Part shown: piece by piece, positions 1 to 64,000 of the stretch | How the letters are laid out: each line of letters starts with the position of its first letter | Numbering within the stretch: the stretch's first letter is position 1 | From: Dehalococcoidia bacterium | Lineage (GTDB): Bacteria > Chloroflexota > Dehalococcoidia > CAUJGQ01 | DNA: 64,000 nt | Assembly (NCBI GenBank): GCA_042408665.1 | Contig: JBHOQW010000252.1 | Location: 16,718-80,717 of the forward strand | Direction of reading: 5' to 3' | The notes under the pieces: generated by a model | Databases searched by the model: none | Told to the model about the DNA's origin: nothing | What the model saw: only the letters and a program-made list of their open reading frames with translations | Translations under genes and position numbers: made by a program

Positions 1-207
1 GAGGAGCTGAAACGTGAGGTGCTGCCGGCGAGCATGTTGCCGCTGGTGTACGGGGCCTTCATCGTGGGGCTGTCGCTGATCGCGGGCCTGGTCGCCGGTC
101 ACTTCCTGGGCCGGAACGCCGGCTTCCTCACCTTCATCTTCGCCTTTGTCGTCACCAATCTGCTCTTCGGGTTGCCCCTGGCCATCGCCCGTCCGTCATA
201 CCGCTAG
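1..207 (+). CDS. C-terminal fragment of a membrane protein (N-terminus outside window)
   Basis: Frame open from nt 1 (EELKREVLPASMLPL...). Hydrophobic helix-like segments. TAG stop at 205-207. Confidence 0.3.
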   Translation, partial: EELKREVLPASMLPLVYGAFIVGLSLIAGLVAGHFLGRNAGFLTFIFAFVVTNLLFGLPLAIARPSYR

Positions 208-239
208 GGCAGCGGTGTGACCGATCGGCGAGCGCCCGC

Positions 240-1193
240 CTATATGCCGCCGCCTCGCAGGAAACGGACGACCGCCGCGAGCGGCTCTGCGGCGGCCAGG
301 CGGGCGCGGATGCTACCGGCGATGGCGCGCACCGCGCCCGGGTTGCCGGCTAGGATCGAGCCGCGCCAGCCACGCAACGTCGGCGGCAGGCCACGGCGTG
401 CGGGCCGGGGCTCGAAGGCGTACAGCTCGGTCCACGGCCTGCCCCAGCCGCGGTGCACCAGTACCGACCCACCGGCCTCTCGCACGATCGCCGCCCCTGC
501 GGCCACGTCCCAGATCTTCGGTTGCCAGAACAGCCCGTACTGGAGCACACCGGCGGCGATGAGCGCCAGCTCCAGCGCCACGCTGCCCAGGGTGCGCACC
601 TCGCCGAGCCGTGCGGGCTGCCAGCGGAGAAGGCGCAGCTCGCGCCAGTAATGGGCGGGCAAGGTGGACAGGCGGCGGCGCACCGGCTCCGCCTCCTCGA
701 TCACCCGCACCCGCTCGCCGTTCATGGCCGCGCCGCCACCCAGTCGGGCGTGCACGGTGGCCTGCGAACCACCGGGGCCACAGGACATATAGATTGCCCC
801 CACGACGGGCCGGCCGTACCAGAGCACTCCGATGGAGACCGCCCAGAGCGGCAACCCATTGATGAAGTTGGCGGTGCCGTCCAGCGGGTCGACCACCCAC
901 ACGAACGGTGCGCCCCGAGGCGGCTCAGAGCCTTCTTCGCCAAGCACGCCGTGCTCCGGGAAGCGGGCGCGGATCTCCTCGCGCAGGAACCGCTCCACCT
1001 CGCGGTCCGCCTCCGTGACCGGGTCCTGGTGGCCAGGGCTCTTGTACTCCACGGCCAGCGCCGAACGGAAGCGCTGCCAGAGGCGCTCGCCGGCAGCCCC
1101 GGCCAGCTCGACGGCCGCCTGCTCCACTGCGACGAGTTGTGCGGGCTCCAGGGTGGTGGGCATCGCACCCACGGGTGGGCCAGACCGGTTCAT
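240..1193 (-). CDS. inositol monophosphatase family protein (SuhB-like)
   Basis: 317-aa ORF with the family motifs LGEEGS and WVVDPLDGTANF. Start codon choice uncertain. Confidence 0.85.
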   Translation of the reverse strand: MNRSGPPVGAMPTTLEPAQLVAVEQAAVELAGAAGERLWQRFRSALAVEYKSPGHQDPVTEADREVERFLREEIRARFPEHGVLGEEGSEPPRGAPFVWVVDPLDGTANFINGLPLWAVSIGVLWYGRPVVGAIYMSCGPGGSQATVHARLGGGAAMNGERVRVIEEAEPVRRRLSTLPAHYWRELRLLRWQPARLGEVRTLGSVALELALIAAGVLQYGLFWQPKIWDVAAGAAIVREAGGSVLVHRGWGRPWTELYAFEPRPARRGLPPTLRGWRGSILAGNPGAVRAIAGSIRARLAAAEPLAAVVRFLRGGGI

Positions 1194-1283
1194 ATGCCCA
1201 TGGAACCACGACCAGCCGGTCTGGCGCCAGCGTTCCTGGGCGGAGGGCCTGGGCGGCGCCCTCCCGGTCTCCGACGGTCCTCC

Positions 1284-1937
1284 CTACAGGGACATCTCGG
1301 GCACGTGTGCCGGTACGTGCAGGCGTGCGGCCGTGCGGGCGAGGACCTCCTGCACGCTCGTGCCGGGCGCCAGCTCGCGCAGCACCAGGCCCGTGGGCGT
1401 GACCTCGATCACGGCCAGGTCGGTGACGATCAGGTCCACACAGGCGGCCGCCGTGAGGGGGTAGGTGCACTCCGGCAGGATGCGCGGCTCACCGGACTTG
1501 GTGGTGTGCTCCATGGCCACGATCAGGCGGCGGGCGCCGGTGGCCAGGTCCATGGCGCCGCCGATGGAGCCGCCGCCGCGCGCGGGGACGACCCAGTTGG
1601 CGAGGTCGCCCCGTTCGGAGACCTGCAAGCCGCCGAGCACCGCCACGTCGATGTGGCCGCCGCGGATCATGGCGAAGGACTGGTCGCTGCTGAAGAACGA
1701 CGCGCCGGGCAGGATCTCCACCGGCTGGCCGCCGGCGTTGATCACGTCCGAATCGAACAGAGCATCATCTTCGATGATGCGGCCGTAACCGAGGATGCCG
1801 TTTTCGGCCTGGAAGATGACCCCTGGCGGCGCAAAGTTCGCCACCAGGGTGGGCAGGCCGAACCCGAGGTTCACCACCATGCCGGGCTGCAGCTCGCGCG
1901 CAACCCGGAGGGCGATCAGCTCCCGTGTGAGCGGCAT
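1284..1937 (-). CDS. scoB: 3-oxoacid CoA-transferase subunit B
   Basis: MPLTRELIA...GMVVNLGFGLPTLVANF...ENGILG is typical of the family I CoA-transferase B subunit. ATG at 1937 has GGAG upstream; the track ORF extends to 1985. Confidence 0.85.
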   Translation of the reverse strand: MPLTRELIALRVARELQPGMVVNLGFGLPTLVANFAPPGVIFQAENGILGYGRIIEDDALFDSDVINAGGQPVEILPGASFFSSDQSFAMIRGGHIDVAVLGGLQVSERGDLANWVVPARGGGSIGGAMDLATGARRLIVAMEHTTKSGEPRILPECTYPLTAAACVDLIVTDLAVIEVTPTGLVLRELAPGTSVQEVLARTAARLHVPAHVPEMSL

Positions 1938-2019
1938 AGGGGTCTGCTCCAGGAACGAGGAGAGGGCATACGCCGGACTCCACACGCACGGCCGGTCGTC
2001 GATGCGGGCGCCAGCCCGT

Positions 2020-2712
2020 TCACGGCCACCAGCGGATGGGCACCGGGTCGCAGCGGACGATGCGGTCCACGTAGATGCCGGGGGTGACCACCTGCTCTGG
2101 GTCCAGCTCCCCCACCTCGACGATCTCCTCCACCTCCACGATCACCAACCGCGCGGCGGTGGCCATGGGGACGTTGAAGTTGCGCCCGGCGGCGTGATAG
2201 ACGAGGTTGCCGAACCGGTCCGCCACGCGCGCCTTGAGCAGGGCCACGTCGGCGGTGAGGGCGTACTCCAGCAGGCAGGGGCGGCCGTTGAAGACGCGCA
2301 CCTCCTTGCCCTCGGCCACCACGGTGCCGGCACCCGTAGGGGTGTAGAAGGCGGGGATGCCGGCGCCGCCGGCGCGGATGCGCTCGGCCAGCGTGCCTTG
2401 CGGCACCAGCTCCAGCTCCACCTCCCCCCGCCGCCACTGCCGCTCGAACTCGCTTTGCCGGCCGCCGGATGCACGGATGGCGAAGGAGGCGATCATCTTC
2501 TTGAGCTGCCGGTTCACACACAGCGAATCGAGCTCATCGCCCAGGCCGATATTGTTGGCGATACCGGTGATGTCGCGTACCCCCTTGTGCACCAGCGCCC
2601 GAATCAGGTTCGTAGGCGAACCAGCCGAGGCAAAGCCGCCGAACATGATCGTGGCGCCGTCGGGGATATCGGCAACCGCCTCGTCCGGCGTGGCCACGAC
2701 TTTGTCGCGCAC
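2020..2712 (-). CDS. scoA: 3-oxoacid CoA-transferase subunit A
   Basis: IMFGGFASAGSPTNLI and later motifs of the CoA-transferase A subunit. GTG start preceded by AGGAG. Lies directly upstream of subunit B. Confidence 0.85.
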   Translation of the reverse strand: MRDKVVATPDEAVADIPDGATIMFGGFASAGSPTNLIRALVHKGVRDITGIANNIGLGDELDSLCVNRQLKKMIASFAIRASGGRQSEFERQWRRGEVELELVPQGTLAERIRAGGAGIPAFYTPTGAGTVVAEGKEVRVFNGRPCLLEYALTADVALLKARVADRFGNLVYHAAGRNFNVPMATAARLVIVEVEEIVEVGELDPEQVVTPGIYVDRIVRCDPVPIRWWP

Positions 2713-2872
2713 GCGGGCTGACTCCTATATTTGGGGTGGGATGCCGTGCGATCATAGGAATGGTGCGTGGAACCGGTCAAGGGCAGGCCGCCCGTCGACT
2801 GCCCGGCTCGGATGCCCCGACCTGGATCATCGCTATACCGGCCCGAGCGGCCTGCTGGAGACGACCACCGAC

Positions 2873-4045
2873 ATGCAGTCTCGTAACCTTTTCCCGGTGG
2901 ATCTACCGGTCCCAACCCTTCTCGAAGCCGCCCCCGACGCGATGATCATCACGGACCACGACGGCCGCATCCTGCTGCTCAACCGGCAGGCCGAAGTACT
3001 GTTCGGTTATGACCGCCACGAGCTTATCGGACAGCCGGTTGAGGTGCTGATCCCGGAGCGATATCGCGGCCCCCACCTCGCTCATCGCGCGATGTACGCG
3101 GCCGCTCCGCGCACCCGCCCGATGGGTGCTGACCTGGAGCTGTACGGGTTGCGCAAGGACGGCTCGGAGTTTCCGGTAGAGGTGAGCCTTAGTCCGGTCG
3201 CGACCGACAACGGCACGGTGGTGATTGCGGCGGTGCGCGATGCCAGCGAGCGCAAGCGCGCCGAGGCGGAGCGGGAAGAGCTGTTGCGTCGTGAGCGGCT
3301 GGCGCGTGCGAAGGTGGAGGCGGCCCTACAGCTGCGGGATCAGGTACTGTCCACCGTCAGCCACGACCTTGGGCAACCGCTGGCCGCCGTACGTATCGGC
3401 GTGCGCATGCTGCGCCGGTTGGCCCAGGCCGGACAGCTCACCCCCGAGGCTATGGCCCAGGTCGAGTTGATCGAGACGGCGGCCAGGCGTATGAGCGTGA
3501 TGATCGATGAGCTGCGGGACATGGCCCGGATCCAATCCGGCCGGTCGCTGGAGCTAGAGTACCAACCGACCGACCTGGTGGCATTGGCGCGCCGTGAGGT
3601 GGGGCTTTGGCAGCAAATGACGGCGCACCACCGCATCACGGTCGATACCGACCTGACCGAGCTGGTGGGCGAGTGGGACGAGCGCCGTCTGGAGCGTGTG
3701 CTGTCCAACCTGCTCGACAACGCGATCAAGTACAGCCCGGAGGGCGGAGACATCGTCGTCACGGTGCGGCGGATCCCCCCGGACGGCTCAGCGTGCTCGT
3801 GGGCAGAGCTGACGGTGACCGATCAGGGCTTGGGCATTCCCGCCGACGATCTGCCCCACATCTTCGACCGCTTTCATCGGGCACGCAACGTCGTCGGTCG
3901 GGTGGCGGGCACCGGCTTGGGGCTGGTGGCAGCTAAGCAGATCGTGGAGCAGCACGGCGGCCAGATCACCGTCACCAGCCGGGAAGCGCAGGGGACCACG
4001 GTTACCGTTCGCCTGCCGATCACCGTTGAGACGGTGGACAATTGA
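2873..4045 (+). CDS. PAS-domain sensor histidine kinase (cytoplasmic; no adjacent response regulator)
   Basis: PAS segment (MIITDHDGRILLLNRQAEVLFGY). H-box SHDLGQPL. N/G boxes LLDNAIKYSP and GTGLGL. ATG at 2873; the track ORF upstream part overlaps scoA antisense and is discarded. Confidence 0.85.
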   Translation: MQSRNLFPVDLPVPTLLEAAPDAMIITDHDGRILLLNRQAEVLFGYDRHELIGQPVEVLIPERYRGPHLAHRAMYAAAPRTRPMGADLELYGLRKDGSEFPVEVSLSPVATDNGTVVIAAVRDASERKRAEAEREELLRRERLARAKVEAALQLRDQVLSTVSHDLGQPLAAVRIGVRMLRRLAQAGQLTPEAMAQVELIETAARRMSVMIDELRDMARIQSGRSLELEYQPTDLVALARREVGLWQQMTAHHRITVDTDLTELVGEWDERRLERVLSNLLDNAIKYSPEGGDIVVTVRRIPPDGSACSWAELTVTDQGLGIPADDLPHIFDRFHRARNVVGRVAGTGLGLVAAKQIVEQHGGQITVTSREAQGTTVTVRLPITVETVDN

Positions 4046-4236
4046 CGGCACCACGGTCGCGCTCATGGGTTGCTATCGCGTGCGAGCGCCGTGCCGGGCA
4101 AGCCACGCGATCCGTCTGGCTCTACCGCTATCGGCGTTGTCCCGGTACTATCTCCCTCAACCGCTTCTGCCGCTGTGGAGGTTCTCGCTGCGCCGAACAG
4201 GGGCCTATCACCCATCAATACATCAGGAGATGCGAC

Positions 4237-4473
4237 ATGGCCACCAGCCCAGCGCTGCCGCCTGCCACACCGGATGAGGCGCGTCGCCGGTTTGTCCAAG
4301 CACTGCACACGCTGGCAGATCACACCCGCCGCATGGCAGCCGAGCCACCTGACAGCATCGCTGAGGCGGCCGATATGCTCCGGGAGGTGGCTGAGGATGT
4401 CCATGGCCTGGCGTTTGTCCTGGCCGACTGGGTGCGCCTGGTGGCACCGAGCGAGGGGACGAACGGGCGCTAA
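4237..4473 (+). CDS. hypothetical small protein (78 aa)
   Basis: ATG at 4237 preceded by AGGAGA (4225-4230). No recognisable domain. Confidence 0.4.
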   Translation: MATSPALPPATPDEARRRFVQALHTLADHTRRMAAEPPDSIAEAADMLREVAEDVHGLAFVLADWVRLVAPSEGTNGR

Positions 4474-4795
4474 GCAGGGTGCCGCTTCGGACCGCTGCCG
4501 ACCACGGTACCGACAGGCGTGGCCGGACAGGGCGGGCCGCCATATGCGATTGGGCTGGACCCCGTCGGCCCCGGCCCCCCGGCTTCGCACCCCGGCATTG
4601 CCGGGGCGCACGGGGGCTCCCCCGTGCAAAGCCGGGGGAAGGGGAACCCCGTGCGTCCCTCAGGCTGCAGCCGGTCCCCCGGCCCGGCCGGGACCGGGCC
4701 GCCCCGGGGTGCTGTGGGAGTTCCGGCCGAAGCCGTGGGTTCCTTCGGCTAAAGCTGGAGGGGCGGATCTCTGTGCGGCTGAGCGGCGGTTCAGG

Positions 4796-4870
4796 TGGAG
4801 CGGGAGATGGGATTCGAACCCACGACCTGCTGCTTGGGAAGCAGCCACTCTGCCACTGAGTTACTCCCGC
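4796..4870 (-). tRNA. tRNA-Gly (anticodon CCC), CCA encoded
   Basis: Reverse complement reads GCGGGAGTAACTCAGTGGCAGAGTGGCTGCTTCCCAAGCAGCAGGTCGTGGGTTCGAATCCCATCTCCCGCTCCA. It has a 7-bp acceptor stem, the anticodon loop TTCCCAA, the GGTTCGAATCC T-arm and discriminator U. Confidence 0.95.
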
Positions 4871-4883
4871 CGGTACCACACAT

Positions 4884-4911
4884 ATTATAGCATCTCTCCA
4901 TCCCGCGGCAA
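4884..4911 (-). promoter_or_regulatory. putative promoter of tRNA-Gly (extended -10 TGC-TATAAT, weak -35 TTGCCG)
   Basis: Minus strand reads ATGCTATAAT at 4893-4884, 13 nt before the tRNA 5' end. TTGCCG lies 16 nt upstream. Confidence 0.55.
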
Positions 4912-5054
4912 CGCCCCACCGGTCCCGCCGCGCGCCGCGTGTGCCGGATAACCGGCGCGGCCGCTCAGGGCCGGCCATGGGCAGACCGGGATCCTGGCGG
5001 CGTGATCGTCGGTCAGTCGCCGGCGACCGAGGGACATGGCAAACCCCTGCTGAG

Positions 5055-5471
5055 TCACGCAGGCGGCATCCCATCGGCACCGGCTAACCGGCCGCGTCGC
5101 TCCGGTGGCCAGTACCGGTACCAGACACGGCCCAGCACCGCGCGCCTCGGTACTGGACCGAAGTGGCGGCTGTCGGTGCTGCGCGTGCGGTTGTCCCCCA
5201 GCAACACCAGGTCGCCGTTGCCGTCCACAGCCGCCACCCGCTTCACGGTGAGGCCGCCCGGCACGGCGCTGACACGGGCCAGCACCACGTCGCCGGGGCG
5301 AGGCCGCCGCCGCAGGTAGGCGAGTTGGCTGACCAGGACACGGTCGCCGTCCCGAAGGCAGGGCTCCATGCTTGGTCCGGTGATCCGCACCCGTTGGACC
5401 AGGCGGCTCAGGATCAGGATCACAGCGGCGCCGGTGACCGTGCCGAGCAGCGGCCACGGTGCGCGTGGCAC
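5055..5471 (-). CDS. sodX: S26-family peptidase, nickel-SOD maturation protease (SodX-like)
   Basis: Signal-peptidase-I-type motifs GPSMEP, VKRV and GDNRTRSTDSRHFGPV. Divergently adjacent to sodN. GTG start with GAAGGAG/GAGGGA upstream. Confidence 0.8.
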   Translation of the reverse strand: MPRAPWPLLGTVTGAAVILILSRLVQRVRITGPSMEPCLRDGDRVLVSQLAYLRRRPRPGDVVLARVSAVPGGLTVKRVAAVDGNGDLVLLGDNRTRSTDSRHFGPVPRRAVLGRVWYRYWPPERRGRLAGADGMPPA

Positions 5472-5494
5472 TCCCTCTACTCCTTCTGCAAGGG

Positions 5495-5522
5495 TTTGCT
5501 GTTGGAACTCGCGATCTATACT
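5495..5522 (+). promoter_or_regulatory. putative sodN promoter (-10 TATACT)
   Basis: TATACT at 5517-5522 with a TTTGCT-like -35 16 nt upstream. AGGAGG ribosome-binding site at 5564-5569. Confidence 0.35.
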
Positions 5523-5581
5523 CTACGGGGACTGCCTAGGCGGAGCCCAACATCACCAAGAGCGCAGGAGGCAAGACGTCC

Positions 5582-6103
5582 ATGAAGCTCGTCGATCGCG
5601 CGATTAGCCTGCTGGACCGCGTGAGCCCGCCGCGCAGCGCGCGCGCCCACTGCGACATCCCGTGCGGCATCTACGACCCCCACGCCGCGCAGGTCGCCGC
5701 CCTCACCGTGATCCGCATGGTCCAGCTCATCGAGGCGCTGCCCAGGCCAGCAGACGGTGCGAGCAAGGCGGAATGGGACCTCTACAACGCCCAGATCGCC
5801 CGCTACACCATGGTCAAGGAGGAGCACGCCAAGCTCTGCGAGCACGAGCTCGTGATCCTGTGGACCGATTACTTCAAGCCGGAGCACCTTGAGAAGTACC
5901 CAAACCTGCATGACCTTTTCTGGAAGGCCACCAAACTGACCTCCACCGTTAAGCAAACCATCAATATGGAGGCCTCCCAGCAGTTGCTCGCCGCCTGCCA
6001 GGAGATCGCCGAGATCTTCTGGGACTCTAAGGGGGTCAAGACCCGCCGCCAGCCCACGAACCAGACCGCCGGTGGCGAGTTCGTCTACCCCGTTGCCGGC
6101 TGA
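5582..6103 (+). CDS. sodN: nickel-containing superoxide dismutase precursor
   Basis: Ni-hook HCDIPCGIYDP follows a 22-aa propeptide. Downstream VILWTDYFKPEHLEKYPNLH matches the Streptomyces SodN pattern. Confidence 0.9.
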   Translation: MKLVDRAISLLDRVSPPRSARAHCDIPCGIYDPHAAQVAALTVIRMVQLIEALPRPADGASKAEWDLYNAQIARYTMVKEEHAKLCEHELVILWTDYFKPEHLEKYPNLHDLFWKATKLTSTVKQTINMEASQQLLAACQEIAEIFWDSKGVKTRRQPTNQTAGGEFVYPVAG

Positions 6104-6204
6104 TCCCGCCAGCCGGCGTCCACGCCGACGCGGGCGGTCGCCTCCGGCAGGCCGCCCGCGCGGTCCCCTCTCGGTGCGGAGCCCAATGACCGCCCGATGG
6201 ACCG

Positions 6205-6630
6205 CTACAGCTCGGAATCGCGCGCGATACGCCGATATGGGCGACGCACGGTCACCCGGCTCAGCCCGCCCTCCTGCGATGGCGCGGCAGGCGGCAGCTC
6301 GCGGCCGGCGCGTGGGATGCGCAGCGTGGCCGGCACCTCTTCCTCACTGACCAGGCGCGCGAACTGCTCCATCGGCAGCGCCGGGTGGATCTCGTAATTG
6401 ACGTTGCCCCGCGCCGCCTCGCGGATCAGCACCCGTGCCACGGTCTCGATATCGGGCGCTTCCAACAAGACGAGATAGTCGTACGGGCCGAGCAACGCGT
6501 AGCTGGCCAGGACGCGAGCGCCGGCGTCCTCCGCGCGCGCAACGGCTTTCTTGTGTCGTTCGGCCAGCCCGTCCAGCGTGCGCCGCTTGCCCGACTCGGT
6601 GGCCCGTCCCAGTGCAACGAAGATCGGCAT
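6205..6630 (-). CDS. GYD-domain protein with C-terminal extension
   Basis: MPIFVALGR...LLGPYDYLVLLEAPD is the GYD-family pattern. ATG at 6630 preceded by GGGAGGA. The track ORF extends further upstream but has no support there. Confidence 0.65.
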   Translation of the reverse strand: MPIFVALGRATESGKRRTLDGLAERHKKAVARAEDAGARVLASYALLGPYDYLVLLEAPDIETVARVLIREAARGNVNYEIHPALPMEQFARLVSEEEVPATLRIPRAGRELPPAAPSQEGGLSRVTVRRPYRRIARDSEL

Positions 6631-6644
6631 CGTGTATCCTCCCG

Positions 6645-7538
6645 CTACGGCGCTCGCAGCCCGGCCGGCCGAGATGGGGCCGTGCCTCCCGCCGCGTCCT
6701 GCCCGCGTCCGTGCCGCCGCAGAAGCGCGCCCGCCGCGGCCAGCACGGTTCCCGCCAACGCCGCGATCAACCCGGTACCGAGCACCGTCATCGCCACATC
6801 GTGCACGACGCGGTCGATCACCGCTTCCGTCACATCGTTGGTCCCGGACAGGAGCAGCGCCACGCCGGCCCACACACCGGCCGTCAGCAGGACGGCAAAG
6901 ATCGCCCCTGCCGCCACGGCGCTGCCCACCGCTACCGCCATGCGCCAAGGCCCCGCCACCACCGCCAGCGCTACCGCCAGGACGGTCGCCACGGCCAGCG
7001 CCGCCGTCCGCCACCATACCAGCCGTCTATGGCTCGGGGCGGAGAGCAGGTTCAGGGTGTGGTCCAGGAGCCAGACGCGGGTGAGCGGTGTAGCCGAAGA
7101 GCCGGCGCCCGCAGTGCCGCGGAACGCCACGCTGCCGGACCGATACACGGCCCGCGTCATGGCGGCCACGACCGCGCCGCGCAGGTGGTCACCGCCGGCC
7201 TGCGCCGCCTCGGCCGGCACCTCGACGGTGAGCGGCAGCCCCGGCACCGGCACCGGCCCGGCATCCGCCGCCGCGGCACGGACGGCCTCACCGTGCACCC
7301 GCAAGGCCTGGTCGAGGTCGGTGAGGGCGGGCAGCGTGGCCGCCAGGGTACGCACTGCCGCGCCGCGCCCCGTGATGATGGCCAGCCCGTGCAGCGTCAC
7401 CAGGCCGGCTGTGACCAGCACCAGCAGCACCCCGAGCAGCGGTGCACGGGCGCTTCCCGCCGGGACAGGCCGGCGGGACATCCACACCACCACCGGATCG
7501 CGACCGGGGCCGACGCCCTGCGCGGGAGGCTGGCGCAC
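6645..7538 (-). CDS. hypothetical polytopic membrane protein
   Basis: Several Ala/Val/Leu-rich hydrophobic helices. High third-position GC in this frame over the stretch I checked (6901-6960). Start uncertain (alternative ATG at 7481). Confidence 0.5.
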   Translation of the reverse strand: MRQPPAQGVGPGRDPVVVWMSRRPVPAGSARAPLLGVLLVLVTAGLVTLHGLAIITGRGAAVRTLAATLPALTDLDQALRVHGEAVRAAAADAGPVPVPGLPLTVEVPAEAAQAGGDHLRGAVVAAMTRAVYRSGSVAFRGTAGAGSSATPLTRVWLLDHTLNLLSAPSHRRLVWWRTAALAVATVLAVALAVVAGPWRMAVAVGSAVAAGAIFAVLLTAGVWAGVALLLSGTNDVTEAVIDRVVHDVAMTVLGTGLIAALAGTVLAAAGALLRRHGRGQDAAGGTAPSRPAGLRAP

Positions 7539-7579
7539 AGCGGCCCGCTCCTTTCCCTACCCCGATATCGGCCCGCGTG

Positions 7580-8149
7580 CTATTCCGCGATCACCCACGT
7601 GCCAGCCAGACGGTCATGCAGGGCACGGCGCTCCCGGTCCTTGAGCAGCAGGGCGACGCTCACCACGGGCAGCACCAGTGCCGCCGCCGGCGTCAGCAGC
7701 AGGGGCAGCGGCAGTTCCCGTGACCGGAGCCACCACGCGGCCGCCCCACCCAGCGGTGCGAGCACCAGCGCCAGGTTCTCCGCCGTGTAGACCACCAGCC
7801 GTACCAGGGCTCGGCCCAGCCCGGGCGCGGCGCCGCCACGACTGACGACCCGCAGGTTCATCGCCAGCTTGCCGATGCTTTGCCCGTGCCACGACCAGCC
7901 GACCAGCGTCACCAGCGTCCAGACCGGCACGACCATGCCCGCGACCAGCAGCGCCGCGTAGAGCGCCCGGTCCGGAGGATCGGTGCGGCCCATGTCGCTC
8001 GCTACCAGCAGCAGCAGGCCGGCGGCCGAGATGAACACGCACGCGAGAATGAACGTCACCAGCCAGTCCAACAGGTAGGCTGCCAGGCGACTCCCCAGCG
8101 GGGCCGGCGCAGCGGCCGGGGCGGTGGAAGGGCGGTCGACGACGGTCAC
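7580..8149 (-). CDS. RDD-family membrane protein
   Basis: N-terminal GSRLAAYLLDWLVTFIL plus later LHDRLAGTWV is typical of the RDD domain. GTG start with GAGGA upstream. Confidence 0.7.
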   Translation of the reverse strand: MTVVDRPSTAPAAAPAPLGSRLAAYLLDWLVTFILACVFISAAGLLLLVASDMGRTDPPDRALYAALLVAGMVVPVWTLVTLVGWSWHGQSIGKLAMNLRVVSRGGAAPGLGRALVRLVVYTAENLALVLAPLGGAAAWWLRSRELPLPLLLTPAAALVLPVVSVALLLKDRERRALHDRLAGTWVIAE

Positions 8150-8197
8150 CGAGGTCCTCGAAGGCAGGACAGCTGCCGTGCGGGGGTCCGTGGGCCG

Positions 8198-8206
8198 ATT
8201 ATAGCA
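8198..8206 (-). promoter_or_regulatory. putative extended -10 promoter element (TGC-TATAAT) for the RDD gene
   Basis: Minus strand reads ATGCTATAAT, the same decamer as upstream of tRNA-Gly. It sits about 50 nt upstream of the GTG start. Confidence 0.45.
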
Positions 8207-8211
8207 TGGTT

Positions 8212-8243
8212 CCCCGCCCCGTCCGGCACCGGACGGGGCGGGG
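8212..8243 (-). terminator. perfect 15-bp GC hairpin downstream of gltA (no U-tract)
   Basis: CCCCGCCCCGTCCGG-CA-CCGGACGGGGCGGGG, 45 nt after the gltA stop. Confidence 0.5.
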
Positions 8244-8287
8244 TGGGCCGCCTTCGCCGTTGCTCCCGCAACCGGGCCCGGGGCCGT

Positions 8288-9622
8288 TCAGGAGGCCGCG
8301 GCGGCCTCACGCGGCCGCTCAGTCCCCGTGGCGCCGTCGCGCTGGTCGATGGGCACGTACTCGCGGTTGAGCTGGCCGGTGTAGATCTGGCGCGGCCGCA
8401 CGATCTTCTGTTCTGGGTCCATCGTGGCCTCCAGCCATTGGGCCAGCCAGCCCGCCGTCCGCGGGATGGCGAACAGCACCGTGAAGATCTCGGCCGGCAG
8501 CCCCATCGCCTCGTAGATCAGGCCGGAGTAGAAGTCCACGTTCGGGTAGAGCCGGCGGCTGATGAAGTAGTCGTCCTCCAGCGCGATCCGCTCGATCTCC
8601 AGCGCGATCTCGATCAGCGGGTTAACCCCGGTAACCTCGAACACCGCGTTGGCGGCGTTCTTGATGGCGCGGGCGCGGGGGTCGTAGTTCTTGTAGATGC
8701 GGTGGCCGAAGCCCATCAGGCGTCGCTCCCCGGCCTTGACCGCCTTGATGAATTCTGGCACCCGCTGGAGCGACCCGATCTCGCGCAGCATCCGGAGCAC
8801 CGCCTCATTGGCGCCGCCATGCAGCGGGCCGTAGAGGGCGGCAATACCGGCGGCGATGGCGGAGTACGGATCCACCTCCGTGGAGCCGACGGCGCGCACC
8901 GCGTTGGCGCTGGCGTTCTGCTCGTGGTCGGCGTGCAGGATGAAGAAGACGTCGAGGGCGCGCTCCAGCACCGGGTTGGGCTGGTACTTCGCCTCGCTCA
9001 TCTTGAACATCATGCTGAGGAAGTTGCCGGTGTACGACAGGTCATTGTCGGGATAAACATACGGCAGGCCGCGCGAGTGCCGGTAGGCGAAGGCGGCGAT
9101 GGTGGGCATCTTGGCGATCAACCGGTGCACCTGGATCTCGCGCGAGCGCGGATCGTGGATCTGCTTGGCGTCCGGGTAGAACGTGGACAGCGCGCCCACC
9201 GTGCCCAGCAACATGCCCATGGGGTGAGCATCGTGCCGGAAGCCGCGCATGAACTCCTTGATGTTCTCGTGTACAAAGGTGTGGTGGGTGATGTGGTAAC
9301 ACCACTCCTCGTACTGCTTCTTTGTGGGAAGCTCGCCGTGAATGAGGAGGTACGCTACCTCAAGGAAGTTGCTCTTCTCGGCGAGCTGCTCGATGGGGTA
9401 GCCGCGGTACTGGAGGATGCCCTTCTCGCCGTCGATGAAGGTAATACTGCTCCGACACGTGGCCGTGTTCATCAACCCCGGGTCGTAACTCATCAACCCG
9501 AAATCGTCCGGCGTGGCCTTGATCTGGCGCAGATCGGTGGCGCGAATGGTCCCGTCCGTGATCGGGAGCTCGTAGGACTTGCCGGTGCGGTTATCGATGA
9601 CAGTGAGCGTGTCCTTGGTCAT
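8288..9622 (-). CDS. gltA: citrate synthase
   Basis: Full-length match to the citrate synthase pattern (GPLHGGANE, MGFGHRIYKNYDPRA, NVDFYSG). ATG at 9622 has GAGAGG upstream; an alternative GTG lies at 9628. Confidence 0.95.
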   Translation of the reverse strand: MTKDTLTVIDNRTGKSYELPITDGTIRATDLRQIKATPDDFGLMSYDPGLMNTATCRSSITFIDGEKGILQYRGYPIEQLAEKSNFLEVAYLLIHGELPTKKQYEEWCYHITHHTFVHENIKEFMRGFRHDAHPMGMLLGTVGALSTFYPDAKQIHDPRSREIQVHRLIAKMPTIAAFAYRHSRGLPYVYPDNDLSYTGNFLSMMFKMSEAKYQPNPVLERALDVFFILHADHEQNASANAVRAVGSTEVDPYSAIAAGIAALYGPLHGGANEAVLRMLREIGSLQRVPEFIKAVKAGERRLMGFGHRIYKNYDPRARAIKNAANAVFEVTGVNPLIEIALEIERIALEDDYFISRRLYPNVDFYSGLIYEAMGLPAEIFTVLFAIPRTAGWLAQWLEATMDPEQKIVRPRQIYTGQLNREYVPIDQRDGATGTERPREAAAAS

Positions 9623-9697
9623 CTCCACAACCTCTCACCCGCCGCCGCCCAGCCGGCGCGGCCCGGCGGCGCGAGCCCTAACCCCGCGGGCACGTCA

Positions 9698-9706
9698 ATG
9701 GTAGCA
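9698..9706 (-). promoter_or_regulatory. putative extended -10 element (TGC-TACCAT) for gltA
   Basis: Minus strand reads CTGCTACCAT about 75 nt upstream of the gltA start. Confidence 0.35.
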
Positions 9707-9770
9707 GAGATGTGCACCTGGCGCGCCTCCGCTCCGGCGCCGCCGACACCAGCCGGGGGCCCATCCGCCG

Positions 9771-10544
9771 TTACCGCGGCGGCTCAATGGTGATGTTGCC
9801 GGCGTTGAAGTCGCTCAGGTTGAACTCGGCCTTGAACGAGAGCGCGTCGTTGCCGCTCTGATCGGCGGACAGGGTGATGCGCACCGGCCACCGTTCTTTC
9901 TCGGTAAACCACAGGTTCATCTCAATCCGGTCAAACAGCGTGGTTAACGTCGACGAGTTGCCCTGCAGTCCCATCCCAAGCTTGTTCAGGTCGCTGCCGC
10001 TCAGCCGGTAGCGGACGGTGTCTACCCCGCCCACGCGTTCCCGCGTACCCCGCACGCCGCCTCGCTCCAGATCGGCCGGGCTCACCCGGCAGAAGTCCTC
10101 GGGCTTGAAGCTGGGCGTCTCCGGGCTGCTCGGATTTTTCTCCCAGGGGCCGTTCCCCTGCCGAGTCCACACGTCGTTGCCGATACTGACGACCTCAAAC
10201 GTCTGCCCACCGGCCTCTACCTTGCTCTGGAAGCGGTCCGGCGTCACCGCCGCGCCGCTGAGCTTGACGTCCCCGCCGCCGCCCACACCCGCGGAGGCTG
10301 GCAGCTTGATCGAGACCGTCCCTGTGTACCGGTAGCTCTTGAGGTTGGCCAGACACGACGTTCCGGTCGGAACCTGGGCAGCGTCGGGCGTCACCGGCGC
10401 CGCGGCCTGGGCGGCCGGTGACGGTGAGGCAGAGCCAGCCCCCTGCCCCGCCCCGCGGTCCTGCTTGTCGCCACCACGGGAACAGGCGATGAGCAGGGTG
10501 AGCACCAGCGCCGCGCCGCCGACCAGCCATGGTCTCGCTCGCAT
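9771..10544 (-). CDS. hypothetical lipoprotein
   Basis: Signal peptide with lipobox LLIAC, then a low-complexity linker. No recognisable catalytic motif. Confidence 0.6.
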   Translation of the reverse strand: MRARPWLVGGAALVLTLLIACSRGGDKQDRGAGQGAGSASPSPAAQAAAPVTPDAAQVPTGTSCLANLKSYRYTGTVSIKLPASAGVGGGGDVKLSGAAVTPDRFQSKVEAGGQTFEVVSIGNDVWTRQGNGPWEKNPSSPETPSFKPEDFCRVSPADLERGGVRGTRERVGGVDTVRYRLSGSDLNKLGMGLQGNSSTLTTLFDRIEMNLWFTEKERWPVRITLSADQSGNDALSFKAEFNLSDFNAGNITIEPPR

Positions 10545-10696
10545 CCTTCCACCTCACTGCCGACGGCCACCGATAACCCGCCGGCCCTCGGCCGGCCGCC
10601 GCGTTTGCTCCCATGCTACGGGATCACGCCCAGGCTGTTCTCCGCCTTGAGCGACATTTGCGGTAGTCTGCAGGCGAATGGCTGAACGGTACGGTC

Positions 10697-12376
10697 ATGC
10701 GTGCGCTTACGCCCCTCCTGTGGCTCATGCTCACGCTCGCGGCGGTGGCGTGCCACCGCGAGCGGCCCGCGCTGCGCATTGAACAGCTCCCGGGCACGGG
10801 GCCGCTGTCCGTGGCCGTGCCGAGCGGCTGGCGCGCCGTCTATGGCGACCTTCTCACCGCCGCTCACCCGGATCGGGTACAGCTCCTGGAGATGAGCACC
10901 ACGGCGGACGCCGCCGCCGCAGTCGCCGGAGGCCGGGCACGCCTCGCCCTCGTCCGCGCGTCGGACGCGACCGGGCTGGCCGTCGAGCCGTTCGCCACGG
11001 TGCCCCTCACCCTCCTGGTACCGTTCACCTTCCCGGTCGACGACGTGCGCCTGCACCAAGCTCGCGCCCTCGCCGCCGGCCAGATCGGCGACTGGCGCCC
11101 GCTGGACGGCCCGGCGGTGCCGGTACGGGCCGTGCTCTGGGGAAACGACGACGACGCGGCCGCCGCCGCGGCCGTGCTTGGCCTCCCACCCGTGGCGCCC
11201 GTGGCCGCGCCGGCAGAACGCCTGGCCGCGGGTGGGCTCGCGCTGCACATGGGCGCGCCTCCCTCACCGGCGCTCAAGCCGTTGCGCGTGGACGGACGGT
11301 TTCCAGATGAGGACGGCTACCCCCTGCTCGAGCGGCGCGCGGTGGTCGGCAACGTTAACGACCTTCCCGTGGTGCGCGCCGTCGCCGCCCTCCTGCGTGC
11401 CCAGGACCAGCGCCGGCAGCCGCGCGTGGTGCTGGACGCCGTCGGGGACATCATGCTCGACCGGAGCGTCGGCCAGGCCATGCGCGAGCGCGGCATGACC
11501 TACCCCTTCGAGGCCGTGCAACCGCTGCTCGCGGGCAGCGACCTGCGCTTCGCTAACCTGGAGCTGCCCCTGACCGAGCGCGGCGCGCCGGCCGCCAAGC
11601 GGTACGTCTTCCGGGCGCCGCCGGCGGCGGCCGCCGCCTTGCGTGGCGCCGGCTTCACGCTCCTCTCGTTGGCGAACAACCACCTGCCGGACTACGGCCA
11701 CGAGGGCCTGCTCGACACGCTGGCCGCGCTGGACCAGGCCGGTATCGCCCATACCGGCGCCGGCCGCTCCCAGGAGGAGGCCCACGCCCCGGCCGTGGTA
11801 ACGGTGAATGGGCTGCGCATCGCCCTGCTGGCCTACGTCAACGTGCCCGATGATGCCGGTAGTGGCTTCTCCACCCGGGCATGGGCCGCCGGGCCGGCCA
11901 CGCCCGGGGTGGCCTGGGGCACGGTGGAGGCCGTGCGGCGGGACGTGGCGGCGGCGCGGGCGCAGGCCGATCTGGTGATCGTATCCATCCACGCCGGGTT
12001 CGAGTACACAGCGGTGCCGAACTCGGTGCAGCGCGAGCTGGCCCACGCCGCGGTCGATGCCGGGGCCACGCTGGTGCTGGGCAGCCACCCGCATGTCCTT
12101 CAAGGGGTGGAGTTCTACCGCGGTGCGCCGATCGTGTACAGCCTCGGCAACTTCGTGTTCGACCTGGACGACGACGATCGGCGCCAACCAGGGCTGCCCT
12201 CGGTGCTCTCCGCCGTGTTGCGCGTCACGCTGGACCGCTCGGGTGTGCGTGCGCTGCGGTTCTTGCCCGTGGTGATCGACGAGCGGGACGGCCGGCCCGT
12301 GCCGGTGAACGGACCGGAGGCGCGCTCGGTGCTGGAGCGCCTGTACCGGGTCAGCGCCGCGCTAGAAGGTGAGTGA
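10697..12376 (+). CDS. CapA-family (PGA_cap metallophosphatase-like) protein with extra N-terminal domain
   Basis: C-terminal half has the CapA pattern (DAVGDIMLDR, LANNH, SIHAGFEY, GSHPHVLQG). It also has a signal/anchor sequence and an unassigned N-terminal domain of about 230 aa. Confidence 0.75.
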   Translation: MRALTPLLWLMLTLAAVACHRERPALRIEQLPGTGPLSVAVPSGWRAVYGDLLTAAHPDRVQLLEMSTTADAAAAVAGGRARLALVRASDATGLAVEPFATVPLTLLVPFTFPVDDVRLHQARALAAGQIGDWRPLDGPAVPVRAVLWGNDDDAAAAAAVLGLPPVAPVAAPAERLAAGGLALHMGAPPSPALKPLRVDGRFPDEDGYPLLERRAVVGNVNDLPVVRAVAALLRAQDQRRQPRVVLDAVGDIMLDRSVGQAMRERGMTYPFEAVQPLLAGSDLRFANLELPLTERGAPAAKRYVFRAPPAAAAALRGAGFTLLSLANNHLPDYGHEGLLDTLAALDQAGIAHTGAGRSQEEAHAPAVVTVNGLRIALLAYVNVPDDAGSGFSTRAWAAGPATPGVAWGTVEAVRRDVAAARAQADLVIVSIHAGFEYTAVPNSVQRELAHAAVDAGATLVLGSHPHVLQGVEFYRGAPIVYSLGNFVFDLDDDDRRQPGLPSVLSAVLRVTLDRSGVRALRFLPVVIDERDGRPVPVNGPEARSVLERLYRVSAALEGE

Positions 12377-12399
12377 GGCGACGAGCCTCGTGGCGCGGG

Positions 12400-13050
12400 T
12401 CAGTCGGAGATGCGCTGCGGGTTGCGCAGGTAGTCCAGGCTGCGACGGTACCATTCCTCGCTGATCTTGCCGCTCGACATCAGGTAATTGAGCAGCGTCT
12501 CCAGGTCCAGCATCGGGATGAGGCGGATGTTGTGCTGCTTGAGCCGCTCACGCCCCCCCTGCCGCCGATCCAGCAGCACGATGGCATCCCGCACCACGAG
12601 ACCCCGGTCACGGAGCTGCTGCGCCGTCTCGATGATGCTGGTACCGCCGGTGATCAGGTCGTCGATGATGAGCACGGTTTGACCGGGCACGTAGTTGCCC
12701 TCGATCACGCTGGACCGGCCCTCTTTGGTGGGGTGCAGGTAGATCATCGGCACTTTGGAGACCAGCGAGAACGCCGTGGCCAGATGCAGACCGCCGAACG
12801 GGACGCCGGCCACCAGACTGAAGGGCGAGATGCCGGGATGCAGCATGCTGAGCAGCGTTTCGGTCTCCTCTTTCATGACGCGGGCGATGCGCCGCAGGGT
12901 TAACGGCCGGCTCACCAGCAGGCGCAGGTTGACGTACACGGGCGAATGCAACGTGCGGCCAATGTTGAAATCCCCGAATTTGATCGCACCGAGGTCCCAC
13001 AGTTCTCGGGCCAGCCACAGATTCCCCGCGTTGCCGCTGCCGCGTGCCAT
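12400..13050 (-). CDS. orotate phosphoribosyltransferase-like protein (divergent catalytic loop)
   Basis: PRPP motif VLIIDDLITGGTS, IKFGDF...SPVYVNLR and DRRQGG match the OPRT layout. The flexible-loop RKExK segment reads HPTKEGRSS instead. ATG at 13050 with GGTGAAGGGG upstream; the track start is TTG at 13077. Confidence 0.7.
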   Translation of the reverse strand: MARGSGNAGNLWLARELWDLGAIKFGDFNIGRTLHSPVYVNLRLLVSRPLTLRRIARVMKEETETLLSMLHPGISPFSLVAGVPFGGLHLATAFSLVSKVPMIYLHPTKEGRSSVIEGNYVPGQTVLIIDDLITGGTSIIETAQQLRDRGLVVRDAIVLLDRRQGGRERLKQHNIRLIPMLDLETLLNYLMSSGKISEEWYRRSLDYLRNPQRISD

Positions 13051-13080
13051 CCCCTTCACCGTCCTTACCGTGTCCAAGGA

Positions 13081-13112
13081 AACAAAAAAGGCCCCGTCCG
13101 CTGGACGCAGCC
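13081..13112 (-). terminator. intrinsic terminator/attenuator hairpin plus U6 tract about 30 nt upstream of the PRTase start
   Basis: Minus strand reads GGCTGCGTCCAGCGGACGGGGCC followed by TTTTTTGTT. Confidence 0.7.
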
Positions 13113-13363
13113 TTGACCAGGAGCACTATACATTATTCCGCATCGGCACGGGCCCCACACCCGGGGAGCACCCACCGTGATGGCTCGCTTTGCTGCAACC
13201 TACCCTCTACGCTGAGCCGTGGAGCGAGGCCCGCCGCCGGCGCCCTGCCCAAAGGCAGGGCTTACCTGTCAACCTGCCAGACCCTCCACAGGGCGTGCAA
13301 GCGCATGGCTCCCTCCGCTCAGCATGCCGGGATCGCCATGAGGCCGCAGTCCGGCCTACCCGC

Positions 13364-13392
13364 ACGCTAGCATCGGTTCTAAAAGCTGTCAA
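13364..13392 (-). promoter_or_regulatory. putative sigma-70-type promoter (TTGACA-17 nt-TAGCGT) overlapping the rfbD stop
   Basis: Minus strand has TTGACA at 13392-13387, a 17-nt spacer, then TAGCGT at 13369-13364. Confidence 0.5.
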
Positions 13393-14288
13393 GTACCCTG
13401 TTCCGATCGCAGAACCCGTTCCCAACCGGCACGCAGGTGGCCTTTTGCCCGCAGGTAGGCTGCCAGCGCCTCCTCCAGCGGTCGCAGCGGGGGGATGCCG
13501 ATGGCGCGCAGCCGGTCGTTGGCCAGCACGGAGTACGCCGGTCGCGGGGCGGGGGCCCCGTATTCGGCGGACGAGACGGGCGTGAGCTGGGCGGGTGTGT
13601 CCGTGAGCCGGAAGATCAGGGCGGCGAAATCGTGCCAGGAGATGGTGCCCGCGTTCGTGATGTGGCAGACACCGTACGCCTCGGTGCGCGCCAGGCGCAC
13701 CAGGGCGGCGGCTAGGTCGGCCGTGGCCGTCGGGCCAAGCACCTGGTCGTTGACGACGCGCAGCGGCCGACCCTCGCGGGCGAGACGCAGCATGGTCTCC
13801 ACGAAGTTGCCGCCCTTGCCCGACGCGCCGGCCACGCCGTACAGCCCCGAGCTGCGCACGATGTAGTGGCGCGGGTTGGCCAGTGCCACCAGCCGCTCGC
13901 CGGCGGCCTTGCTGGCGCCGTAGGCGTTGAGCGGGCCTGGCCGGTCCTCCTCCCGATAGGGGCGACGGGCCGTGCCCGAGAAGACGTAGTCGGTGCTCAC
14001 CCACAGCACGGCCGCGTCCACGGCGGCCGCCCACCGCGCCACCAGCCACGCCCCGTAGGCGTTGACGTGAAAGGCCACTGTCGGGTCGCGTTCCAGGTCG
14101 TCCACGCGGTGCGCCGCCGCCAGGTTGACCACCAGGTGCGGGCGGGTCGCCTCCACCGCGGCGCGCACGGCCGCGGGGTCGGTGACGTCGCAGTCGCGGT
14201 GGCTGAGGGCACGGACCTCGGCGTCCGGCCAGGAACGCACCAGGTCGTGACCGAGCTGGGAGCGGGCGCCGAGCACCAGGACGCGCAC
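13389..14288 (-). CDS. rfbD: dTDP-4-dehydrorhamnose reductase-like (RmlD family)
   Basis: GARSQLG Rossmann motif, STDYVF, YGASK active-site motif and PRPAYSVL near the C-terminus. GTG start 1 nt after the upstream stop. Confidence 0.8.
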   Translation of the reverse strand: MRVLVLGARSQLGHDLVRSWPDAEVRALSHRDCDVTDPAAVRAAVEATRPHLVVNLAAAHRVDDLERDPTVAFHVNAYGAWLVARWAAAVDAAVLWVSTDYVFSGTARRPYREEDRPGPLNAYGASKAAGERLVALANPRHYIVRSSGLYGVAGASGKGGNFVETMLRLAREGRPLRVVNDQVLGPTATADLAAALVRLARTEAYGVCHITNAGTISWHDFAALIFRLTDTPAQLTPVSSAEYGAPAPRPAYSVLANDRLRAIGIPPLRPLEEALAAYLRAKGHLRAGWERVLRSEQGT

Positions 14289-14289
14289 G

Positions 14290-15252
14290 CTAGCCGGCCT
14301 CCGTCCGGCCCGGGCGTGGCCGCTCGTCCATGAGCATCCGCAGGAGGGCCATCCGCACGTACAGACCGTTCTCCGCCTGACGGAACACGGCCACGCGCGG
14401 GTCGGTTAGGTACTCCTCGGGCAGCTCCGGGCCGGCCGGCAGCGGATGGAGGATCACCGCGTCGTCTGGGAGCGCCGCCAACACGTCTGCGGTGAGGGTG
14501 AAGCAGCGCTCATCCTCGCTGGGGCCGTACAAGTGCTGGAGGGCAAAGTGGCTGAACTGTCCGGCCACAAAGTATAAGACGTCCGTATCCGCCGCCGCCT
14601 TGCGCAGGTCGAGGCCGACGTCAAACTGGAGCGCGTCGCTGCCAATCGCCTGCTGGATGTTCTCCGTCACCTTGAGCACGGCCGGCGAGATGAAGTGGAA
14701 GCGCACGCCCCGGTACCGCAGGGCCAGCAGCTTGACGAACGAGCGCATGGCCGGCCAGCGCCAGAAGCTGGTGTCCCCCACCAGTGTGACCCGCAGCCCG
14801 TCCGGTGGGCCGCGCCGCTCGACGATCGTCACCAGGTCGAGCAGCGCCTGCGTTGGGTGTTCGCCCTCCGGCTCGCCGCCGTTGAACACCGGCATGGCCG
14901 CCACCCTGGCCGCGCGGGCGGCGCCGCCGGCCTGCTCCGCCCGGATCACCAGACCGTCGAAGTGCCAGGCGTTAAGGATGCGCACCGTGTCCTCCACGCT
15001 CTGCTCGCGGGCCTGCGGCGACAGGGTGCTCGGGCGCAGCTCACGCACGCGCCCGCCCAGGATCTCCATCGCCTCGGCGAAGGAAGAGGCCGTGAGGAGG
15101 CTTTCCTGATACAGCAGAATAGCGAGCTTGCGCCCACGCAGCGGCTCGCCCGTCCCGACGAGCGCCGCGCGTTCCATGCGCTGCGTCTCGGGGATGAGCT
15201 CCGTCTCGATCCAGCGGCGGTCGAACTGCGCGACCTCAAGCACGTGGCGCAT
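14290..15252 (-). CDS. aspartate/ornithine carbamoyltransferase-fold protein lacking the STRTR motif
   Basis: HPTQALLD and HPLP motifs and the overall ATCase layout are present. The carbamoyl-phosphate motif position reads ESLLTAS instead of PSTRTR. ATG at 15252 with AGGAGGG upstream. Confidence 0.7.
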   Translation of the reverse strand: MRHVLEVAQFDRRWIETELIPETQRMERAALVGTGEPLRGRKLAILLYQESLLTASSFAEAMEILGGRVRELRPSTLSPQAREQSVEDTVRILNAWHFDGLVIRAEQAGGAARAARVAAMPVFNGGEPEGEHPTQALLDLVTIVERRGPPDGLRVTLVGDTSFWRWPAMRSFVKLLALRYRGVRFHFISPAVLKVTENIQQAIGSDALQFDVGLDLRKAAADTDVLYFVAGQFSHFALQHLYGPSEDERCFTLTADVLAALPDDAVILHPLPAGPELPEEYLTDPRVAVFRQAENGLYVRMALLRMLMDERPRPGRTEAG

Positions 15253-15277
15253 GCGGCGGCTCCGCCCTCCTGTGTTC

Positions 15278-16465
15278 TCAGTTCCGGCTGACGACCATGG
15301 CGATGCCCTGGCCACCGCCGATGCACAGCGTGGCCAGGCCGAGGTGGGCCGCGCGCCGCCGCATCTCGTGCAGGAGCGTCACCAGGATGCGCGCGCCGCT
15401 GGCGCCGATCGGGTGCCCGAGGGCGATGGCGCCGCCGTTCACGTTCAGCTTCTCCGGGTCGAGGCCCAGCTCCCGCTGTACGGCGATGCTCTGGGCGGCA
15501 AACGCCTCGTTGGCTTCCACAAGGTCGAGCTGGCGTATGTCCAGGTCGGCGCGGGCCAGCGCCTTACGCGTGGCGGGTACGGGACCGATCCCCATGATCT
15601 TGGGGTCCACCCCCGCCGCGGCCCAGCTCCGGATGGTGGCCAGCGGCTCGAGACCCAGCGCTGCGGCCTTGCGCCGGCTCATCACCACCACGGCGGCGGC
15701 GCCGTCGTTGATGCCGGAGGCGTTTCCGGCGGTGACAGCACCGTCTTTCTTGAAGGCCGGCCGCAGGGTGGCCAACCGCTCCAGGGTCGTGTCCGGGCGG
15801 GGGTGCTCGTCGGTGCTGACCACCGTCGTGCCCTTGCGTCCCGGTACTTCGACCGGCACGATCTCGTCGTTGAAGCGGCCGCTGCGGATGGCCTCGGCGG
15901 CGCGGCGCTGGCTCTCGGCGGCGAAGGCGTCCTGCTCGGCGCGTGAGATCTCCCACCGTTCGCTAATGTTCTCCGCCGTCACCCCCATGTGGCAGTCGGC
16001 GAAGGCGCACCACAGGCCGTCCAGGATCATGCTGTCGAGGACCTGGTCATGCCCCATGCGGTAGCCGAAGCGGGCCTTGGGCAGCAGGTAGGGGGCGGCG
16101 CTCATGTTCTCTTGGCCGCCCGCCACGACGACCTCGGCGTCGCCGGTGAGCACCGCCTGGGCGGCCAGCACCACGGCCTTCAGCCCGGAGCCGCACACCT
16201 TGTTGATGGTGGTGGCCGGCACGGTCTCCGGCAGTCCGGCCGCCATCGCCGCCTGCCGCGCCGGGTTCATGCCCAGGCCGGCCTGCAGCACGTTGCCCAT
16301 GATCACCTCATCCACCTGCTCGGGTGCGACCCCGGCCCGGCGCAGTGCCTCGCGGATCACCACCGCGCCCAGCCGCGGCGCGGGCATCTCCGCCAGGGCG
16401 CCGCCGAAGGCGCCGATGGGCGTGCGCACCGCGCTGACGATCACCGCTTCATCTTGACCGGTCAT
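15278..16465 (-). CDS. acetyl-CoA C-acetyltransferase (thiolase II)
   Basis: [26 protein letters not shown] (active-site Cys), [12 protein letters not shown] and the C-terminal CIGGGQGIA. Confidence 0.9.
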
Positions 16466-16725
16466 GCCCGTGGTCCTTTCGTTGGGGGTAGGGGTTGCCC
16501 GCCTGTATGGTAGCGAGCCGCCCGGTCGTGGTCGAGGCGTGGCGTGGCGAACGGACAACTTGTTCGCCGCCACCGCTTGCAAGCGCGCGGCCGACGGGCC
16601 AAACTGTTACATAACTGTAGCCCCTGCCGCTTGGCAGGGCTTCCCCGTCGGGCTTAGCATCAGAGCAGCCGATGCGCAGCGTGGTCGATATGTCGTAGGC
16701 GACAGTGTATCGGGAGGAGGCACCA

Positions 16726-16962
16726 ATGGCCCGATTGATCATCGCGAACCGGCGTGGGCACCAGACCATTGAGTGGGACCCGGCGGTGGACACCGACGAG
16801 AACCGCGCCGCGATCGCCGAGGCGGAGCGCATCATCGAGGAAGCGCGCCGCCACGGCTGCCGCGTGTCGCGCAAGGTCGGTAACCAGCACGTGCTGGACG
16901 ATCGCCCGTTCGACGCCACGGTTGAGGAATACCAGATCATCGCCCCCATCGCCGGTGGCTGA
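16726..16962 (+). CDS. small protein with ThiS/MoaD/SAMP-like C-terminus ending in Gly-Gly (candidate ubiquitin-like/sulfur-carrier protein)
   Basis: 78 aa. Strong ribosome-binding site GGGAGGAGG at 16712-16720. C-terminus EEYQIIAPIAGG followed by the stop resembles MoaD/SAMP DEVAFFPPVSGG. The order of predicted strands and helix is compatible with a beta-grasp fold. Confidence 0.55.
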   Translation: MARLIIANRRGHQTIEWDPAVDTDENRAAIAEAERIIEEARRHGCRVSRKVGNQHVLDDRPFDATVEEYQIIAPIAGG

Positions 16963-17549
16963 TGCCCACCGCCCGCGGCGATGAGTCCATCCCGGCGGGA
17001 GGGCGTACCTGCCCGCGACCGCTGGGAGGCTCCTGCCCACCATGTGCCGGGGAGAGGTGTGCACCGTTGCTGGGCCTGCTCCGCCGTCTGTTCCGGCCAC
17101 CCGTCACGGCACCGCCGTCCGAGTCACGGGAGCGGCTGGAGCTGCCCTGGACGCGCGGCTGGTACCACGTGCCGCGGCGCAGCGCCGGCGCCGATTTCCG
17201 GCGGGAGGACTACCGCACGGCGCGGGCCAACGCGCGTGAGGTGGCGCGGCGCACGCTGGGCGACGAGCTGTGGGAACAGCTCCAGCAGCAGGGCTACCTG
17301 GACGTTCCGTCCAAGCGCTTCCCGGGCGTCACCTACCGGCTGCGCGTGGGCCTGCGCATTGAGGTGCGCTGTGCGCCGGGGGTGCGCTGCCCGTGGCGCT
17401 TCAACTACCTCTGCATCAACCCCACGTATCCACTGCCGGAGGAGGAGTTCTTCGCACACCTCTACCTGTACGTGCGCGATAACGAAGACGAGGTAATCCG
17501 GGTAGCGGCGCCGCAGCCGTGGGATCAGCCGCTCGGCCGCACGTTCTAA
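16962..17549 (+). CDS. hypothetical protein (no recognisable domain), translationally coupled to the GG-terminal protein
   Basis: ATG overlaps the upstream TGA (TGATG). Third-position GC is very high over the C-terminal roughly 160 codons and lower in the first roughly 35 codons, so the true start may be internal. Confidence 0.55.
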   Translation: MPTARGDESIPAGGRTCPRPLGGSCPPCAGERCAPLLGLLRRLFRPPVTAPPSESRERLELPWTRGWYHVPRRSAGADFRREDYRTARANAREVARRTLGDELWEQLQQQGYLDVPSKRFPGVTYRLRVGLRIEVRCAPGVRCPWRFNYLCINPTYPLPEEEFFAHLYLYVRDNEDEVIRVAAPQPWDQPLGRTF

Positions 17550-17566
17550 CGGCAGGAGGGCGTCCC

Positions 17567-19129
17567 ATGCCCGCGGCGCACACGCCCCAGCTCCGGCTCG
17601 CCGAGGTGGTCGCCGCCCTCTCCCTGGCCACCGACCTGGGCATGGGACAGCCCATGGAGCAGGCGCTACGTACCTGCGTGCTGGCCATGACCCTGGGGCG
17701 GGAGCTTTGCCTGGACGGCGCTATCCTCTCCGATACGTACTATTTAGCGCTCCTTCGTTTTATTGGTTGCACGTCCGATGCCCATGAGGCGGCGGCCGCC
17801 TCGGGCGGCGACGAAATCGCGGACCGCGCCCTGGTGGCACCCGTAGTCATGGGCGACGCAAGGGAGTTCCTGCACCATTACCTCCCACGCTTTGCGGGCG
17901 ACCGCGCCTTACCGGTCCGGCTGGTCCTGCTGGCACGCGCGCTGGCCGAGGGTACGGACCGGGCGAGGCGCACGATCGCCGTTCACTGTCAAGTCGCTCA
18001 GATGTTGGCCGCGCGACTCGATATCCGGCCCAGCGTGGCGCAGTGCGTCGGCGCTCTCTTCGAGCGCTGGGACGGCACGGGCATCCCGGGCGATCTGGCT
18101 GGAGACGCGATCCCGATCCCGGCACGGCTCGTGTCCGTGGCTCGTGATGTCGATGTGTTTCACCGGATGGGCGGATGGGCGCTCGCCACCACGGTCCTTC
18201 GCCGGCGCCGCGCCACAGCGTACGATCCCGCCGCTGTCGATGTCCTGCTCGCGCACGGCGAGCGATGGCTCAGGGAGGCCGGTGCGGAATCGGTATGGGA
18301 CATGGCGCTTACCGCTGAGCCTTGGCCGCCGGTGATGGTCGGCCAGTTGCGGCTCGAGGGGCTGCTGCACGTGCTCGCCGATTTCGCCGACCTAAAGTCA
18401 CCCTTTACCCTGGGCCACTCCGCCGGTGTAGCCCGCTTAGCGGAGAGCGCGGCACGCTGCGCGGGATTAGGCGAGGATGAAGTGGTAGATGTGCGTCATG
18501 CCGCGCTGGTGCACGACCTCGGCCGCGCCGGCATCCCCAACGGCATTTGGGACAAGCCGAGCAAGCTCTCCCCCGCTGAGTGGGAGCGCGTCCGCCTGCA
18601 TCCTTACCTCTCTGAGCGTATCCTTGCCCGCCCGTCGGCGCTTGCCCACCTGGCGCCCCTGGCGGGTGCGCACCACGAGCGCATCGATGGCTCTGGCTAC
18701 CACCGCGGCAGCCCCGCCGCCCTGCTGCCGATGACGGCACGCATCCTGGCCGCCGCCGATGCCTACCAGGCGATGACCCAGGACCGTCCCCACCGGCCGG
18801 CCCTCAGCCCCCACGCCGCGGCGGCAGCGCTGAGAGACGAGGCGCGTGCGGGCCGGCTGGACCAGCGGGCGGTGCATGCCGTGCTTGAGGCTCTCGGCCT
18901 CCACATTGGGACAGCGCGTCACGCCTGGCCCGCCGGGCTGACCGAGCGCGAGGTGGAGGTGCTGCGGCTGATCAGTCGCGGCCAGCCCAACCGCGCCGTC
19001 GCGCAGCGGCTCGGCATCTCCGCCAAGACGGTCGGCCGACACGTCGAGAACCTCTACGCCAAGATCGGTGTCTCCAGCCGTGCCGCGGCCGCCCTGTTCG
19101 CCATGGAGCACGACCTGCTCGGCGCGTGA
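17567..19129 (+). CDS. HD-GYP-like phosphohydrolase domain fused to a LuxR-type helix-turn-helix
   Basis: HAALVHDLGRAG...HPYLSERIL...HHERIDGSGYHRG (GYH where GYP is expected). C-terminal LTEREVEVLRLISRGQPNRAVAQRLGISAKTVGRHVENLYAKIG. ATG at 17567 with GGCAGGAGGG upstream. Confidence 0.8.
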   Translation: MPAAHTPQLRLAEVVAALSLATDLGMGQPMEQALRTCVLAMTLGRELCLDGAILSDTYYLALLRFIGCTSDAHEAAAASGGDEIADRALVAPVVMGDAREFLHHYLPRFAGDRALPVRLVLLARALAEGTDRARRTIAVHCQVAQMLAARLDIRPSVAQCVGALFERWDGTGIPGDLAGDAIPIPARLVSVARDVDVFHRMGGWALATTVLRRRRATAYDPAAVDVLLAHGERWLREAGAESVWDMALTAEPWPPVMVGQLRLEGLLHVLADFADLKSPFTLGHSAGVARLAESAARCAGLGEDEVVDVRHAALVHDLGRAGIPNGIWDKPSKLSPAEWERVRLHPYLSERILARPSALAHLAPLAGAHHERIDGSGYHRGSPAALLPMTARILAAADAYQAMTQDRPHRPALSPHAAAAALRDEARAGRLDQRAVHAVLEALGLHIGTARHAWPAGLTEREVEVLRLISRGQPNRAVAQRLGISAKTVGRHVENLYAKIGVSSRAAAALFAMEHDLLGA

Positions 19130-19316
19130 TGCCGAAAAAAATGGGGCGATCGCCGCATGTGTGACGCGGCCCCTCGGCGCATCCTGCTCCTATGGCGCCA
19201 CCCTAACACGGGATGCTGCAGCTGCCTGCGGATCAGCGGCCGCTGGACGGTGTGTGACGCGCGTCCCGTCGCGACCTGGGGGCACCATGGAAAACGATGC
19301 GCGAGGAGGCCACATC

Positions 19317-20135
19317 ATGCCGATCCCTGCACCGAGCAAGGGCACGATACCGGTCAATGGGGTGGAGCTGTATTACGAGCGGCGAGGCAGCGGTCCCTCG
19401 GTCCTGTTCATTCCCGGCGCAACCGGCGACGGCGGACACTTCCAGCACGTGGCCGCAACGCTGGCGGACGAATTCACAACCGTCATCTACGACCGCCGGG
19501 GCAACTCGCGCAGCCCCAGGCCGGCGGGCTGGCACTCCACCTCGACCGATGAGCAGGCAGACGACGCGGCGGCTCTGGTGCGAGCCCTGAACCTGTCCCC
19601 CGCGGCCATATTCGCCACGAGTAGCGGCGCCGTCATCGGTGTGAATCTGTTACTGCGACATCCGGATGTCCTTCGCGGCGCCATATTTCACGAGCCAGCA
19701 CTGATCGCGGTCTTGGCCGACCCACAGGCCATCTGGGCGGAGATCCAGCCAGTGATCGAGCAGGGCATGACGGCAGGTGGGCCGCGCGGCGCGGTTGAAG
19801 CCTTCGTGCGCCGAGTGGCCGGTGACGCCGTCTACGAGGCACTGCCGGACGATCTGCGGGAGCGCATGCTGAACAACGGGGATGTTCTGCTTCAACTGGA
19901 GATGGCGCCGTTCGGCCTGTACCGGCCGGGGACCGCGGAGCTCGCGTCGGTCACCTGCTCGGTTGCGATCCTGGCGGGAACGGAAAGCCCACCGTTCTTG
20001 ATCGAAACCGCGCGCTGGCTGGCGGCGGCCCTCAACGTCCCACTCGGGATACTGCCCGGCGGTCACGCGCCGTACTTTGAGCGACCGGACGAGATGGCAG
20101 CAGTGCTGCGACCGCTACTCAAGCTCATGGTCTAA
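19317..20135 (+). CDS. alpha/beta hydrolase
   Basis: VNGVELYYERRGSGPSVLFIPG and nucleophile region IFATSSGA. ATG at 19317 after GAGGAGG. Confidence 0.75.
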   Translation: MPIPAPSKGTIPVNGVELYYERRGSGPSVLFIPGATGDGGHFQHVAATLADEFTTVIYDRRGNSRSPRPAGWHSTSTDEQADDAAALVRALNLSPAAIFATSSGAVIGVNLLLRHPDVLRGAIFHEPALIAVLADPQAIWAEIQPVIEQGMTAGGPRGAVEAFVRRVAGDAVYEALPDDLRERMLNNGDVLLQLEMAPFGLYRPGTAELASVTCSVAILAGTESPPFLIETARWLAAALNVPLGILPGGHAPYFERPDEMAAVLRPLLKLMV

Positions 20136-20168
20136 CGTCGGCGAGCCGGGTGAGTCGGAGAGATAGCG

Positions 20169-20966
20169 ATGAAGCCGTATCCTTTGTTGCATGAGACCAC
20201 GGGCGCGGGCCAGCCGATCGTCCTGGTCCCGGGCGGCCTGAGCGGCTGGTTGTCCTGGATCCCGTTTGTTGAGGTGCTCGCAAAGGACCGGCACGTCGTG
20301 CGGGTGCAGCTGCGCAGCGTCGAGCTGGCCGAGGCGGGCAGGCCCTTCCCGCCCGACTACGGCACACCAAGCGAGTATGAGGCCCTGCGCGCCACCGTCG
20401 ACCTGCTGGGCCTGGACCGCTTCCACCTTGTCGGCTGATCCTACGGCGGGCACGTCGCCCTGGCCTTCACGCTCGAATACCCGCAGCGCGTCCGCACCCT
20501 CACGGTGATTGAACCACCGGCCGTCTGGATCCTGCGCGAGACCGGCCACGCCGCCGAGGCGCTCGGCCGCAGTGAGGCGTACGATCGGTCGGTAAGCGGC
20601 GGGCAACTCAGTATCGACGACCTCAAGGCCTTCCTGCTTCGAGCCGGCCTGGCCAAGCCCGATGAGGACGTTGAGACCATGCCCGGCTGGCCGGTCTGGG
20701 TGCGCAACCGGCAGGCGCTCTCGATCAACCGCACCATCTGGGACTACACGGCCTCCCTCGCTCAGCTACGCGCGCTTGACGTGCCAGTCCTTGCCGTGAA
20801 GGGGAGCGAGACGACCGAAGACCTGGCCGCGATCGTTGCCGATCTCGCGGCAGTCGTGCCTCATGGGCGCGTGCTCACGCTTCCCGGCGGACACGCCTGC
20901 CACCTGGAGAACATGGATCGCTTCCTGGAGGAGCTGACGAGGCATATCACCCTTGGTCCTCAGTAA
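20169..20966 (+). pseudogene. alpha/beta hydrolase interrupted by one in-frame TGA at the nucleophile elbow
   Basis: The 20169-20438 and 20505-20966 ORFs are in the same frame. Read-through gives HLVG-stop-SYGGHVALAF, the G-x-S-x-G motif with TGA (20436-20438) at the x position. Confidence 0.7.
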
Positions 20967-21062
20967 GGCGACGCGAACACAGTGCACGCGGGCGCCTGCT
21001 CGGTAACGGCCTCCGCGGCTGACCTGGACGCGCTCGTTTGGGGGCACTGACGGGATCCCACC

Positions 21063-22517
21063 CTACGGACGCTCGTCCCGGCGGCGAAAGAGCTCCGTGG
21101 ATCCCGTGCGGGCCACCAGTTCGTAGCGCTCGGCCAGGAGCCGCTCCAGGCCCGGCAGGCGGCGCCATTCGCCATGCTCCCAGACGATGAACCGAGGCGG
21201 CCGCGCCCGCAGGGTGCGCAGCACCTGCTCCTTGGCGCCGGGCACGTAGGCCGTGTGGTAGGAGGTGACGTACGGTGTCGGGTTCTCGGCGCCGCTCAGG
21301 GCGTACAGCCAGGGGAACTCGCCCCAGATAAACAGGGTGCGTTCCCGGTCGGCGCGGATGAGCGGGGCGAACGCCTCCTGGGTGGCCACACGCCAGTCAA
21401 AGTACACCGCAAACGTCGCTCGTTCGCGTCGACCGCTCAAGTAGGCCGCCAGGTTGACGTAATAACCCGGCCGCACCATCGGGTAGGAGAGCCAGAAGCG
21501 GTTGAACGTGGCCCCAACCAGCAGGGCCGCGCAGCAGGCGACCGGACCCAACGTACGTGCGGCCGAGGGGTCACGCCTCGCTGAGGCGAGCAGCACCGAC
21601 GCCAGCGCGGCGGATGCCGCCGCCTGCACGAGGTAATGCCCGTACCAGCGGCCGGTCAGGGTGGTGCCGGTCACGGCGCTGGCCAGCCACAGGGCCAGCA
21701 CCTCCCCAGGGCCGAGGCGACCACGGCGGGCCGCCACGAGCGCTCCGCCCAGGGCCACGAGCGCCGGTAGCAGGACGAGCACGCGTGTGGGGAGCGCCTG
21801 GCCGGCACCCGCGGCCAGGTACCCGCCGTAAAAACCGAACATGGCACGCAGCCCCGCCCCCAGGGCCCCCTGAGCGACAAGCAGGACGCCCACGGCCGTC
21901 GGCAGCAGCAGCCAGCCGCCGAGCAGCGGCAGCGCACGTCGGAGGCCGCCGACAAGCAGGAGGGCCACGCCCAATGCGACCGCGTCCAGCGCCGTCACCT
22001 GCTTGAACAGAAAGGCCGCGCCCAGCAACACCCCGGCCGCGAGCGTGGTCCGCGCCTGACCCCCGCCCGGCACGCCGGACAGCACGAACGCCCAGGCCAC
22101 CGGCGCCGCGGCGAACAGCTCCGTGAGCGCCAAGTTCCCCTCCAGAAACGGCGTCGATACCGCCAGGGCAAACAGCGTCGCGGCCGCGAGGCCGGCGCGG
22201 GGCGAGCGCCACCGCCGGCCGAGTACCGCCACCGCGGCGGCGGCAGCCGCGGCCCACACCGCCGCGACCAGACGCAGAGCCACCATCGAGGGGCCGGCCG
22301 TTGCCAGGACCGCCGCGTACAGCCAGTAGATGAGCGGCGGCTTGTCCTCCCACACCGTGCGGTAGAGGGTTCCGCCGTGCAGGAGCTGCTGGGCGACGGC
22401 GGCGAAGATACCTTCATCGGCGTAGTGGTGCGGTTCGACCAAGGTCGGCAGACGCAGGAGCAGGGTGACGGCCACGACGATCAGTGGGAGCGAGGGCAAG
22501 CGGCGGCACCCGGTCAT
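21063..22517 (-). CDS. GT-C fold glycosyltransferase (family 39 / PMT-ArnT-like) membrane protein
   Basis: About 11 hydrophobic helices. First-loop motif HHYADEGIFA...WEDKPPLIYWLYA. Confidence 0.7.
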   Translation of the reverse strand: MTGCRRLPSLPLIVVAVTLLLRLPTLVEPHHYADEGIFAAVAQQLLHGGTLYRTVWEDKPPLIYWLYAAVLATAGPSMVALRLVAAVWAAAAAAAVAVLGRRWRSPRAGLAAATLFALAVSTPFLEGNLALTELFAAAPVAWAFVLSGVPGGGQARTTLAAGVLLGAAFLFKQVTALDAVALGVALLLVGGLRRALPLLGGWLLLPTAVGVLLVAQGALGAGLRAMFGFYGGYLAAGAGQALPTRVLVLLPALVALGGALVAARRGRLGPGEVLALWLASAVTGTTLTGRWYGHYLVQAAASAALASVLLASARRDPSAARTLGPVACCAALLVGATFNRFWLSYPMVRPGYYVNLAAYLSGRRERATFAVYFDWRVATQEAFAPLIRADRERTLFIWGEFPWLYALSGAENPTPYVTSYHTAYVPGAKEQVLRTLRARPPRFIVWEHGEWRRLPGLERLLAERYELVARTGSTELFRRRDERP

Positions 22518-22653
22518 GGGCGTATCCTTCTGGTGTCCCGAACGCCGGCCCACCCCGCATGGGCAGCGCGGTGGTGACGGCTCTGTGGTAAACTCGATGC
22601 AAGAAGTCAACAATCACGCACCGAGGGGCGCGATATCCGCAGGAGCGAGAGCG

Positions 22654-22989
22654 ATGGCCTTCAAGAACCCCGATGAACCGTTCACGCGCATCACCGTCCA
22701 CGAAGCCAAGGAGATGCTCGAGCGCGGCGACGTGCAGCTCATCGACACCCGCAACCCGGACGAGCACGCGGCGGGGCACGCGCCCGGCGCCAAGCTGATC
22801 CCGCACATGAGCGTGCCCGCGCGCATTCACGAGCTGGACCCGAACAAGGACATCCTGTTCATCTGCAAGAGCGGCTACCGCAGCGCGCTGGCGTGCGAGT
22901 TTGCCGCCGCGGCCGGTCTGACGCGGATCTACAACGTCGAGGGTGGGCACGACGCCTGGGAGGCGGCCGGCTACCCGATGGAGCGGTAG
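22654..22989 (+). CDS. single-domain rhodanese sulfurtransferase
   Basis: Active-site loop CKSGYRS and IDTRNPDEHAAGH. ATG at 22654 after AGGAGCGAGA. Confidence 0.8.
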   Translation: MAFKNPDEPFTRITVHEAKEMLERGDVQLIDTRNPDEHAAGHAPGAKLIPHMSVPARIHELDPNKDILFICKSGYRSALACEFAAAAGLTRIYNVEGGHDAWEAAGYPMER

Positions 22990-23025
22990 GGGACGACGGG
23001 CGGCTCCAGTCCGGAGCCCCCCGCG

Positions 23026-24711
23026 CTACTCCCGGCGCCGATACAACGTGAAATCCTCGATCTCGATCTCCACGGCGTAGTCGCGCTCCAGCCGAGCGGC
23101 CACCCCGGGCAGCAGGCGAGTGGCCCAGGCGGCGGTGTCCAGCCGCTGACCGGTGATCCATTCCGCCGCCCCCTCGTTTCGCTGCACGATGAAATACACC
23201 GGCCGGTTCCGGTCGATCTCGTCCAGGAACTCATCCAGCCACCGGCGCGGCGCCCAATTGGACATAAACGGCAGCGAATAAATGAACCGGGAAGCGCTGG
23301 CCCGCCCGCTCAACAGGTAGATAAGGGGCTCGTAGCCGAAGACGTAGATCGTCTCCTCGGGCTGCGTATGCGCACGCACGTAGTCCGCCACCTGGACGTC
23401 GGCCAGGTAGGAATAGGTTCCGTCCGCGTAGGGACCGAACTGATTGTCGTAGGCCAGCCGAGCCGTCACGCTATCGTTGCGGTGCAAAAATCCGTCCCAC
23501 TGATCGTACGCCCGCTCCGTGACCGCCGGCGTGAGCGCCAGCATCGCCGCCAGCAGCACCGCCTTGCCCAGCGTAGCGAAGCAGGCGGGGTGGAGCCGCT
23601 CCAGATAGGCGAAGGCGCGGTCCCACGCCCACCCGGCGAGCATGGCCAGCGCTGGAAACAGGGCCTGCCAGTGGTACCAGAAAAACTTCTGCTGGACGGC
23701 GATCCCTAGAAATGCGACCAGGACGGCCACCGCAGCCGCCCGCGCGGAGCGGTCGCGCGAGACAAAGAACGTCGCGAACATGCCCGCCAGCGCCGGTAGG
23801 ACAAACACCGCGTGGGAGAACGTGAACAGGGCGAGCGAGTCGCGGACGTAGCTGAGAAAGGTGAAGAACGTTCTCTCGCGCGGGGCAAACGGCCAGCCCA
23901 GGCGCGCGTAGCCGGCGGCGAAGCGGGTGGCCTCCAGGTAGGCATGCAGGGCGTGCCCTGCCGCCAGGTAGGCCAGGAGCGCCGCCTGCACGGCGAGAAA
24001 ACCGATGGCTGCCCACACCGCCCAACCGATCAGGCGTCGCCGGCCGGCACGCTCCAGCAGGGCATCGGTGCACACAAAGGCGGGTACCAGCGGCGCGGCG
24101 GTAAACCGGAGCTGGAACACCACCCCGGTGAGGGCGCCCGCGACTAGCCAGCACGGCCACCGCCAGCGTCCCCGTGCCAGGCTGAGGAGGAGAGCCAAGG
24201 TGAGCGGCAGTGCGGCTAGCCCGTCCGGCTGCGCCAGATACCACCAGCCCTGGGTGGTGAAGTAGACGGTGCCCATCAAGGTGGTGCCAAACACCGCCGC
24301 GCGCACGCTCCACAGACGGCGGATGAGGAGAAAGAGCGCAGCCAGCGCGGCGCCGGTCCACACCAGGTCGAACAGCCGCACCCGGACCATCAGGGGCCCG
24401 GGCAGGCGCAGGGCCAGGGCGTAGAGGAGGTAGATGCCGGGCGGCTTCTGGTCCCAGGCGTCGACGTAGGGATGGCCGCCACGGTTGATCACCTGGCCGA
24501 TTGTCGCGAAGATGGCCTGGTCAGGGCCAAACGGAAAGGCCAGGGTGGGCAGGGCCAGGAGTCCCACGCCCAGGAGCACCGGCACGAGCGCCCACCAGCC
24601 GCCAGACGCGCCGCGGGCGCGCGGGTCGTTCACCGTTGGGGCGGCAGGAACACGCGCAGGGATGCCCGGCGTGGTCACGGCGGTGTCTGACACGGGATGG
24701 GCGTTCTCCAC
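23026..24711 (-). CDS. GT-C fold glycosyltransferase (PMT-ArnT-like) membrane protein, paralogue of 21063-22517
   Basis: Polytopic. First-loop motif GPDQAIFA...WDQKPPGIYLLYAL parallels the neighbouring paralogue. Confidence 0.65.
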   Translation of the reverse strand: MENAHPVSDTAVTTPGIPARVPAAPTVNDPRARGASGGWWALVPVLLGVGLLALPTLAFPFGPDQAIFATIGQVINRGGHPYVDAWDQKPPGIYLLYALALRLPGPLMVRVRLFDLVWTGAALAALFLLIRRLWSVRAAVFGTTLMGTVYFTTQGWWYLAQPDGLAALPLTLALLLSLARGRWRWPCWLVAGALTGVVFQLRFTAAPLVPAFVCTDALLERAGRRRLIGWAVWAAIGFLAVQAALLAYLAAGHALHAYLEATRFAAGYARLGWPFAPRERTFFTFLSYVRDSLALFTFSHAVFVLPALAGMFATFFVSRDRSARAAAVAVLVAFLGIAVQQKFFWYHWQALFPALAMLAGWAWDRAFAYLERLHPACFATLGKAVLLAAMLALTPAVTERAYDQWDGFLHRNDSVTARLAYDNQFGPYADGTYSYLADVQVADYVRAHTQPEETIYVFGYEPLIYLLSGRASASRFIYSLPFMSNWAPRRWLDEFLDEIDRNRPVYFIVQRNEGAAEWITGQRLDTAAWATRLLPGVAARLERDYAVEIEIEDFTLYRRRE

Positions 24712-24725
24712 CTGACAGGGTTGTC

Positions 24726-25949
24726 ATGATGCACGATAACACATTCACCGTCCGCTCCCCGCGGCTCCACCCGCGCCTGGCGCGGACGGCGCCCCTTGCA
24801 CTGGCGATGCTCGTCCTCATTGTCGCCGCCTGCGGCGGTCGCCTGCCGGACAAGGGCCGCATCGTGGCCGGGCCGGGCGAACCGCTCGTGCTCGGCGTGG
24901 TCACCGCCTTGAGCGGGCCGACCGCGGCCGATGGGCAGGGCATCGCCCAAGCGGCCCGGCTGGCCGCGGAAGAACGACCGACGGTGCTCGGCCGCCCGGT
25001 GCGCCTGGACGTGCGGGACGGCGGTTGCGACCCAGCCACGGCCGAGGCGGCTGTCGGCGCGCTGCTGGAGGAGCCAGGGCTCATCGGGGTGGTGGGGCCG
25101 GTCTGTTCCCCGGCCTGTGTGGCGGTGGAGCCGTTCCTCTTCCAGCGCGCGACCGTGATGGTCACCCCGCGCTGCACGGATATCGCGGTCACCCGGCAGG
25201 GATACGAGGGGGTCCTGCGCACCGCCTATACGGACGCGCTGCAAGCCGTCGCCCTCGGCAAGGTCGCGGACGACGTCCTGCACGTCCGCCGGGTGTTCCT
25301 CGTCCATGACGGGACGATCTACGGCCGAGGCCTGCGCGATGTGGTGAAGCTGGTGTTCGGTGAGGGGCGACTGGCCGGCAACGTGGAGGTGCTGCCCGGC
25401 ACCGAGGACTACGGCCATGTGGTGCGCAGCATCGCGCGCGCCGGCGCCGGCCTGGTCTTCTACGGCGGCTACTCGGAGGAGGCGGCCCGGTTCGTGACCC
25501 AGCTTCGCGCCGCTGGGCTCATGCTACCGGTGGTGCTGCCGGATGCCGCCCTCGTGCCGCTGGGGTTTGTGGCGGCGGCGGGCGCGGCTGCGGACGGCGT
25601 CTACATCACGGAGACCGTGGCGCAACCCGGCCCGGCATACGGCGCGTTCGCGGAGCGGTATCGGGCGCGGTTCGGCATGCCGCCGGGCCCGTTTGCGGCG
25701 GAGGCGTACGACGCCGTGCACCTGCTGCTCGACGCGGTGGAGCGCGCGGCCGAGCACCGCGGTGATGTGCTGGTCATCGACCGCCGCCGCCTGCGGGACG
25801 CCGCCCACCACACGGACCGCATGGGCGCCAGCGGCCGCGTTCGCTTCCTGCCGCACGGTGATCGCGTTGAGGGCGCCGCTGTGCGCCTGTGGCAGGTGCG
25901 CGATGGCCGGCCGGTGCTGGTGCAGGTGGTTGACGTTTCGGAGAAGTGA
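24726..25949 (+). CDS. ABC-transporter substrate-binding lipoprotein (LivK / branched-chain amino-acid-binding type)
   Basis: Lipobox IVAACGG. Overall type-I periplasmic binding protein pattern (GVVGPVCS, FYGGY). Confidence 0.7.
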   Translation: MMHDNTFTVRSPRLHPRLARTAPLALAMLVLIVAACGGRLPDKGRIVAGPGEPLVLGVVTALSGPTAADGQGIAQAARLAAEERPTVLGRPVRLDVRDGGCDPATAEAAVGALLEEPGLIGVVGPVCSPACVAVEPFLFQRATVMVTPRCTDIAVTRQGYEGVLRTAYTDALQAVALGKVADDVLHVRRVFLVHDGTIYGRGLRDVVKLVFGEGRLAGNVEVLPGTEDYGHVVRSIARAGAGLVFYGGYSEEAARFVTQLRAAGLMLPVVLPDAALVPLGFVAAAGAAADGVYITETVAQPGPAYGAFAERYRARFGMPPGPFAAEAYDAVHLLLDAVERAAEHRGDVLVIDRRRLRDAAHHTDRMGASGRVRFLPHGDRVEGAAVRLWQVRDGRPVLVQVVDVSEK

Positions 25950-26671
25950 GCGTGGTGGCGCGTGTGTTCCTGTTTGATATCGACCTGACCCTGATCCGTA
26001 CCAACGGCGCGGGTAGCGCGGCGATGGAGGCTACCGTGCGCGAGATGCTCGGCGTGCGCGACGCCTTTGCCGGCATGCGGTTCGCCGGGCGCACGGATCG
26101 GGCCATCCTTCGCGAGGCGCTCACGCGCTGTAGTCGGTTGGACGACGGCTTCGACCGGTTCTGCGTCGAGTTTGAGGCCCGCTACCTCGGTCACCTGCGC
26201 CGCGAGCTGGCCGCGCGCAACGGGGTGGTGCTGCCCGGCGTGCCGGAACTCCTCGACGCGGTGGCAGCGCTGCCCGGTGCCCGGCTCGGGCTGGCCACGG
26301 GCAATTTCCGCCGTGCCGCCGAGGCTAAGCTGCGCCATTTCGGCCTGTGGGGGCGCTTTCTCGACGGCGGCTTCGCCGAGGACGGTGAGGAGCGGGCGGA
26401 CCTGGTGGCCGCAGCGGTGGCACGGGTGGGTGCGGGCGCGCCGCACCCCTCCACGGTCTACGTGATCGGCGATAGCGTCCACGACGTCCAGGCGGCCAAG
26501 GCGCACGGCCTGGTGGCGGTCGGCGTCTGCACCGGTGAGTGCTCGGCCGAGGAGCTGCGGGCGGCCGGAGCCGACGTGGTCTTCCCAGACCTCTCCGCGA
26601 CGGATGAGGTCCTCGGCCGGTTGCTGCACCTCGCGCCCGGCCGTTCAGCCCCCGGCACGGCGCCGGCGTGA
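25946..26671 (+). CDS. HAD-superfamily phosphatase (phosphoglycolate phosphatase-like)
   Basis: Motif I FDIDLTL, then LATGN and GDSVHDV. GTG start overlaps the upstream stop (GTGA). Confidence 0.75.
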   Translation: MSVVARVFLFDIDLTLIRTNGAGSAAMEATVREMLGVRDAFAGMRFAGRTDRAILREALTRCSRLDDGFDRFCVEFEARYLGHLRRELAARNGVVLPGVPELLDAVAALPGARLGLATGNFRRAAEAKLRHFGLWGRFLDGGFAEDGEERADLVAAAVARVGAGAPHPSTVYVIGDSVHDVQAAKAHGLVAVGVCTGECSAEELRAAGADVVFPDLSATDEVLGRLLHLAPGRSAPGTAPA

Positions 26672-26690
26672 ACGGCATAGCTTGCGGTGG

Positions 26691-27260
26691 CTACGTCGTC
26701 CGCCGCCGGAGCCGGATGAGCCAGGCCCCACCGCCCGTCACCCCGGCAAGGATGAGCCAGGCAAGCAGGCCGGGGACCGCGTCACCGGTCACGGTGCCCG
26801 CCCCCACGCGCGGTGCCCCGGCCGGTGCGGCCTGGCCCGCCCCTGCCACCGTGAACTGCACCCGGTCCTGCACGGAAGGCGATAGCGGCACGTGGTCCGT
26901 ACGCGTCAGCACCACCCACACCGTGTGCACGCCCGGCGTGAGGTTGCTGAGCGGCACGGTGAGGTCCGCCGTGTGGATGATGTCCGCCCGCCCCGTCGGG
27001 ATGGGCTGGCCGGGCTGGACCACGGTGGCGGGGTCGACGTCGATAAAGATGTGGTAGTGGAAGGCGTCCGGGTCACCGGCGCTGGCGGGCTTGACCGTGA
27101 CCCCGGTGATCGCCACGGTGAGGTTCACCGGGGGAGCCACCGTGGCACCGTTGGCCGGGGCTGTGATGCGAATGGAGCCGGCCTGTTGCGCTTGGGCGCT
27201 GGTCACGGTCAGGCTCCAGGCGAGGACGGCAAACGCGAGCAGGCCGGTAACGGAACGCAT
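26691..27260 (-). CDS. secreted DUF4399-like protein with C-terminal transmembrane anchor
   Basis: Signal peptide ending SAQA. FHYHIFIDVD and PGVHTVW resemble the DUF4399 pattern. The C-terminus is a Gly-rich linker, a hydrophobic helix and RLRRRTT. Confidence 0.55.
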   Translation of the reverse strand: MRSVTGLLAFAVLAWSLTVTSAQAQQAGSIRITAPANGATVAPPVNLTVAITGVTVKPASAGDPDAFHYHIFIDVDPATVVQPGQPIPTGRADIIHTADLTVPLSNLTPGVHTVWVVLTRTDHVPLSPSVQDRVQFTVAGAGQAAPAGAPRVGAGTVTGDAVPGLLAWLILAGVTGGGAWLIRLRRRTT

Positions 27261-27350
27261 GATCGCACGTCTCCTCTCACGTCACGGTGGTGGCGCGCTG
27301 AACGTCGGCCAGGCCGGACGCGGCTCCGCGGGCATCGGACGGGCCTGCGC

Positions 27351-27500
27351 TCAGGCCGTACCGGGTGCCGGCTGCTCGGCCTCGTGCGTCGCCGGTTCAA
27401 ACCCCTCGTCGAGGAGATCGTCCTGGCCGTGGCCCGTAAGCCGCTTCCAGGCGAAGAAAGCCCCCACTGCGAGTCCGGCGATGATGAAGAGCCTGCGCAT
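27351..27500 (-). CDS. small single-pass membrane protein (49 aa)
   Basis: ATG at 27500 after GGGAGG. MRRLFIIAGLAVGAFFAWKRL followed by an acidic tail. Confidence 0.4.
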   Translation of the reverse strand: MRRLFIIAGLAVGAFFAWKRLTGHGQDDLLDEGFEPATHEAEQPAPGTA

Positions 27501-27629
27501 TGGAACCTCCCAGTCCGCCGTGGGCACGGCTTTCCACCGCCGTGCACCTCGTGCCATCCTAGCACGCCGCTGCCCGGCGGACACCATTCGAGCGGGGAAT
27601 TGGGGCGCGGACAGGACGGGCGGGCACCA

Positions 27630-28382
27630 TCATGACGTGGGCGGCTCCTCGGGCGGCGCATCCAGGGAGATGATGCCTTTACGGATGGCGTAGCGAATAA
27701 GGTCGGTGGTGCGCTGGGCACCCAGTTTGGCCATGATATGCGCCTTGTGCGCCTCCACCGTTTTGACGCTGAGGAACAGCTTTTCGGCGATACTCTGGTT
27801 GGGGTAGCCCTCGGCGACCAGTTGCAGGATCTCCCGCTCTCGGGGGGTGAGGCTGTCGGCGGCATCGTCCGGCCGCTGGGCGCGGATGAGCAGATCGATG
27901 GGGCTCCGGCCGTCGGCCAGGGCTGCGCTGATGTACGGATTGCCGCGATGCACGGCCTGGATCGCCACCAGCAGCTCCTGCACGTCGGATCGCTTCAGCA
28001 CAAAACCGGCCGCCCCTGCCCGGAGCGCCTCGATCAGCCGCTCCTCGTCGGCGTAGCCGCTCAGCACCAGGACGCGCACACCGCGCACTCGTTGCGTGAG
28101 CTGCCGTGTGGCATCGATGCCGTTGAGACCGGGCATCGCCAGATCCATGAGCACCACGTCGGGCTGCAACTTCTCGGCCAGCTCGACCGCCTCGCGCCCA
28201 TCACCGACGTCGCCCACGACCTCCACTTCGTCGTGCGTTTCCAGGAGCAACCGCAAGGCCTGGCGCAGCACTGCGTGATCGTCGGCGAGCAGGACACGGA
28301 TCCGATGTTTCGAGCTATCCTGCATGGCGGCGAGCGCGCGTCGCGCGCGCTCCCGGTGCGTCGCCGGCTGCTCAACCATCAC
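27630..28382 (-). CDS. NarL/FixJ-family response regulator (REC plus LuxR helix-turn-helix); no adjacent kinase
   Basis: IRVLLADDH...DVVLMDLAMPGLNG, and C-terminal LTPREREILQLVAEGYPNQSIAEKLFLSVKTVEAHKAHIMAKLG. Confidence 0.9.
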   Translation of the reverse strand: MMVEQPATHRERARRALAAMQDSSKHRIRVLLADDHAVLRQALRLLLETHDEVEVVGDVGDGREAVELAEKLQPDVVLMDLAMPGLNGIDATRQLTQRVRGVRVLVLSGYADEERLIEALRAGAAGFVLKRSDVQELLVAIQAVHRGNPYISAALADGRSPIDLLIRAQRPDDAADSLTPREREILQLVAEGYPNQSIAEKLFLSVKTVEAHKAHIMAKLGAQRTTDLIRYAIRKGIISLDAPPEEPPTS

Positions 28383-28609
28383 GCGTATTCACCGCTAGGG
28401 GCCGCTACCGGGAATATTGCGAAACTCCGTGTCAAGGTTAACACGGCATATCAGAGTCCGACAAGGCGATTGACATCACGGACAAGTCACAACGGTCGAC
28501 GCGCGGAACCGGTTCGGTGGCCAACCAACGTCGGTTCCGTGGTGCGAACGACGATCCCGCGGCCGGCGTTTACCGTGGCGAGCGCCGCGCCGGGCGGCAC
28601 GGGGGGGTG

Positions 28610-29284
28610 ATGTCACAGAAACGTCCGCAGTTAGGCTGGTACGATCGCCGCGCCGCCGCCTACGACCGCACGCGACCGGACTTGCCGGGCGAGCGGGAGT
28701 TCTACCGCCACCTCGCACGGACGGCGCACCCGCCGCTGCTGGTGCTGGCCTGCGGCACCGGCCGGATCGCGCTGGCCATCGCGGCCGTGGCGGGGCCGGT
28801 GGTGGGGCTGGACCGGTCGGCCGCCATGCTAGCGGTGGCGCGGGCGGCGGCGAAGGATGTCCCTTTCCTGCACTGGGTGCGCGGCGACATGCGCGCCTTC
28901 GCCTTTCGCTGCCGGTTCGGGCTGATCTGCATCCCGTTCCGCAGCCTGCAGCATCTGCTCACCGACACGGATCCGATCGCTGCTCTGCGCTGCTGTGCCG
29001 AGCATCTCCAGCCGGGCGGTCGACTGGCCTTCAGCCTGAGTAACCCGCAGCCCCTGCGGCGCCTGCTCGCACGCTTTGCCCCGGCGGGGCAGCGGCCCTC
29101 CGCTTCGTCGGCGTTGCGCGGCGGGCATCCACAGGCGCCGGTTCGGTACCGGGAGCCGGACGAGGTCCGCGCCCTGCTTGAAGCCGCCGGCCTTGCGGTC
29201 GAGCGGAGGGACGGCGGCTTTTCGGGGGAGCCGTTGACGCGGCGCAGCATGGAACAGGTGTGGGTAGCGCGACGGCCGGCCTGA
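28610..29284 (+). CDS. class I SAM-dependent methyltransferase
   Basis: Motif I VLACGTGR. ATG at 28610. Confidence 0.7.
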   Translation: MSQKRPQLGWYDRRAAAYDRTRPDLPGEREFYRHLARTAHPPLLVLACGTGRIALAIAAVAGPVVGLDRSAAMLAVARAAAKDVPFLHWVRGDMRAFAFRCRFGLICIPFRSLQHLLTDTDPIAALRCCAEHLQPGGRLAFSLSNPQPLRRLLARFAPAGQRPSASSALRGGHPQAPVRYREPDEVRALLEAAGLAVERRDGGFSGEPLTRRSMEQVWVARRPA

Positions 29285-29290
29285 GCGGCG

Positions 29291-29866
29291 CTACACCTCG
29301 GAGAGAGGGTAAACCAGGAACAGCAGGTCGTGCGGGGTGCCGTCCGGTCCCACGAGGTGGTCGGGGATGGTGGCCACCAGGCGAAAGCCGATCTGCTCCA
29401 CCGCCTCCAGCGCGCCGCTCTGGGCGCGGGCCACGATCTCGGCCTCGAGCTTGGCCAGACCGGCCGCGGCCGCGATTTCGCACAGCTCTACCAACAAGGC
29501 GTAAGCCAGGCCACGGCCACGGTAGGCGGGCGCCACCACCACGCGCACCTCGCCCAAGTGGTGGCGCGCGCCGTAGCCGCGCCGGTGCAGGGTGGCATCG
29601 GCGACGATCCGGTCATCGACCAGGGCCACCAGGGGCAAGACGCGGTCGTAATCGAGGTCTACGGTCCAGCGGCGGATCACCGCGGGGTCGGACACGTTCT
29701 CCCGCAGCCACCACCGGTCCTCAGCCGGAATCCCGCGGAAAAAGGCGAGGAGGGCGGCCTGGTCCGTGGGCCGTAGGGGACGCACCGTCACCGTCGTCCC
29801 GTCGGTCAACGTCACCGTTTTCGGGTACCCGTCCAGCAAGACGCGCGTTGGCAGCAGCTCTCCCAT
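29291..29866 (-). CDS. GNAT-family N-acetyltransferase
   Basis: VVVAPAYRGRGLAYALL is the acetyl-CoA-binding pattern. Confidence 0.75.
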   Translation of the reverse strand: MGELLPTRVLLDGYPKTVTLTDGTTVTVRPLRPTDQAALLAFFRGIPAEDRWWLRENVSDPAVIRRWTVDLDYDRVLPLVALVDDRIVADATLHRRGYGARHHLGEVRVVVAPAYRGRGLAYALLVELCEIAAAAGLAKLEAEIVARAQSGALEAVEQIGFRLVATIPDHLVGPDGTPHDLLFLVYPLSEV

Positions 29867-29925
29867 GGCAGCCCCTGATTGCTACACGTCACCGCACCGT
29901 GCATCGTGAAGCGGTGCACAGGCCC

Positions 29926-29954
29926 TTGACACGGCGTTAACGTGTTTGTAACAT
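29926..29954 (+). promoter_or_regulatory. putative promoter (TTGACA-17 nt-TAACAT)
   Basis: TTGACA at 29926-29931, a 17-nt spacer, TAACAT at 29949-29954. It sits about 190 nt upstream of the zinc-ribbon ORF. Confidence 0.5.
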
Positions 29955-30147
29955 GTGCGCGCAATCACAAACGAGTGCCCCCGCTGGGCACAGGGCCCGG
30001 CCGGTCCACCGGGCGTAAGCTCCCCGCCCCGATCCGCCGGCGGCCGAGGCGAAGCCGCCGTATCCCGTGTCTCGCAGCAACGTGCCTGCTGCTCTCCGGG
30101 CCGAGATGGGCGGCAGGCCGTGGTGACGAGGATAGAGGAGACTGTCC

Positions 30148-30357
30148 ATGCAGGTTAGTGCGCCGCCCCGCGTCTGCCCCCGCTGTCGTGGCTCCATGGT
30201 AAACGAGCGCGACCTCTACGGCGCCTACAGCAGTTGTATCTGCTGCGGGTACGTGCACGAATGGGTCACCTCACCCGCTATCGATCTGCCGGTGGAAAGC
30301 GAGGGGCCGACCCGTCAGCGCCGTCGTCAGCCGTCCCACGGTAAGCTTCGTCTCTAA
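30148..30357 (+). CDS. small zinc-ribbon protein (69 aa)
   Basis: CPRC...17 residues...CICC arrangement, basic C-terminal tail, GAGGAG ribosome-binding site 7 nt upstream. Third-position GC is only moderately high. Confidence 0.5.
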   Translation: MQVSAPPRVCPRCRGSMVNERDLYGAYSSCICCGYVHEWVTSPAIDLPVESEGPTRQRRRQPSHGKLRL

Positions 30358-30449
30358 GCGTAAGCGTCGCATCGGGCGCGGCAGGGCATCCTCCGTGGTC
30401 CTGCCGCGCCGTGGCGCTTGGCCAGCGCGGCGGCCACCGGCACGGCCGC

Positions 30450-30929
30450 TTACAAGATCTTCTCCATCACCACGACGTCCACCCAACGGCCGTCGAGCAA
30501 CCCCTGCTCGTGGTAGGTTCCCACGGTGCGGAAGCCACAGCGGCGGTAAAGGCGCATGCCGGCCTCGTTGAACGGAAACGCGGCCAGAACCAGCTTGTGG
30601 TAGCCGATCTCCCGCGCCCGCTGCTCCAGCGCCGTGAGCAGCAGGCGGCCGATGCCGCTGCCCCGCCGTTCGCGCGCCACGTAGACCGAGATATCAGCGA
30701 CGGAGTCGTAGACCGCTCGTGGGTTGAACACGTTCAATGAGGCCCAGCCCACGACCTGGCCCTGCTCTTCCGCCACCAGCACACGGTGGCGCGGGCTGCG
30801 CGCCACCAGCCACGCCGCCCGCTCGCCAGCGGTGCGCAGCTCCGTCTCCAGTGTGGCGATGCGGTCCTCGATGCCCTGATTGTAAATGCGCGCGATTGCC
30901 TCGGCGTCGGCTACGGTTGCAGCTCGCAC
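30450..30929 (-). CDS. GNAT acetyltransferase, phosphinothricin-acetyltransferase-like
   Basis: ATVADAEAIARIYNQGIEDRIATLETE and ARERRGSGIGRLLL. Start taken as GTG 30929 (GGGGAG upstream); the track ORF extends to 31025. Confidence 0.7.
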   Translation of the reverse strand: MRAATVADAEAIARIYNQGIEDRIATLETELRTAGERAAWLVARSPRHRVLVAEEQGQVVGWASLNVFNPRAVYDSVADISVYVARERRGSGIGRLLLTALEQRAREIGYHKLVLAAFPFNEAGMRLYRRCGFRTVGTYHEQGLLDGRWVDVVVMEKIL

Positions 30930-31019
30930 CCGTGGGCCGCTCCCCGTTTCACCCCCCGACACGTTCCTTGACCCTCCTCGGTGGAACTGATAGAGTGGCG
31001 CCACAACTGCATAGTATCG

Positions 31020-31225
<206 letters not shown>

Positions 31226-31230
31226 TTTTC

Positions 31231-32325
31231 ATGACGGCCGCACCTGAGGAGGCCCCCAGCAGAGCCGGGGTGTCCTCTCTCCCCCACAACGGCGCCGCAG
31301 TCCTCCGGCCAGCGGCCCTGCCGCTGGCGGTGGCGATGCTGCTGCTGTGCACCGTCACCGTCCTGGCGCTGTTTGCCGGGCCGGTGCGCGTGGCCCCCAA
31401 TGCGGTCCTGGCCATCCTGCTGGCGCGGCTCACCGGCATCCACGTGGGCACCTGGCCCACCGGGGCCGAGCAGATCGTGTGGCAGATCCGCGCGCCGCGT
31501 GTGGTGCTGGCCGGGATGGTCGGCGCCACGCTGGCCGCCACGGGTGCCGCCTACCAGGGCGTGTTCCGCAACCCGCTGGCCGAGCCGTATCTCATCGGCG
31601 TGGCGGCGGGCGCCGGTCTGGGCGCGACGATCGTTTTCGTCTCGCCCCTGTCGGGCGCGTGGCACGGCCTCAGCCTGGTAACCCCGGCCGCCTTTCTCGG
31701 CGCGATGGCGGCCGTGCTGGTGGCTATGGCCGTGTCGCGCGCCGCTCGCCTCACCTACGGTGTTGGTCTCGTGCTGGCCGGCGTGGCCGTGGCGGCGGTG
31801 TGCAACGCCGTGACCTCCTTCCTGCTCATGGCCCATAACGCCCGTCTCGCCAGCGTGTTCGCCTGGCTGATGGGCGGTTTTACCGCCGGCACGTGGAGCC
31901 GCGCGGGGCTGCTGGCGTTGTACGCGTTGCCCTGCCTCTTGGTCCTCGCCCTCCACGCCCGCCTGCTCAACCTCCTCCTGCTCGACGACGAACAGGCCCG
32001 CCACCTGGGCGTCCACGTGGAGCGGGTGCGGCTGGTGGCCCTGATCGCGGCCTCGCTGGCCGCGGCGGCGGCCGTATCGGTGAGCGGGCTCATCGGCTTC
32101 GTGGGGCTGATCGTGCCGCACATCGCCCGTCAGGTCGTGGGCCCCGATCACCGCCGCCTGCTGCCCTTGGCGCTGGTGGGCGGCGCCACGTTGCTCATCC
32201 TGGCCGACCTGGTGGCGCGCGTGGCCGTCGCCCCCTCGGAGATGCCGGTGGGCGTCGTCACCGCCTTCCTAGGCGGCCCGTTCTTCCTGTACCTGCTCTG
32301 GCGCGGGCGGAGGACCGTATGGTAG
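31231..32325 (+). CDS. FecCD/BtuC-family ABC permease (cobalamin/corrinoid or siderophore type)
   Basis: Polytopic, with the family pattern RAPRVVLAGMVGA...GAAYQGVFRNPLAEPYLIGV and VGVVTAFLGGPFFLYLL. First gene after the B12 riboswitch. Confidence 0.85.
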   Translation: MTAAPEEAPSRAGVSSLPHNGAAVLRPAALPLAVAMLLLCTVTVLALFAGPVRVAPNAVLAILLARLTGIHVGTWPTGAEQIVWQIRAPRVVLAGMVGATLAATGAAYQGVFRNPLAEPYLIGVAAGAGLGATIVFVSPLSGAWHGLSLVTPAAFLGAMAAVLVAMAVSRAARLTYGVGLVLAGVAVAAVCNAVTSFLLMAHNARLASVFAWLMGGFTAGTWSRAGLLALYALPCLLVLALHARLLNLLLLDDEQARHLGVHVERVRLVALIAASLAAAAAVSVSGLIGFVGLIVPHIARQVVGPDHRRLLPLALVGGATLLILADLVARVAVAPSEMPVGVVTAFLGGPFFLYLLWRGRRTVW

Positions 32326-33116
32326 CCGCACCGGCCGCCACGACGCTCGACCTCGTGGTCGAAGGGGTATCCGCAGGCTACGGCGACCGCCTGGTGCTGC
32401 GCGATGTGTCGTTGGTCGTGGCGGCCGGTGAGGTGGTGGGCGTGATCGGGCCGAACGGCAGCGGCAAGTCGACGCTCATCCGCGTGATCACGCGCCTCGT
32501 ACCCGCGCGCGCCGGCCGCGTGCTGCTGGGCGGGCGGCCGGTGGAGAGCTACGGGGTGGCCGAACTGGCGCGCACTGTGGCGGTGGTGCCGCAGGGCGCC
32601 GTCCTGCCCGAAGGGTTCACCGGGCTGGAGGTGGCGCTGCTCGGGCGCACGCCGCATCTGAGGCTCCTGCAAACGGAGAGTCGTCACGATGTCGCCATTG
32701 CCCGTGCGGCGCTGGCCCGCTGCGACGCCCTGCACCTGGCGGAGCGGCGCGTGGGCGAGATGTCCGGCGGCGAGCGGCAGCGGCTGCTCGTCGCCCGGGC
32801 GCTGGCCCAGCAGCCTCGTCTCCTGCTGCTGGACGAGCCAACCGCATATTTGGACCTCACCCACCAGGCGGCGCTGTGCGCGCTCGTGGTCGAGCGCTGT
32901 CGGCAGGACGGCCTGGCCGCCCTCCTGGTGCTGCACGATCTCACGCTGGCGGCGCAGTTCTGCGACCGCCTGGTGCTGCTCGGCGAGGGCCGGGTGCTGG
33001 CGCAGGGTGCCCCGGCCGAGGTGCTGCACCCGGAGCGGCTGTCGCGGGCCTACGGCGGGCCGGTGAGCGTGATGCCGCACCCACGCACGGGCCGACCCGT
33101 GGTGGTGCCCGTGTAA
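32319..33116 (+). CDS. ABC transporter ATP-binding protein (BtuD/FepC type)
   Basis: Walker A GPNGSGKST, signature MSGGERQR, Walker B LLLLDEP. Overlaps the permease stop. Confidence 0.9.
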   Translation: MVAAPAATTLDLVVEGVSAGYGDRLVLRDVSLVVAAGEVVGVIGPNGSGKSTLIRVITRLVPARAGRVLLGGRPVESYGVAELARTVAVVPQGAVLPEGFTGLEVALLGRTPHLRLLQTESRHDVAIARAALARCDALHLAERRVGEMSGGERQRLLVARALAQQPRLLLLDEPTAYLDLTHQAALCALVVERCRQDGLAALLVLHDLTLAAQFCDRLVLLGEGRVLAQGAPAEVLHPERLSRAYGGPVSVMPHPRTGRPVVVPV

Positions 33117-33139
33117 GGCGCGACCGGTAACCGAAGGGA

Positions 33140-33685
33140 GTGAAGGCGATGACCGATGAGCGCACGCGCCGGCCCGGGCTGGTGATCGTGCATACGGGCC
33201 ACGGCAAGGGCAAGACCACCGCCGCCTTGGGGCTCATGTTCCGGGCGTGGGGGCGCGGTTGGAGGGTGGCGATGCTCCAGTTCATCAAGCACGAGACGGC
33301 CAACTTCGGCGAGCACCGCGCCGCCCGCCGCACTGGCATGGAGATCGTGCCGCTCGGGGCCGGCTTCACCTGGCTGTCCAAGGACATCGAGAAGGACAAA
33401 GCCCTGGCGCGGGCCTGCTGGGAACGCTGCAAAACGTACCTGCTGAGCGGTGACTATGACCTCGTGGTGCTGGACGAGATCACCTACCCGCTCACCTACG
33501 GCTGGCTGCCGCTGGACGAGGTGGTGGAGGCGCTGCGCGCACGGCCCCCGTACGTGCACGTGGTGCTCACCGGCCGCGACGCACCTCCGGAGCTGATCGA
33601 CGTCGCCGACCTGGTCACCGAGATGCGGGAGGTCAAGCATCCTTACCAGCGCGGCGTCAAGGCGCAGCCGGGCATCGAGTTCTGA
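33140..33685 (+). CDS. cobO: cob(I)yrinic acid a,c-diamide adenosyltransferase
   Basis: VHTGHGKGKTTAALG and DEITYP motifs. Alternative ATG at 33149. Confidence 0.9.
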   Translation: MKAMTDERTRRPGLVIVHTGHGKGKTTAALGLMFRAWGRGWRVAMLQFIKHETANFGEHRAARRTGMEIVPLGAGFTWLSKDIEKDKALARACWERCKTYLLSGDYDLVVLDEITYPLTYGWLPLDEVVEALRARPPYVHVVLTGRDAPPELIDVADLVTEMREVKHPYQRGVKAQPGIEF

Positions 33686-33708
33686 AAACCGCGAGCGGAG
33701 AGAGGTGT

Positions 33709-35088
33709 GTGAAGAGGCGGACGCGGGGCCTGGTCATCGCCGGCACGGCCAGCGGCGTGGGCAAGACGACCGTCACCGCGGGCGTGGTGGCGGCGCTGCG
33801 GCGACGTGGCTTGCGCGTGCAACCTTTCAAGGCGGGGCCGGACTACATCGACCCGTCGTACCACACGGTCGCCGCCGGCCGCCCCTGCCGCAACCTGGAC
33901 GCCTGGATGCTGGCGCCGCCGGTTCTAGCCGAGTTGTTCGCGCGGGCCTGCGCCGGCGCCGACGTGGCCGTCGTCGAGGGGGTGATGGGCCTGTTCGACG
34001 GCCGCCGCGGCGGACATGAGGAGGGCAGCACGGCACAGGTGGCCAAGCTCCTCGGTCTGCCGGTGGTGCTGGTGCTGGACGCGGGCGGCATGGCGCGCAG
34101 CGCCGCCGCTACGGTGCTCGGCTACTGTCGCTTTGACCCCGCGCTGCGCGTGGCCGGCGTCGTGCTGAACAACATCGGCTCGCCCGGCCACTACCAGATG
34201 TGCCGGGATGCCATCGAGGCGACGACGGGCGTCCCCACCCTCGGCTATCTGCCCCGTCGGCCGGACCTGACGCTGCCCGAGCGCCACCTGGGCCTGATCC
34301 CGACCGTGGAGGGTTCTGCCGGCCGCGCCTTCTTCGACGCGCTGGCGACCTGCGCCGCCACGCACCTCGACCTGGACAACCTGCTGCGACTGGCCGTACC
34401 GGTGCGGGAACCGGCGGCGCCGATCATCTTCCCGGAACAGGCGCTGCCGCCACGCGTCCGCATCGCGGTGGCCGTGGACCGCGCCTTCAGCTTCTACTAC
34501 GAGGACTCGCTCGACCTGCTGCGCGCCTGGGGGGCGGAGGTAGTGCCGTTCAGCCCGCTGAGCGACACCCGGTTGCCGGACGACGTCGGCGGGGTGTACA
34601 TCGGCGGCGGCTTTCCGGAGCTGTACGCGGCGGAGCTGGCCGCCAACCGACCGATGCACGAGGCGCTGCGCGGGGCGGCGGTCCGCGGCCTGCCCATCTA
34701 CGCCGAGTGCGGTGGCCTCATGTACCTGGGCACGGCCATCGAGGACTTCGACGGGCGCGTGCACCCCATGGTGGGCCTGGTGCCGGCCCGCTCACGCCTG
34801 CAGGGCAGCCGCCTCACCCTCGGCTACCGCACGGCACGCGCGCGCCGTGCCACCCCCCTCCTGGCCGAGGGCCAAGCCGTGCGCGGCCACGAGTTTCACT
34901 GGTCCGCGCTCGAGCGGCCGCCGACCGCCGCGGAGGCGGTCTACGACCTAGAGGAGACCGGCAGCGTGGAGGGGTTTGCCACCGGCTCCGTGGTGGCCAC
35001 GTACATCCACCTGCACTTGGGCGCCGCCCCGGGCATGGCGGCGCGCTGGGTGGACACCTGCGCCCGCGCCCACGCGCAGCAGGGTTGA
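33709..35088 (+). CDS. cbiA: cobyrinic acid a,c-diamide synthase
   Basis: GTASGVGKTTVT, PDYIDP, and C-terminal glutamine amidotransferase domain with AECGGLMYL. Confidence 0.9.
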   Translation: MKRRTRGLVIAGTASGVGKTTVTAGVVAALRRRGLRVQPFKAGPDYIDPSYHTVAAGRPCRNLDAWMLAPPVLAELFARACAGADVAVVEGVMGLFDGRRGGHEEGSTAQVAKLLGLPVVLVLDAGGMARSAAATVLGYCRFDPALRVAGVVLNNIGSPGHYQMCRDAIEATTGVPTLGYLPRRPDLTLPERHLGLIPTVEGSAGRAFFDALATCAATHLDLDNLLRLAVPVREPAAPIIFPEQALPPRVRIAVAVDRAFSFYYEDSLDLLRAWGAEVVPFSPLSDTRLPDDVGGVYIGGGFPELYAAELAANRPMHEALRGAAVRGLPIYAECGGLMYLGTAIEDFDGRVHPMVGLVPARSRLQGSRLTLGYRTARARRATPLLAEGQAVRGHEFHWSALERPPTAAEAVYDLEETGSVEGFATGSVVATYIHLHLGAAPGMAARWVDTCARAHAQQG

Positions 35089-35140
35089 GTGCCTGTACGA
35101 CGCGATACCGCCCGAATCGAAATCGAGGAGGAGTTCACCC

Positions 35141-36217
35141 ATGTCGCTCTTAGATACGACCATCACGCAGATCGCGCCGCTGGATGAGCGGGCGATGACG
35201 GCGGCCCGCGCCCGTCAGCTCCAGCTCACGAAGCCACCGGGCAGCCTCGGTCGCCTGGAGGACCTGGCGGTGTGGCTGGCCGGGGTGCGCGGCGCGGAGC
35301 GGCCGCGAGTGACGGCGCCCGTGGTGGTGGTGGCCGCGGCGGACCACGGCGTGGCGGCTGCCGGCGTGAGCGCCTACCCGCAGGCGGTGACGGCGCAGAT
35401 GGTGCGGAACTTCCTCAACGGCGGCGCCGCCATCAACGTCCTGGCGCGCCAGGCAGGGGCGCGCGTGGTGGTGGTGGACGCAGGCGTGCTGACAAACCCG
35501 GGCCCGCACCCGGAGCTGGTGTCCCGCCGGGCGGGCGGCGGCACGGCGGACATGCGCTACGGGCCGGCGATGGACCGGGAGGCCGCCCGGCGCGTGCTGG
35601 AGCACGGCATCGCCCTGGCCGTTGACCTAGCCGACAGCGGATACGACGCGGTGGCCGTGGGCGACATGGGCATTGGCAACACCACCGCCGCGGCCGCGAT
35701 CACTGCGGCGATCACCGGTCAGCCCCCATCGGCCGTCACCGGGCTGGGCACCGGTATCACACCGGAGCGGCGGGCGTACAAAGTGCAGGTGATCGAGCAA
35801 GCGCTGGCCGTCAACCGGCCCGATCCCACGGACGGGCTCGGGGTGCTGGCCGCGGTGGGCGGCTTCGAGATCGGGTTCCTCGCGGGCGTCATCCTGGGCG
35901 GCGCGGCGCGGCGATTGCCGGTGGTGCTGGACGGGTTCATCACCACGGCCGCAGCCCTCATCGCCCACACCCTGGCGCCGGGGGCGGCTGCCTACATGCT
36001 GGCCGCCCACCGCTCGGTGGAAATGGGCCATGCCGCCGCGCTGGCGCGCCTGGGGCTGGAGCCGCTCCTGGACTTGCGCCTGCGCCTGGGCGAAGGCACC
36101 GGCGCGGCGCTTGCCCTGCCCATCCTGCGCGCCGCCGCGGCCGTGCTGGACGAGATGGCCACCTTTGCCGAAGCGGGTGTCTCGGACTCCGACGAGGCGC
36201 GCGGCTATGAGACCTGA
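35141..36217 (+). CDS. cobT: nicotinate-nucleotide--dimethylbenzimidazole phosphoribosyltransferase
   Basis: KPPGSLGRLEDLA, GDMGIGNTTAAAA, RLGEGTGAA. ATG at 35141 after GAGGAGGAG. Confidence 0.9.
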   Translation: MSLLDTTITQIAPLDERAMTAARARQLQLTKPPGSLGRLEDLAVWLAGVRGAERPRVTAPVVVVAAADHGVAAAGVSAYPQAVTAQMVRNFLNGGAAINVLARQAGARVVVVDAGVLTNPGPHPELVSRRAGGGTADMRYGPAMDREAARRVLEHGIALAVDLADSGYDAVAVGDMGIGNTTAAAAITAAITGQPPSAVTGLGTGITPERRAYKVQVIEQALAVNRPDPTDGLGVLAAVGGFEIGFLAGVILGGAARRLPVVLDGFITTAAALIAHTLAPGAAAYMLAAHRSVEMGHAAALARLGLEPLLDLRLRLGEGTGAALALPILRAAAAVLDEMATFAEAGVSDSDEARGYET

Positions 36218-37100
36218 GCGACCGATGGCCGCCACGCCGACCGAAGCCGGCGACGAGGCGGTCCACGCTGACGAAGGGCGCACCAGACCCCGGCATGGTG
36301 GGGACGAACGGGTCGGCCGTGGGCCGGTTCCATGGGACCCGCTCCTGGCGGTGGAGTTCCTCACCATCGTGCGGCTGCGCCGATGGCGGCGGGTGGATCC
36401 GGCGGCGCTGGCACGGGCGCAGGTGTTCTACCCGCTGGTGGGGCTGGGCTTGGGCCTGGTGCTCGCCGGCCTAGATCGCGTCCTGGGTGCCATGCTGCCG
36501 CTGGCACCACAGGCCGCCCTGACCGTGGCGGCGCTCGCCGTGTTCACCCGCGGGCTGCACCTAGACGGGCTGGCCGACACCTTTGACGGGCTGCTGGGCG
36601 GTCACGACTCCGCCCGTCGATTGGAGATTATGCGCGACTCGCGGGTGGGGTCGTTTGGCGCCACCGCGGTAGCGCTCGTGCTCCTGCTCAAGTGGAGCGC
36701 CGTGCTGACGCTGGCAGCCCCTGTGCGGGCAGTGGCCCTGGTTCTCGCGCCGGTGTTGGGCCGCTGCGCCATCGTGGTGGTAGCGGCGGCCACCCCCTAC
36801 GCCCGCTCGCAGGGGCTGGGCACCGGTTACCACGAGGCGGCACGCGGCGCGCCACTGCTCACCTCCCTCGTGGGCGGGGCGGCCGCGGCGCTGCTGCTAT
36901 TCGGGCCCACCGGCCTCACGCTTGTGGCCGTGGCCGCGCTGGTGGCGCTGGGGATGGCGTGGTGGGCGCGGGCAGCCCTCGGTGGGGCCACCGGCGACGT
37001 GTTCGGCGCCACCTGTGAGCTGGTCGAGACGGCCGTGCTGCTGAGCGTGGCCGCCGGGCAGGCGCACGGCTGGCTCGGCCCATGGGCGGTGCGCCCGTGA
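36207..37100 (+). CDS. cobS: adenosylcobinamide-GDP ribazoletransferase (cobalamin synthase)
   Basis: Polytopic, with LAVEFLT, HLDGLADTFDG and GDVFGA motifs. Start uncertain (ATG 36207 or 36225). It has an N-terminal extension of about 45 aa relative to typical CobS. Confidence 0.8.
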   Translation: MRPERPMAATPTEAGDEAVHADEGRTRPRHGGDERVGRGPVPWDPLLAVEFLTIVRLRRWRRVDPAALARAQVFYPLVGLGLGLVLAGLDRVLGAMLPLAPQAALTVAALAVFTRGLHLDGLADTFDGLLGGHDSARRLEIMRDSRVGSFGATAVALVLLLKWSAVLTLAAPVRAVALVLAPVLGRCAIVVVAAATPYARSQGLGTGYHEAARGAPLLTSLVGGAAAALLLFGPTGLTLVAVAALVALGMAWWARAALGGATGDVFGATCELVETAVLLSVAAGQAHGWLGPWAVRP

Positions 37101-38062
37101 GCGCCCCGCGCGCCGTACCCCGCCGCCTGCCCGTGCTGCTGGCGGCGGCAGCACTGGACGCCGCCCTGGGGGAGCCTCCCCCTCGCCTACACCCCGTGGT
37201 GTGGCTAGGCCGCCTTGCCGCGGCGTTCGAGCGGGGCGCGCCGCGGCACGGGCGCGGGCAACAGCTGGCGTGGGGCGTGATGGCAGCACTGGCGCTTCCG
37301 CTGACGGCCGCGCTGGCCGGCGCACTGGCCGCGCGTGGTTGCCGAGCCCTGGGAAAGGCGGGCTGGGTGGTGGAGGCGGTCCTGCTCAAGGGGGCGTTTG
37401 CCGTGCGAGCGCTTCTGGTCGCGGGTGAGGCGGTGCGGCGGGCCCTGGTCGTGAACGACGGGGAGGCGGCGCGCGCGGCGTTGCGCGCCCTGGTCAGCCG
37501 CGAAACGACGGGGCTAACGTCGGGGCTGATGGCGGCGGCCGCGATCGAGTCGCTGGCCGAGAACACCACGGACAGCTTCGTGGCGCCCTGGCTAGCGTAT
37601 CTATGCTTCGGTTTGCCCGGCGCCTGGGCGTACCGTGCGATCAACACGCTGGACAGCATGTTCGGGTATCGCGGACGCTATGAGTACCTGGGCAAAGCGG
37701 CGGCCCGGCTGGACGACGCCGTCAACTGGCTACCGGCCCGCCTGTCCGCGGCGGTACTCGCTGCCGCAGCGCCGGTGGGCAGGGGCAGCGCGCGGCGGGC
37801 GCTGGGTACGGCCGTGCGGCAGCACCGGCGCACGGCCAGCCCCAACGCCGGCTGGACGATGGCGGCCATGGCCGGCGCACTGGGCGTGCGCCTGGAGAAG
37901 CGCGACGCCTACGTGCTCGGCGATGGACCGGAGCCACGCCCGGCCGACATCCGGCGCGCGCAGCGGGTCGTGGCGGCGACCGCGGTGCTCATGCTAACCC
38001 TGGCAGCCGGCGCGCGGGCGACTGGCGCACTGGCGCGTGGCGGAGGGATCGGGCAGCGATGA
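37082..38062 (+). CDS. cbiB: adenosylcobinamide-phosphate synthase
   Basis: LGEPPPRLHPVVWLG, ESLAENTTDS and the SPNAGW motif. An alternative GTG at 37097 overlaps the cobS stop (GTGA). Confidence 0.9.
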   Translation: MGGAPVSAPRAVPRRLPVLLAAAALDAALGEPPPRLHPVVWLGRLAAAFERGAPRHGRGQQLAWGVMAALALPLTAALAGALAARGCRALGKAGWVVEAVLLKGAFAVRALLVAGEAVRRALVVNDGEAARAALRALVSRETTGLTSGLMAAAAIESLAENTTDSFVAPWLAYLCFGLPGAWAYRAINTLDSMFGYRGRYEYLGKAAARLDDAVNWLPARLSAAVLAAAAPVGRGSARRALGTAVRQHRRTASPNAGWTMAAMAGALGVRLEKRDAYVLGDGPEPRPADIRRAQRVVAATAVLMLTLAAGARATGALARGGGIGQR

Positions 38063-39126
38063 CGGTGGTGCAGGCACACGGTGGGTTGCGCGAGACGGAG
38101 CTCAGGGAGCTGGGGCTGCGCCCGGACGAGGTGATCGACTTCAGCGCCAGCGTGAACCCGCTAGGCGCATCGCCCAAGGCGGTGGCGGCACTGCAGGAGG
38201 TGGACTACGCCCGCTACCCGGACCCGGACTGCACCCGCCTGCGGGAGGCGATCGCCGAGCACAACGGCGTCACGCCGGCGGAGGTGTTGCCCGGCAACGG
38301 CGCCACCGAGCTGATCCACCTCACGGTCCGGCTGTTCGTGCGGCATGGCCAGCGACCGATCGTCTTCATGCCCACCTTCGGCGAGTTCGAACGTGCCTGC
38401 CAAACGGTGAACGCCCACCCCTACCCCTGGCATGCCAACCCCGCGCGCGCCTTTCGCTGGAACTTCGCCAACAAAGCGGCCGTGCTCCGCCGGGTGACGC
38501 CGCCGCTTGTCTACCTGTGCTGCCCGAACAACCCCACTGGCGTCTACCCCGCCGAGCGCGACGTGCGCAGCCTAGCCATGGCCCTCATCGCCGGCCCGCT
38601 GCTCCTGGACGAGTCCTACATCAACTTTGTGGAGGAGCGCTGGGACTCGCTGCCGCTGCTGCGCACCGGTCGCGTGCTGGTGCTGCGTTCCATGACCAAA
38701 GACTACGGCCTGGCAGGCCTGCGTCTCGGGTACCTCCTGGCGCCGCCGGACGTGGTGAGTGCCCTGCGTCGTCTGCAGCCGGAGTGGAGCGTCAACGCGG
38801 CGGCGCAGGCGGCGGGCGTAGCGGCGCTGGCGGATCGCACGCACCTGGAGCGAGGGCGAGAGGTGGTCCGCGCCGGTAAGGCCGTCCTGCGCGCGGGGTT
38901 GACCCGCCTCGGGATCCCGTTCCATGAGGGCGCGGCCAATTTCATCCTCATCCAGGTGGGTGATGCCACGGCCGTGCGTGCTGCCCTGCTTCGCCTGGGC
39001 CTGGCCGTGCGCGACTGTACATCGTTCGGGCTGCCGCAGTACATCCGGGTGGGCGTCCGCCGGCCAGAGGAATGCGAGCGGTTGGTGCAGGCGCTGGCGC
39101 AGGTACTGGAGGGGCAACGGGCATGA
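38059..39126 (+). CDS. cobD: threonine-phosphate decarboxylase (class I/II aminotransferase fold)
   Basis: HGG...IDFSASVNPLG N-terminus. SMTKDYGLAGLRLGY (PLP lysine region). ATGA overlap with cbiB. Confidence 0.85.
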   Translation: MTVVQAHGGLRETELRELGLRPDEVIDFSASVNPLGASPKAVAALQEVDYARYPDPDCTRLREAIAEHNGVTPAEVLPGNGATELIHLTVRLFVRHGQRPIVFMPTFGEFERACQTVNAHPYPWHANPARAFRWNFANKAAVLRRVTPPLVYLCCPNNPTGVYPAERDVRSLAMALIAGPLLLDESYINFVEERWDSLPLLRTGRVLVLRSMTKDYGLAGLRLGYLLAPPDVVSALRRLQPEWSVNAAAQAAGVAALADRTHLERGREVVRAGKAVLRAGLTRLGIPFHEGAANFILIQVGDATAVRAALLRLGLAVRDCTSFGLPQYIRVGVRRPEECERLVQALAQVLEGQRA

Positions 39127-40664
39127 CACGCGCCGGACGGGTGCTGATGGTGCAGGGCACGGCCTCATCGGCGGGCAAGAGCGTGCTCGTCACCGGGCTC
39201 TGCCGCCTGTTTCGACAGGACGGGTGGCGGGTGGCGCCGTTTAAGGCACAGAACATGTCCAACAACTCCTACGTCACGGCCACCGGCGAGGAGATGGGCC
39301 GTGCCCAGGTGGAGCAGGCCTTTGCCGCCGGAGTGGAGCCGGATGTGCGCATGAACCCGGTGCTGCTCAAACCAGAGGCCGACCATCGCAGTCAGGTGGT
39401 CGTGCTGGGCCGGCCTGCCTTTCACCTCGCAGGGCTGGACTTCCGTACGCGCAAGGAGGAGCTGTGGCCGGTGGTCACGCGTGCCCTGGACGAGCTACGG
39501 GCACAGTACGACGTGGTGCTGATCGAGGGGGCGGGCAGTCCGGCCGAGATCAACCTGCGCGAGGCGGACATTGTCAACATGCGCGTCGCCCGCCACGCGC
39601 AGGCACCCGTGCTGCTGGTAGGCGATATCGACCGGGGCGGCGTGTTCGCTCACCTGTACGGGACGTTGGCCCTGCTGCCGGCAGAGGAGCGCGCCCTGGT
39701 GCGCGGGCTGGTGATCAACAAGTTCCGCGGCAGCCGTGAGCTGTTGGCACCGGGTCTGGACATGATCGCGGCGCTGACGGGCGTGCCGGTTCTGGGTGTG
39801 GTGCCGTTCCTGCCCGACCTGCGCATCGCCGACGAAGACGCGGCCACGCTGGACGAGGTCCGGCCAAGCCGATCCAGCGCGTCGCTGGACGTCGCCGTGG
39901 TGCGCCTGCCGCGCATCGCCAACTTCGACGATATCGACCCCCTGGCGGCCGAGCCCGAGGTGCGCGTCCGGTTCGTGGCGAACCCAGAGGAGCTGGGCCG
40001 GCCTGACCTCGTCATCCTGCCCGGGACGAAAGCCACGGTGGCCGACCTGACCTGGCTGCGGGCTACGGGTCTGGCCCAGGCGGTGCGCGCCGCCGCTGCC
40101 CGCGGCGCGGCGGTGCTTGGCATCTGCGGCGGCTACCAGATGCTCGGCCGCGTGGTGCGCGACCCGCAGCACGTGGAGTCGAACCAACCCGAAGCGGCAG
40201 GGCTCGGCCTGCTCCCCGCCGAGACGGAGTTCGAGCCGGTCAAGGCAACGCACCGGGTTACCGCTCAGGTGACGGCCTCGCGGGGCTTATTCGCCGGCTG
40301 CGCTGGCCTGGAGGTACGTGGCTATGAGATTCACATGGGGCGTACCCGCGCCGACGCGGAGGCCGCCCCGTTGCGCGTGCGCTCCCGCTCCGGTCGCCCC
40401 TGCGCCGAGGCCGACGGCTGCCTTTCGGCGGACGGCTGGGTCGTCGGTACCTACCTGCACGGGCTGCTTGAGAACGACGCCCTGCGCGCCCAGCTGCTGC
40501 GCAATCTAGCCCGGCGCAAGGGTGTGGAGTTCCGGCCGGGCCTGCCCGTGCACCGCGCCGAAGCCTACGACCGCCTGGCCGCCTGCCTGCGGGCGGTGCT
40601 GGACGTGGCGGCGTTGTACCGCATCATGGGGTTGGAGGCTCCCGCGTGGGCACCGTCAGCCTGA
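39123..40664 (+). CDS. cobQ: cobyric acid synthase
   Basis: VQGTASSAGKSVLVTGLCR, EGAGSPAEINL, and glutamine amidotransferase domain GICGGYQMLG. ATGA overlap with cobD. Confidence 0.9.
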   Translation: MTRAGRVLMVQGTASSAGKSVLVTGLCRLFRQDGWRVAPFKAQNMSNNSYVTATGEEMGRAQVEQAFAAGVEPDVRMNPVLLKPEADHRSQVVVLGRPAFHLAGLDFRTRKEELWPVVTRALDELRAQYDVVLIEGAGSPAEINLREADIVNMRVARHAQAPVLLVGDIDRGGVFAHLYGTLALLPAEERALVRGLVINKFRGSRELLAPGLDMIAALTGVPVLGVVPFLPDLRIADEDAATLDEVRPSRSSASLDVAVVRLPRIANFDDIDPLAAEPEVRVRFVANPEELGRPDLVILPGTKATVADLTWLRATGLAQAVRAAAARGAAVLGICGGYQMLGRVVRDPQHVESNQPEAAGLGLLPAETEFEPVKATHRVTAQVTASRGLFAGCAGLEVRGYEIHMGRTRADAEAAPLRVRSRSGRPCAEADGCLSADGWVVGTYLHGLLENDALRAQLLRNLARRKGVEFRPGLPVHRAEAYDRLAACLRAVLDVAALYRIMGLEAPAWAPSA

Positions 40665-41236
40665 TCACGGGCGGGGCGCGCGCCGGCAAGACGACGTTCG
40701 CGCTGGCCCTGGCCCGTCACCACCCGGGGCCGGTGGTCTACGTGGCCACGGCCGAGGCGCGGGACGCGGAGATGGCGGCCCGCATCCGGCGCCACCGCGC
40801 CGAACGCCCACCGCACTGGGTGACCGTCGAGGCGCCGCACGAGCCGGTGGTCGCGCTGGCCGACGTGTCCCCGCCAGCGCTGGTGGTGCTGGACTGCCTC
40901 ACGCTGTGGGTGAGCAACCTGCTGCTCGCCCGTTTGCCGGCGGAGTTTTCCCCGCCAGAGGGAGAGGCGGCGGCCGTCGACGTGCTCACCGCCGTGCGGG
41001 AGCTACTCGCCTGGCAGCGACGTGCCGGGAACGAGCTGGTGATCATCAGCAATGAGGTGGGACTGGGCATCGTGCCGGCCGACCGGCTCAGCCGCCTCTA
41101 CCGCGACGTGCTGGGGCAGGCCAACCAGATAGTGGCGGCGGCGGCGGCGCGCGTGTACTTCGTGGTGGCCGGTCTGGCACTGGAGTTGCGTGCCGCCGGG
41201 GCACACACCATCGACCACGCCCTTCCACCCGCGTAG
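40646..41236 (+). CDS. cobU: adenosylcobinamide kinase / adenosylcobinamide-phosphate guanylyltransferase
   Basis: P-loop TGGARAGKT and VLDCLTLWVSN. GTG start overlaps the cobQ end. Confidence 0.85.
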   Translation: MGTVSLITGGARAGKTTFALALARHHPGPVVYVATAEARDAEMAARIRRHRAERPPHWVTVEAPHEPVVALADVSPPALVVLDCLTLWVSNLLLARLPAEFSPPEGEAAAVDVLTAVRELLAWQRRAGNELVIISNEVGLGIVPADRLSRLYRDVLGQANQIVAAAAARVYFVVAGLALELRAAGAHTIDHALPPA

Positions 41237-41266
41237 AATGGCCGCGATACCGGCCAGGAGCGCCGC

Positions 41267-42058
41267 ATGATCCCGGTTGGCGATAGCCTGCGCTCGCGCA
41301 CCTTCCCCTTCGTCAATTACACCCTCATCGCCGTCAACTTCCTGGTGTGGTTCTATGAGCTGGTGTTGCAGGCGCAGCCGGCGCCGCGTGCCTGGCAGTT
41401 GATCGGCATCCGTACGGAGCTGGACCGCTGGGTGTTGGAGTGGGGCGTCATTCCCTGCCGTATCACGGCCAGTTGCCCGGTCCAGTTCGACCGCGTCATT
41501 GACACCTTGGGCCGAGAGCCGCCCTGGTTGGATCTCATCACCTCACAGTTTATCCATGGGAGCTGGTCCCACATCCTCGGCAACATGCTGTTTCTCTGGA
41601 TCTTCGGTGACAACGTCGAGGATGCGATGGGGCACGTGCGCTACCTGCTGTTCTACCTGCTGGGCGGCGTGATCGCGGGGCTGGCGCAAGTTGCCTCGGA
41701 CCCAAGCGGGATGATCCCCAGTGTGGGCGCCAGCGGCGCCATCGCGGCGGTGCTGGGCGCCTATTTCGTCACCTACCCGGCCGCCAGCGTGCAGGTGCTC
41801 ATCCCGGTGTGGTTCATCCCGCTGTTCACCCGCATTCCGGCCTTCGTGATGATGCTGTTCTGGTTCCTCTCCCAGCTCATCAGTGTGGGGGTCGTTGCCC
41901 AGGCCCGCGGCGGCGAGGCCGGCATCGCCTATTGGGCCCACATCGGTGGCTTTCTGGCGGGGATGGTGCTGGTCTGGTTCTTCCGTGGCCGCCGCCGTAG
42001 TGTGGACACAGACCGGCTCTATGAGCAGTATCGTTGGCGCCTACGCGACGACTGGTGA
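41267..42058 (+). CDS. rhomboid-family intramembrane serine protease
   Basis: HGSWSHILGNMLFLW, GASGAIAAVLGAY (catalytic Ser), HIGGFLAG (catalytic His). Confidence 0.9.
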   Translation: MIPVGDSLRSRTFPFVNYTLIAVNFLVWFYELVLQAQPAPRAWQLIGIRTELDRWVLEWGVIPCRITASCPVQFDRVIDTLGREPPWLDLITSQFIHGSWSHILGNMLFLWIFGDNVEDAMGHVRYLLFYLLGGVIAGLAQVASDPSGMIPSVGASGAIAAVLGAYFVTYPAASVQVLIPVWFIPLFTRIPAFVMMLFWFLSQLISVGVVAQARGGEAGIAYWAHIGGFLAGMVLVWFFRGRRRSVDTDRLYEQYRWRLRDDW

Positions 42059-42218
42059 CGGCCACGAGCAGCAGAGGCGGCTTCCCGTTCACCGTGCGAT
42101 GATAGACCCCATGGTGGCGGCACCCGTGCACCGCCGAGCGCGCCGCGCGTGGCCGCTCCCGTTCGCAGGGTCTGCCGCGCGGCCCATCACCCAGCGATCA
42201 TACCCGTGGAGGCATCCC

Positions 42219-42662
42219 ATGCCCGTCTTTCCATCCGTGGAGTGGTTCAAGGCTGTGGCCGACCTGGTCAACCAGGATGCGGCATACCGCAAGCTCGGCA
42301 CCTGCGACGCCAAGGTGGGCGTGCAGGTGGGCGACCGGCTGTTCGAGATCGACTTCGAGGCCTACGAGGTGGTGGACGTCAAGGAGCTCGATCCCGGCCG
42401 GCCGCACGACCTCGATTTCACCCTGGTGCTCCCGTATGAGGGCTGGAAGGAGATGATCGAGAACATCCGCCAGCACGGGCGGGCGGACCTCAGCCACACG
42501 TTGAACTCCATCGACCTGGCCACGCCGGAGGAGTTCGCCCGCGCCGACGACTACTACCGGCGCGATCTGTTCTACCGGTACAACCAGAGCCTGCAGCACT
42601 TTTTTGATACTTCGGCCAAGATCGACACGCAGTTCGCCGACCCGGCGGCCGTGCGCCGCTGA
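42219..42662 (+). CDS. SCP2 sterol-binding-domain-like protein
   Basis: N-terminal SVEWFKAVADLVNQDAAYRKLG pattern. ATG at 42219 after GTGGAGG. The upstream part of the track ORF overlaps the rhomboid gene and is discarded. Confidence 0.5.
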   Translation: MPVFPSVEWFKAVADLVNQDAAYRKLGTCDAKVGVQVGDRLFEIDFEAYEVVDVKELDPGRPHDLDFTLVLPYEGWKEMIENIRQHGRADLSHTLNSIDLATPEEFARADDYYRRDLFYRYNQSLQHFFDTSAKIDTQFADPAAVRR

Positions 42663-42698
42663 CGCCCAAGCCCTGGCCGGGCGCCCGCGCGGGTGGTG

Positions 42699-44060
42699 TT
42701 AGCCGGCCGCCGGCGTCTGCGTGCCGTCCGCCAGATAGGCGGCCCGCATGCGCGCCTGGCCGTCCGGCGTCATGGCGCGGCGGGCGACGTATGGCATCAT
42801 CGTCGCCAGCAGGTCGACCTCGGAGCCGAGGGTCTTGCTCAGGCCGGCCACGAGCCCGGTGACCCTGCCGACCAGCACGATGTCGCCGGGCACCTCCACC
42901 ACCGGGTTGTCCTTCAGCACCCGGGCCAGCATCGCGTTCACCTCGCTGGCCATATCCGGGTCGGAATAGGTGCGCTTTTCCCGGATCGCCCGCCCCAGAA
43001 ACGCATCGCCGAGGGCCAGCAAGGTGCGCGGGTCGTCGCTCTTGGTGCGGAAGCCCAGGTCGCGGAAGGCCTGAACCGTCGCCTGCTCATCGTTGACCAG
43101 AATGGCGTGGGTAAGCCGCACGAAGGCGCGTAGAAAGGCGGGTGGGAAGCCTTTGGAGAGGCCGAAGTCCACAAAGGCCAGCTTCGGGCCGGGCAACACC
43201 AGCAGGTTTCCGGGATGGGGGTCGGCGTGGAAGAAGCCGTTGATGAGGAGCATCTCGCAGTAGGCTTCCGTGAGGAGCTGGGCCACCTGCTTCGGGTCGA
43301 TGCCGGCCGCGCGCATCGCGGCCACATCCGTGACCTTGATGCCGTCGATGTACTCCATGGTAAGCACGCGGCGGGAGGTGAGATCCCACCGGATGCCCGG
43401 CACCACGAACTCCGGCCGCACGCTCAGCTCCTGCGCGACGCGCTCGGCGTTGCGGCCCTCGTTGATGAAATCCAGCTCCAGCGGCATCATCCGCTCCAGC
43501 TCGCGCACGATCACCCGGAAGTCCCAGTGCGGCTCGATGCGCGCCAGCAGACCCGCCAGGAGTGCCATGTTCTTGAGGTCGGCACGGGCGATCGCGTCGA
43601 TGCCGGGGTACTGCACCTTGACCGCCACGTCCTGGCCGTCTTTGGTGCGGGCACGGTGCACCTGTGCCAGCGAGGCGGCGGCGATCGGCCGCCGCTCAAA
43701 CGACGCGAACAACGCTTCCGGCAGGGCACCCAGCTCGCGCTCGATCTGGGCGGCGATCACGTGGTACGGGCGCGGCGGGACCTTGTCCTGAAGACGCGAG
43801 AGCACCTCGATATACTCGTCCGGCACGAGGTCGGCGCGGCTGCTAATGAACTGGCAGGGCTTGATCATCAGCCCCTGCAGGAAGGTAGCCAGCCGGAACA
43901 GCAGTTGGGCGTTCCGGCGGTGGCGACGGCTGATGCGGTCCGGGGTATCCCGGTAGAAGCCCAGCCGGCCCAACACCTGCGGGATCTTGTAGTTCAGGTA
44001 GATGCGGGTGACGACCAGCGCGAAGATCCCTAACCGCACCGGCCGCGCGCGGAGATGCAT
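42699..44060 (-). CDS. ABC1/UbiB-family atypical kinase
   Basis: IAAASLAQVHRA...VAVKVQYPG and FHADPHPGNLLV motifs. ATG at 44060 preferred; the track start is 44084. Confidence 0.85.
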   Translation of the reverse strand: MHLRARPVRLGIFALVVTRIYLNYKIPQVLGRLGFYRDTPDRISRRHRRNAQLLFRLATFLQGLMIKPCQFISSRADLVPDEYIEVLSRLQDKVPPRPYHVIAAQIERELGALPEALFASFERRPIAAASLAQVHRARTKDGQDVAVKVQYPGIDAIARADLKNMALLAGLLARIEPHWDFRVIVRELERMMPLELDFINEGRNAERVAQELSVRPEFVVPGIRWDLTSRRVLTMEYIDGIKVTDVAAMRAAGIDPKQVAQLLTEAYCEMLLINGFFHADPHPGNLLVLPGPKLAFVDFGLSKGFPPAFLRAFVRLTHAILVNDEQATVQAFRDLGFRTKSDDPRTLLALGDAFLGRAIREKRTYSDPDMASEVNAMLARVLKDNPVVEVPGDIVLVGRVTGLVAGLSKTLGSEVDLLATMMPYVARRAMTPDGQARMRAAYLADGTQTPAAG

Positions 44061-44070
44061 GGACGGCCCC

Positions 44071-44655
44071 CTAGACCCCCACAATAGGCTTCCCTCTCAG
44101 TATAGGGGGTGGCGGGCACGCTAATGCGTCGGCCGCCGGCGCCTCCGATCGGCGCCGGCCCCGCTCGATGGCCAGCAGCAGGCGGCGGTTGAGCACGCCG
44201 CCCACGTAGCCCTTGAGCGTGCCGTCCGCGCCGATCACGCGATGGCACGGGATAACGAGGCAGACCGGGTTGGCGGCGTTGGCGGCGCCCACCGCCCGCC
44301 ACGCGCCTGGTCGTCCCACCGCCCGCGCGATGTCGGCGTAGGAACGGGTCTCACCATAGGGGATAGCGCACACCGCCTGCCACACGGCCCGCTGAAATGG
44401 GGTGCCGCGCAGGTCGAGCGGTACCGCAAAGGCGGTGCGGAAGCCGGCGAGGTACTCCGGCACCTGTGCCCGCAGTCCCCAGTCCGCCGCCTCGTCTGGC
44501 TCCAGCGTAGCCGCGGGCGCGTGCCGCACCAGCCAGGGGACGAGGTCGTCCATGGTCTGGCCGGGCGGAAGCAACCGGCAGACCCCGCGCGCCGAGGCGG
44601 CAGCGATCATGGGGCCGTACGGGGTCGGGAACGCGGTGAACCGGATGAGCTCCAT
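44071..44655 (-). CDS. ogt: methylated-DNA--protein-cysteine methyltransferase
   Basis: IPYGETRSYADIA and active-site IPCHRVIG. ATG at 44655. Confidence 0.85.
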   Translation of the reverse strand: MELIRFTAFPTPYGPMIAAASARGVCRLLPPGQTMDDLVPWLVRHAPAATLEPDEAADWGLRAQVPEYLAGFRTAFAVPLDLRGTPFQRAVWQAVCAIPYGETRSYADIARAVGRPGAWRAVGAANAANPVCLVIPCHRVIGADGTLKGYVGGVLNRRLLLAIERGRRRSEAPAADALACPPPPILRGKPIVGV

Positions 44656-44662
44656 GCCCGCC

Positions 44663-45070
44663 TCACTCAGGCCGTGGCGGCGGTTCCCCGCGGCAGGGGT
44701 ACCGGCGAATGGCCTCGTACACCCGCCACATCTCATCGTCCGTCTCCAGCGGCTCCCGCGGCTCTGGGATGTGGTAGCCGCCGAACGCCGCCACCGGCTC
44801 AGGGTGGTCATCGACGACGAAGTCGGGGTGGACGGCAATGCCCAGCTCCTGTAGGCGCGCCGCATGGTCATAGAGCGGCTTATCGAAACAGTCGGTCACG
44901 TACCGCTCTAACCGGAAACGTTGCACCACCTCCCAGCGCCGACCGCGTCCGGACCAGAGATAGATCGCGTGGCCGTCGGCGCAAAGCCGGGCGAACACCT
45001 CGCGCACGAAGGGGCGCAGGCGATAGTCCCACGTGATCAGCGTGTGGTCGACGTCGAAGAAGATGTTCAT
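44663..45070 (-). CDS. small HAD-like hydrolase
   Basis: N-terminal MNIFFDVDHTL (DxDxT). ATG at 45070. Confidence 0.55.
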   Translation of the reverse strand: MNIFFDVDHTLITWDYRLRPFVREVFARLCADGHAIYLWSGRGRRWEVVQRFRLERYVTDCFDKPLYDHAARLQELGIAVHPDFVVDDHPEPVAAFGGYHIPEPREPLETDDEMWRVYEAIRRYPCRGEPPPRPE

Positions 45071-45086
45071 GGGCGGTAGGCGGTGC

Positions 45087-46322
45087 TCAGCGCGCGAGTG
45101 CGTCGGCGGTGCGCGGATCACCGAGCGCCAGGGCGGCCAGGATGAGCTGCTGGATGCCGCGGGCCAGCGGCGTGGCGTCGATCCACTCACCGCGCGTGTG
45201 CGCGCCGCCACCGCGCGTCACGCCCAGCGTGACCGCCGGAATACCACGGCTGAGCGGGATGTTGGCATCGCTGCTGGCCGGGGCGCACTGCGGGTGCACC
45301 CCCAGCCGCTGCAGCACCGCGGCGCAGGTCTCGACCACGTGGTGGCCCGCATCCAGACTGCCGGCCGGCCGGTAGCCCACCTCGCGCACACTGATGCGCA
45401 CGCCCTCGGCTTCATGGCGCCGGAGGATGGCGTGCACCCGCGCCGTCAGTTCGTCCAGGGCGCGCGCGTCGACGGAGCGCAGGTCCAGCAGGAGCCGTGC
45501 CTCCTCGGCGATGACGTTGACGCCGGTGCCGCCCTCGATGCGGCCGATGTTGAACGTGGTGCGTGGCTGGGCGGGCACCTGCAGGGCGGCGATCTCCGCC
45601 GCGGCGCGCACCAGCACGTGCACGGCGCTCGCACGGCCGAAGTCGTGCCAGGAGTGCCCCCCCGCTGCCTGACAGCGGATCTCCAGCCGGCGGCTGCCCA
45701 CGCCGCTGTAACTCAACCGCCCGAAGAAGCTGCCCTCCACGGCGATCATGGCCTCTACCTGGCCGCCCAGACGCTCGGTGGCGGCCAGGGAGCCGCGCAG
45801 GTTGCCCAGCCCCTCCTCGCCCACCGTGGCCACGAACCAGATCGGCCGCCGCAGCGCCACGTGCCCGGCGCGCAGGGCCGCCGCTGCGCCCAGCAGTCCG
45901 GCCAGGCCGGCGGCGTTGTCGCCGATGCCCGGGCCGTAGAGGCGCGCATCGCGGCGCGTGACCGTGTGCGGGATGTCGGCGGAAAAGACCGTGTCCAGGT
46001 GCGCGACGAGCGCGAGCGCACGCGCCCCGTCGCCGGGCAGGAGACCGTAGACGTTGCCGATGGCGTCGATCTCCACCCGATCCAGGCCCACAGCGTGGAA
46101 GCGCTCGGCTGTGTACGCCGCCCGTGTCGCCTCTTCGAACGTCGGCGCGGGGATCTCCGCGATGCGGACCGTCTCCGCGACGAGTTCTGCGGCGTGCTGT
46201 TCCGCCCAAGCCAGCGCGCGCGCCACGGTTCGCTCCGCCGCCAGCTCGGCGACGGTCTGGGCCAGAGCCGGCCGCGCGCCTCGTCGGATCTGCATGGCGA
46301 CCCCCGCGCTGTGCTCAGCCAT
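45087..46322 (-). CDS. M20-family metallopeptidase / deacylase (ArgE/DapE-like)
   Basis: LVAHLDTV, GIGDNAAG, EEGLGNLRG, and a dimerisation-domain pattern. Confidence 0.8.
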   Translation of the reverse strand: MAEHSAGVAMQIRRGARPALAQTVAELAAERTVARALAWAEQHAAELVAETVRIAEIPAPTFEEATRAAYTAERFHAVGLDRVEIDAIGNVYGLLPGDGARALALVAHLDTVFSADIPHTVTRRDARLYGPGIGDNAAGLAGLLGAAAALRAGHVALRRPIWFVATVGEEGLGNLRGSLAATERLGGQVEAMIAVEGSFFGRLSYSGVGSRRLEIRCQAAGGHSWHDFGRASAVHVLVRAAAEIAALQVPAQPRTTFNIGRIEGGTGVNVIAEEARLLLDLRSVDARALDELTARVHAILRRHEAEGVRISVREVGYRPAGSLDAGHHVVETCAAVLQRLGVHPQCAPASSDANIPLSRGIPAVTLGVTRGGGAHTRGEWIDATPLARGIQQLILAALALGDPRTADALAR

Positions 46323-46382
46323 GCTAGGCGGGCGACGTGGTATCGGTCAACCCGTGTTTGCCGGGACTCAGGACCACCGCGT

Positions 46383-47114
46383 ATGCTGGATGCCGTGTGC
46401 CACACCGCCCACCCCGATCCCGTCCGGCGCGCCATCGATCTGCTTGCGGCGGTCGAACGCGGCGACCTCGACCCCACCGCCGTGCCCCTCGCCCCGGTGG
46501 CATCCGACCTCCTGGCCGCCGCGCGGGCCGCTGTCGGGGAGACGACCGAGCTGGCCGAGGCCGCCACGGCCCTCGCCCGCCTGCTGGAGCGCAAATCGGC
46601 CGCATTGGTGCCCCGGCCGACCGTTGCCCCTCCGCCGCCCGGGCCGGATGAACCGCCGCTCGATCTGGCCGCGCTCGTTGAGGAGTACCGGCAGTTCAAG
46701 GCGGCGGCGGAAGCGCTGCGCGCGCGCGAGCGGGAAGGATTGCGCTCCTTCCCGCGGCTGGCCCCGCCGCCCGTGTCGCTGCCTTCCCCGGGGCTAGCCG
46801 ACGTCACGCTGGAGCGGCTGCTGACCGTGGTGCAGGAGGCGCTCCGGCGCCGCCCCCCCGAGCCGCCGGGTGTGCCGCGGTACACCCTGACGGTGCAGGA
46901 ACGGCTGGCCGCCCTGGAGGCCGAGCTGCGCGTGTGCGGGCGTCTCAACTTTCACCGCTTCATCGCGGCCTGCCGCTCGCGCATGGAGGTCATCGTCGGC
47001 TTTCTGGCCGTGCTGGAGCTGATCAAACGCGGTCGCGCCGTCGCCGAGCAGCCGGAACCGTTCGGCGATATCGTGATCGTGGCCGCAGCGCGCGTGCCCG
47101 TGGCGGCCGATTGA
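46383..47114 (+). CDS. scpA: segregation and condensation protein A
   Basis: C-terminal VIVGFLAVLELIKRGRAVAEQPEPFGDIVI is typical of ScpA. ATG at 46383; the upstream track ORF is antisense to the M20 gene. Confidence 0.75.
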   Translation: MLDAVCHTAHPDPVRRAIDLLAAVERGDLDPTAVPLAPVASDLLAAARAAVGETTELAEAATALARLLERKSAALVPRPTVAPPPPGPDEPPLDLAALVEEYRQFKAAAEALRAREREGLRSFPRLAPPPVSLPSPGLADVTLERLLTVVQEALRRRPPEPPGVPRYTLTVQERLAALEAELRVCGRLNFHRFIAACRSRMEVIVGFLAVLELIKRGRAVAEQPEPFGDIVIVAAARVPVAAD

Positions 47115-47181
47115 ACGGTGCGCGCCGCCGTGCGACCATGCACATGCAACGCCCGTTGACACGAACTGCGACACCCGTGGC

Positions 47182-48135
47182 ATGCTGACGGACCTGGCAC
47201 GGCTCGAATTGCGACAGGTGGCACCCGGCCGCCCCAGCGCGGTGACGCTGGGCGTGTTCGATGGTGTGCACCTGGGCCATCAGCATCTCATCAATGAACT
47301 GCACCGCCTGGCGCGCGCGCGCGGCCTGGCCAGCGTGGTGCTCACGTTCCACCCCGCGCCGGTGAGCGTGCTGCGGCCGGAGGTCCGCCTGCAGTACATC
47401 ACCACACTGGAGGAGCGGCTGCGTCTGTTGCGCGCCCTCGGGGTGGATCAGGTCGGCCGGTTGACCTTTACCTCCGAGCTGGCCCAGGTGTCGGCGCAGG
47501 ACTTCCTCAAGGGCCTGCGCGACGAGCTGGACGTGCGCCTGATCGTCGGCGGGCCTGACCTGGCCATCGGCCGCGGTCGGGAGGGCACCGTGGAGTGGCT
47601 GCGGCGGCACGGGCCGGCGCTGGGCGTTGATGTCGCCACGGTTGAGTTCCTCAGCGATGCCGGCCGCAAGATGGGCTCTTCCACCATCCGGGAGGCGTTG
47701 CAGGTCGGCGACGTGGTCACGGCCGGTCGGCTCCTCGGTCGGCCGTTTGCCCTCCACGGACCGGTGGTGCGCGGCGCGCAGCGCGGCCGGTCGCTCGGCT
47801 TTCCCACCGCCAACATCGCCGTGGGCGCCGACCTGGCGATCCCCGCCTTCGGCGTGTACGTCTCGCGTGTGTACGTGGGCGAGACCGCTTACCCGGCGGT
47901 CACCAACATCGGTCGCCGTCCCACCTTTGACGACGGCCCGCCCACGGTGGAGCCCCACCTGCTCGACTTCGATGGTGATCTCTACGACCAGGAGCTGCGC
48001 GTGGAGCTGCTGGCGCGTCTGCGCGGGGAGCAGAAGTTCTCCGGCGTGGAGGAGCTGGTGGCGCAAATCCGGCGCGACGTGGCGGCGGCACGCGCCTATT
48101 TCGCCTCCCAGCCCGAGCGGCCACAGCGCGCTTGA
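47182..48135 (+). CDS. ribF: bifunctional riboflavin kinase / FAD synthetase
   Basis: GVFDGVHLGHQ, SSTIREAL, GFPTANI, PTVEPHLLDFDGDLY. Confidence 0.9.
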   Translation: MLTDLARLELRQVAPGRPSAVTLGVFDGVHLGHQHLINELHRLARARGLASVVLTFHPAPVSVLRPEVRLQYITTLEERLRLLRALGVDQVGRLTFTSELAQVSAQDFLKGLRDELDVRLIVGGPDLAIGRGREGTVEWLRRHGPALGVDVATVEFLSDAGRKMGSSTIREALQVGDVVTAGRLLGRPFALHGPVVRGAQRGRSLGFPTANIAVGADLAIPAFGVYVSRVYVGETAYPAVTNIGRRPTFDDGPPTVEPHLLDFDGDLYDQELRVELLARLRGEQKFSGVEELVAQIRRDVAAARAYFASQPERPQRA

Positions 48136-48227
48136 CAGGCCGAGGAGGTGCGTGCTCCAATCGGGCCTGACGCGGGCCGTTCGGCGGCGCAGGCCGAAGG
48201 CCCGTTCCTTATGGTGGACGACCTGCG

Positions 48228-48668
48228 ATGGAACAGGACTTCTCGCCCGATCTCGATGACGTCCGTCAGAATTTCGAGGCCGCGGACGTCATCGCGCTGT
48301 ATTTCCCCCTGCTGCGGCGCACGCTTCTGGTCGATACCCGGTCCTCGGTGCTCGACCCACCCCTGGCCAAGGTCGTGCCGATGGCGCGCTCGGTGGAGGA
48401 ACGCGTGGAGGCGGTGCGCCGGTTACGTCCCCGCTTCGGTCGTCCGGACGCCCTCGCCCTGCTCGCCTGGCCGCGGCACGTGTCCGGGGTGAAGGCGGCC
48501 GGGGTTTGGCAACTGCTCACGGACCGGCTGATGGCCGCCGGGGTGGACAGCGCGGAGCTGGTGCTGGAGCGCTGCTACCGCGAGCTGTTGAACGCCGAGC
48601 GTGCGGAGTTCCGGCGCGCGATCCGCGGCGAGGGTTACCGCACCCTTTGGCAGCGCGCTCGTGCCTGA
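48228..48668 (+). CDS. hypothetical protein
   Basis: 146-aa ORF with no recognisable domain, followed by a strong hairpin. Confidence 0.45.
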   Translation: MEQDFSPDLDDVRQNFEAADVIALYFPLLRRTLLVDTRSSVLDPPLAKVVPMARSVEERVEAVRRLRPRFGRPDALALLAWPRHVSGVKAAGVWQLLTDRLMAAGVDSAELVLERCYRELLNAERAEFRRAIRGEGYRTLWQRARA

Positions 48669-48714
48669 GCCGGCTGGGCAGCACCGCGGACGCGGACACG
48701 GCCAAAAGTGAAAC

Positions 48715-48743
48715 GGCCGGTGATCGCTGGTCGATCACCGGCC
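48715..48743. terminator. 12-bp perfect hairpin between convergent genes
   Basis: GGCCGGTGATCG-CTGGT-CGATCACCGGCC, between the stops at 48668 (+) and 48768 (-). Confidence 0.55.
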
Positions 48744-48767
48744 GCCCGTGGCCAGGAGAACAATGGC

Positions 48768-50852
48768 TCAACCGTGTGCGCCGGCCGCCTCGCGCTCGCG
48801 GCTGGCCTCCTCGATCACCTTCTGGGCGATGTGCTGGGGCACCTCCTGGTAGCGCTCGAACTCCATCTCGAAGGTGCCACGCCCCTGGGTCAGGGCGCGC
48901 AGGTCGGTAGCGTAGTTGAGCAGCTCCGCCAGCGGCGCCTCGGCCTCGATCACGGTGTAGCCGTCGTCCGGCGTCATGCCGTGGACGTGGCCGCGCTTGC
49001 TGTTCAGGTCCGATAGCACGTCTCCGGTGTTGGCCTCCGGCACGCGGACGCGTAGGCGCATGATCGGCTCGAGCAGCACCGGCTGCCCCTGCGCCACACC
49101 CTTCTTCAGCGCCTGCTGGGCAGCGATTTCAAAGGCGATCGCCTTGGAGTCCACCGGGTGGGAGGAGCCGTCGTAGAGCACCACGCGGATGTCGGTGATC
49201 GGGTAGTGGGCCAGCACGCCTTCTTTGAGCGCCTCGCGTACCCCCTTTTCCACCGCGGGGAAGAACTCCTTGGGCACGGCGCCGCCTACCACCCGCTCGC
49301 CGAACTCGAAGCCGGAGCCGCGCGGCAGCGGCGTGAGCTCCAGGAACACGTGCCCGTACTGTCCGGCGCCGCCCGTCTGCTTCTTGTGCTTGTACTCGGC
49401 GTTGGTTTGAACGGTGATAGTCTCGCGGTACGGCACCTTTGGCCGGCGCAGCTCCACGCCCACGTTGAACTTGCGCTGCATGCGCTCCGCCGCCACGAGC
49501 AGGTGCGCCTCGCCCAGCCCGGCCAGGATCATCTCGCCGGTGTCCGGGTCCCGCTCCAGCCGCAGCGTTGGGTCCTCTTCCACGATGCGCTGCAGGGCTG
49601 GGCCGAGCTTGTCCTGGTCGGCCTTGGTCTTGGGGAACACGGCCAGGCGGAACGTCGGCTTGGGGAAGAGGATCCCCGGCAGGATCACCGGCCGCTCCGG
49701 GCTGCACAGGGTGTCGCCGGTGCTGGTCTCCGCCAACTTGGCCACCGCGCCGATGTCGCCGGCCACCACCTGTCGCGTATTCTCCTGCTGCTTGCCGCGC
49801 AGGTAGAAGAGCTGGCCGATGCGCTCGTCCTTCTTCTTGTTGGCGTTGAGGACGTGCGAGTCGCTCTTCATGACGCCGGAGTAGACCCGGAAATAGGTGA
49901 GCTTGCCCACGTATGGGTCGGCCGACGTCTTGAACACCAGCGCGGCCAGCGGCTCGGACGGGTCGGGGTTGAGTTCGATGGTTTCCCCGTTGCCTACCGG
50001 CGTCGCCCGCTCGCGCGGCGCATCCAGCGGCGAGGGCAGATAGGCGCAGATCGCATCGAGGAGCGCGGTGACGCCGATGTTCTTGACGGCCGAGCAGGCG
50101 ACGATCGGCACAATGGCGCCCCGGCAGACACCGGCCCGGAGGCCTTGCCGCAGCTCCTCCTCGGTGATCTCCTCCCCCTCCAGATACTTGAGGGTGAGGT
50201 CGTCGTCCGTCTCCGCCACCGCCTCCACCAGTTGCTCACGATAGGCGGCGGCTTGTTCGCGCAGATCGGCCGGGATCTCCTCCTCCTGACCCTGCTCACC
50301 GACGAGCGCCTTCATGCGCACCAGATCGATCACGCCGCGGAAGGCATCCTGGGCGCCGATGGGTACCAGCAGGGGGGCGCACTGCTTGCCGAACTGGGCC
50401 CGTACGGCAGCCACGACCTGGTCGAAGTTGGCGTTTTCACGGTCCATGCGGTTGACGGCGATCACGCGCGGCAGACGCCGCTCGTTGAGGTACGCCCATG
50501 CCTGCTCGGTGCCGACCTGGACGCCGGCGGTGGCGTCGGTGAGGAGCAGCGCGCCGTCGGCGGCGCGGATACCGGCCTTCTGCTCACCCACGAAATCGGC
50601 GTAGCCGGGGGTGTCCAGCAGGTTGACCTTAACGCCCTTCCACTCGACGGGGATGATCGACAGGTTGACAGAGCTTTTGCGCTTGATCTCGTCGGGGTCG
50701 TAGTCCGACGTCGTGTTGCCTTCCTCAACGCGGCCCAGCCGGGTGATCGCGCCGCTGTCGAACAGCATGGCCTCGCTGAGCGATGTCTTCCCGTTGCCGC
50801 CGTGCGACACTAGCACAACGTTTCGGATATCGGCTGTGGAATACTCCTTCAT
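48768..50852 (-). CDS. elongation factor G paralogue (EF-G2-like)
   Basis: Full five-domain EF-G layout. G1 reads SHGGNGKTS. Switch II reads DTPGYADF (Tyr in place of the catalytic His). G4 reads NRMD. Confidence 0.85.
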   Translation of the reverse strand: MKEYSTADIRNVVLVSHGGNGKTSLSEAMLFDSGAITRLGRVEEGNTTSDYDPDEIKRKSSVNLSIIPVEWKGVKVNLLDTPGYADFVGEQKAGIRAADGALLLTDATAGVQVGTEQAWAYLNERRLPRVIAVNRMDRENANFDQVVAAVRAQFGKQCAPLLVPIGAQDAFRGVIDLVRMKALVGEQGQEEEIPADLREQAAAYREQLVEAVAETDDDLTLKYLEGEEITEEELRQGLRAGVCRGAIVPIVACSAVKNIGVTALLDAICAYLPSPLDAPRERATPVGNGETIELNPDPSEPLAALVFKTSADPYVGKLTYFRVYSGVMKSDSHVLNANKKKDERIGQLFYLRGKQQENTRQVVAGDIGAVAKLAETSTGDTLCSPERPVILPGILFPKPTFRLAVFPKTKADQDKLGPALQRIVEEDPTLRLERDPDTGEMILAGLGEAHLLVAAERMQRKFNVGVELRRPKVPYRETITVQTNAEYKHKKQTGGAGQYGHVFLELTPLPRGSGFEFGERVVGGAVPKEFFPAVEKGVREALKEGVLAHYPITDIRVVLYDGSSHPVDSKAIAFEIAAQQALKKGVAQGQPVLLEPIMRLRVRVPEANTGDVLSDLNSKRGHVHGMTPDDGYTVIEAEAPLAELLNYATDLRALTQGRGTFEMEFERYQEVPQHIAQKVIEEASREREAAGAHG

Positions 50853-50963
50853 GCGAACGAGCCTCTCCCGATCGAGTGTGCTCGATTGTAGACCCGGCCG
50901 GCGGGCGGCACAAGGAACGTCCGGCCGGAGCGATGCGCCGGGCGAGCGGCCGCGCCGGGACGC

Positions 50964-51215
50964 TCAAACCGGCTCGACCTCGAAGCGATACTCCTCGATC
51001 ACCGGATTGGCCAGGAGGCGGCGGCACATGTCCGTCACCCGTTGGGTGGCCTGCTCGGCGCTAGCGGCATCTAGGCGCAGCTCGAGGTACTTGCCGGCGC
51101 GCACCGCGCTTACCTCGCCGTAGCCGAGCGCGTGCAGCCCGCCGAGGATGGTGAGCCCTTGGGGGTCGTTCACCGTCGGTTTGAGCGTGACGAACACCCG
51201 CGCCAGATACGTCAT
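50964..51215 (-). CDS. purS: phosphoribosylformylglycinamidine synthase subunit PurS
   Basis: VTLKPTVNDPQG...NPVIEEY. Confidence 0.9.
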   Translation of the reverse strand: MTYLARVFVTLKPTVNDPQGLTILGGLHALGYGEVSAVRAGKYLELRLDAASAEQATQRVTDMCRRLLANPVIEEYRFEVEPV

Positions 51216-52132
51216 CCGTTCACCTTCTCGGAGCCGGCGGCACGCACGAGCTCCCGTCCGGTGAGCAGCGTGAACACCCGGCGGTACCGCGCGGCAGTAT
51301 CGGCCACCACCGCCGCCGGAAGGGGCGGCGCCGGCGGTTGTTTGTCCCAGCCGGTGGCCTCCAGCCAGTCGCGCACCGGTTGCTTGTCATAACTGGGCTG
51401 GCTGTGGCCCGGCTCGTACCCGTCGAGCGGCCAGAAGCGGCTGCTGTCCGGCGTGAGCACCTCGTCGATGAGGATCAGCTCCCCGTCGTGCCAGCCGAAC
51501 TCGAACTTGGTGTCGGCGATGATGATGCCGCGCGCCAGGGCGTACTGCCACGCGAAGCGGTACACGGCCAGGCTGCGCAGCTTGAGCACGTTGGCGGCAT
51601 CCGGACCCACCATGCGCACCAGCTCGGCGTAGGTGATGGGCTGGTCGTGACCGCTCTCGGCCTTGGTGGTGGGCGTAAAGATCGGCTCCGGCAGTTGCTC
51701 CGCCTCGCGCAGGCCTTCCGGCAGAGGGATACCGCATACCCGCCCTGTGCGCCGGTACTCCGCCCAGGCGGAGCCCGCCAGGTAGCCGCGCACCACGCAC
51801 TCCACGTCCACACGCCGGGCCTTGCGCACGATCATGGCCCGCCCGAGGAGTTCCGGCGGCAGGGCAAATGGCAGGCCGTCGGCCGCCGAACCGTCCGCCA
51901 GCCGGATGAAGTGCGTGGGCACCACCGGCTCGATCTTCTCGAACCAGAACGCCGACAGCTGGGTCAGCACCGCGCCCTTGTCGGGGATGCCGTTGGGCAG
52001 GACCACATCGAAGGCGGAGATGCGGTCCGTGGCCACGATCAGCAGCCGATCACCGAGGTCGTAGGTGTCGCGCACCTTGCCCCGGTGCCAGGGGTTGGGC
52101 AGCGGTGATTGCAGCAGAACGGCGTCCCTCAT
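51212..52132 (-). CDS. purC: phosphoribosylaminoimidazole-succinocarboxamide synthase
   Basis: GKVRDTY, ATDRISAFD, ADTKFEFG, DEVLTPDSSRFW. Confidence 0.9.
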   Translation of the reverse strand: MRDAVLLQSPLPNPWHRGKVRDTYDLGDRLLIVATDRISAFDVVLPNGIPDKGAVLTQLSAFWFEKIEPVVPTHFIRLADGSAADGLPFALPPELLGRAMIVRKARRVDVECVVRGYLAGSAWAEYRRTGRVCGIPLPEGLREAEQLPEPIFTPTTKAESGHDQPITYAELVRMVGPDAANVLKLRSLAVYRFAWQYALARGIIIADTKFEFGWHDGELILIDEVLTPDSSRFWPLDGYEPGHSQPSYDKQPVRDWLEATGWDKQPPAPPLPAAVVADTAARYRRVFTLLTGRELVRAAGSEKVNG

Positions 52133-52881
52133 ACCTGGTCGGGATGCGCGCCGGGCGCCGGCCGCAGCGGCTCACCCTTGCGGCGCTTAATTTCAAGGTA
52201 AAGCATCGTGTGGCCCACGGCCAGAAACGGCGCCGCCAGAAGCGCCGCCAACCCCGTGCTGAGAGCCGCGCTGAGGGCGGTGTCCGTGGCCGCCCCCACC
52301 TGTGGCAGCACGAGCCCGGGCAGGAAGGACAGCACCAGCACGGACAGGCCCACGCTGCACACCCGCCACCACTGGCCACCGACCAGCCGCCGGCTGCGGC
52401 CGAGCGCGGCCAACGCCCCGCACCCTTCATCCACAAGCAGCTGCGCGGTGAGCATCCAGCTAACGCCGAGGTACAGCGCCAGCGGCGTGAGGATGAGGGT
52501 GGCGGCGAGCAAGGCCAGCGTCAGACTGATCGCCAGCACGGCCACGAGGCCGGGCACCAGACGCCGCAACCCGGTAGCCCAGGCGGTCACCACATGGACG
52601 GGTTCCGTCCGCAGCAGATCCAGCGCCAGGCGGACCAGCGCCAGATGGGTGAAGACCTGTCCGACCAGTGCCAGCACCAGGTAGGGCAGCGCGGCGGCCA
52701 GAAGGGCGGAGGCCTGGTCGGCCGTGCCCTGATCCGGCGGTGCGCCCGCCCCTTGTCCCCGCAGCAGGCCGAGCTCCGTCAGACCGGCCAGCAGCGCACC
52801 GGGAAAGGCCGCAAGCAGCAGCGGTCGCCCGTGCCGCACGCAGGCGCTCCACGTGGCGGCTACCATATCCGCCACGCCCAT
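52129..52881 (-). CDS. hypothetical polytopic membrane protein (glycerophosphodiester-phosphodiesterase membrane-domain-like)
   Basis: Six or so hydrophobic helices. C-terminal MLYLEIKRRKGE. Stop overlaps the purC ATG (ATGA). ATG at 52881 preferred. Confidence 0.5.
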   Translation of the reverse strand: MGVADMVAATWSACVRHGRPLLLAAFPGALLAGLTELGLLRGQGAGAPPDQGTADQASALLAAALPYLVLALVGQVFTHLALVRLALDLLRTEPVHVVTAWATGLRRLVPGLVAVLAISLTLALLAATLILTPLALYLGVSWMLTAQLLVDEGCGALAALGRSRRLVGGQWWRVCSVGLSVLVLSFLPGLVLPQVGAATDTALSAALSTGLAALLAAPFLAVGHTMLYLEIKRRKGEPLRPAPGAHPDQV

Positions 52882-52940
52882 CTCCACCGGAACGCTTCTG
52901 GACACGACCACACCTGCGAGGGAACGCGCGCCGGGCGCCG

Positions 52941-53261
52941 CTAGCGGTACTCCTCGCGCGGCGGTGAGAAGACATCGATGGCGATGGAGTCCTCCAAAGC
53001 CGTGACGAGATGCGGCACGTTGGCGGGCACCAGCCAGGAGTCGCCCTCGGCCAGCTCTCGCTCCTCGGTGCCAATCTGGAAGCGCAGGCGCCCGCGCGCC
53101 AGGTACCCGATCTGTTCGTGCGGGTGGGTGTGCCACGGCACCACCGCGCCCCGCGCCAGCGTCACCTCGCACAGCATGGTGCGCTCACCGGCGTTCAGGG
53201 TGCGCCGCACCACACCTGGGAGCATCTCCACCGGCTGGACACTGTCTCGTGCGGTGAGCAT
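52941..53261 (-). CDS. cupin-domain protein
   Basis: GAVVPWHTHPHEQIGY and PANVPH cupin motifs. Confidence 0.75.
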   Translation of the reverse strand: MLTARDSVQPVEMLPGVVRRTLNAGERTMLCEVTLARGAVVPWHTHPHEQIGYLARGRLRFQIGTEERELAEGDSWLVPANVPHLVTALEDSIAIDVFSPPREEYR

Positions 53262-53294
53262 CGACCTCCCCTCCGTTCAGACCGCGCCGGCACC

Positions 53295-54590
53295 CTATCG
53301 TGCGGGCGTCGCCAGCTCGCGCAGGGCGATATCCGTACGTGCATGACAGCCCGCGAAGCGAATGCGGCGCACGTTATCGTAGGCGCGCGCCCGCGCCTCC
53401 GCCAGCGTCGTGCCGGTGGCGACCACCGTCAAGACGCGGCCACCCGCCGTCACCACCGTGCCGTCCTCCAGCCGCCTGGTGCCCGCGTGGAAGACCTGAA
53501 CGTCGGGGTCGACCGTCTCCAAGCCGTGGATCGGGACGCCGGTCTCGTAGTGGCCCGGATAGCCGCCCGAGGCCAGCACCACGCCCACCGCCGCGCGCTC
53601 GGACCAGGCGACCAACCCGTCGGAGAGCGTGCCGCGCACGCACGCCTCGCAGATGGCGAGCAGGTCCGAGGCGAGGCGCGGCATCAGCACCTGCGTTTCA
53701 GGGTCGCCGAAGCGGCAGTTGAACTCCACCACGCGCGGGCCGGCGGCGGTGATCATTAAGCCGGGGTAGAGCGTGCCGCGATAGGGCCGCCCCATCTCGG
53801 CTATGGCGCGCACCGCCGGCTCAATAATGGTGCGCCGGATCTCCGCCTCCAGCTCCCCGGTGACGAAGCCGGGGGGCGAGTAGGCGCCCATGCCGCCGGT
53901 GTTCGGCCCCTGGTCGCCGTCGTACACGCGCTTGTAATCGCAGGAGTAGGCCATCGGCACCACGGTCTTGCCATCGGAGAAGGCGTGCGCGCTCACCTCG
54001 CGTCCCGTCAGGCGCTGCTCCAGAAGCACCCGCCGGCCGGCGGCGCCGAATACACCCTCGACCAGGGCCGCCCGCACCGCCGCGCGCGCCTCCGCGAACG
54101 TGGCGGCGACGGTGACGCCTTTGCCCGCGGCCAGGCCGTCGGCCTTGATCACGGGCGGTACGGCGCCCGCGGCCTCCAGCTCGTCCAAGTAGGCCAGCGC
54201 CGCCTGCGCGTCGGCAAACACCCGCGCGGGCGCCGTGGGGATGCCGGCACGGGCCATGACTTCCTTGGCAAACGCCTTGCTCGCCTCGATCTCGGCGGCC
54301 GCGCGCGTCGGGCCGTAGGCGGCGATCCCCTGCTCGGTGAGGAAGTCGACGATGCCGCGCGCCAGCGGCTCCTCCGGACCAACGATGACCAGGTCTACGC
54401 GGTGGCGCCGGGCGGCATCGGCAATAGCCGGAAAGTCGGTGGCGGCGATGGGCAGATTCGTGCCGACGGACGCCGTGCCGGCATTGCCGGGCGCGATGAA
54501 CAGGTCGGTCAGCCGCGGGCTCTGGCGCAGCTTCCATGCCAGCGCGTGCTCGCGCGCGCCGCTGCCGATGACGAGCACGTTCATGCCCAC
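53295..54590 (-). CDS. purD: phosphoribosylamine--glycine ligase
   Basis: MNVLVIGSGAREHALAWKL, ATP-grasp core, GPNTGGMGAYSP. Confidence 0.95.
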   Translation of the reverse strand: MGMNVLVIGSGAREHALAWKLRQSPRLTDLFIAPGNAGTASVGTNLPIAATDFPAIADAARRHRVDLVIVGPEEPLARGIVDFLTEQGIAAYGPTRAAAEIEASKAFAKEVMARAGIPTAPARVFADAQAALAYLDELEAAGAVPPVIKADGLAAGKGVTVAATFAEARAAVRAALVEGVFGAAGRRVLLEQRLTGREVSAHAFSDGKTVVPMAYSCDYKRVYDGDQGPNTGGMGAYSPPGFVTGELEAEIRRTIIEPAVRAIAEMGRPYRGTLYPGLMITAAGPRVVEFNCRFGDPETQVLMPRLASDLLAICEACVRGTLSDGLVAWSERAAVGVVLASGGYPGHYETGVPIHGLETVDPDVQVFHAGTRRLEDGTVVTAGGRVLTVVATGTTLAEARARAYDNVRRIRFAGCHARTDIALRELATPAR

Positions 54591-54683
54591 CTCTCGCGTC
54601 TCGGTTTGTGCCTCTCGCCTGTCGCGGATGAAGGCGTGCGCCGCACGGCCTACCTGCGCGATACGCCGCAGCGGGCGACGCCG

Positions 54684-56306
54684 TCACTCCCACTCGATCG
54701 TGCCCGGTGGCTTGCTGGTGATGTCATACACCACGCGGTTGACGCCCGGCACCTCGTTCACGATCCGGCTGGAGATGCGCCCCAGCACCTCGTAGGGGAT
54801 GCGCGCCCAGTCCGCCGTCATCGCGTCCTCGGCCACCACGCAGCGTACGGCCACCGCGTACCCGTAGGTGCGGTAGTCGCCCATCACGCCCACCGTGCGC
54901 GAGTCGGTCAGCACCGCGAACGCCTGCCACAGCTCGCGCTCCAGACCGGCGGCACGGATCTCGTCCGTGACGATCTTGTCCGCCGCGCGTACCATGGCCA
55001 GCTTCTCGGGCGTCACCTCGCCCAGGATGCGGATGGCGAGGCCGGGCCCTGGGAACGGCTGGCGGTAGACGATCTCCTCCGGCAGGCCGAGGGCCAGGCC
55101 CACGCGCCGCACCTCGTCTTTGAACAGGTAGCGCAGCGGCTCCACCAGCTTGAGCCTCATGGTGGCCGGCAGGCCGCCCACGTTGTGATGGGTCTTGATC
55201 ACCGCCGCGGCTGCGGCGCCGTCGCCCGCGCTTTCGACCACATCCGGGTAGGTCGTGCCCTGAACGATGAAATCGACCTTGTCCAGCTTGGCGGCCTCCG
55301 CCTCGAACACACGGATGAACACCTCGCCGATGCGCTTACGCTTGGTCTCGGGGTTCGTCACCTCGGCGAGGGCGTTCAGGAAGCGGTCGTGCGCGTCCAC
55401 GTGGATAAGGGGGATGCGCATCACCCGGCGGAAGGTCGCCACCACCTGCTCCGGCTCGCCGGCGCGCATCAGCCCGTTGTCCACGAAGATGCAGGTCAAC
55501 TGGTCTCCGACCGCTCGATGAACGAGGGCGGCGGCCACGGTCGAGTCCACCCCACCGGAGAGGGCGCAGATCACCCGACCGTCGCCCACGTGCGCCCGGA
55601 TCCGCGCCACGCTCTCCTCGATGAAGTTACCCGCCGTCCAATCACCGCGACACCCGCAGACCCGGTAGAGGAAGTTGCGCAGGATCTCCCGTCCGTAGGG
55701 CGTATGCACGACCTCGGGGTGAAACTGCAAGCCGATGATGCCGCGGTCGTTGCCCATGGCGGCCACCGGTGAGTTGTCCGACGCCGCCAGCACACGGAAG
55801 CCGGGCGGCAAAGCGGCCACCCGGTCGCCGTGGCTCATCCAGACAGACATCGTCTCCGGCAGGCCGGCGAAGATGCCGTCGGCGGCGGTCTGGCGGATCA
55901 CGGCGTGCCCGTACTCGCGCACGTGGCCGGGCTCGACCCGACCGCCCAACTGGTGGGCCAGCGCCTGCATGCCGTAGCAGATGCCCAGCACCGGTAACCC
56001 CGATTCCAGCACCCAATGGGGAATCAGGGGAGCGTTCGGCTCGTACACGCTCGCCGGGCCGCCGGACAGGATCACGCCGCGCGGGTTGAGGGCCCGCACT
56101 CGCTCCTCCGGGGCGTTCCAAGGCACGAGCTCGCAGTACACGTTCCACTCCCGCACCCGCCGGGCGATGAGCATGCTGTACTGCGAGCCGAAATCCAGCA
56201 CCACGATCGTTTCCGGGTGTGTCGGCCGCTGCTCGCTCACCAGGATGCTGGTCGGGGTGTCCACGTCGGGGCTGCGGTGGGACTGGGTGGGGTCGTGGGG
56301 CGGCAT
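54684..56306 (-). CDS. guaA: GMP synthase (glutamine-hydrolysing)
   Basis: GICYGMQ amidotransferase domain, SGGVDS PP-loop, C-terminal KPPGTIEWE. Confidence 0.95.
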
Positions 56307-56375
56307 ACCGCCTCCTTCCGGTTCGAGTTTGAGTGTAGCAACCTGGTATAGTGGCCTTCAACGAACCGACGACGC

Positions 56376-56984
56376 ATGCGGTCCCGGCCCGCCATGACGA
56401 TGCCTACCCTGCCCCTTGAGGAGCATGTGACCACGGCACTCACCGTCTTGCGTCGAGGCGGGGTCATCGCCCTGCCGACCGATACCGTCTACGCGCTGGC
56501 GGCCTTGCCGGAACACGCCGGGGCCATGCGCCGGCTGACACGGATGGGCGGACGCTCCCCGCGGAGTGGCGTGCCATTGCTGCTGGCCGGGTCGGAGCAC
56601 CTGCCGCGCGTGGCCGCCGCCGTCTCGCTACCGGCGTGTCGGCTGATACGCCGCTTCTGGCCCGGCCCGTTGACCCTGTTGCTGCGCCCGGCGCCGCGCC
56701 TAGGCGGCGCCTTTTCCCTGGCCGAGGTGGTGGCCGTGCGCGTTCCCGCCTCGGCGCCCCTCCGCGCGTTGATCGAGCAGGCCGGCGGCGTGCTCGCGGT
56801 GATCGAGGCCGGCCCGGATCGCCGTCGGTCCGTCCGCGTCGATCTGGTCCTGGACGGGCCGCGACCGGCGGGTATCGTGAGCAGCATCGTGGACTGCTCC
56901 CGTGAGCCGCCGCGGCTCGTGCGCGAGGCGGCCATCGACCGGGCTACCTTGGAGGACGCCGCGGGCCGCCCCTTCGTCTGGTAA
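56376..56984 (+). CDS. tsaC: L-threonylcarbamoyladenylate synthase (YrdC/TsaC family)
   Basis: GGVIALPTDTVYALAA and FWPGPLTLLL. Confidence 0.8.
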   Translation: MRSRPAMTMPTLPLEEHVTTALTVLRRGGVIALPTDTVYALAALPEHAGAMRRLTRMGGRSPRSGVPLLLAGSEHLPRVAAAVSLPACRLIRRFWPGPLTLLLRPAPRLGGAFSLAEVVAVRVPASAPLRALIEQAGGVLAVIEAGPDRRRSVRVDLVLDGPRPAGIVSSIVDCSREPPRLVREAAIDRATLEDAAGRPFVW

Positions 56985-57074
56985 GGCCGGCGCGATTGTC
57001 CCCAGCGCGATTTGTGAGACAATTAACGAGCCGGGCTTGCTCCCCGTCCGGTAGAACACGGTGCGAGGGGTACC

Positions 57075-57515
57075 ATGCGGTCCCGGCTCATGTCTCGCTT
57101 CTGGCTCGTCCTCCTGGTTCCGGCGGCGGTCGTGGCTGTTGCCGCCTGTGGCGGCGGTTCCTCGAGCGCGGCGAGCACCGGCGGAACGGCGGCCACGCCA
57201 ACCGCGGGCGGTGCGGCGGCGGGCGGCGCCGCGAGCACCCAGATCACGGTTGTGGCCACGGACAATAAGTTTGATAAGACGGCCCTCACCGTGCCGGCGG
57301 GGAAGGAAGTAACCGTCACCTTCGAGAACAAGGGATCCGCCATTCACAACTGGCACGTCGAAGGGGTAAAGGACAAGAACGGCAAAGATATCACCACGCA
57401 GCTCATCGCCGGCGGCAAGACGGAGACCGTGAGATTCGTCATCGACAAGGCGGGCACGTACGAGTACATGTGTGACGTGCACCCGGAGATGCGCGGCAAG
57501 CTGACGGTGCAGTAA
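57075..57515 (+). CDS. type-1 copper (cupredoxin, amicyanin-like loop) lipoprotein
   Basis: Lipobox VAACGG, a Gly/Ala/Thr linker, and the ligand set H (IHNWH) plus C-x2-H-x2-M (YMCDVHPEM). Confidence 0.8.
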   Translation: MRSRLMSRFWLVLLVPAAVVAVAACGGGSSSAASTGGTAATPTAGGAAAGGAASTQITVVATDNKFDKTALTVPAGKEVTVTFENKGSAIHNWHVEGVKDKNGKDITTQLIAGGKTETVRFVIDKAGTYEYMCDVHPEMRGKLTVQ

Positions 57516-57621
57516 CCCGGCAGCGGATCAGCGGGCCGCATGCAGCGCGCGTGCGGCCCGCGGTCTATCATGGACACGAGCCCTGCATCCACCCCCCCGA
57601 CCGACGGCAGAGGAGCACTCG

Positions 57622-58617
57622 ATGAACCCTACCCGTACCTGGAGACCGTTGGCGGCGCTGGTCGCGCTGGCCTTGTCGCTCGCCGCCTGCGGGGGCTCGG
57701 GAGCAGACCGCGCGGCCGGTGAGGGCACCGCCGTCCCGGGACGGGCCGCCGCGACGGCTGCGGCCTCCGAGCCGGCCTCGCCGTTTTCGGCGGTAGTTGT
57801 GGCCTCGGAGCTGGTGGTGGGGCGCAATCGGTTTGCCCTGGGCGTGCTGGACCGTGCCTCCAACACACCGATAGCGGACGCGACGGTGCACTACCGCTTT
57901 TTCCTGCTCCAGGGCAACCAGGCCCTGCCCAAATTCGAGGCCGACGCCGTGTTCCGCGCCCCAGCGCGCGATGCCGGCCTCGCCCCGTCGGTGCAGCACC
58001 GCCACTCCGACGGCACCCTTCACCTGCACGCCAATGCCGTGGCCAATATCGGCGTCTACACGGCGTCGGTGACGTTTGACACCCCTGGGAGCTGGGGAGT
58101 GCAGGCGCTGGTGCAGGCGCCCGATGGCCGCCAGGGGACGGTAGCGGTGGCCTTTCAGGTAACCGCTCAGCCCACCGCACCGGCGCCGGGCCAGCCCGCG
58201 CCGCGCAGCCGCCAGCCGACGGTGCGCGACGTCAGCGACATCTCGCAGATCGACTCCTCGGTGGAGCCGGACCCGCGCCTGCACGACCTGACCATCGCCG
58301 ATGCCATCGCCTCGGGCAAGCCGACGGTGGTGCTGTTCGCCACGCCGGGCTACTGCAGCAGCCAGTTCTGCGGCCCCTCGGTGGAGATCCTGAAGAAGCT
58401 GCGCGCCAAGTACGAGGGGCGGGCCAACTTCATCCACGTAGAGGTCTACAAAGACTTCTCCAAGCTGACCCCATCCGACACCTTCACCGAATGGCGCCTG
58501 CGCTCGGAGCCGTGGTTCTTCATCATCGACGGCCACGGCATCATCACCGACCGCTTCGACGGCCCCACCACGCTCGCGGAGCTCGATGCGGCGCTGGCGA
58601 AGCTCGTGGGCCCGTAG
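57622..58617 (+). CDS. lipoprotein with C-terminal thioredoxin-fold domain (C-x4-C)
   Basis: Lipobox LAACGG. The C-terminal part VVLFATPGYCSSQFCGP...HVEVY resembles redoxin/TlpA-like folds but with CSSQFC spacing. Confidence 0.6.
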   Translation: MNPTRTWRPLAALVALALSLAACGGSGADRAAGEGTAVPGRAAATAAASEPASPFSAVVVASELVVGRNRFALGVLDRASNTPIADATVHYRFFLLQGNQALPKFEADAVFRAPARDAGLAPSVQHRHSDGTLHLHANAVANIGVYTASVTFDTPGSWGVQALVQAPDGRQGTVAVAFQVTAQPTAPAPGQPAPRSRQPTVRDVSDISQIDSSVEPDPRLHDLTIADAIASGKPTVVLFATPGYCSSQFCGPSVEILKKLRAKYEGRANFIHVEVYKDFSKLTPSDTFTEWRLRSEPWFFIIDGHGIITDRFDGPTTLAELDAALAKLVGP

Positions 58618-58848
58618 GTCGCGATGCATGCGCGGCTGCGGCGGGCGAGCGGCAGGGGCTCAGTCGGCACCTCGAGGGTAACCCAGGGCAACCCCTCCAG
58701 GCAGCGCAGGAACCGCCAGCGCATCGCCAGCAGAACTGCGTGCCACCGTCAGCCCTGGATGGAGGAGGGGTACGACGCCTCCAGCGTGTCAGGATCGGTG
58801 GCTGCCGTGCCACGCCGCTGCACATCCCACCCTGCGCCGGAGCCGCTC

Positions 58849-58857
58849 TGCTAGAAT
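58849..58857 (+). promoter_or_regulatory. extended -10 element (TGC-TAGAAT) placed for a leaderless transcript
   Basis: TAGAAT ends 6 nt before the ATG at 58864. There is no Shine-Dalgarno sequence in between (GCGCGC). Confidence 0.5.
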
Positions 58858-58863
58858 GCGCGC

Positions 58864-60522
58864 ATGAGTTTGGAGGCGCTGCTTCAGGCGCGGAAGTGCT
58901 ACGAGCGACGAGCCTGGAATGAGGCCCTTGCGCACTACGCTACCGCGGCGGCCGGCGGAGCCCTCGACCTCGACGACGTGGAGCACTATGCCGTTGTCGC
59001 CCACCTCATTGGCCGGGACGAGGAGAGCCGCGACATCCTGGCCCACGGGTATCGGGAGGCCCTCCGCGTGGGCGCGCGTGCCCGCGCGGCACGATTTGCC
59101 TTCTGGGCGGGTCATGGCCTGATTTTTGAAAGTCGCACGAGCGAGGCGGCCGGCTGGTTTACACGGGCACGGCAGCTGCTGGCAGACCTGGATCACGAAT
59201 CCGTGGAACACGGCTATCTTCGCATCCCTGAGGGAGTCGAGCAGCTGATGGCCGGCGACAACGATCGAGCCGCTGCAACCTTCGCGGACGCGCGGGCGAT
59301 TGCCGCACACTGTGACGATCCCACGCTGCTGGCCATGGCCGGCCACGGTCATGGCCGCGCACTCATCCGGCTGGGACGCATCGCGGAGGGCATGGCGCTG
59401 CTCGATGAGGTGATGGTAGGCGTCACCGCAGGTGAGGTGTCGCCGATGGCGGTCGGGGAGGTGTACTGCGGTGTGCTTGAAGCCTGCCGCGAAGTGCTCG
59501 ACCTCCGTCGCGCGCGGGAATGGACGGGCGCGTTCAGCCGCTGGTGCGACAGTCAGCCGGATCTCATCCCGCATCGCGGGCCGTGCCAGGTCTATCGGGC
59601 GGAAGTGATGCAGTTTCACGGCGCCTGGGCCGACGCCTTCAAAGAAGCGCAGCGGGCCTGCCGCTGGCTGTCCTCGCCGGTAAGCTCCGAGGGGCCCGCC
59701 GATGCGTTCTATCGCATCGGGGAGCTGCACCGTCTGCGGGGAGCCTACGCCGAGGCCGAGGCGGCGTACCGGCAGGCCAGCCGGCTGGGTCGGCGACCAG
59801 AGCCCGGGCTGCCGCTGCTCTGGCTGGCACAGGGCCGGCTGGACGCTGCGCGCACCGCTCTGCACCGCGCCCTCGGGGAGGAGACCGATCTCGCCCGACG
59901 GGCGGACCTGCTGGACGCTACCATCCAAGTGTTGCTCGCGCAGGGCGACCTCACGGGCGCTAAGACCAGGGTCAGTGAGCTGCGGAAGATCGCCACGACC
60001 CTTGGCGCCCCCCTCGTGCGCGCTGTGTGCCTGATGGTCGAGGGCGCCGCGTTGCTCGCCGAGCACCAGCCGAGCGCGGCCCTCGTTTCGCTGCGACGAG
60101 CCTGGCTGGAGTGGCAAGCGCTGGAGGCGCCCTACCACGCGGCCCGGACTCGGCTCCTCATTGGCTGCGCGTACCGCGATCTCGGTGACCGTGACACAGC
60201 CGAGATGGAGTTCGACGCGGCCCGCTGGGTTTTCCAGCAGCTCGGTGCCGTTCCCGAGCTGGCCCGAGTAGAGGCCCTCGCCGTGCCTTCCGACGCCCAA
60301 GCGGTGCCTTGCGGTCTCACGCTGCGGGAGCTGGACGTCCTGCGCCTGATTGCAGCCGGCCTGACCAACAAGGAGATTGGCGCGTCACTTGTGATCAGCG
60401 AGCACACGGTGGCGCGCCATGTCCAGAACATGCTCGCCAAGCTCGGTTGTTCCTCCCGTGCCGCCCTCGCGGCCTTCGCGGTCGAGCACCATCTCGCTCA
60501 ACCACCGCGTACTCAACTCTAA
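58864..60522 (+). CDS. LuxR-family transcriptional regulator with large helical-repeat (TPR-like) N-terminal region
   Basis: C-terminal LTLRELDVLRLIAAGLTNKEIGASLVISEHTVARHVQNMLAKLG. The N-terminal roughly 480 aa are Ala/Leu/Arg-rich helical repeats. Confidence 0.8.
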   Translation: MSLEALLQARKCYERRAWNEALAHYATAAAGGALDLDDVEHYAVVAHLIGRDEESRDILAHGYREALRVGARARAARFAFWAGHGLIFESRTSEAAGWFTRARQLLADLDHESVEHGYLRIPEGVEQLMAGDNDRAAATFADARAIAAHCDDPTLLAMAGHGHGRALIRLGRIAEGMALLDEVMVGVTAGEVSPMAVGEVYCGVLEACREVLDLRRAREWTGAFSRWCDSQPDLIPHRGPCQVYRAEVMQFHGAWADAFKEAQRACRWLSSPVSSEGPADAFYRIGELHRLRGAYAEAEAAYRQASRLGRRPEPGLPLLWLAQGRLDAARTALHRALGEETDLARRADLLDATIQVLLAQGDLTGAKTRVSELRKIATTLGAPLVRAVCLMVEGAALLAEHQPSAALVSLRRAWLEWQALEAPYHAARTRLLIGCAYRDLGDRDTAEMEFDAARWVFQQLGAVPELARVEALAVPSDAQAVPCGLTLRELDVLRLIAAGLTNKEIGASLVISEHTVARHVQNMLAKLGCSSRAALAAFAVEHHLAQPPRTQL

Positions 60523-60633
60523 CCACAACGCTCCTGTCCACATTGGTTGGTCGAAAGGATGCCACCTGCCGCACGGTGCCCTACTGTCGTGGGCGGATCG
60601 CCGCCCTGTCAAGACATCACGGGAGGAGAAGGC

Positions 60634-61788
60634 ATGAACACGCGCGATCTGGTTGGACCCATCGCAGACGACGTTCGTCAGATGGCGGACCAGGTGGAAG
60701 CAGACCGCTGTCTACCGCAAGCCCTCATGGACCGGCTGATGGCGGCCGGCCTGTTCTCCATCTACACGCCAAGGAAGTTCGGCGGCCTGGAGCTACCTCT
60801 ACCCGAGGCGCTCCGTGTCGTCGAGGAGGTCTCCAAGCTGGACGGCTCAACCGGCTGGACTGTGGCGCTGGGCATCGCCAACGACCTGTTCACCTCTGTG
60901 CTGCCCGATGAGAGCGCGGCGCGCGTCTTGCGCAGCGGCTCAGCCCTCATCGCTGGGGCGCCGGGATTTGCCGTGCGCGCCGAGCCGGTTGAGGGTGGCT
61001 ACAGCCTCACCGGTCAGTGGTCATTCTGCAGCGGTGCACCGAACGCTACCTGGATGAACGTGGCCGCCCCGATCTTCGACGCCGAGACGCCCCGCGTGGG
61101 CGCCAGTGGCCCGGAAATGGTCATGGCGTTCCTGCCGCCACGCGACGTGGAGATCGTCGACACCTGGCACGTGACCGGCCTGCGCGGGACCGGTACCCAC
61201 GATCTACGCGTGGACCACGTCTTCGTGCCGGCCGAGATGACAGGCACCATTGCGCTGGCGGAGGGCCTGCGCTCGGTGAGGGACAGCACACTCGCACGCA
61301 TTCCGCTCTTCACCGCGCTCGTCCTCGCCCAGTCGCCTCCCGTCTGCCTGGGCATCGCCCGTCACGCGGTCAACGAGTTCCGGACGCTGGCGTTGCAGAA
61401 GGAGCGACCGTACGCGCCTAAACTGAGCGAGCAGGTGCAAGTGCAGGCAGGCCTCGCCGGCGCGGAGGCGCTGCTCCGGTCGGCACGGTGCTACTGGTAC
61501 GACGAGGTGGAGCGACTGTGGGCGACGGTCTCGCGGGGTGGCGTGGTGTCGCTGGACGACCGGGTGAGCGTCCGGCTGGCGTCGCTGGTGGCCGTCGAGA
61601 ACAGCGTGGCGGCCGTAGACCGGCTGTACCGACTGGCCGGATCGACGGCCATTTTCCAGTCATCGCCCCTGGAGCGGTGCTGGCGCGACGTGCACACGGC
61701 CGCGCAGCATGTCCAGGTACAGGACGGCCGCTGGGAGACGGCGGGACGTGTGTTGTTCGGCTTGGAGCCCGCCGCGTTGTTCATTTAG
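60634..61788 (+). CDS. acyl-CoA dehydrogenase-fold protein (flavin-dependent monooxygenase-like subgroup)
   Basis: LFSIYTPRKFGGLE, GYSLTGQWSFCSG, GLRGTGTHD. ATG at 60634 after GGGAGGAGAAGG. Confidence 0.7.
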   Translation: MNTRDLVGPIADDVRQMADQVEADRCLPQALMDRLMAAGLFSIYTPRKFGGLELPLPEALRVVEEVSKLDGSTGWTVALGIANDLFTSVLPDESAARVLRSGSALIAGAPGFAVRAEPVEGGYSLTGQWSFCSGAPNATWMNVAAPIFDAETPRVGASGPEMVMAFLPPRDVEIVDTWHVTGLRGTGTHDLRVDHVFVPAEMTGTIALAEGLRSVRDSTLARIPLFTALVLAQSPPVCLGIARHAVNEFRTLALQKERPYAPKLSEQVQVQAGLAGAEALLRSARCYWYDEVERLWATVSRGGVVSLDDRVSVRLASLVAVENSVAAVDRLYRLAGSTAIFQSSPLERCWRDVHTAAQHVQVQDGRWETAGRVLFGLEPAALFI

Positions 61789-61921
61789 CACATTAGGGTA
61801 GGCCGGCCTGCCAGCGCCGTGCACGGGGAATGGCACCTGCTATCGGCGAGGGGCCAAGACGGCGCGCCGTCCTGGCCCCTCGCCCTCGGACCCCGGGACG
61901 GCGTGCACTCGGGTCCTGGTG

Positions 61922-62965
61922 TCAATGCACAATCGGCCGCGTGACCGGTTTGGTGTAGGCGCCGAACGTGGGCTGCCAGGAAGAGTGTTTGCCGGAACCA
62001 CCGGCCACGATCACTAGGATGTCCTCCGCCCGGGCGCAGATGCGGGCCATATCGTCGCCGCCGTCGGCGTTGAGCGGCCGCAGCTCCGCCGCGTACTCCG
62101 GGCTCAGCTTGGCGATCGGGTAGCGGGCGTGCTCGAAGATGAACCGCTTCACATCGGCCTTGCTGAAGCCGTCGGCGGCGATGGTGGCGGCGTGCTCTGG
62201 CCCGAGCGTGAGCAGCGGGTAGCCGTGGCGGAGGATGTTGTTGCTGCCCGCCTGCCCCATGGCGCCGGCGATGGTGAGCAGGATGCCCTCGCCGGTGTTG
62301 CTGTAGTGCTCCTGGATGTTGTGTGGCCCTTCGCAGCCGATGACGGTCACCGTGCTGGTGTCGCGGCTGTAGCCCCGCTCCACGTGTAACGGTTCCCAGG
62401 GGTTGGCGTCCTCGTTCTCCGCCACGCAGTAGCTGTACTTGGCCGGGCTGCCCTGGGTGGAACGGTCGCCCGTGCCGGGCAGCCCGCCGCCGATGTTCAT
62501 GAGAATCAGGCGGATGGCGCGGCCGATGGTGGCGTTGGCGCGCGTCCCCTGCCCGTAACAGTTGTAGCCGCAGTTGATGCCCAGCTCGCGCGCGATGGGC
62601 CCGTTCACGATCACCAGCGGCGCTACCGGATGGGTGGTGGCCTGCACGCCGTCCAGGTTGAAGTCGGGGTCGGCCATCGCCTCCACGGCGGCGATCACCA
62701 CCGGCAGGTACTCCGGCCGGCAACCGGCCATAACGGCGTTGATCGCGATCCGCTCCACCGTCGCCTCGCCTTGGCGTGGCGGCAGCACCGCCACGACCTC
62801 GTCCGGCGCCCGGCTCGTGGCCGCCAGCATGCGCGCCACCGCCTCCTCGGTGGGCGGGATGATCGGCAGCCCATCCGTCCAGCCTCGCTCGTAGAACAGC
62901 TCGTTGATGGCCGTGAACGAATCTTCGACCTCGAGCAGCGTGGCCCGCGCGCCGCGCGTCGCCAT
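61922..62965 (-). CDS. conserved-looking hypothetical protein (no family recognised)
   Basis: 347 aa with very high third-position GC. ATG at 62965 after GAGGG. Distinctive segments GWTDGLPIIPPT, INAVMAGC, GVQATTHP. Confidence 0.55.
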   Translation of the reverse strand: MATRGARATLLEVEDSFTAINELFYERGWTDGLPIIPPTEEAVARMLAATSRAPDEVVAVLPPRQGEATVERIAINAVMAGCRPEYLPVVIAAVEAMADPDFNLDGVQATTHPVAPLVIVNGPIARELGINCGYNCYGQGTRANATIGRAIRLILMNIGGGLPGTGDRSTQGSPAKYSYCVAENEDANPWEPLHVERGYSRDTSTVTVIGCEGPHNIQEHYSNTGEGILLTIAGAMGQAGSNNILRHGYPLLTLGPEHAATIAADGFSKADVKRFIFEHARYPIAKLSPEYAAELRPLNADGGDDMARICARAEDILVIVAGGSGKHSSWQPTFGAYTKPVTRPIVH

Positions 62966-63069
62966 AAGCACCCTCACATCCTGTGGTCTGGCGCAGCCGG
63001 CCCGTGCACCCGGCCGGCGCCCCCGTCGCCTGTCTAGCCCAGGCGCGCCCGTCTGTCAACGCGACACGG

Positions 63070-64000
63070 CTACCAGGTGTCCACACACGGGCGCTTCTTG
63101 CCGGTGCGCGGCCCTGGCGGCGGGCTGGAGCGCAAGCCCGCCACCAGCCAGCGGCGGGTGTCCGCCGGATCGATGACGTCGTCCACCTCGAAGACGTGCG
63201 CCGCGTTCAGGGCCCGCGCGCGCTCGTAGGCCTGGGCCACCAGCCGCTCGAACAGGGCGCGGCGCTCGGCGGGGTCGGCCACCGCCTCCAGCTCGCGCCG
63301 CCGCCCCAGCTTCACCTGACCCTCCAGCCCCATGCCGCCGAACTCGCCCGTCGGCCAGGAGACCGTGAAGGCGGGCAGCTTGTGGTTGCCGCCGCCCATG
63401 GTCTGCGCGCCCAGCCCGTAGGCCTTGCGCACCACGACGGTGAAGGTGGGCACGGTGATGCTGGCTCCCACCACGAACAGGCGGTTGGCGTGGCGCACCA
63501 GGCCCGTTTTCTCCGCCTCCGGCCCGACCATGATCCCGGGGGTATCGCACAGGAAGAGGATGGGCAGGTCGAAGGCGTCACAGAGCTGCATGAAGCGCGC
63601 CGCCTTGTCCGCGGCGTCGCTGTCGATCGCTCCGGCCAGGTGCATGGGGTTGTTGGCGATCACGCCCAGCGGCCGCCCCTCGATGCGGATGAGGGCGGTG
63701 ATCATGGACCGGCCAAAGCCGCGGCGCAGCTCCAGCACCGAGCCGGTGTCGGCCAGGATCTCGATCACCCGGCGCATGTCGTACACCCGAAGCCGGTTTT
63801 CCGGTACCACGCCGCGCAGCAGGCGCTGGTCGGTACACTGCCAGGTGTTCAGGGAGCCCTGGAAATACGAGAGGTACTTCTTGGCCACCTGCACGGCCTC
63901 GGCCTCGTCGGCCACGGCGATGTCCACCACGCCGTTTGCGGTCTGCACGGGGACGGGCCCGATCTCCTCCGGCCGGTAGATGCCCAGGCCACCGCCCTCG
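63070..64000 (-). CDS. acyl-CoA carboxylase carboxyltransferase (beta) subunit, 5' end outside window
   Basis: IEGRPLGVIANNP, AAKAARFMQLCDAFDLPILFLCDTPG, VVRKAYGLG. The frame stays open to nt 64000. Confidence 0.85.
   Translation of the reverse strand, partial: EGGGLGIYRPEEIGPVPVQTANGVVDIAVADEAEAVQVAKKYLSYFQGSLNTWQCTDQRLLRGVVPENRLRVYDMRRVIEILADTGSVLELRRGFGRSMITALIRIEGRPLGVIANNPMHLAGAIDSDAADKAARFMQLCDAFDLPILFLCDTPGIMVGPEAEKTGLVRHANRLFVVGASITVPTFTVVVRKAYGLGAQTMGGGNHKLPAFTVSWPTGEFGGMGLEGQVKLGRRRELEAVADPAERRALFERLVAQAYERARALNAAHVFEVDDVIDPADTRRWLVAGLRSSPPPGPRTGKKRPCVDTW

Follow-up and report, generated by a model that had tools for sequence, protein, structure and literature searches.

Two altered pyrimidine-enzyme paralogues in probably separate transcription units of a Dehalococcoidia genome

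The four genes of the locus described here probably represent two side-by-side transcription units, and not one pathway. The first unit would comprise the genes for a thiolase, an ATCase-like protein, and RmlD, and the second would consist of an OPRT-like gene on its own promoter. According to the proposed scenario, the ATCase-like lineage would have retained its fold, R105, HPxQ, and HxLP, given up carbamoyl transfer, and assumed a ligand-binding or re-purposed role, and the OPRT-like gene would be under translation-coupled attenuation through a leader mini-ORF, alternative hairpins, and a terminator. Under the two-unit reading, the location of two different pyrimidine-enzyme paralogues at most 2.5 kb apart would have to be a chance coincidence, which counts against this reading. 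The genes have the following positions in the window, i.e., the whole stretch of 64,000 nt that was analysed:

15278-16465, minus strand: thiolase gene, first gene of the co-directional unit
14290-15252, minus strand: ATCase-like gene, ATG at 15252, with an AGGAGGG ribosome-binding site before the ATG
13389-14288, minus strand: rmlD gene, GTG start
12400-13050, minus strand: OPRT-like gene, ATG at 13050 (backed by homologues of 216 aa; a TTG at 13077 is a less likely start)

The coordinates and the two short gaps given in the initial annotation were confirmed: 25 nt separate the thiolase TGA from the ATG of the ATCase-like gene, and 1 nt separates the TAG of the latter from the GTG of rmlD. 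A leader region of 338 nt lies between the rmlD stop codon and the start of the OPRT-like gene. The thiolase, ATCase-like, and rmlD genes are each preceded by their own ribosome-binding site and are predicted to form a three-gene operon in this genome, the boundaries of which were drawn from sequence signals only. The four proteins matched the Pfam families Thiolase_N/C, OTCace_N and OTCace (ATCase-like), RmlD_sub_bind, and Pribosyltran (OPRT-like).

Because canonical pyrB and pyrE are present elsewhere in the genome, the ATCase-like and the OPRT-like gene are extra paralogues, and the earlier proposal that they are not the housekeeping copies was correct. The canonical pyrB adjoins a pyrR-like gene on contig C292 (312 bits, STRTR and RLQTER intact), and the canonical pyrE is located on contig C298 (126 bits, VRKDAKEYG). 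The source genome is a metagenome assembly that is 92% complete and 8% contaminated, and these contigs could in principle be foreign to it; however, relatives show the same pattern.

The ATCase-like protein is closest to ATCase catalytic chains (PyrB) of the plant/archaeal type, e.g., Arabidopsis PYRB (PDB 6YPO/6YVB), with which it shares the two-domain fold and about 36-40% identity. Its AlphaFold model (pLDDT 89.8) had Arabidopsis ATCase as the best PDB match (TM 0.85), its length is similar to that of PyrB, and it has no extra domains. Unlike PyrB, it scored 180 bits against NCBIfam asp_carb_tr, below the cut-off of 237, it occurs in addition to a canonical PyrB, and it is encoded outside any pyr operon. 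The motifs were read in an alignment with Arabidopsis ATCase and 120 homologues, and the changes noted in the initial annotation were all recovered. At the position of STRTR the protein has S51-L-L-T-A, such that T53, the SxRT arginine R54, and R56 of PyrB are replaced. The R-x-Q-x-ER region (TRIQRER) reads VAGQFSH, i.e., Q231 is retained, whereas R229, E233, and R234 are replaced. The E50/R234 domain-closure pair is gone, and the loop around R167 contains a new WRWP insertion. HPTQALLD, HPLP with its cis-proline turn, S52, T55, R105, H134, and Q137 are retained.

In a quick tree, two clades, A and B, both on long stems, were united in one clade with an SH-aLRT support of 99, and their sister group has an intact SxRT. 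Throughout clade A, SLLTA, VAGQFSH, and the clade-specific loop GDTSFWRWPAMRS with its two Trp residues are kept at 74-95% identity, and R167 and Q231 are retained. Clade B has SFLTR at the STRTR position, and both R167 and R229 are gone. Both clades have Leu in place of the SxRT arginine and Leu or Phe in place of the adjacent Thr, and their phosphate site is hydrophobic as a result. The two clades split at about 40% identity, account for no more than two clusters at 50% identity in a set of 1.84 billion representative proteins, and are limited to one family of organisms within the Dehalococcoidia. The SxRT arginine, which contacts the phosphate group of carbamoyl phosphate, and R229, which binds aspartate, appear to have been lost before the A/B split, and the lineage seems to have been under purifying selection ever since. 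Judged from these residues, catalysis would have been lost, and the ATCase-like protein most likely either binds a ligand without transferring carbamoyl groups or serves as an enzyme with a new purpose.

It is improbable that the protein has remained a transcarbamylase, or acts as a related carbamoyl or acyl transferase, with a donor site rebuilt from S51, T54, R104, and new residues. The retained active-site positions, including R167 and Q231 in clade A, and the strong sequence conservation would fit such an activity; however, according to a review (PMC4581275), every known transcarbamylase is marked by SxRT, HPxQ, and HxLP, and the title of PDB entry 1acm calls Arg54 critical for catalysis. 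The replacement of this arginine in both clades, the hydrophobic phosphate site, and the absence of R229 and of the domain-closure pair argue against carbamoyl transfer. A partial parallel to the preferred non-carbamoylating role is PyrC', the inactive dihydroorotase that is a structural subunit of the Pseudomonas-type ATCase (inactive DHOases in ATCase complexes are mentioned in PMC4581275), which is likewise a pyrimidine-enzyme paralogue that has given up catalytic residues and is retained for a non-catalytic role. However, PyrC' has a different fold, its gene accompanies pyrB, and it takes part in pyrimidine synthesis, whereas here the ATCase homologue itself is degenerate and has no link to pyr genes.

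The genomic neighbourhoods of the two clades differ. Clade A genes were found directly upstream of rmlD in 7 out of 7 contexts, at distances of 1-38 nt and, in one case, 212 nt, and the outer neighbours on either side vary. A thiolase gene precedes the ATCase-like gene in only 3 of these contexts and is missing in the other 4; no thiolase gene occupies this position in L025, L028, and L075, or in G001, a genome of the same genus in which RmlD, the leader, the OPRT-like gene, and CapA are present, whereas the thiolase and the ATCase-like gene are not. Clade B genes follow an acyl-CoA dehydrogenase gene in every context seen, and in none of these do they adjoin rmlD or the OPRT-like gene. Furthermore, one clade A context has a CoA-transferase gene just downstream of rmlD, and one clade B context has a downstream MaoC-like gene. 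The recurrent acyl-CoA gene neighbours hint at a link of the ATCase-like protein to acyl-CoA or organic-acid metabolism, and the constant site upstream of rmlD suggests that the protein may be co-expressed with RmlD or depend on it.

The latter observation leads to a reading that we regard as rather unlikely, namely that the genes for the ATCase-like protein and RmlD make up a functional pair, with the thiolase and the OPRT-like protein as bystanders. The ATCase fold would then bind a nucleotide or (deoxy)nucleotide-sugar and regulate or assist RmlD, or act on its dTDP-sugar product. The invariant pairing in clade A amid changing outer genes, the distance of a single nucleotide at this locus, and the two Trp residues in the clade-specific loop are consistent with this, as is the binding of the nucleotide UMP in the active site of plant ATCase, the closest solved relative (PDB 6ypo). 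On the other hand, RmlD of the same type occurs without an adjoining ATCase-like gene in G001 and in a further genome, G003, and clade B never adjoins rmlD. Because the relatives that carry clade A are a narrow group, its adjacency to rmlD could simply be inherited synteny and not reflect function.

The thiolase and RmlD are ordinary enzymes. The thiolase scored 515 bits against TIGR01930 (acetyl-CoA C-acetyl/acyltransferase, cut-off 240), its catalytic motifs, including CIGGGQG, are seen in the translation, and the genome has five thiolase loci. RmlD scored 299 bits against NCBIfam TIGR01214 (dTDP-4-dehydrorhamnose reductase), above the equivalog cut-off of 224, and has the catalytic Thr and Y-x3-K (motifs STDYVF and YGASK). 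It differs from a typical RmlD in its glycine-rich motif, GARSQLG, and in its separation from rmlA and rmlB. It had been described as standing alone, and indeed no further rml gene was found on the 83-kb contig of the locus. One above-cut-off rmlD is present in each of six related genomes, and a sister genus has an rmlA-rmlB-rmlD-cupin operon, the RmlD of which is only 36% identical to that of the locus. In this assembly, which is 92% complete, no gene reached the rmlC cut-off. Because the gene is the only rmlD of the genome, and rmlA and rmlB are located on contig C310 without an rmlD, RmlD is most simply an ordinary rhamnose-pathway enzyme.

The OPRT-like protein is closest to OPRTs of the eukaryote/cyanobacterial type (human UMPS OPRT domain, PDB 2WNS; NCBIfam PRK13809). 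It shares with human OPRT the type I PRT fold (TM 0.82/0.89; 38% identity in a structure-based alignment), the PRPP loop, the SP-x-Y base-side strand, the DR-x-QGG motif, and the C-terminal helical extension, and its AlphaFold model (pLDDT 88.1) matched the human OPRT domain best (TM 0.82). It scored 86 bits against NCBIfam pyrE (cut-off 106.8) and stayed under every pyrE cut-off; weak matches to OPRT-like and GfcR models were obtained. The alignment with human OPRT and the genome's own PyrE verified the earlier description of an intact PRPP loop, VLIIDDLITGGTS, and an altered catalytic loop, in which RRKETKDYG is replaced by LH-PTKE-G. In contrast to human OPRT, Gly is found at the positions of K26 (the lysine of LKSG, here GRT) and K73, His-Pro replaces R99/K100, and family members vary at the position of K103. 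The protein has kept its ribose-5-phosphate loop and base-side residues, whereas the lysines and arginines that hold pyrophosphate are gone.

The OPRT-like family is present in 58 of the 151 genomes of the class, always as a single copy and nearly always as a second gene beside canonical pyrE. We infer that the protein is not a normal OPRT, but would be either a regulator that binds nucleotides or PRPP, or a transferase whose chemistry has changed. PRT folds have been re-used to sense nucleotides or PRPP, instead of for bulk catalysis, in PyrR, which derives from uracil PRT, and in the archaeal OPRT-like GfcR. Unlike these, the OPRT-like protein has no HTH domain or known RNA-binding surface, and its regulatory role is a hypothesis. 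A function as TrpD substitute was ruled out, because trpD is present in these genomes.

That the two paralogues are decaying, functionless remnants, i.e., pseudogenes with open frames, is hardly credible. Both lack catalytic residues and score below curated cut-offs, as would be expected of such remnants; however, both reading frames are intact, both models are confident, and the altered motifs are invariant across clade A, clade B, and the OPRT-like family. In addition, the loss in the ATCase-like lineage is older than the A/B split, and the OPRT-like gene retains an elaborate, conserved leader. This conservation of both paralogues with their altered sites argues that they are not decaying genes.

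The leader of the OPRT-like gene contains the following elements:

13364-13392, minus strand: promoter, TTGACA (13392-13387), 17 nt, TAGCGT (13369-13364)
13262-13306, minus strand: mini-ORF MRLHALWRVWQVDR with stop codon and GGAGGG ribosome-binding site
13242-13261, minus strand: hairpin GCCCUGCC/GGCAGGGC, directly after the mini-ORF
13084-13112, minus strand: intrinsic-terminator-like hairpin with U6 (terminator scan and fold)

The TTGACA overlaps the rmlD stop codon, and the TTGACA-17-TAnnnT layout also opens homologous leaders in distant genomes. The mini-ORF, of which the genome has one copy, is kept as R-W-G-V-W-Q-V-D-R-stop in 12 leaders with OPRT-like proteins that are only 55-82% identical, and its changes fall mainly on third codon positions (9, 6, and 27 at positions 1, 2, and 3). 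The terminator-like hairpin, a predicted attenuator, lies about 35 nt before the start codon, and an equivalent hairpin and U-run with compensatory changes occur in many homologous leaders. No Rfam family matched the leader, and no PyrR binding-site RNA was found in it. Like the trp, pyrBI, and pyrE leaders of enterobacteria, it combines a promoter, a short, translated ORF, alternative hairpins, and a terminator just before the gene, and it contains two Trp codons. Unlike in enterobacterial attenuators, the leader peptide itself (RWGVWQVDR-stop) is conserved across distant genera, and about 150 nt separate the end of the mini-ORF from the terminator. Together, these elements point to translation-coupled attenuation, a regulatory logic that we infer from the layout of the leader, and the OPRT-like gene would be a separate transcription unit.

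The initial annotation had instead suggested that the genes may belong together, either as a regulatory pseudoenzyme set or as a novel pathway that modifies nucleotides or sugar-nucleotides; for a joint role of all four we see only a slim chance. The genes are co-directional, both paralogues are present in at least 4 of the 7 clade A contexts, and a nucleoside hydrolase gene stands in place of the OPRT-like gene in one of them. However, a promoter, a leader, and a terminator of its own precede the OPRT-like gene, RmlD is the single rmlD of the genome, and clade B shows no link to either rmlD or the OPRT-like gene. The four-gene arrangement also varies among relatives: the thiolase is missing from the majority of clade A contexts, and the OPRT-like family, widespread in comparison with the single family of organisms that carries the ATCase-like clades, mostly occurs in genomes without an ATCase-like gene, including the same-genus genome G001, and has variable, unrelated neighbours elsewhere.

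The four genes under study are co-directional on the minus strand, and the folds of their products were checked with Pfam and NCBIfam. Together with the signals between them, they are arranged as follows:

15278-16465, minus strand: thiolase gene; thiolase fold, passing TIGR01930 with 515 bits
14290-15252, minus strand: ATCase-like gene; OTCace_N and OTCace domains, below the TIGR00670 cut-off
13389-14288, minus strand: rmlD; passing TIGR01214 with 299 bits
13392-13387, minus strand: TTGACA box of a near-consensus promoter (17 nt spacing, then TAGCGT) that overlaps the rmlD stop codon
13306-13262, minus strand: leader mini-ORF MRLHALWRVWQVDR-stop, with a ribosome-binding site
13112-13084, minus strand: hairpin followed by six U residues (terminator), about 35 nt before the start codon of the OPRT-like gene
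12400-13050, minus strand: OPRT-like gene; type I phosphoribosyltransferase (PRT) fold, below the pyrE cut-offs

The TGA of the thiolase gene is separated by 25 nt from the ATG of the ATCase-like gene, which is preceded by the ribosome-binding site AGGAGGG, and a single nucleotide lies between the TAG of the ATCase-like gene and the GTG of rmlD. The orientation and the two gaps reported in the initial annotation were thus confirmed from the sequence. The spacer upstream of the OPRT-like gene is 338 nt long, and both a promoter and a terminator are located between rmlD and this gene. It had also been proposed that the genes form one joint pathway or regulatory set. This proposal was not supported, because the promoter and the terminator are predicted to split the genes into separate units and because the arrangement varies in relatives. 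In the contexts read, the four-gene arrangement was restricted to relatives of clade A (the ATCase-like protein and its close homologues), and was variable even among them. As judged from these signals, the locus is a predicted operon of a thiolase gene, a gene for an ATCase-fold protein without the SxRT motif, and rmlD, which adjoins an apparently independently regulated OPRT-fold paralogue. For the question posed, the main value of the analysis is corrective, and the gene neighborhood is no evidence for a joint pathway. The window lies on an 83-kb contig from a metagenome-assembled genome of 4.2 Mb (about 70% G+C, 92% complete, 8% contamination), and the public names of its closest homologues assign it to the class Dehalococcoidia of the phylum Chloroflexota.

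A search for canonical pyrimidine genes elsewhere in this genome recovered both. The canonical PyrB is encoded on contig C292 (312 bits) next to a PRT-like gene of the pyrR type, and it retains STRTR, the KGES loop, RLQTER, and HPGP. An OTCase is present on contig C269. The canonical PyrE is encoded on contig C298 (126 bits) and contains LRSGK and VRKDAKEYG. The ATCase-like protein is therefore not the sole ATCase of the genome, nor does its gene belong to a pyr operon. Because canonical PyrB and PyrE exist in the same genome, the ATCase-like and OPRT-like proteins are extra paralogues, in accordance with the earlier view that they are not the housekeeping enzymes; the refuting case named in the initial annotation, in which they would be the only copies, does not apply. 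The same holds more widely for pyrE: among 151 genomes of the class, nearly all that carry the OPRT-like gene have a second, canonical pyrE match, and the few without one are incomplete assemblies. Each paralogue is a novel version of a known fold, and residue-level alignments verified the motif changes that had been noticed in each of them.

The ATCase-like protein has the two-domain transcarbamylase fold. Its matches to OTCace_N and OTCace (89.6 and 58.2 bits) were both above the cut-offs, whereas the match to TIGR00670 (180 bits) remained below the cut-off of 237. An AlphaFold model (pLDDT 89.8) superposed on Arabidopsis ATCase with a TM score of 0.85. S-L-L-T-A replaces STRTR, so that the arginine of SxRT, the motif for binding the phosphate of carbamoyl phosphate, is changed to leucine, and this change is kept across clade A. 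The equivalent of TRIQRER reads VAGQFSH. Of the aspartate-binding residues, R229 is replaced by alanine, whereas Q231 and an arginine near position 167 are retained in clade A, and R105 is retained as well. The clade A homologues are 74-95% identical and form about 19 clusters at 90% identity. All of them carry ES[LF][LM]TA, GDTSFWRWPAMRS, and YFVAGQF-x-HF; conservation thus extends to the altered site.

A second clade, clade B, comprises about 26 clusters of homologues with approximately 40% identity, which are named "hypothetical protein" by NCBI. It is found in the related genomes G003, G004, and G007, which represent two other genera of the same family of organisms. Clade B genes are located as follows:

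L021, 8734-9786: clade B gene
L022, 3514-4545: clade B gene
L070/L071, 7001-7987: clade B gene

Clade B proteins read SFLTR and have lost R167, R229, and Q231, while HPTQ and HPLP are invariant in both clades. In a quick maximum-likelihood tree, clades A and B were monophyletic (SH-aLRT 99), and their sister was an SxRT-intact group with the unusual second-substrate loops ERLEDR and TRAHSER. One member of this sister group (locus L069, 6001-6939) is clustered with genes for an ATP-grasp enzyme, an N-oxygenase-like flavoprotein, a PhyH dioxygenase, a methyltransferase, and glycosyltransferases; the group is probably an uncharacterized transcarbamylase of a biosynthetic pathway.

A profile of clades A and B was run against 1.84 billion representative proteins. 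The only full-length clusters that it retrieved were the two of this lineage (scores of 539 and 492 bits), after which the scores dropped to 265 bits. The matches at this lower level were SxRT-intact, with the exception of a few degenerate singletons such as P0351. The existence of a wider family of ATCase homologues lacking SxRT was rejected, as the profile yielded only clades A and B and a few unrelated single sequences. Two such isolated homologues lack the SxRT arginine and read SLVTK (P0351) and STGTQ (P0354). The former additionally carries YFVSAQ and HPQP and may, from these motifs, be a third degenerate lineage.

SxRT, HPxQ, and HxLP characterize all known transcarbamylases, and SxRT is their main phosphate recognition site (PMC4581275). 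Arg54 is critical for catalysis according to the title of PDB entry 1acm. From this background and the loss of SxRT we infer that the A/B lineage no longer uses carbamoyl phosphate, and the ATCase-like protein would have lost its activity. Nevertheless, the protein appears to be still functional, because the loss of the arginine predates the split of the two clades and the sequences have stayed constrained. As all characterized transcarbamylases keep SxRT, a conserved lineage without the arginine of this motif would represent a natural re-use of a classic fold, either as a pseudoenzyme or with a new chemistry. A literature search returned no relevant work on ATCase pseudoenzymes or on paralogues of OPRT in Dehalococcoidia.

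The genomic neighborhoods of the two clades were also compared. For clade A, seven contexts were examined, i.e., the window, genome G002, and the loci L025, L026/L027, L028, L075, and L076. In each of them, the ATCase-like gene immediately preceded rmlD; the gap was 1-38 nt long, except for one of 212 nt. The upstream gene encoded a thiolase in three cases and an HhH-GPD glycosylase or a SnoaL-like protein in the remaining ones. The position after rmlD was occupied by the OPRT-like gene in four of the seven contexts, by a nucleoside hydrolase gene in one (an inosine-uridine nucleoside hydrolase, L028 8294-9244), and by a family III CoA-transferase gene in another one (L075 2896-4179). In G001, a genome of the same genus, rmlD, the leader, the OPRT-like gene, and CapA are present, and the thiolase and ATCase-like genes are absent. 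None of the clade B genes in the contexts read was close to rmlD or to the OPRT-like gene. In every case, an acyl-CoA dehydrogenase gene lay upstream at a distance of about 85 nt, and in one, a gene for a MaoC-like dehydratase followed. The window genome contains, among about 4200 genes, about 5 genes for thiolases, 22 for acyl-CoA dehydrogenases, and 37 for family III CoA-transferases, and a neighbor of this acyl-CoA type would be expected by chance in only a few per cent of cases. Because of this low expectation, the link to acyl-CoA genes in two clades is suggestive; it was noticed post hoc and is not a proof.

The constant partner of the clade A gene, rmlD, seems to encode a conventional enzyme. 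The TIGR01214 score of its product exceeds the equivalog cut-off of 224 bits, and the catalytic threonine and the Y-x3-K motif are present in the translation (STDYVF and YGASK). It was considered whether the window copy is a spare one, and this was rejected, as there is no second RmlD in the genome; each of the six related genomes analyzed also has one rmlD above the cut-off. The window RmlD shares 70-72% identity with the stand-alone RmlD proteins of G001 and G003, but only 36% with its counterpart in G004 and G007, which is encoded in an rmlA-rmlB-rmlD-cupin operon. One family of organisms contains two types of RmlD, a stand-alone type (window genome and G001-G003) and an operonic type (G004 and G007; in G004, the operon, with a long rmlA, is at L067 4915-8762). 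The rmlA and rmlB genes of the window genome are located on another contig (C310:401-2497) and are not followed by an rmlD. The 92%-complete assembly yielded no rmlC above the cut-off, whereas G001 has one. The simplest reading is that the window RmlD is an ordinary dTDP-4-dehydrorhamnose reductase that is encoded away from its partners. The window genome also harbors a polysaccharide locus (C195:16931-20558) with genes for an NAD-dependent epimerase/dehydratase, a small cupin that matches RmlC weakly (27.5 bits), a glycosyltransferase, and a membrane protein resembling flippases; the dehydratase-cupin pair also occurs in G002 and G003.

The OPRT-like protein has the type I PRT fold with an intact PRPP-binding loop, VLIIDDLITGGTS. 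Its model (pLDDT 88.1) superposed on the human OPRT domain with TM scores of 0.82/0.89, and its profile scores were below both thresholds (TIGR00336, 86 versus 106.8 bits; PRK13809, 147 versus 208 bits). In the OPRT of Salmonella/E. coli, pyrophosphate is held by K26, K73, R99, K100, and K103. In the OPRT-like protein, all five positions are lost or unconserved. The positions of K26 (in GRT) and K73 are occupied by glycine, the equivalent of RRKETKDYG is LH-PTKE-G, and the flexible catalytic loop of the family reads YLHP-x3-G, with a variable residue at the K103 position. The ribose-5-phosphate loop and the residues on the base side are kept. FG-x-F-x-x-GRT-x-x-SP, AGVPFGGL, YLHP, DDL-x-x-G-x-S (the PRPP loop), and DR-x-QGG are invariant in the family. 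These features suggest a protein that binds PRPP or an OMP-like nucleotide without being a standard OPRT; it may act as a regulator or catalyze a transfer with altered chemistry.

The family is present in 58 of the 151 genomes of the class with one copy per genome. Conserved gene partners were sought and rejected, as the neighbors differ across contigs (MgtE/Nramp, an EF-G paralogue, or MetH/ThiS). Some pipelines routinely annotate the family as pyrE. Knowing that the pyrophosphate residues are lost and that a canonical pyrE is nearly always present alongside prevents wrong metabolic reconstructions.

The leader region of the OPRT-like gene (13051-13392, minus strand) contains the mini-ORF, and a conserved hairpin, GCCCUGCC/GGCAGGGC, lies directly 3' of it. 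The same layout precedes the OPRT-like genes of genomes from other families of the class, the proteins of which are only 55-65% identical; there, the leader peptide ends with RIRWGVWQVDR-stop. Leaders sharing the RWGVWQVDR-stop mini-ORF are present at the loci L036, L040, L042-L044, L046, L055, and L074. The substitutions in the seven core codons (9 at the first, 6 at the second, and 27 at the third codon position) follow a coding pattern, which argues that the mini-ORF is translated. In the genus of the window (G001, G002, and L025), the second tryptophan is replaced by leucine, and the stop is shifted in G001 and G002. RNAalifold predicted a long-range helix of GGCCCC with GGGGCC as well as the terminator stem, each with compensatory changes, and covariation support for the alternative pairings of the leader was partial.

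A known riboswitch or PyrR site was rejected, as no Rfam family matched the window leader (E up to 5) or 19 homologous loci (E up to 1). The tryptophan codons raised the possibility that the OPRT-like protein is a non-orthologous anthranilate PRT. However, trpD was above the cut-off in 137 of the 151 genomes, including the window genome, and, because of its presence, the OPRT-like protein is no substitute for TrpD. A second copy of the mini-ORF, indicative of a regulon, was not found in the window genome. We interpret the leader as a putative translation-coupled attenuator. The conserved mini-ORF offers a concrete handle on gene regulation in a hard-to-culture bacterial class.

A broader reading, which we regard as rather unlikely, takes the two paralogues as separate cases. 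The A/B ATCase fold would have moved away from carbamoyl phosphate chemistry altogether and would serve acyl-CoA or deoxysugar metabolism as a new enzyme or sensor of small molecules. Separately, the OPRT-like protein and the RWGVWQVDR leader would constitute an undescribed regulatory system, in which the nascent peptide or the position of the ribosome controls a catalytically altered phosphoribosyltransferase across Dehalococcoidia.

Elsewhere in the window, Rfam detected a cobalamin riboswitch (31009-31144, plus strand; RF00174, 78 bits) and a tRNA gene (4799-4870, minus strand; RF00005, 69.9 bits).
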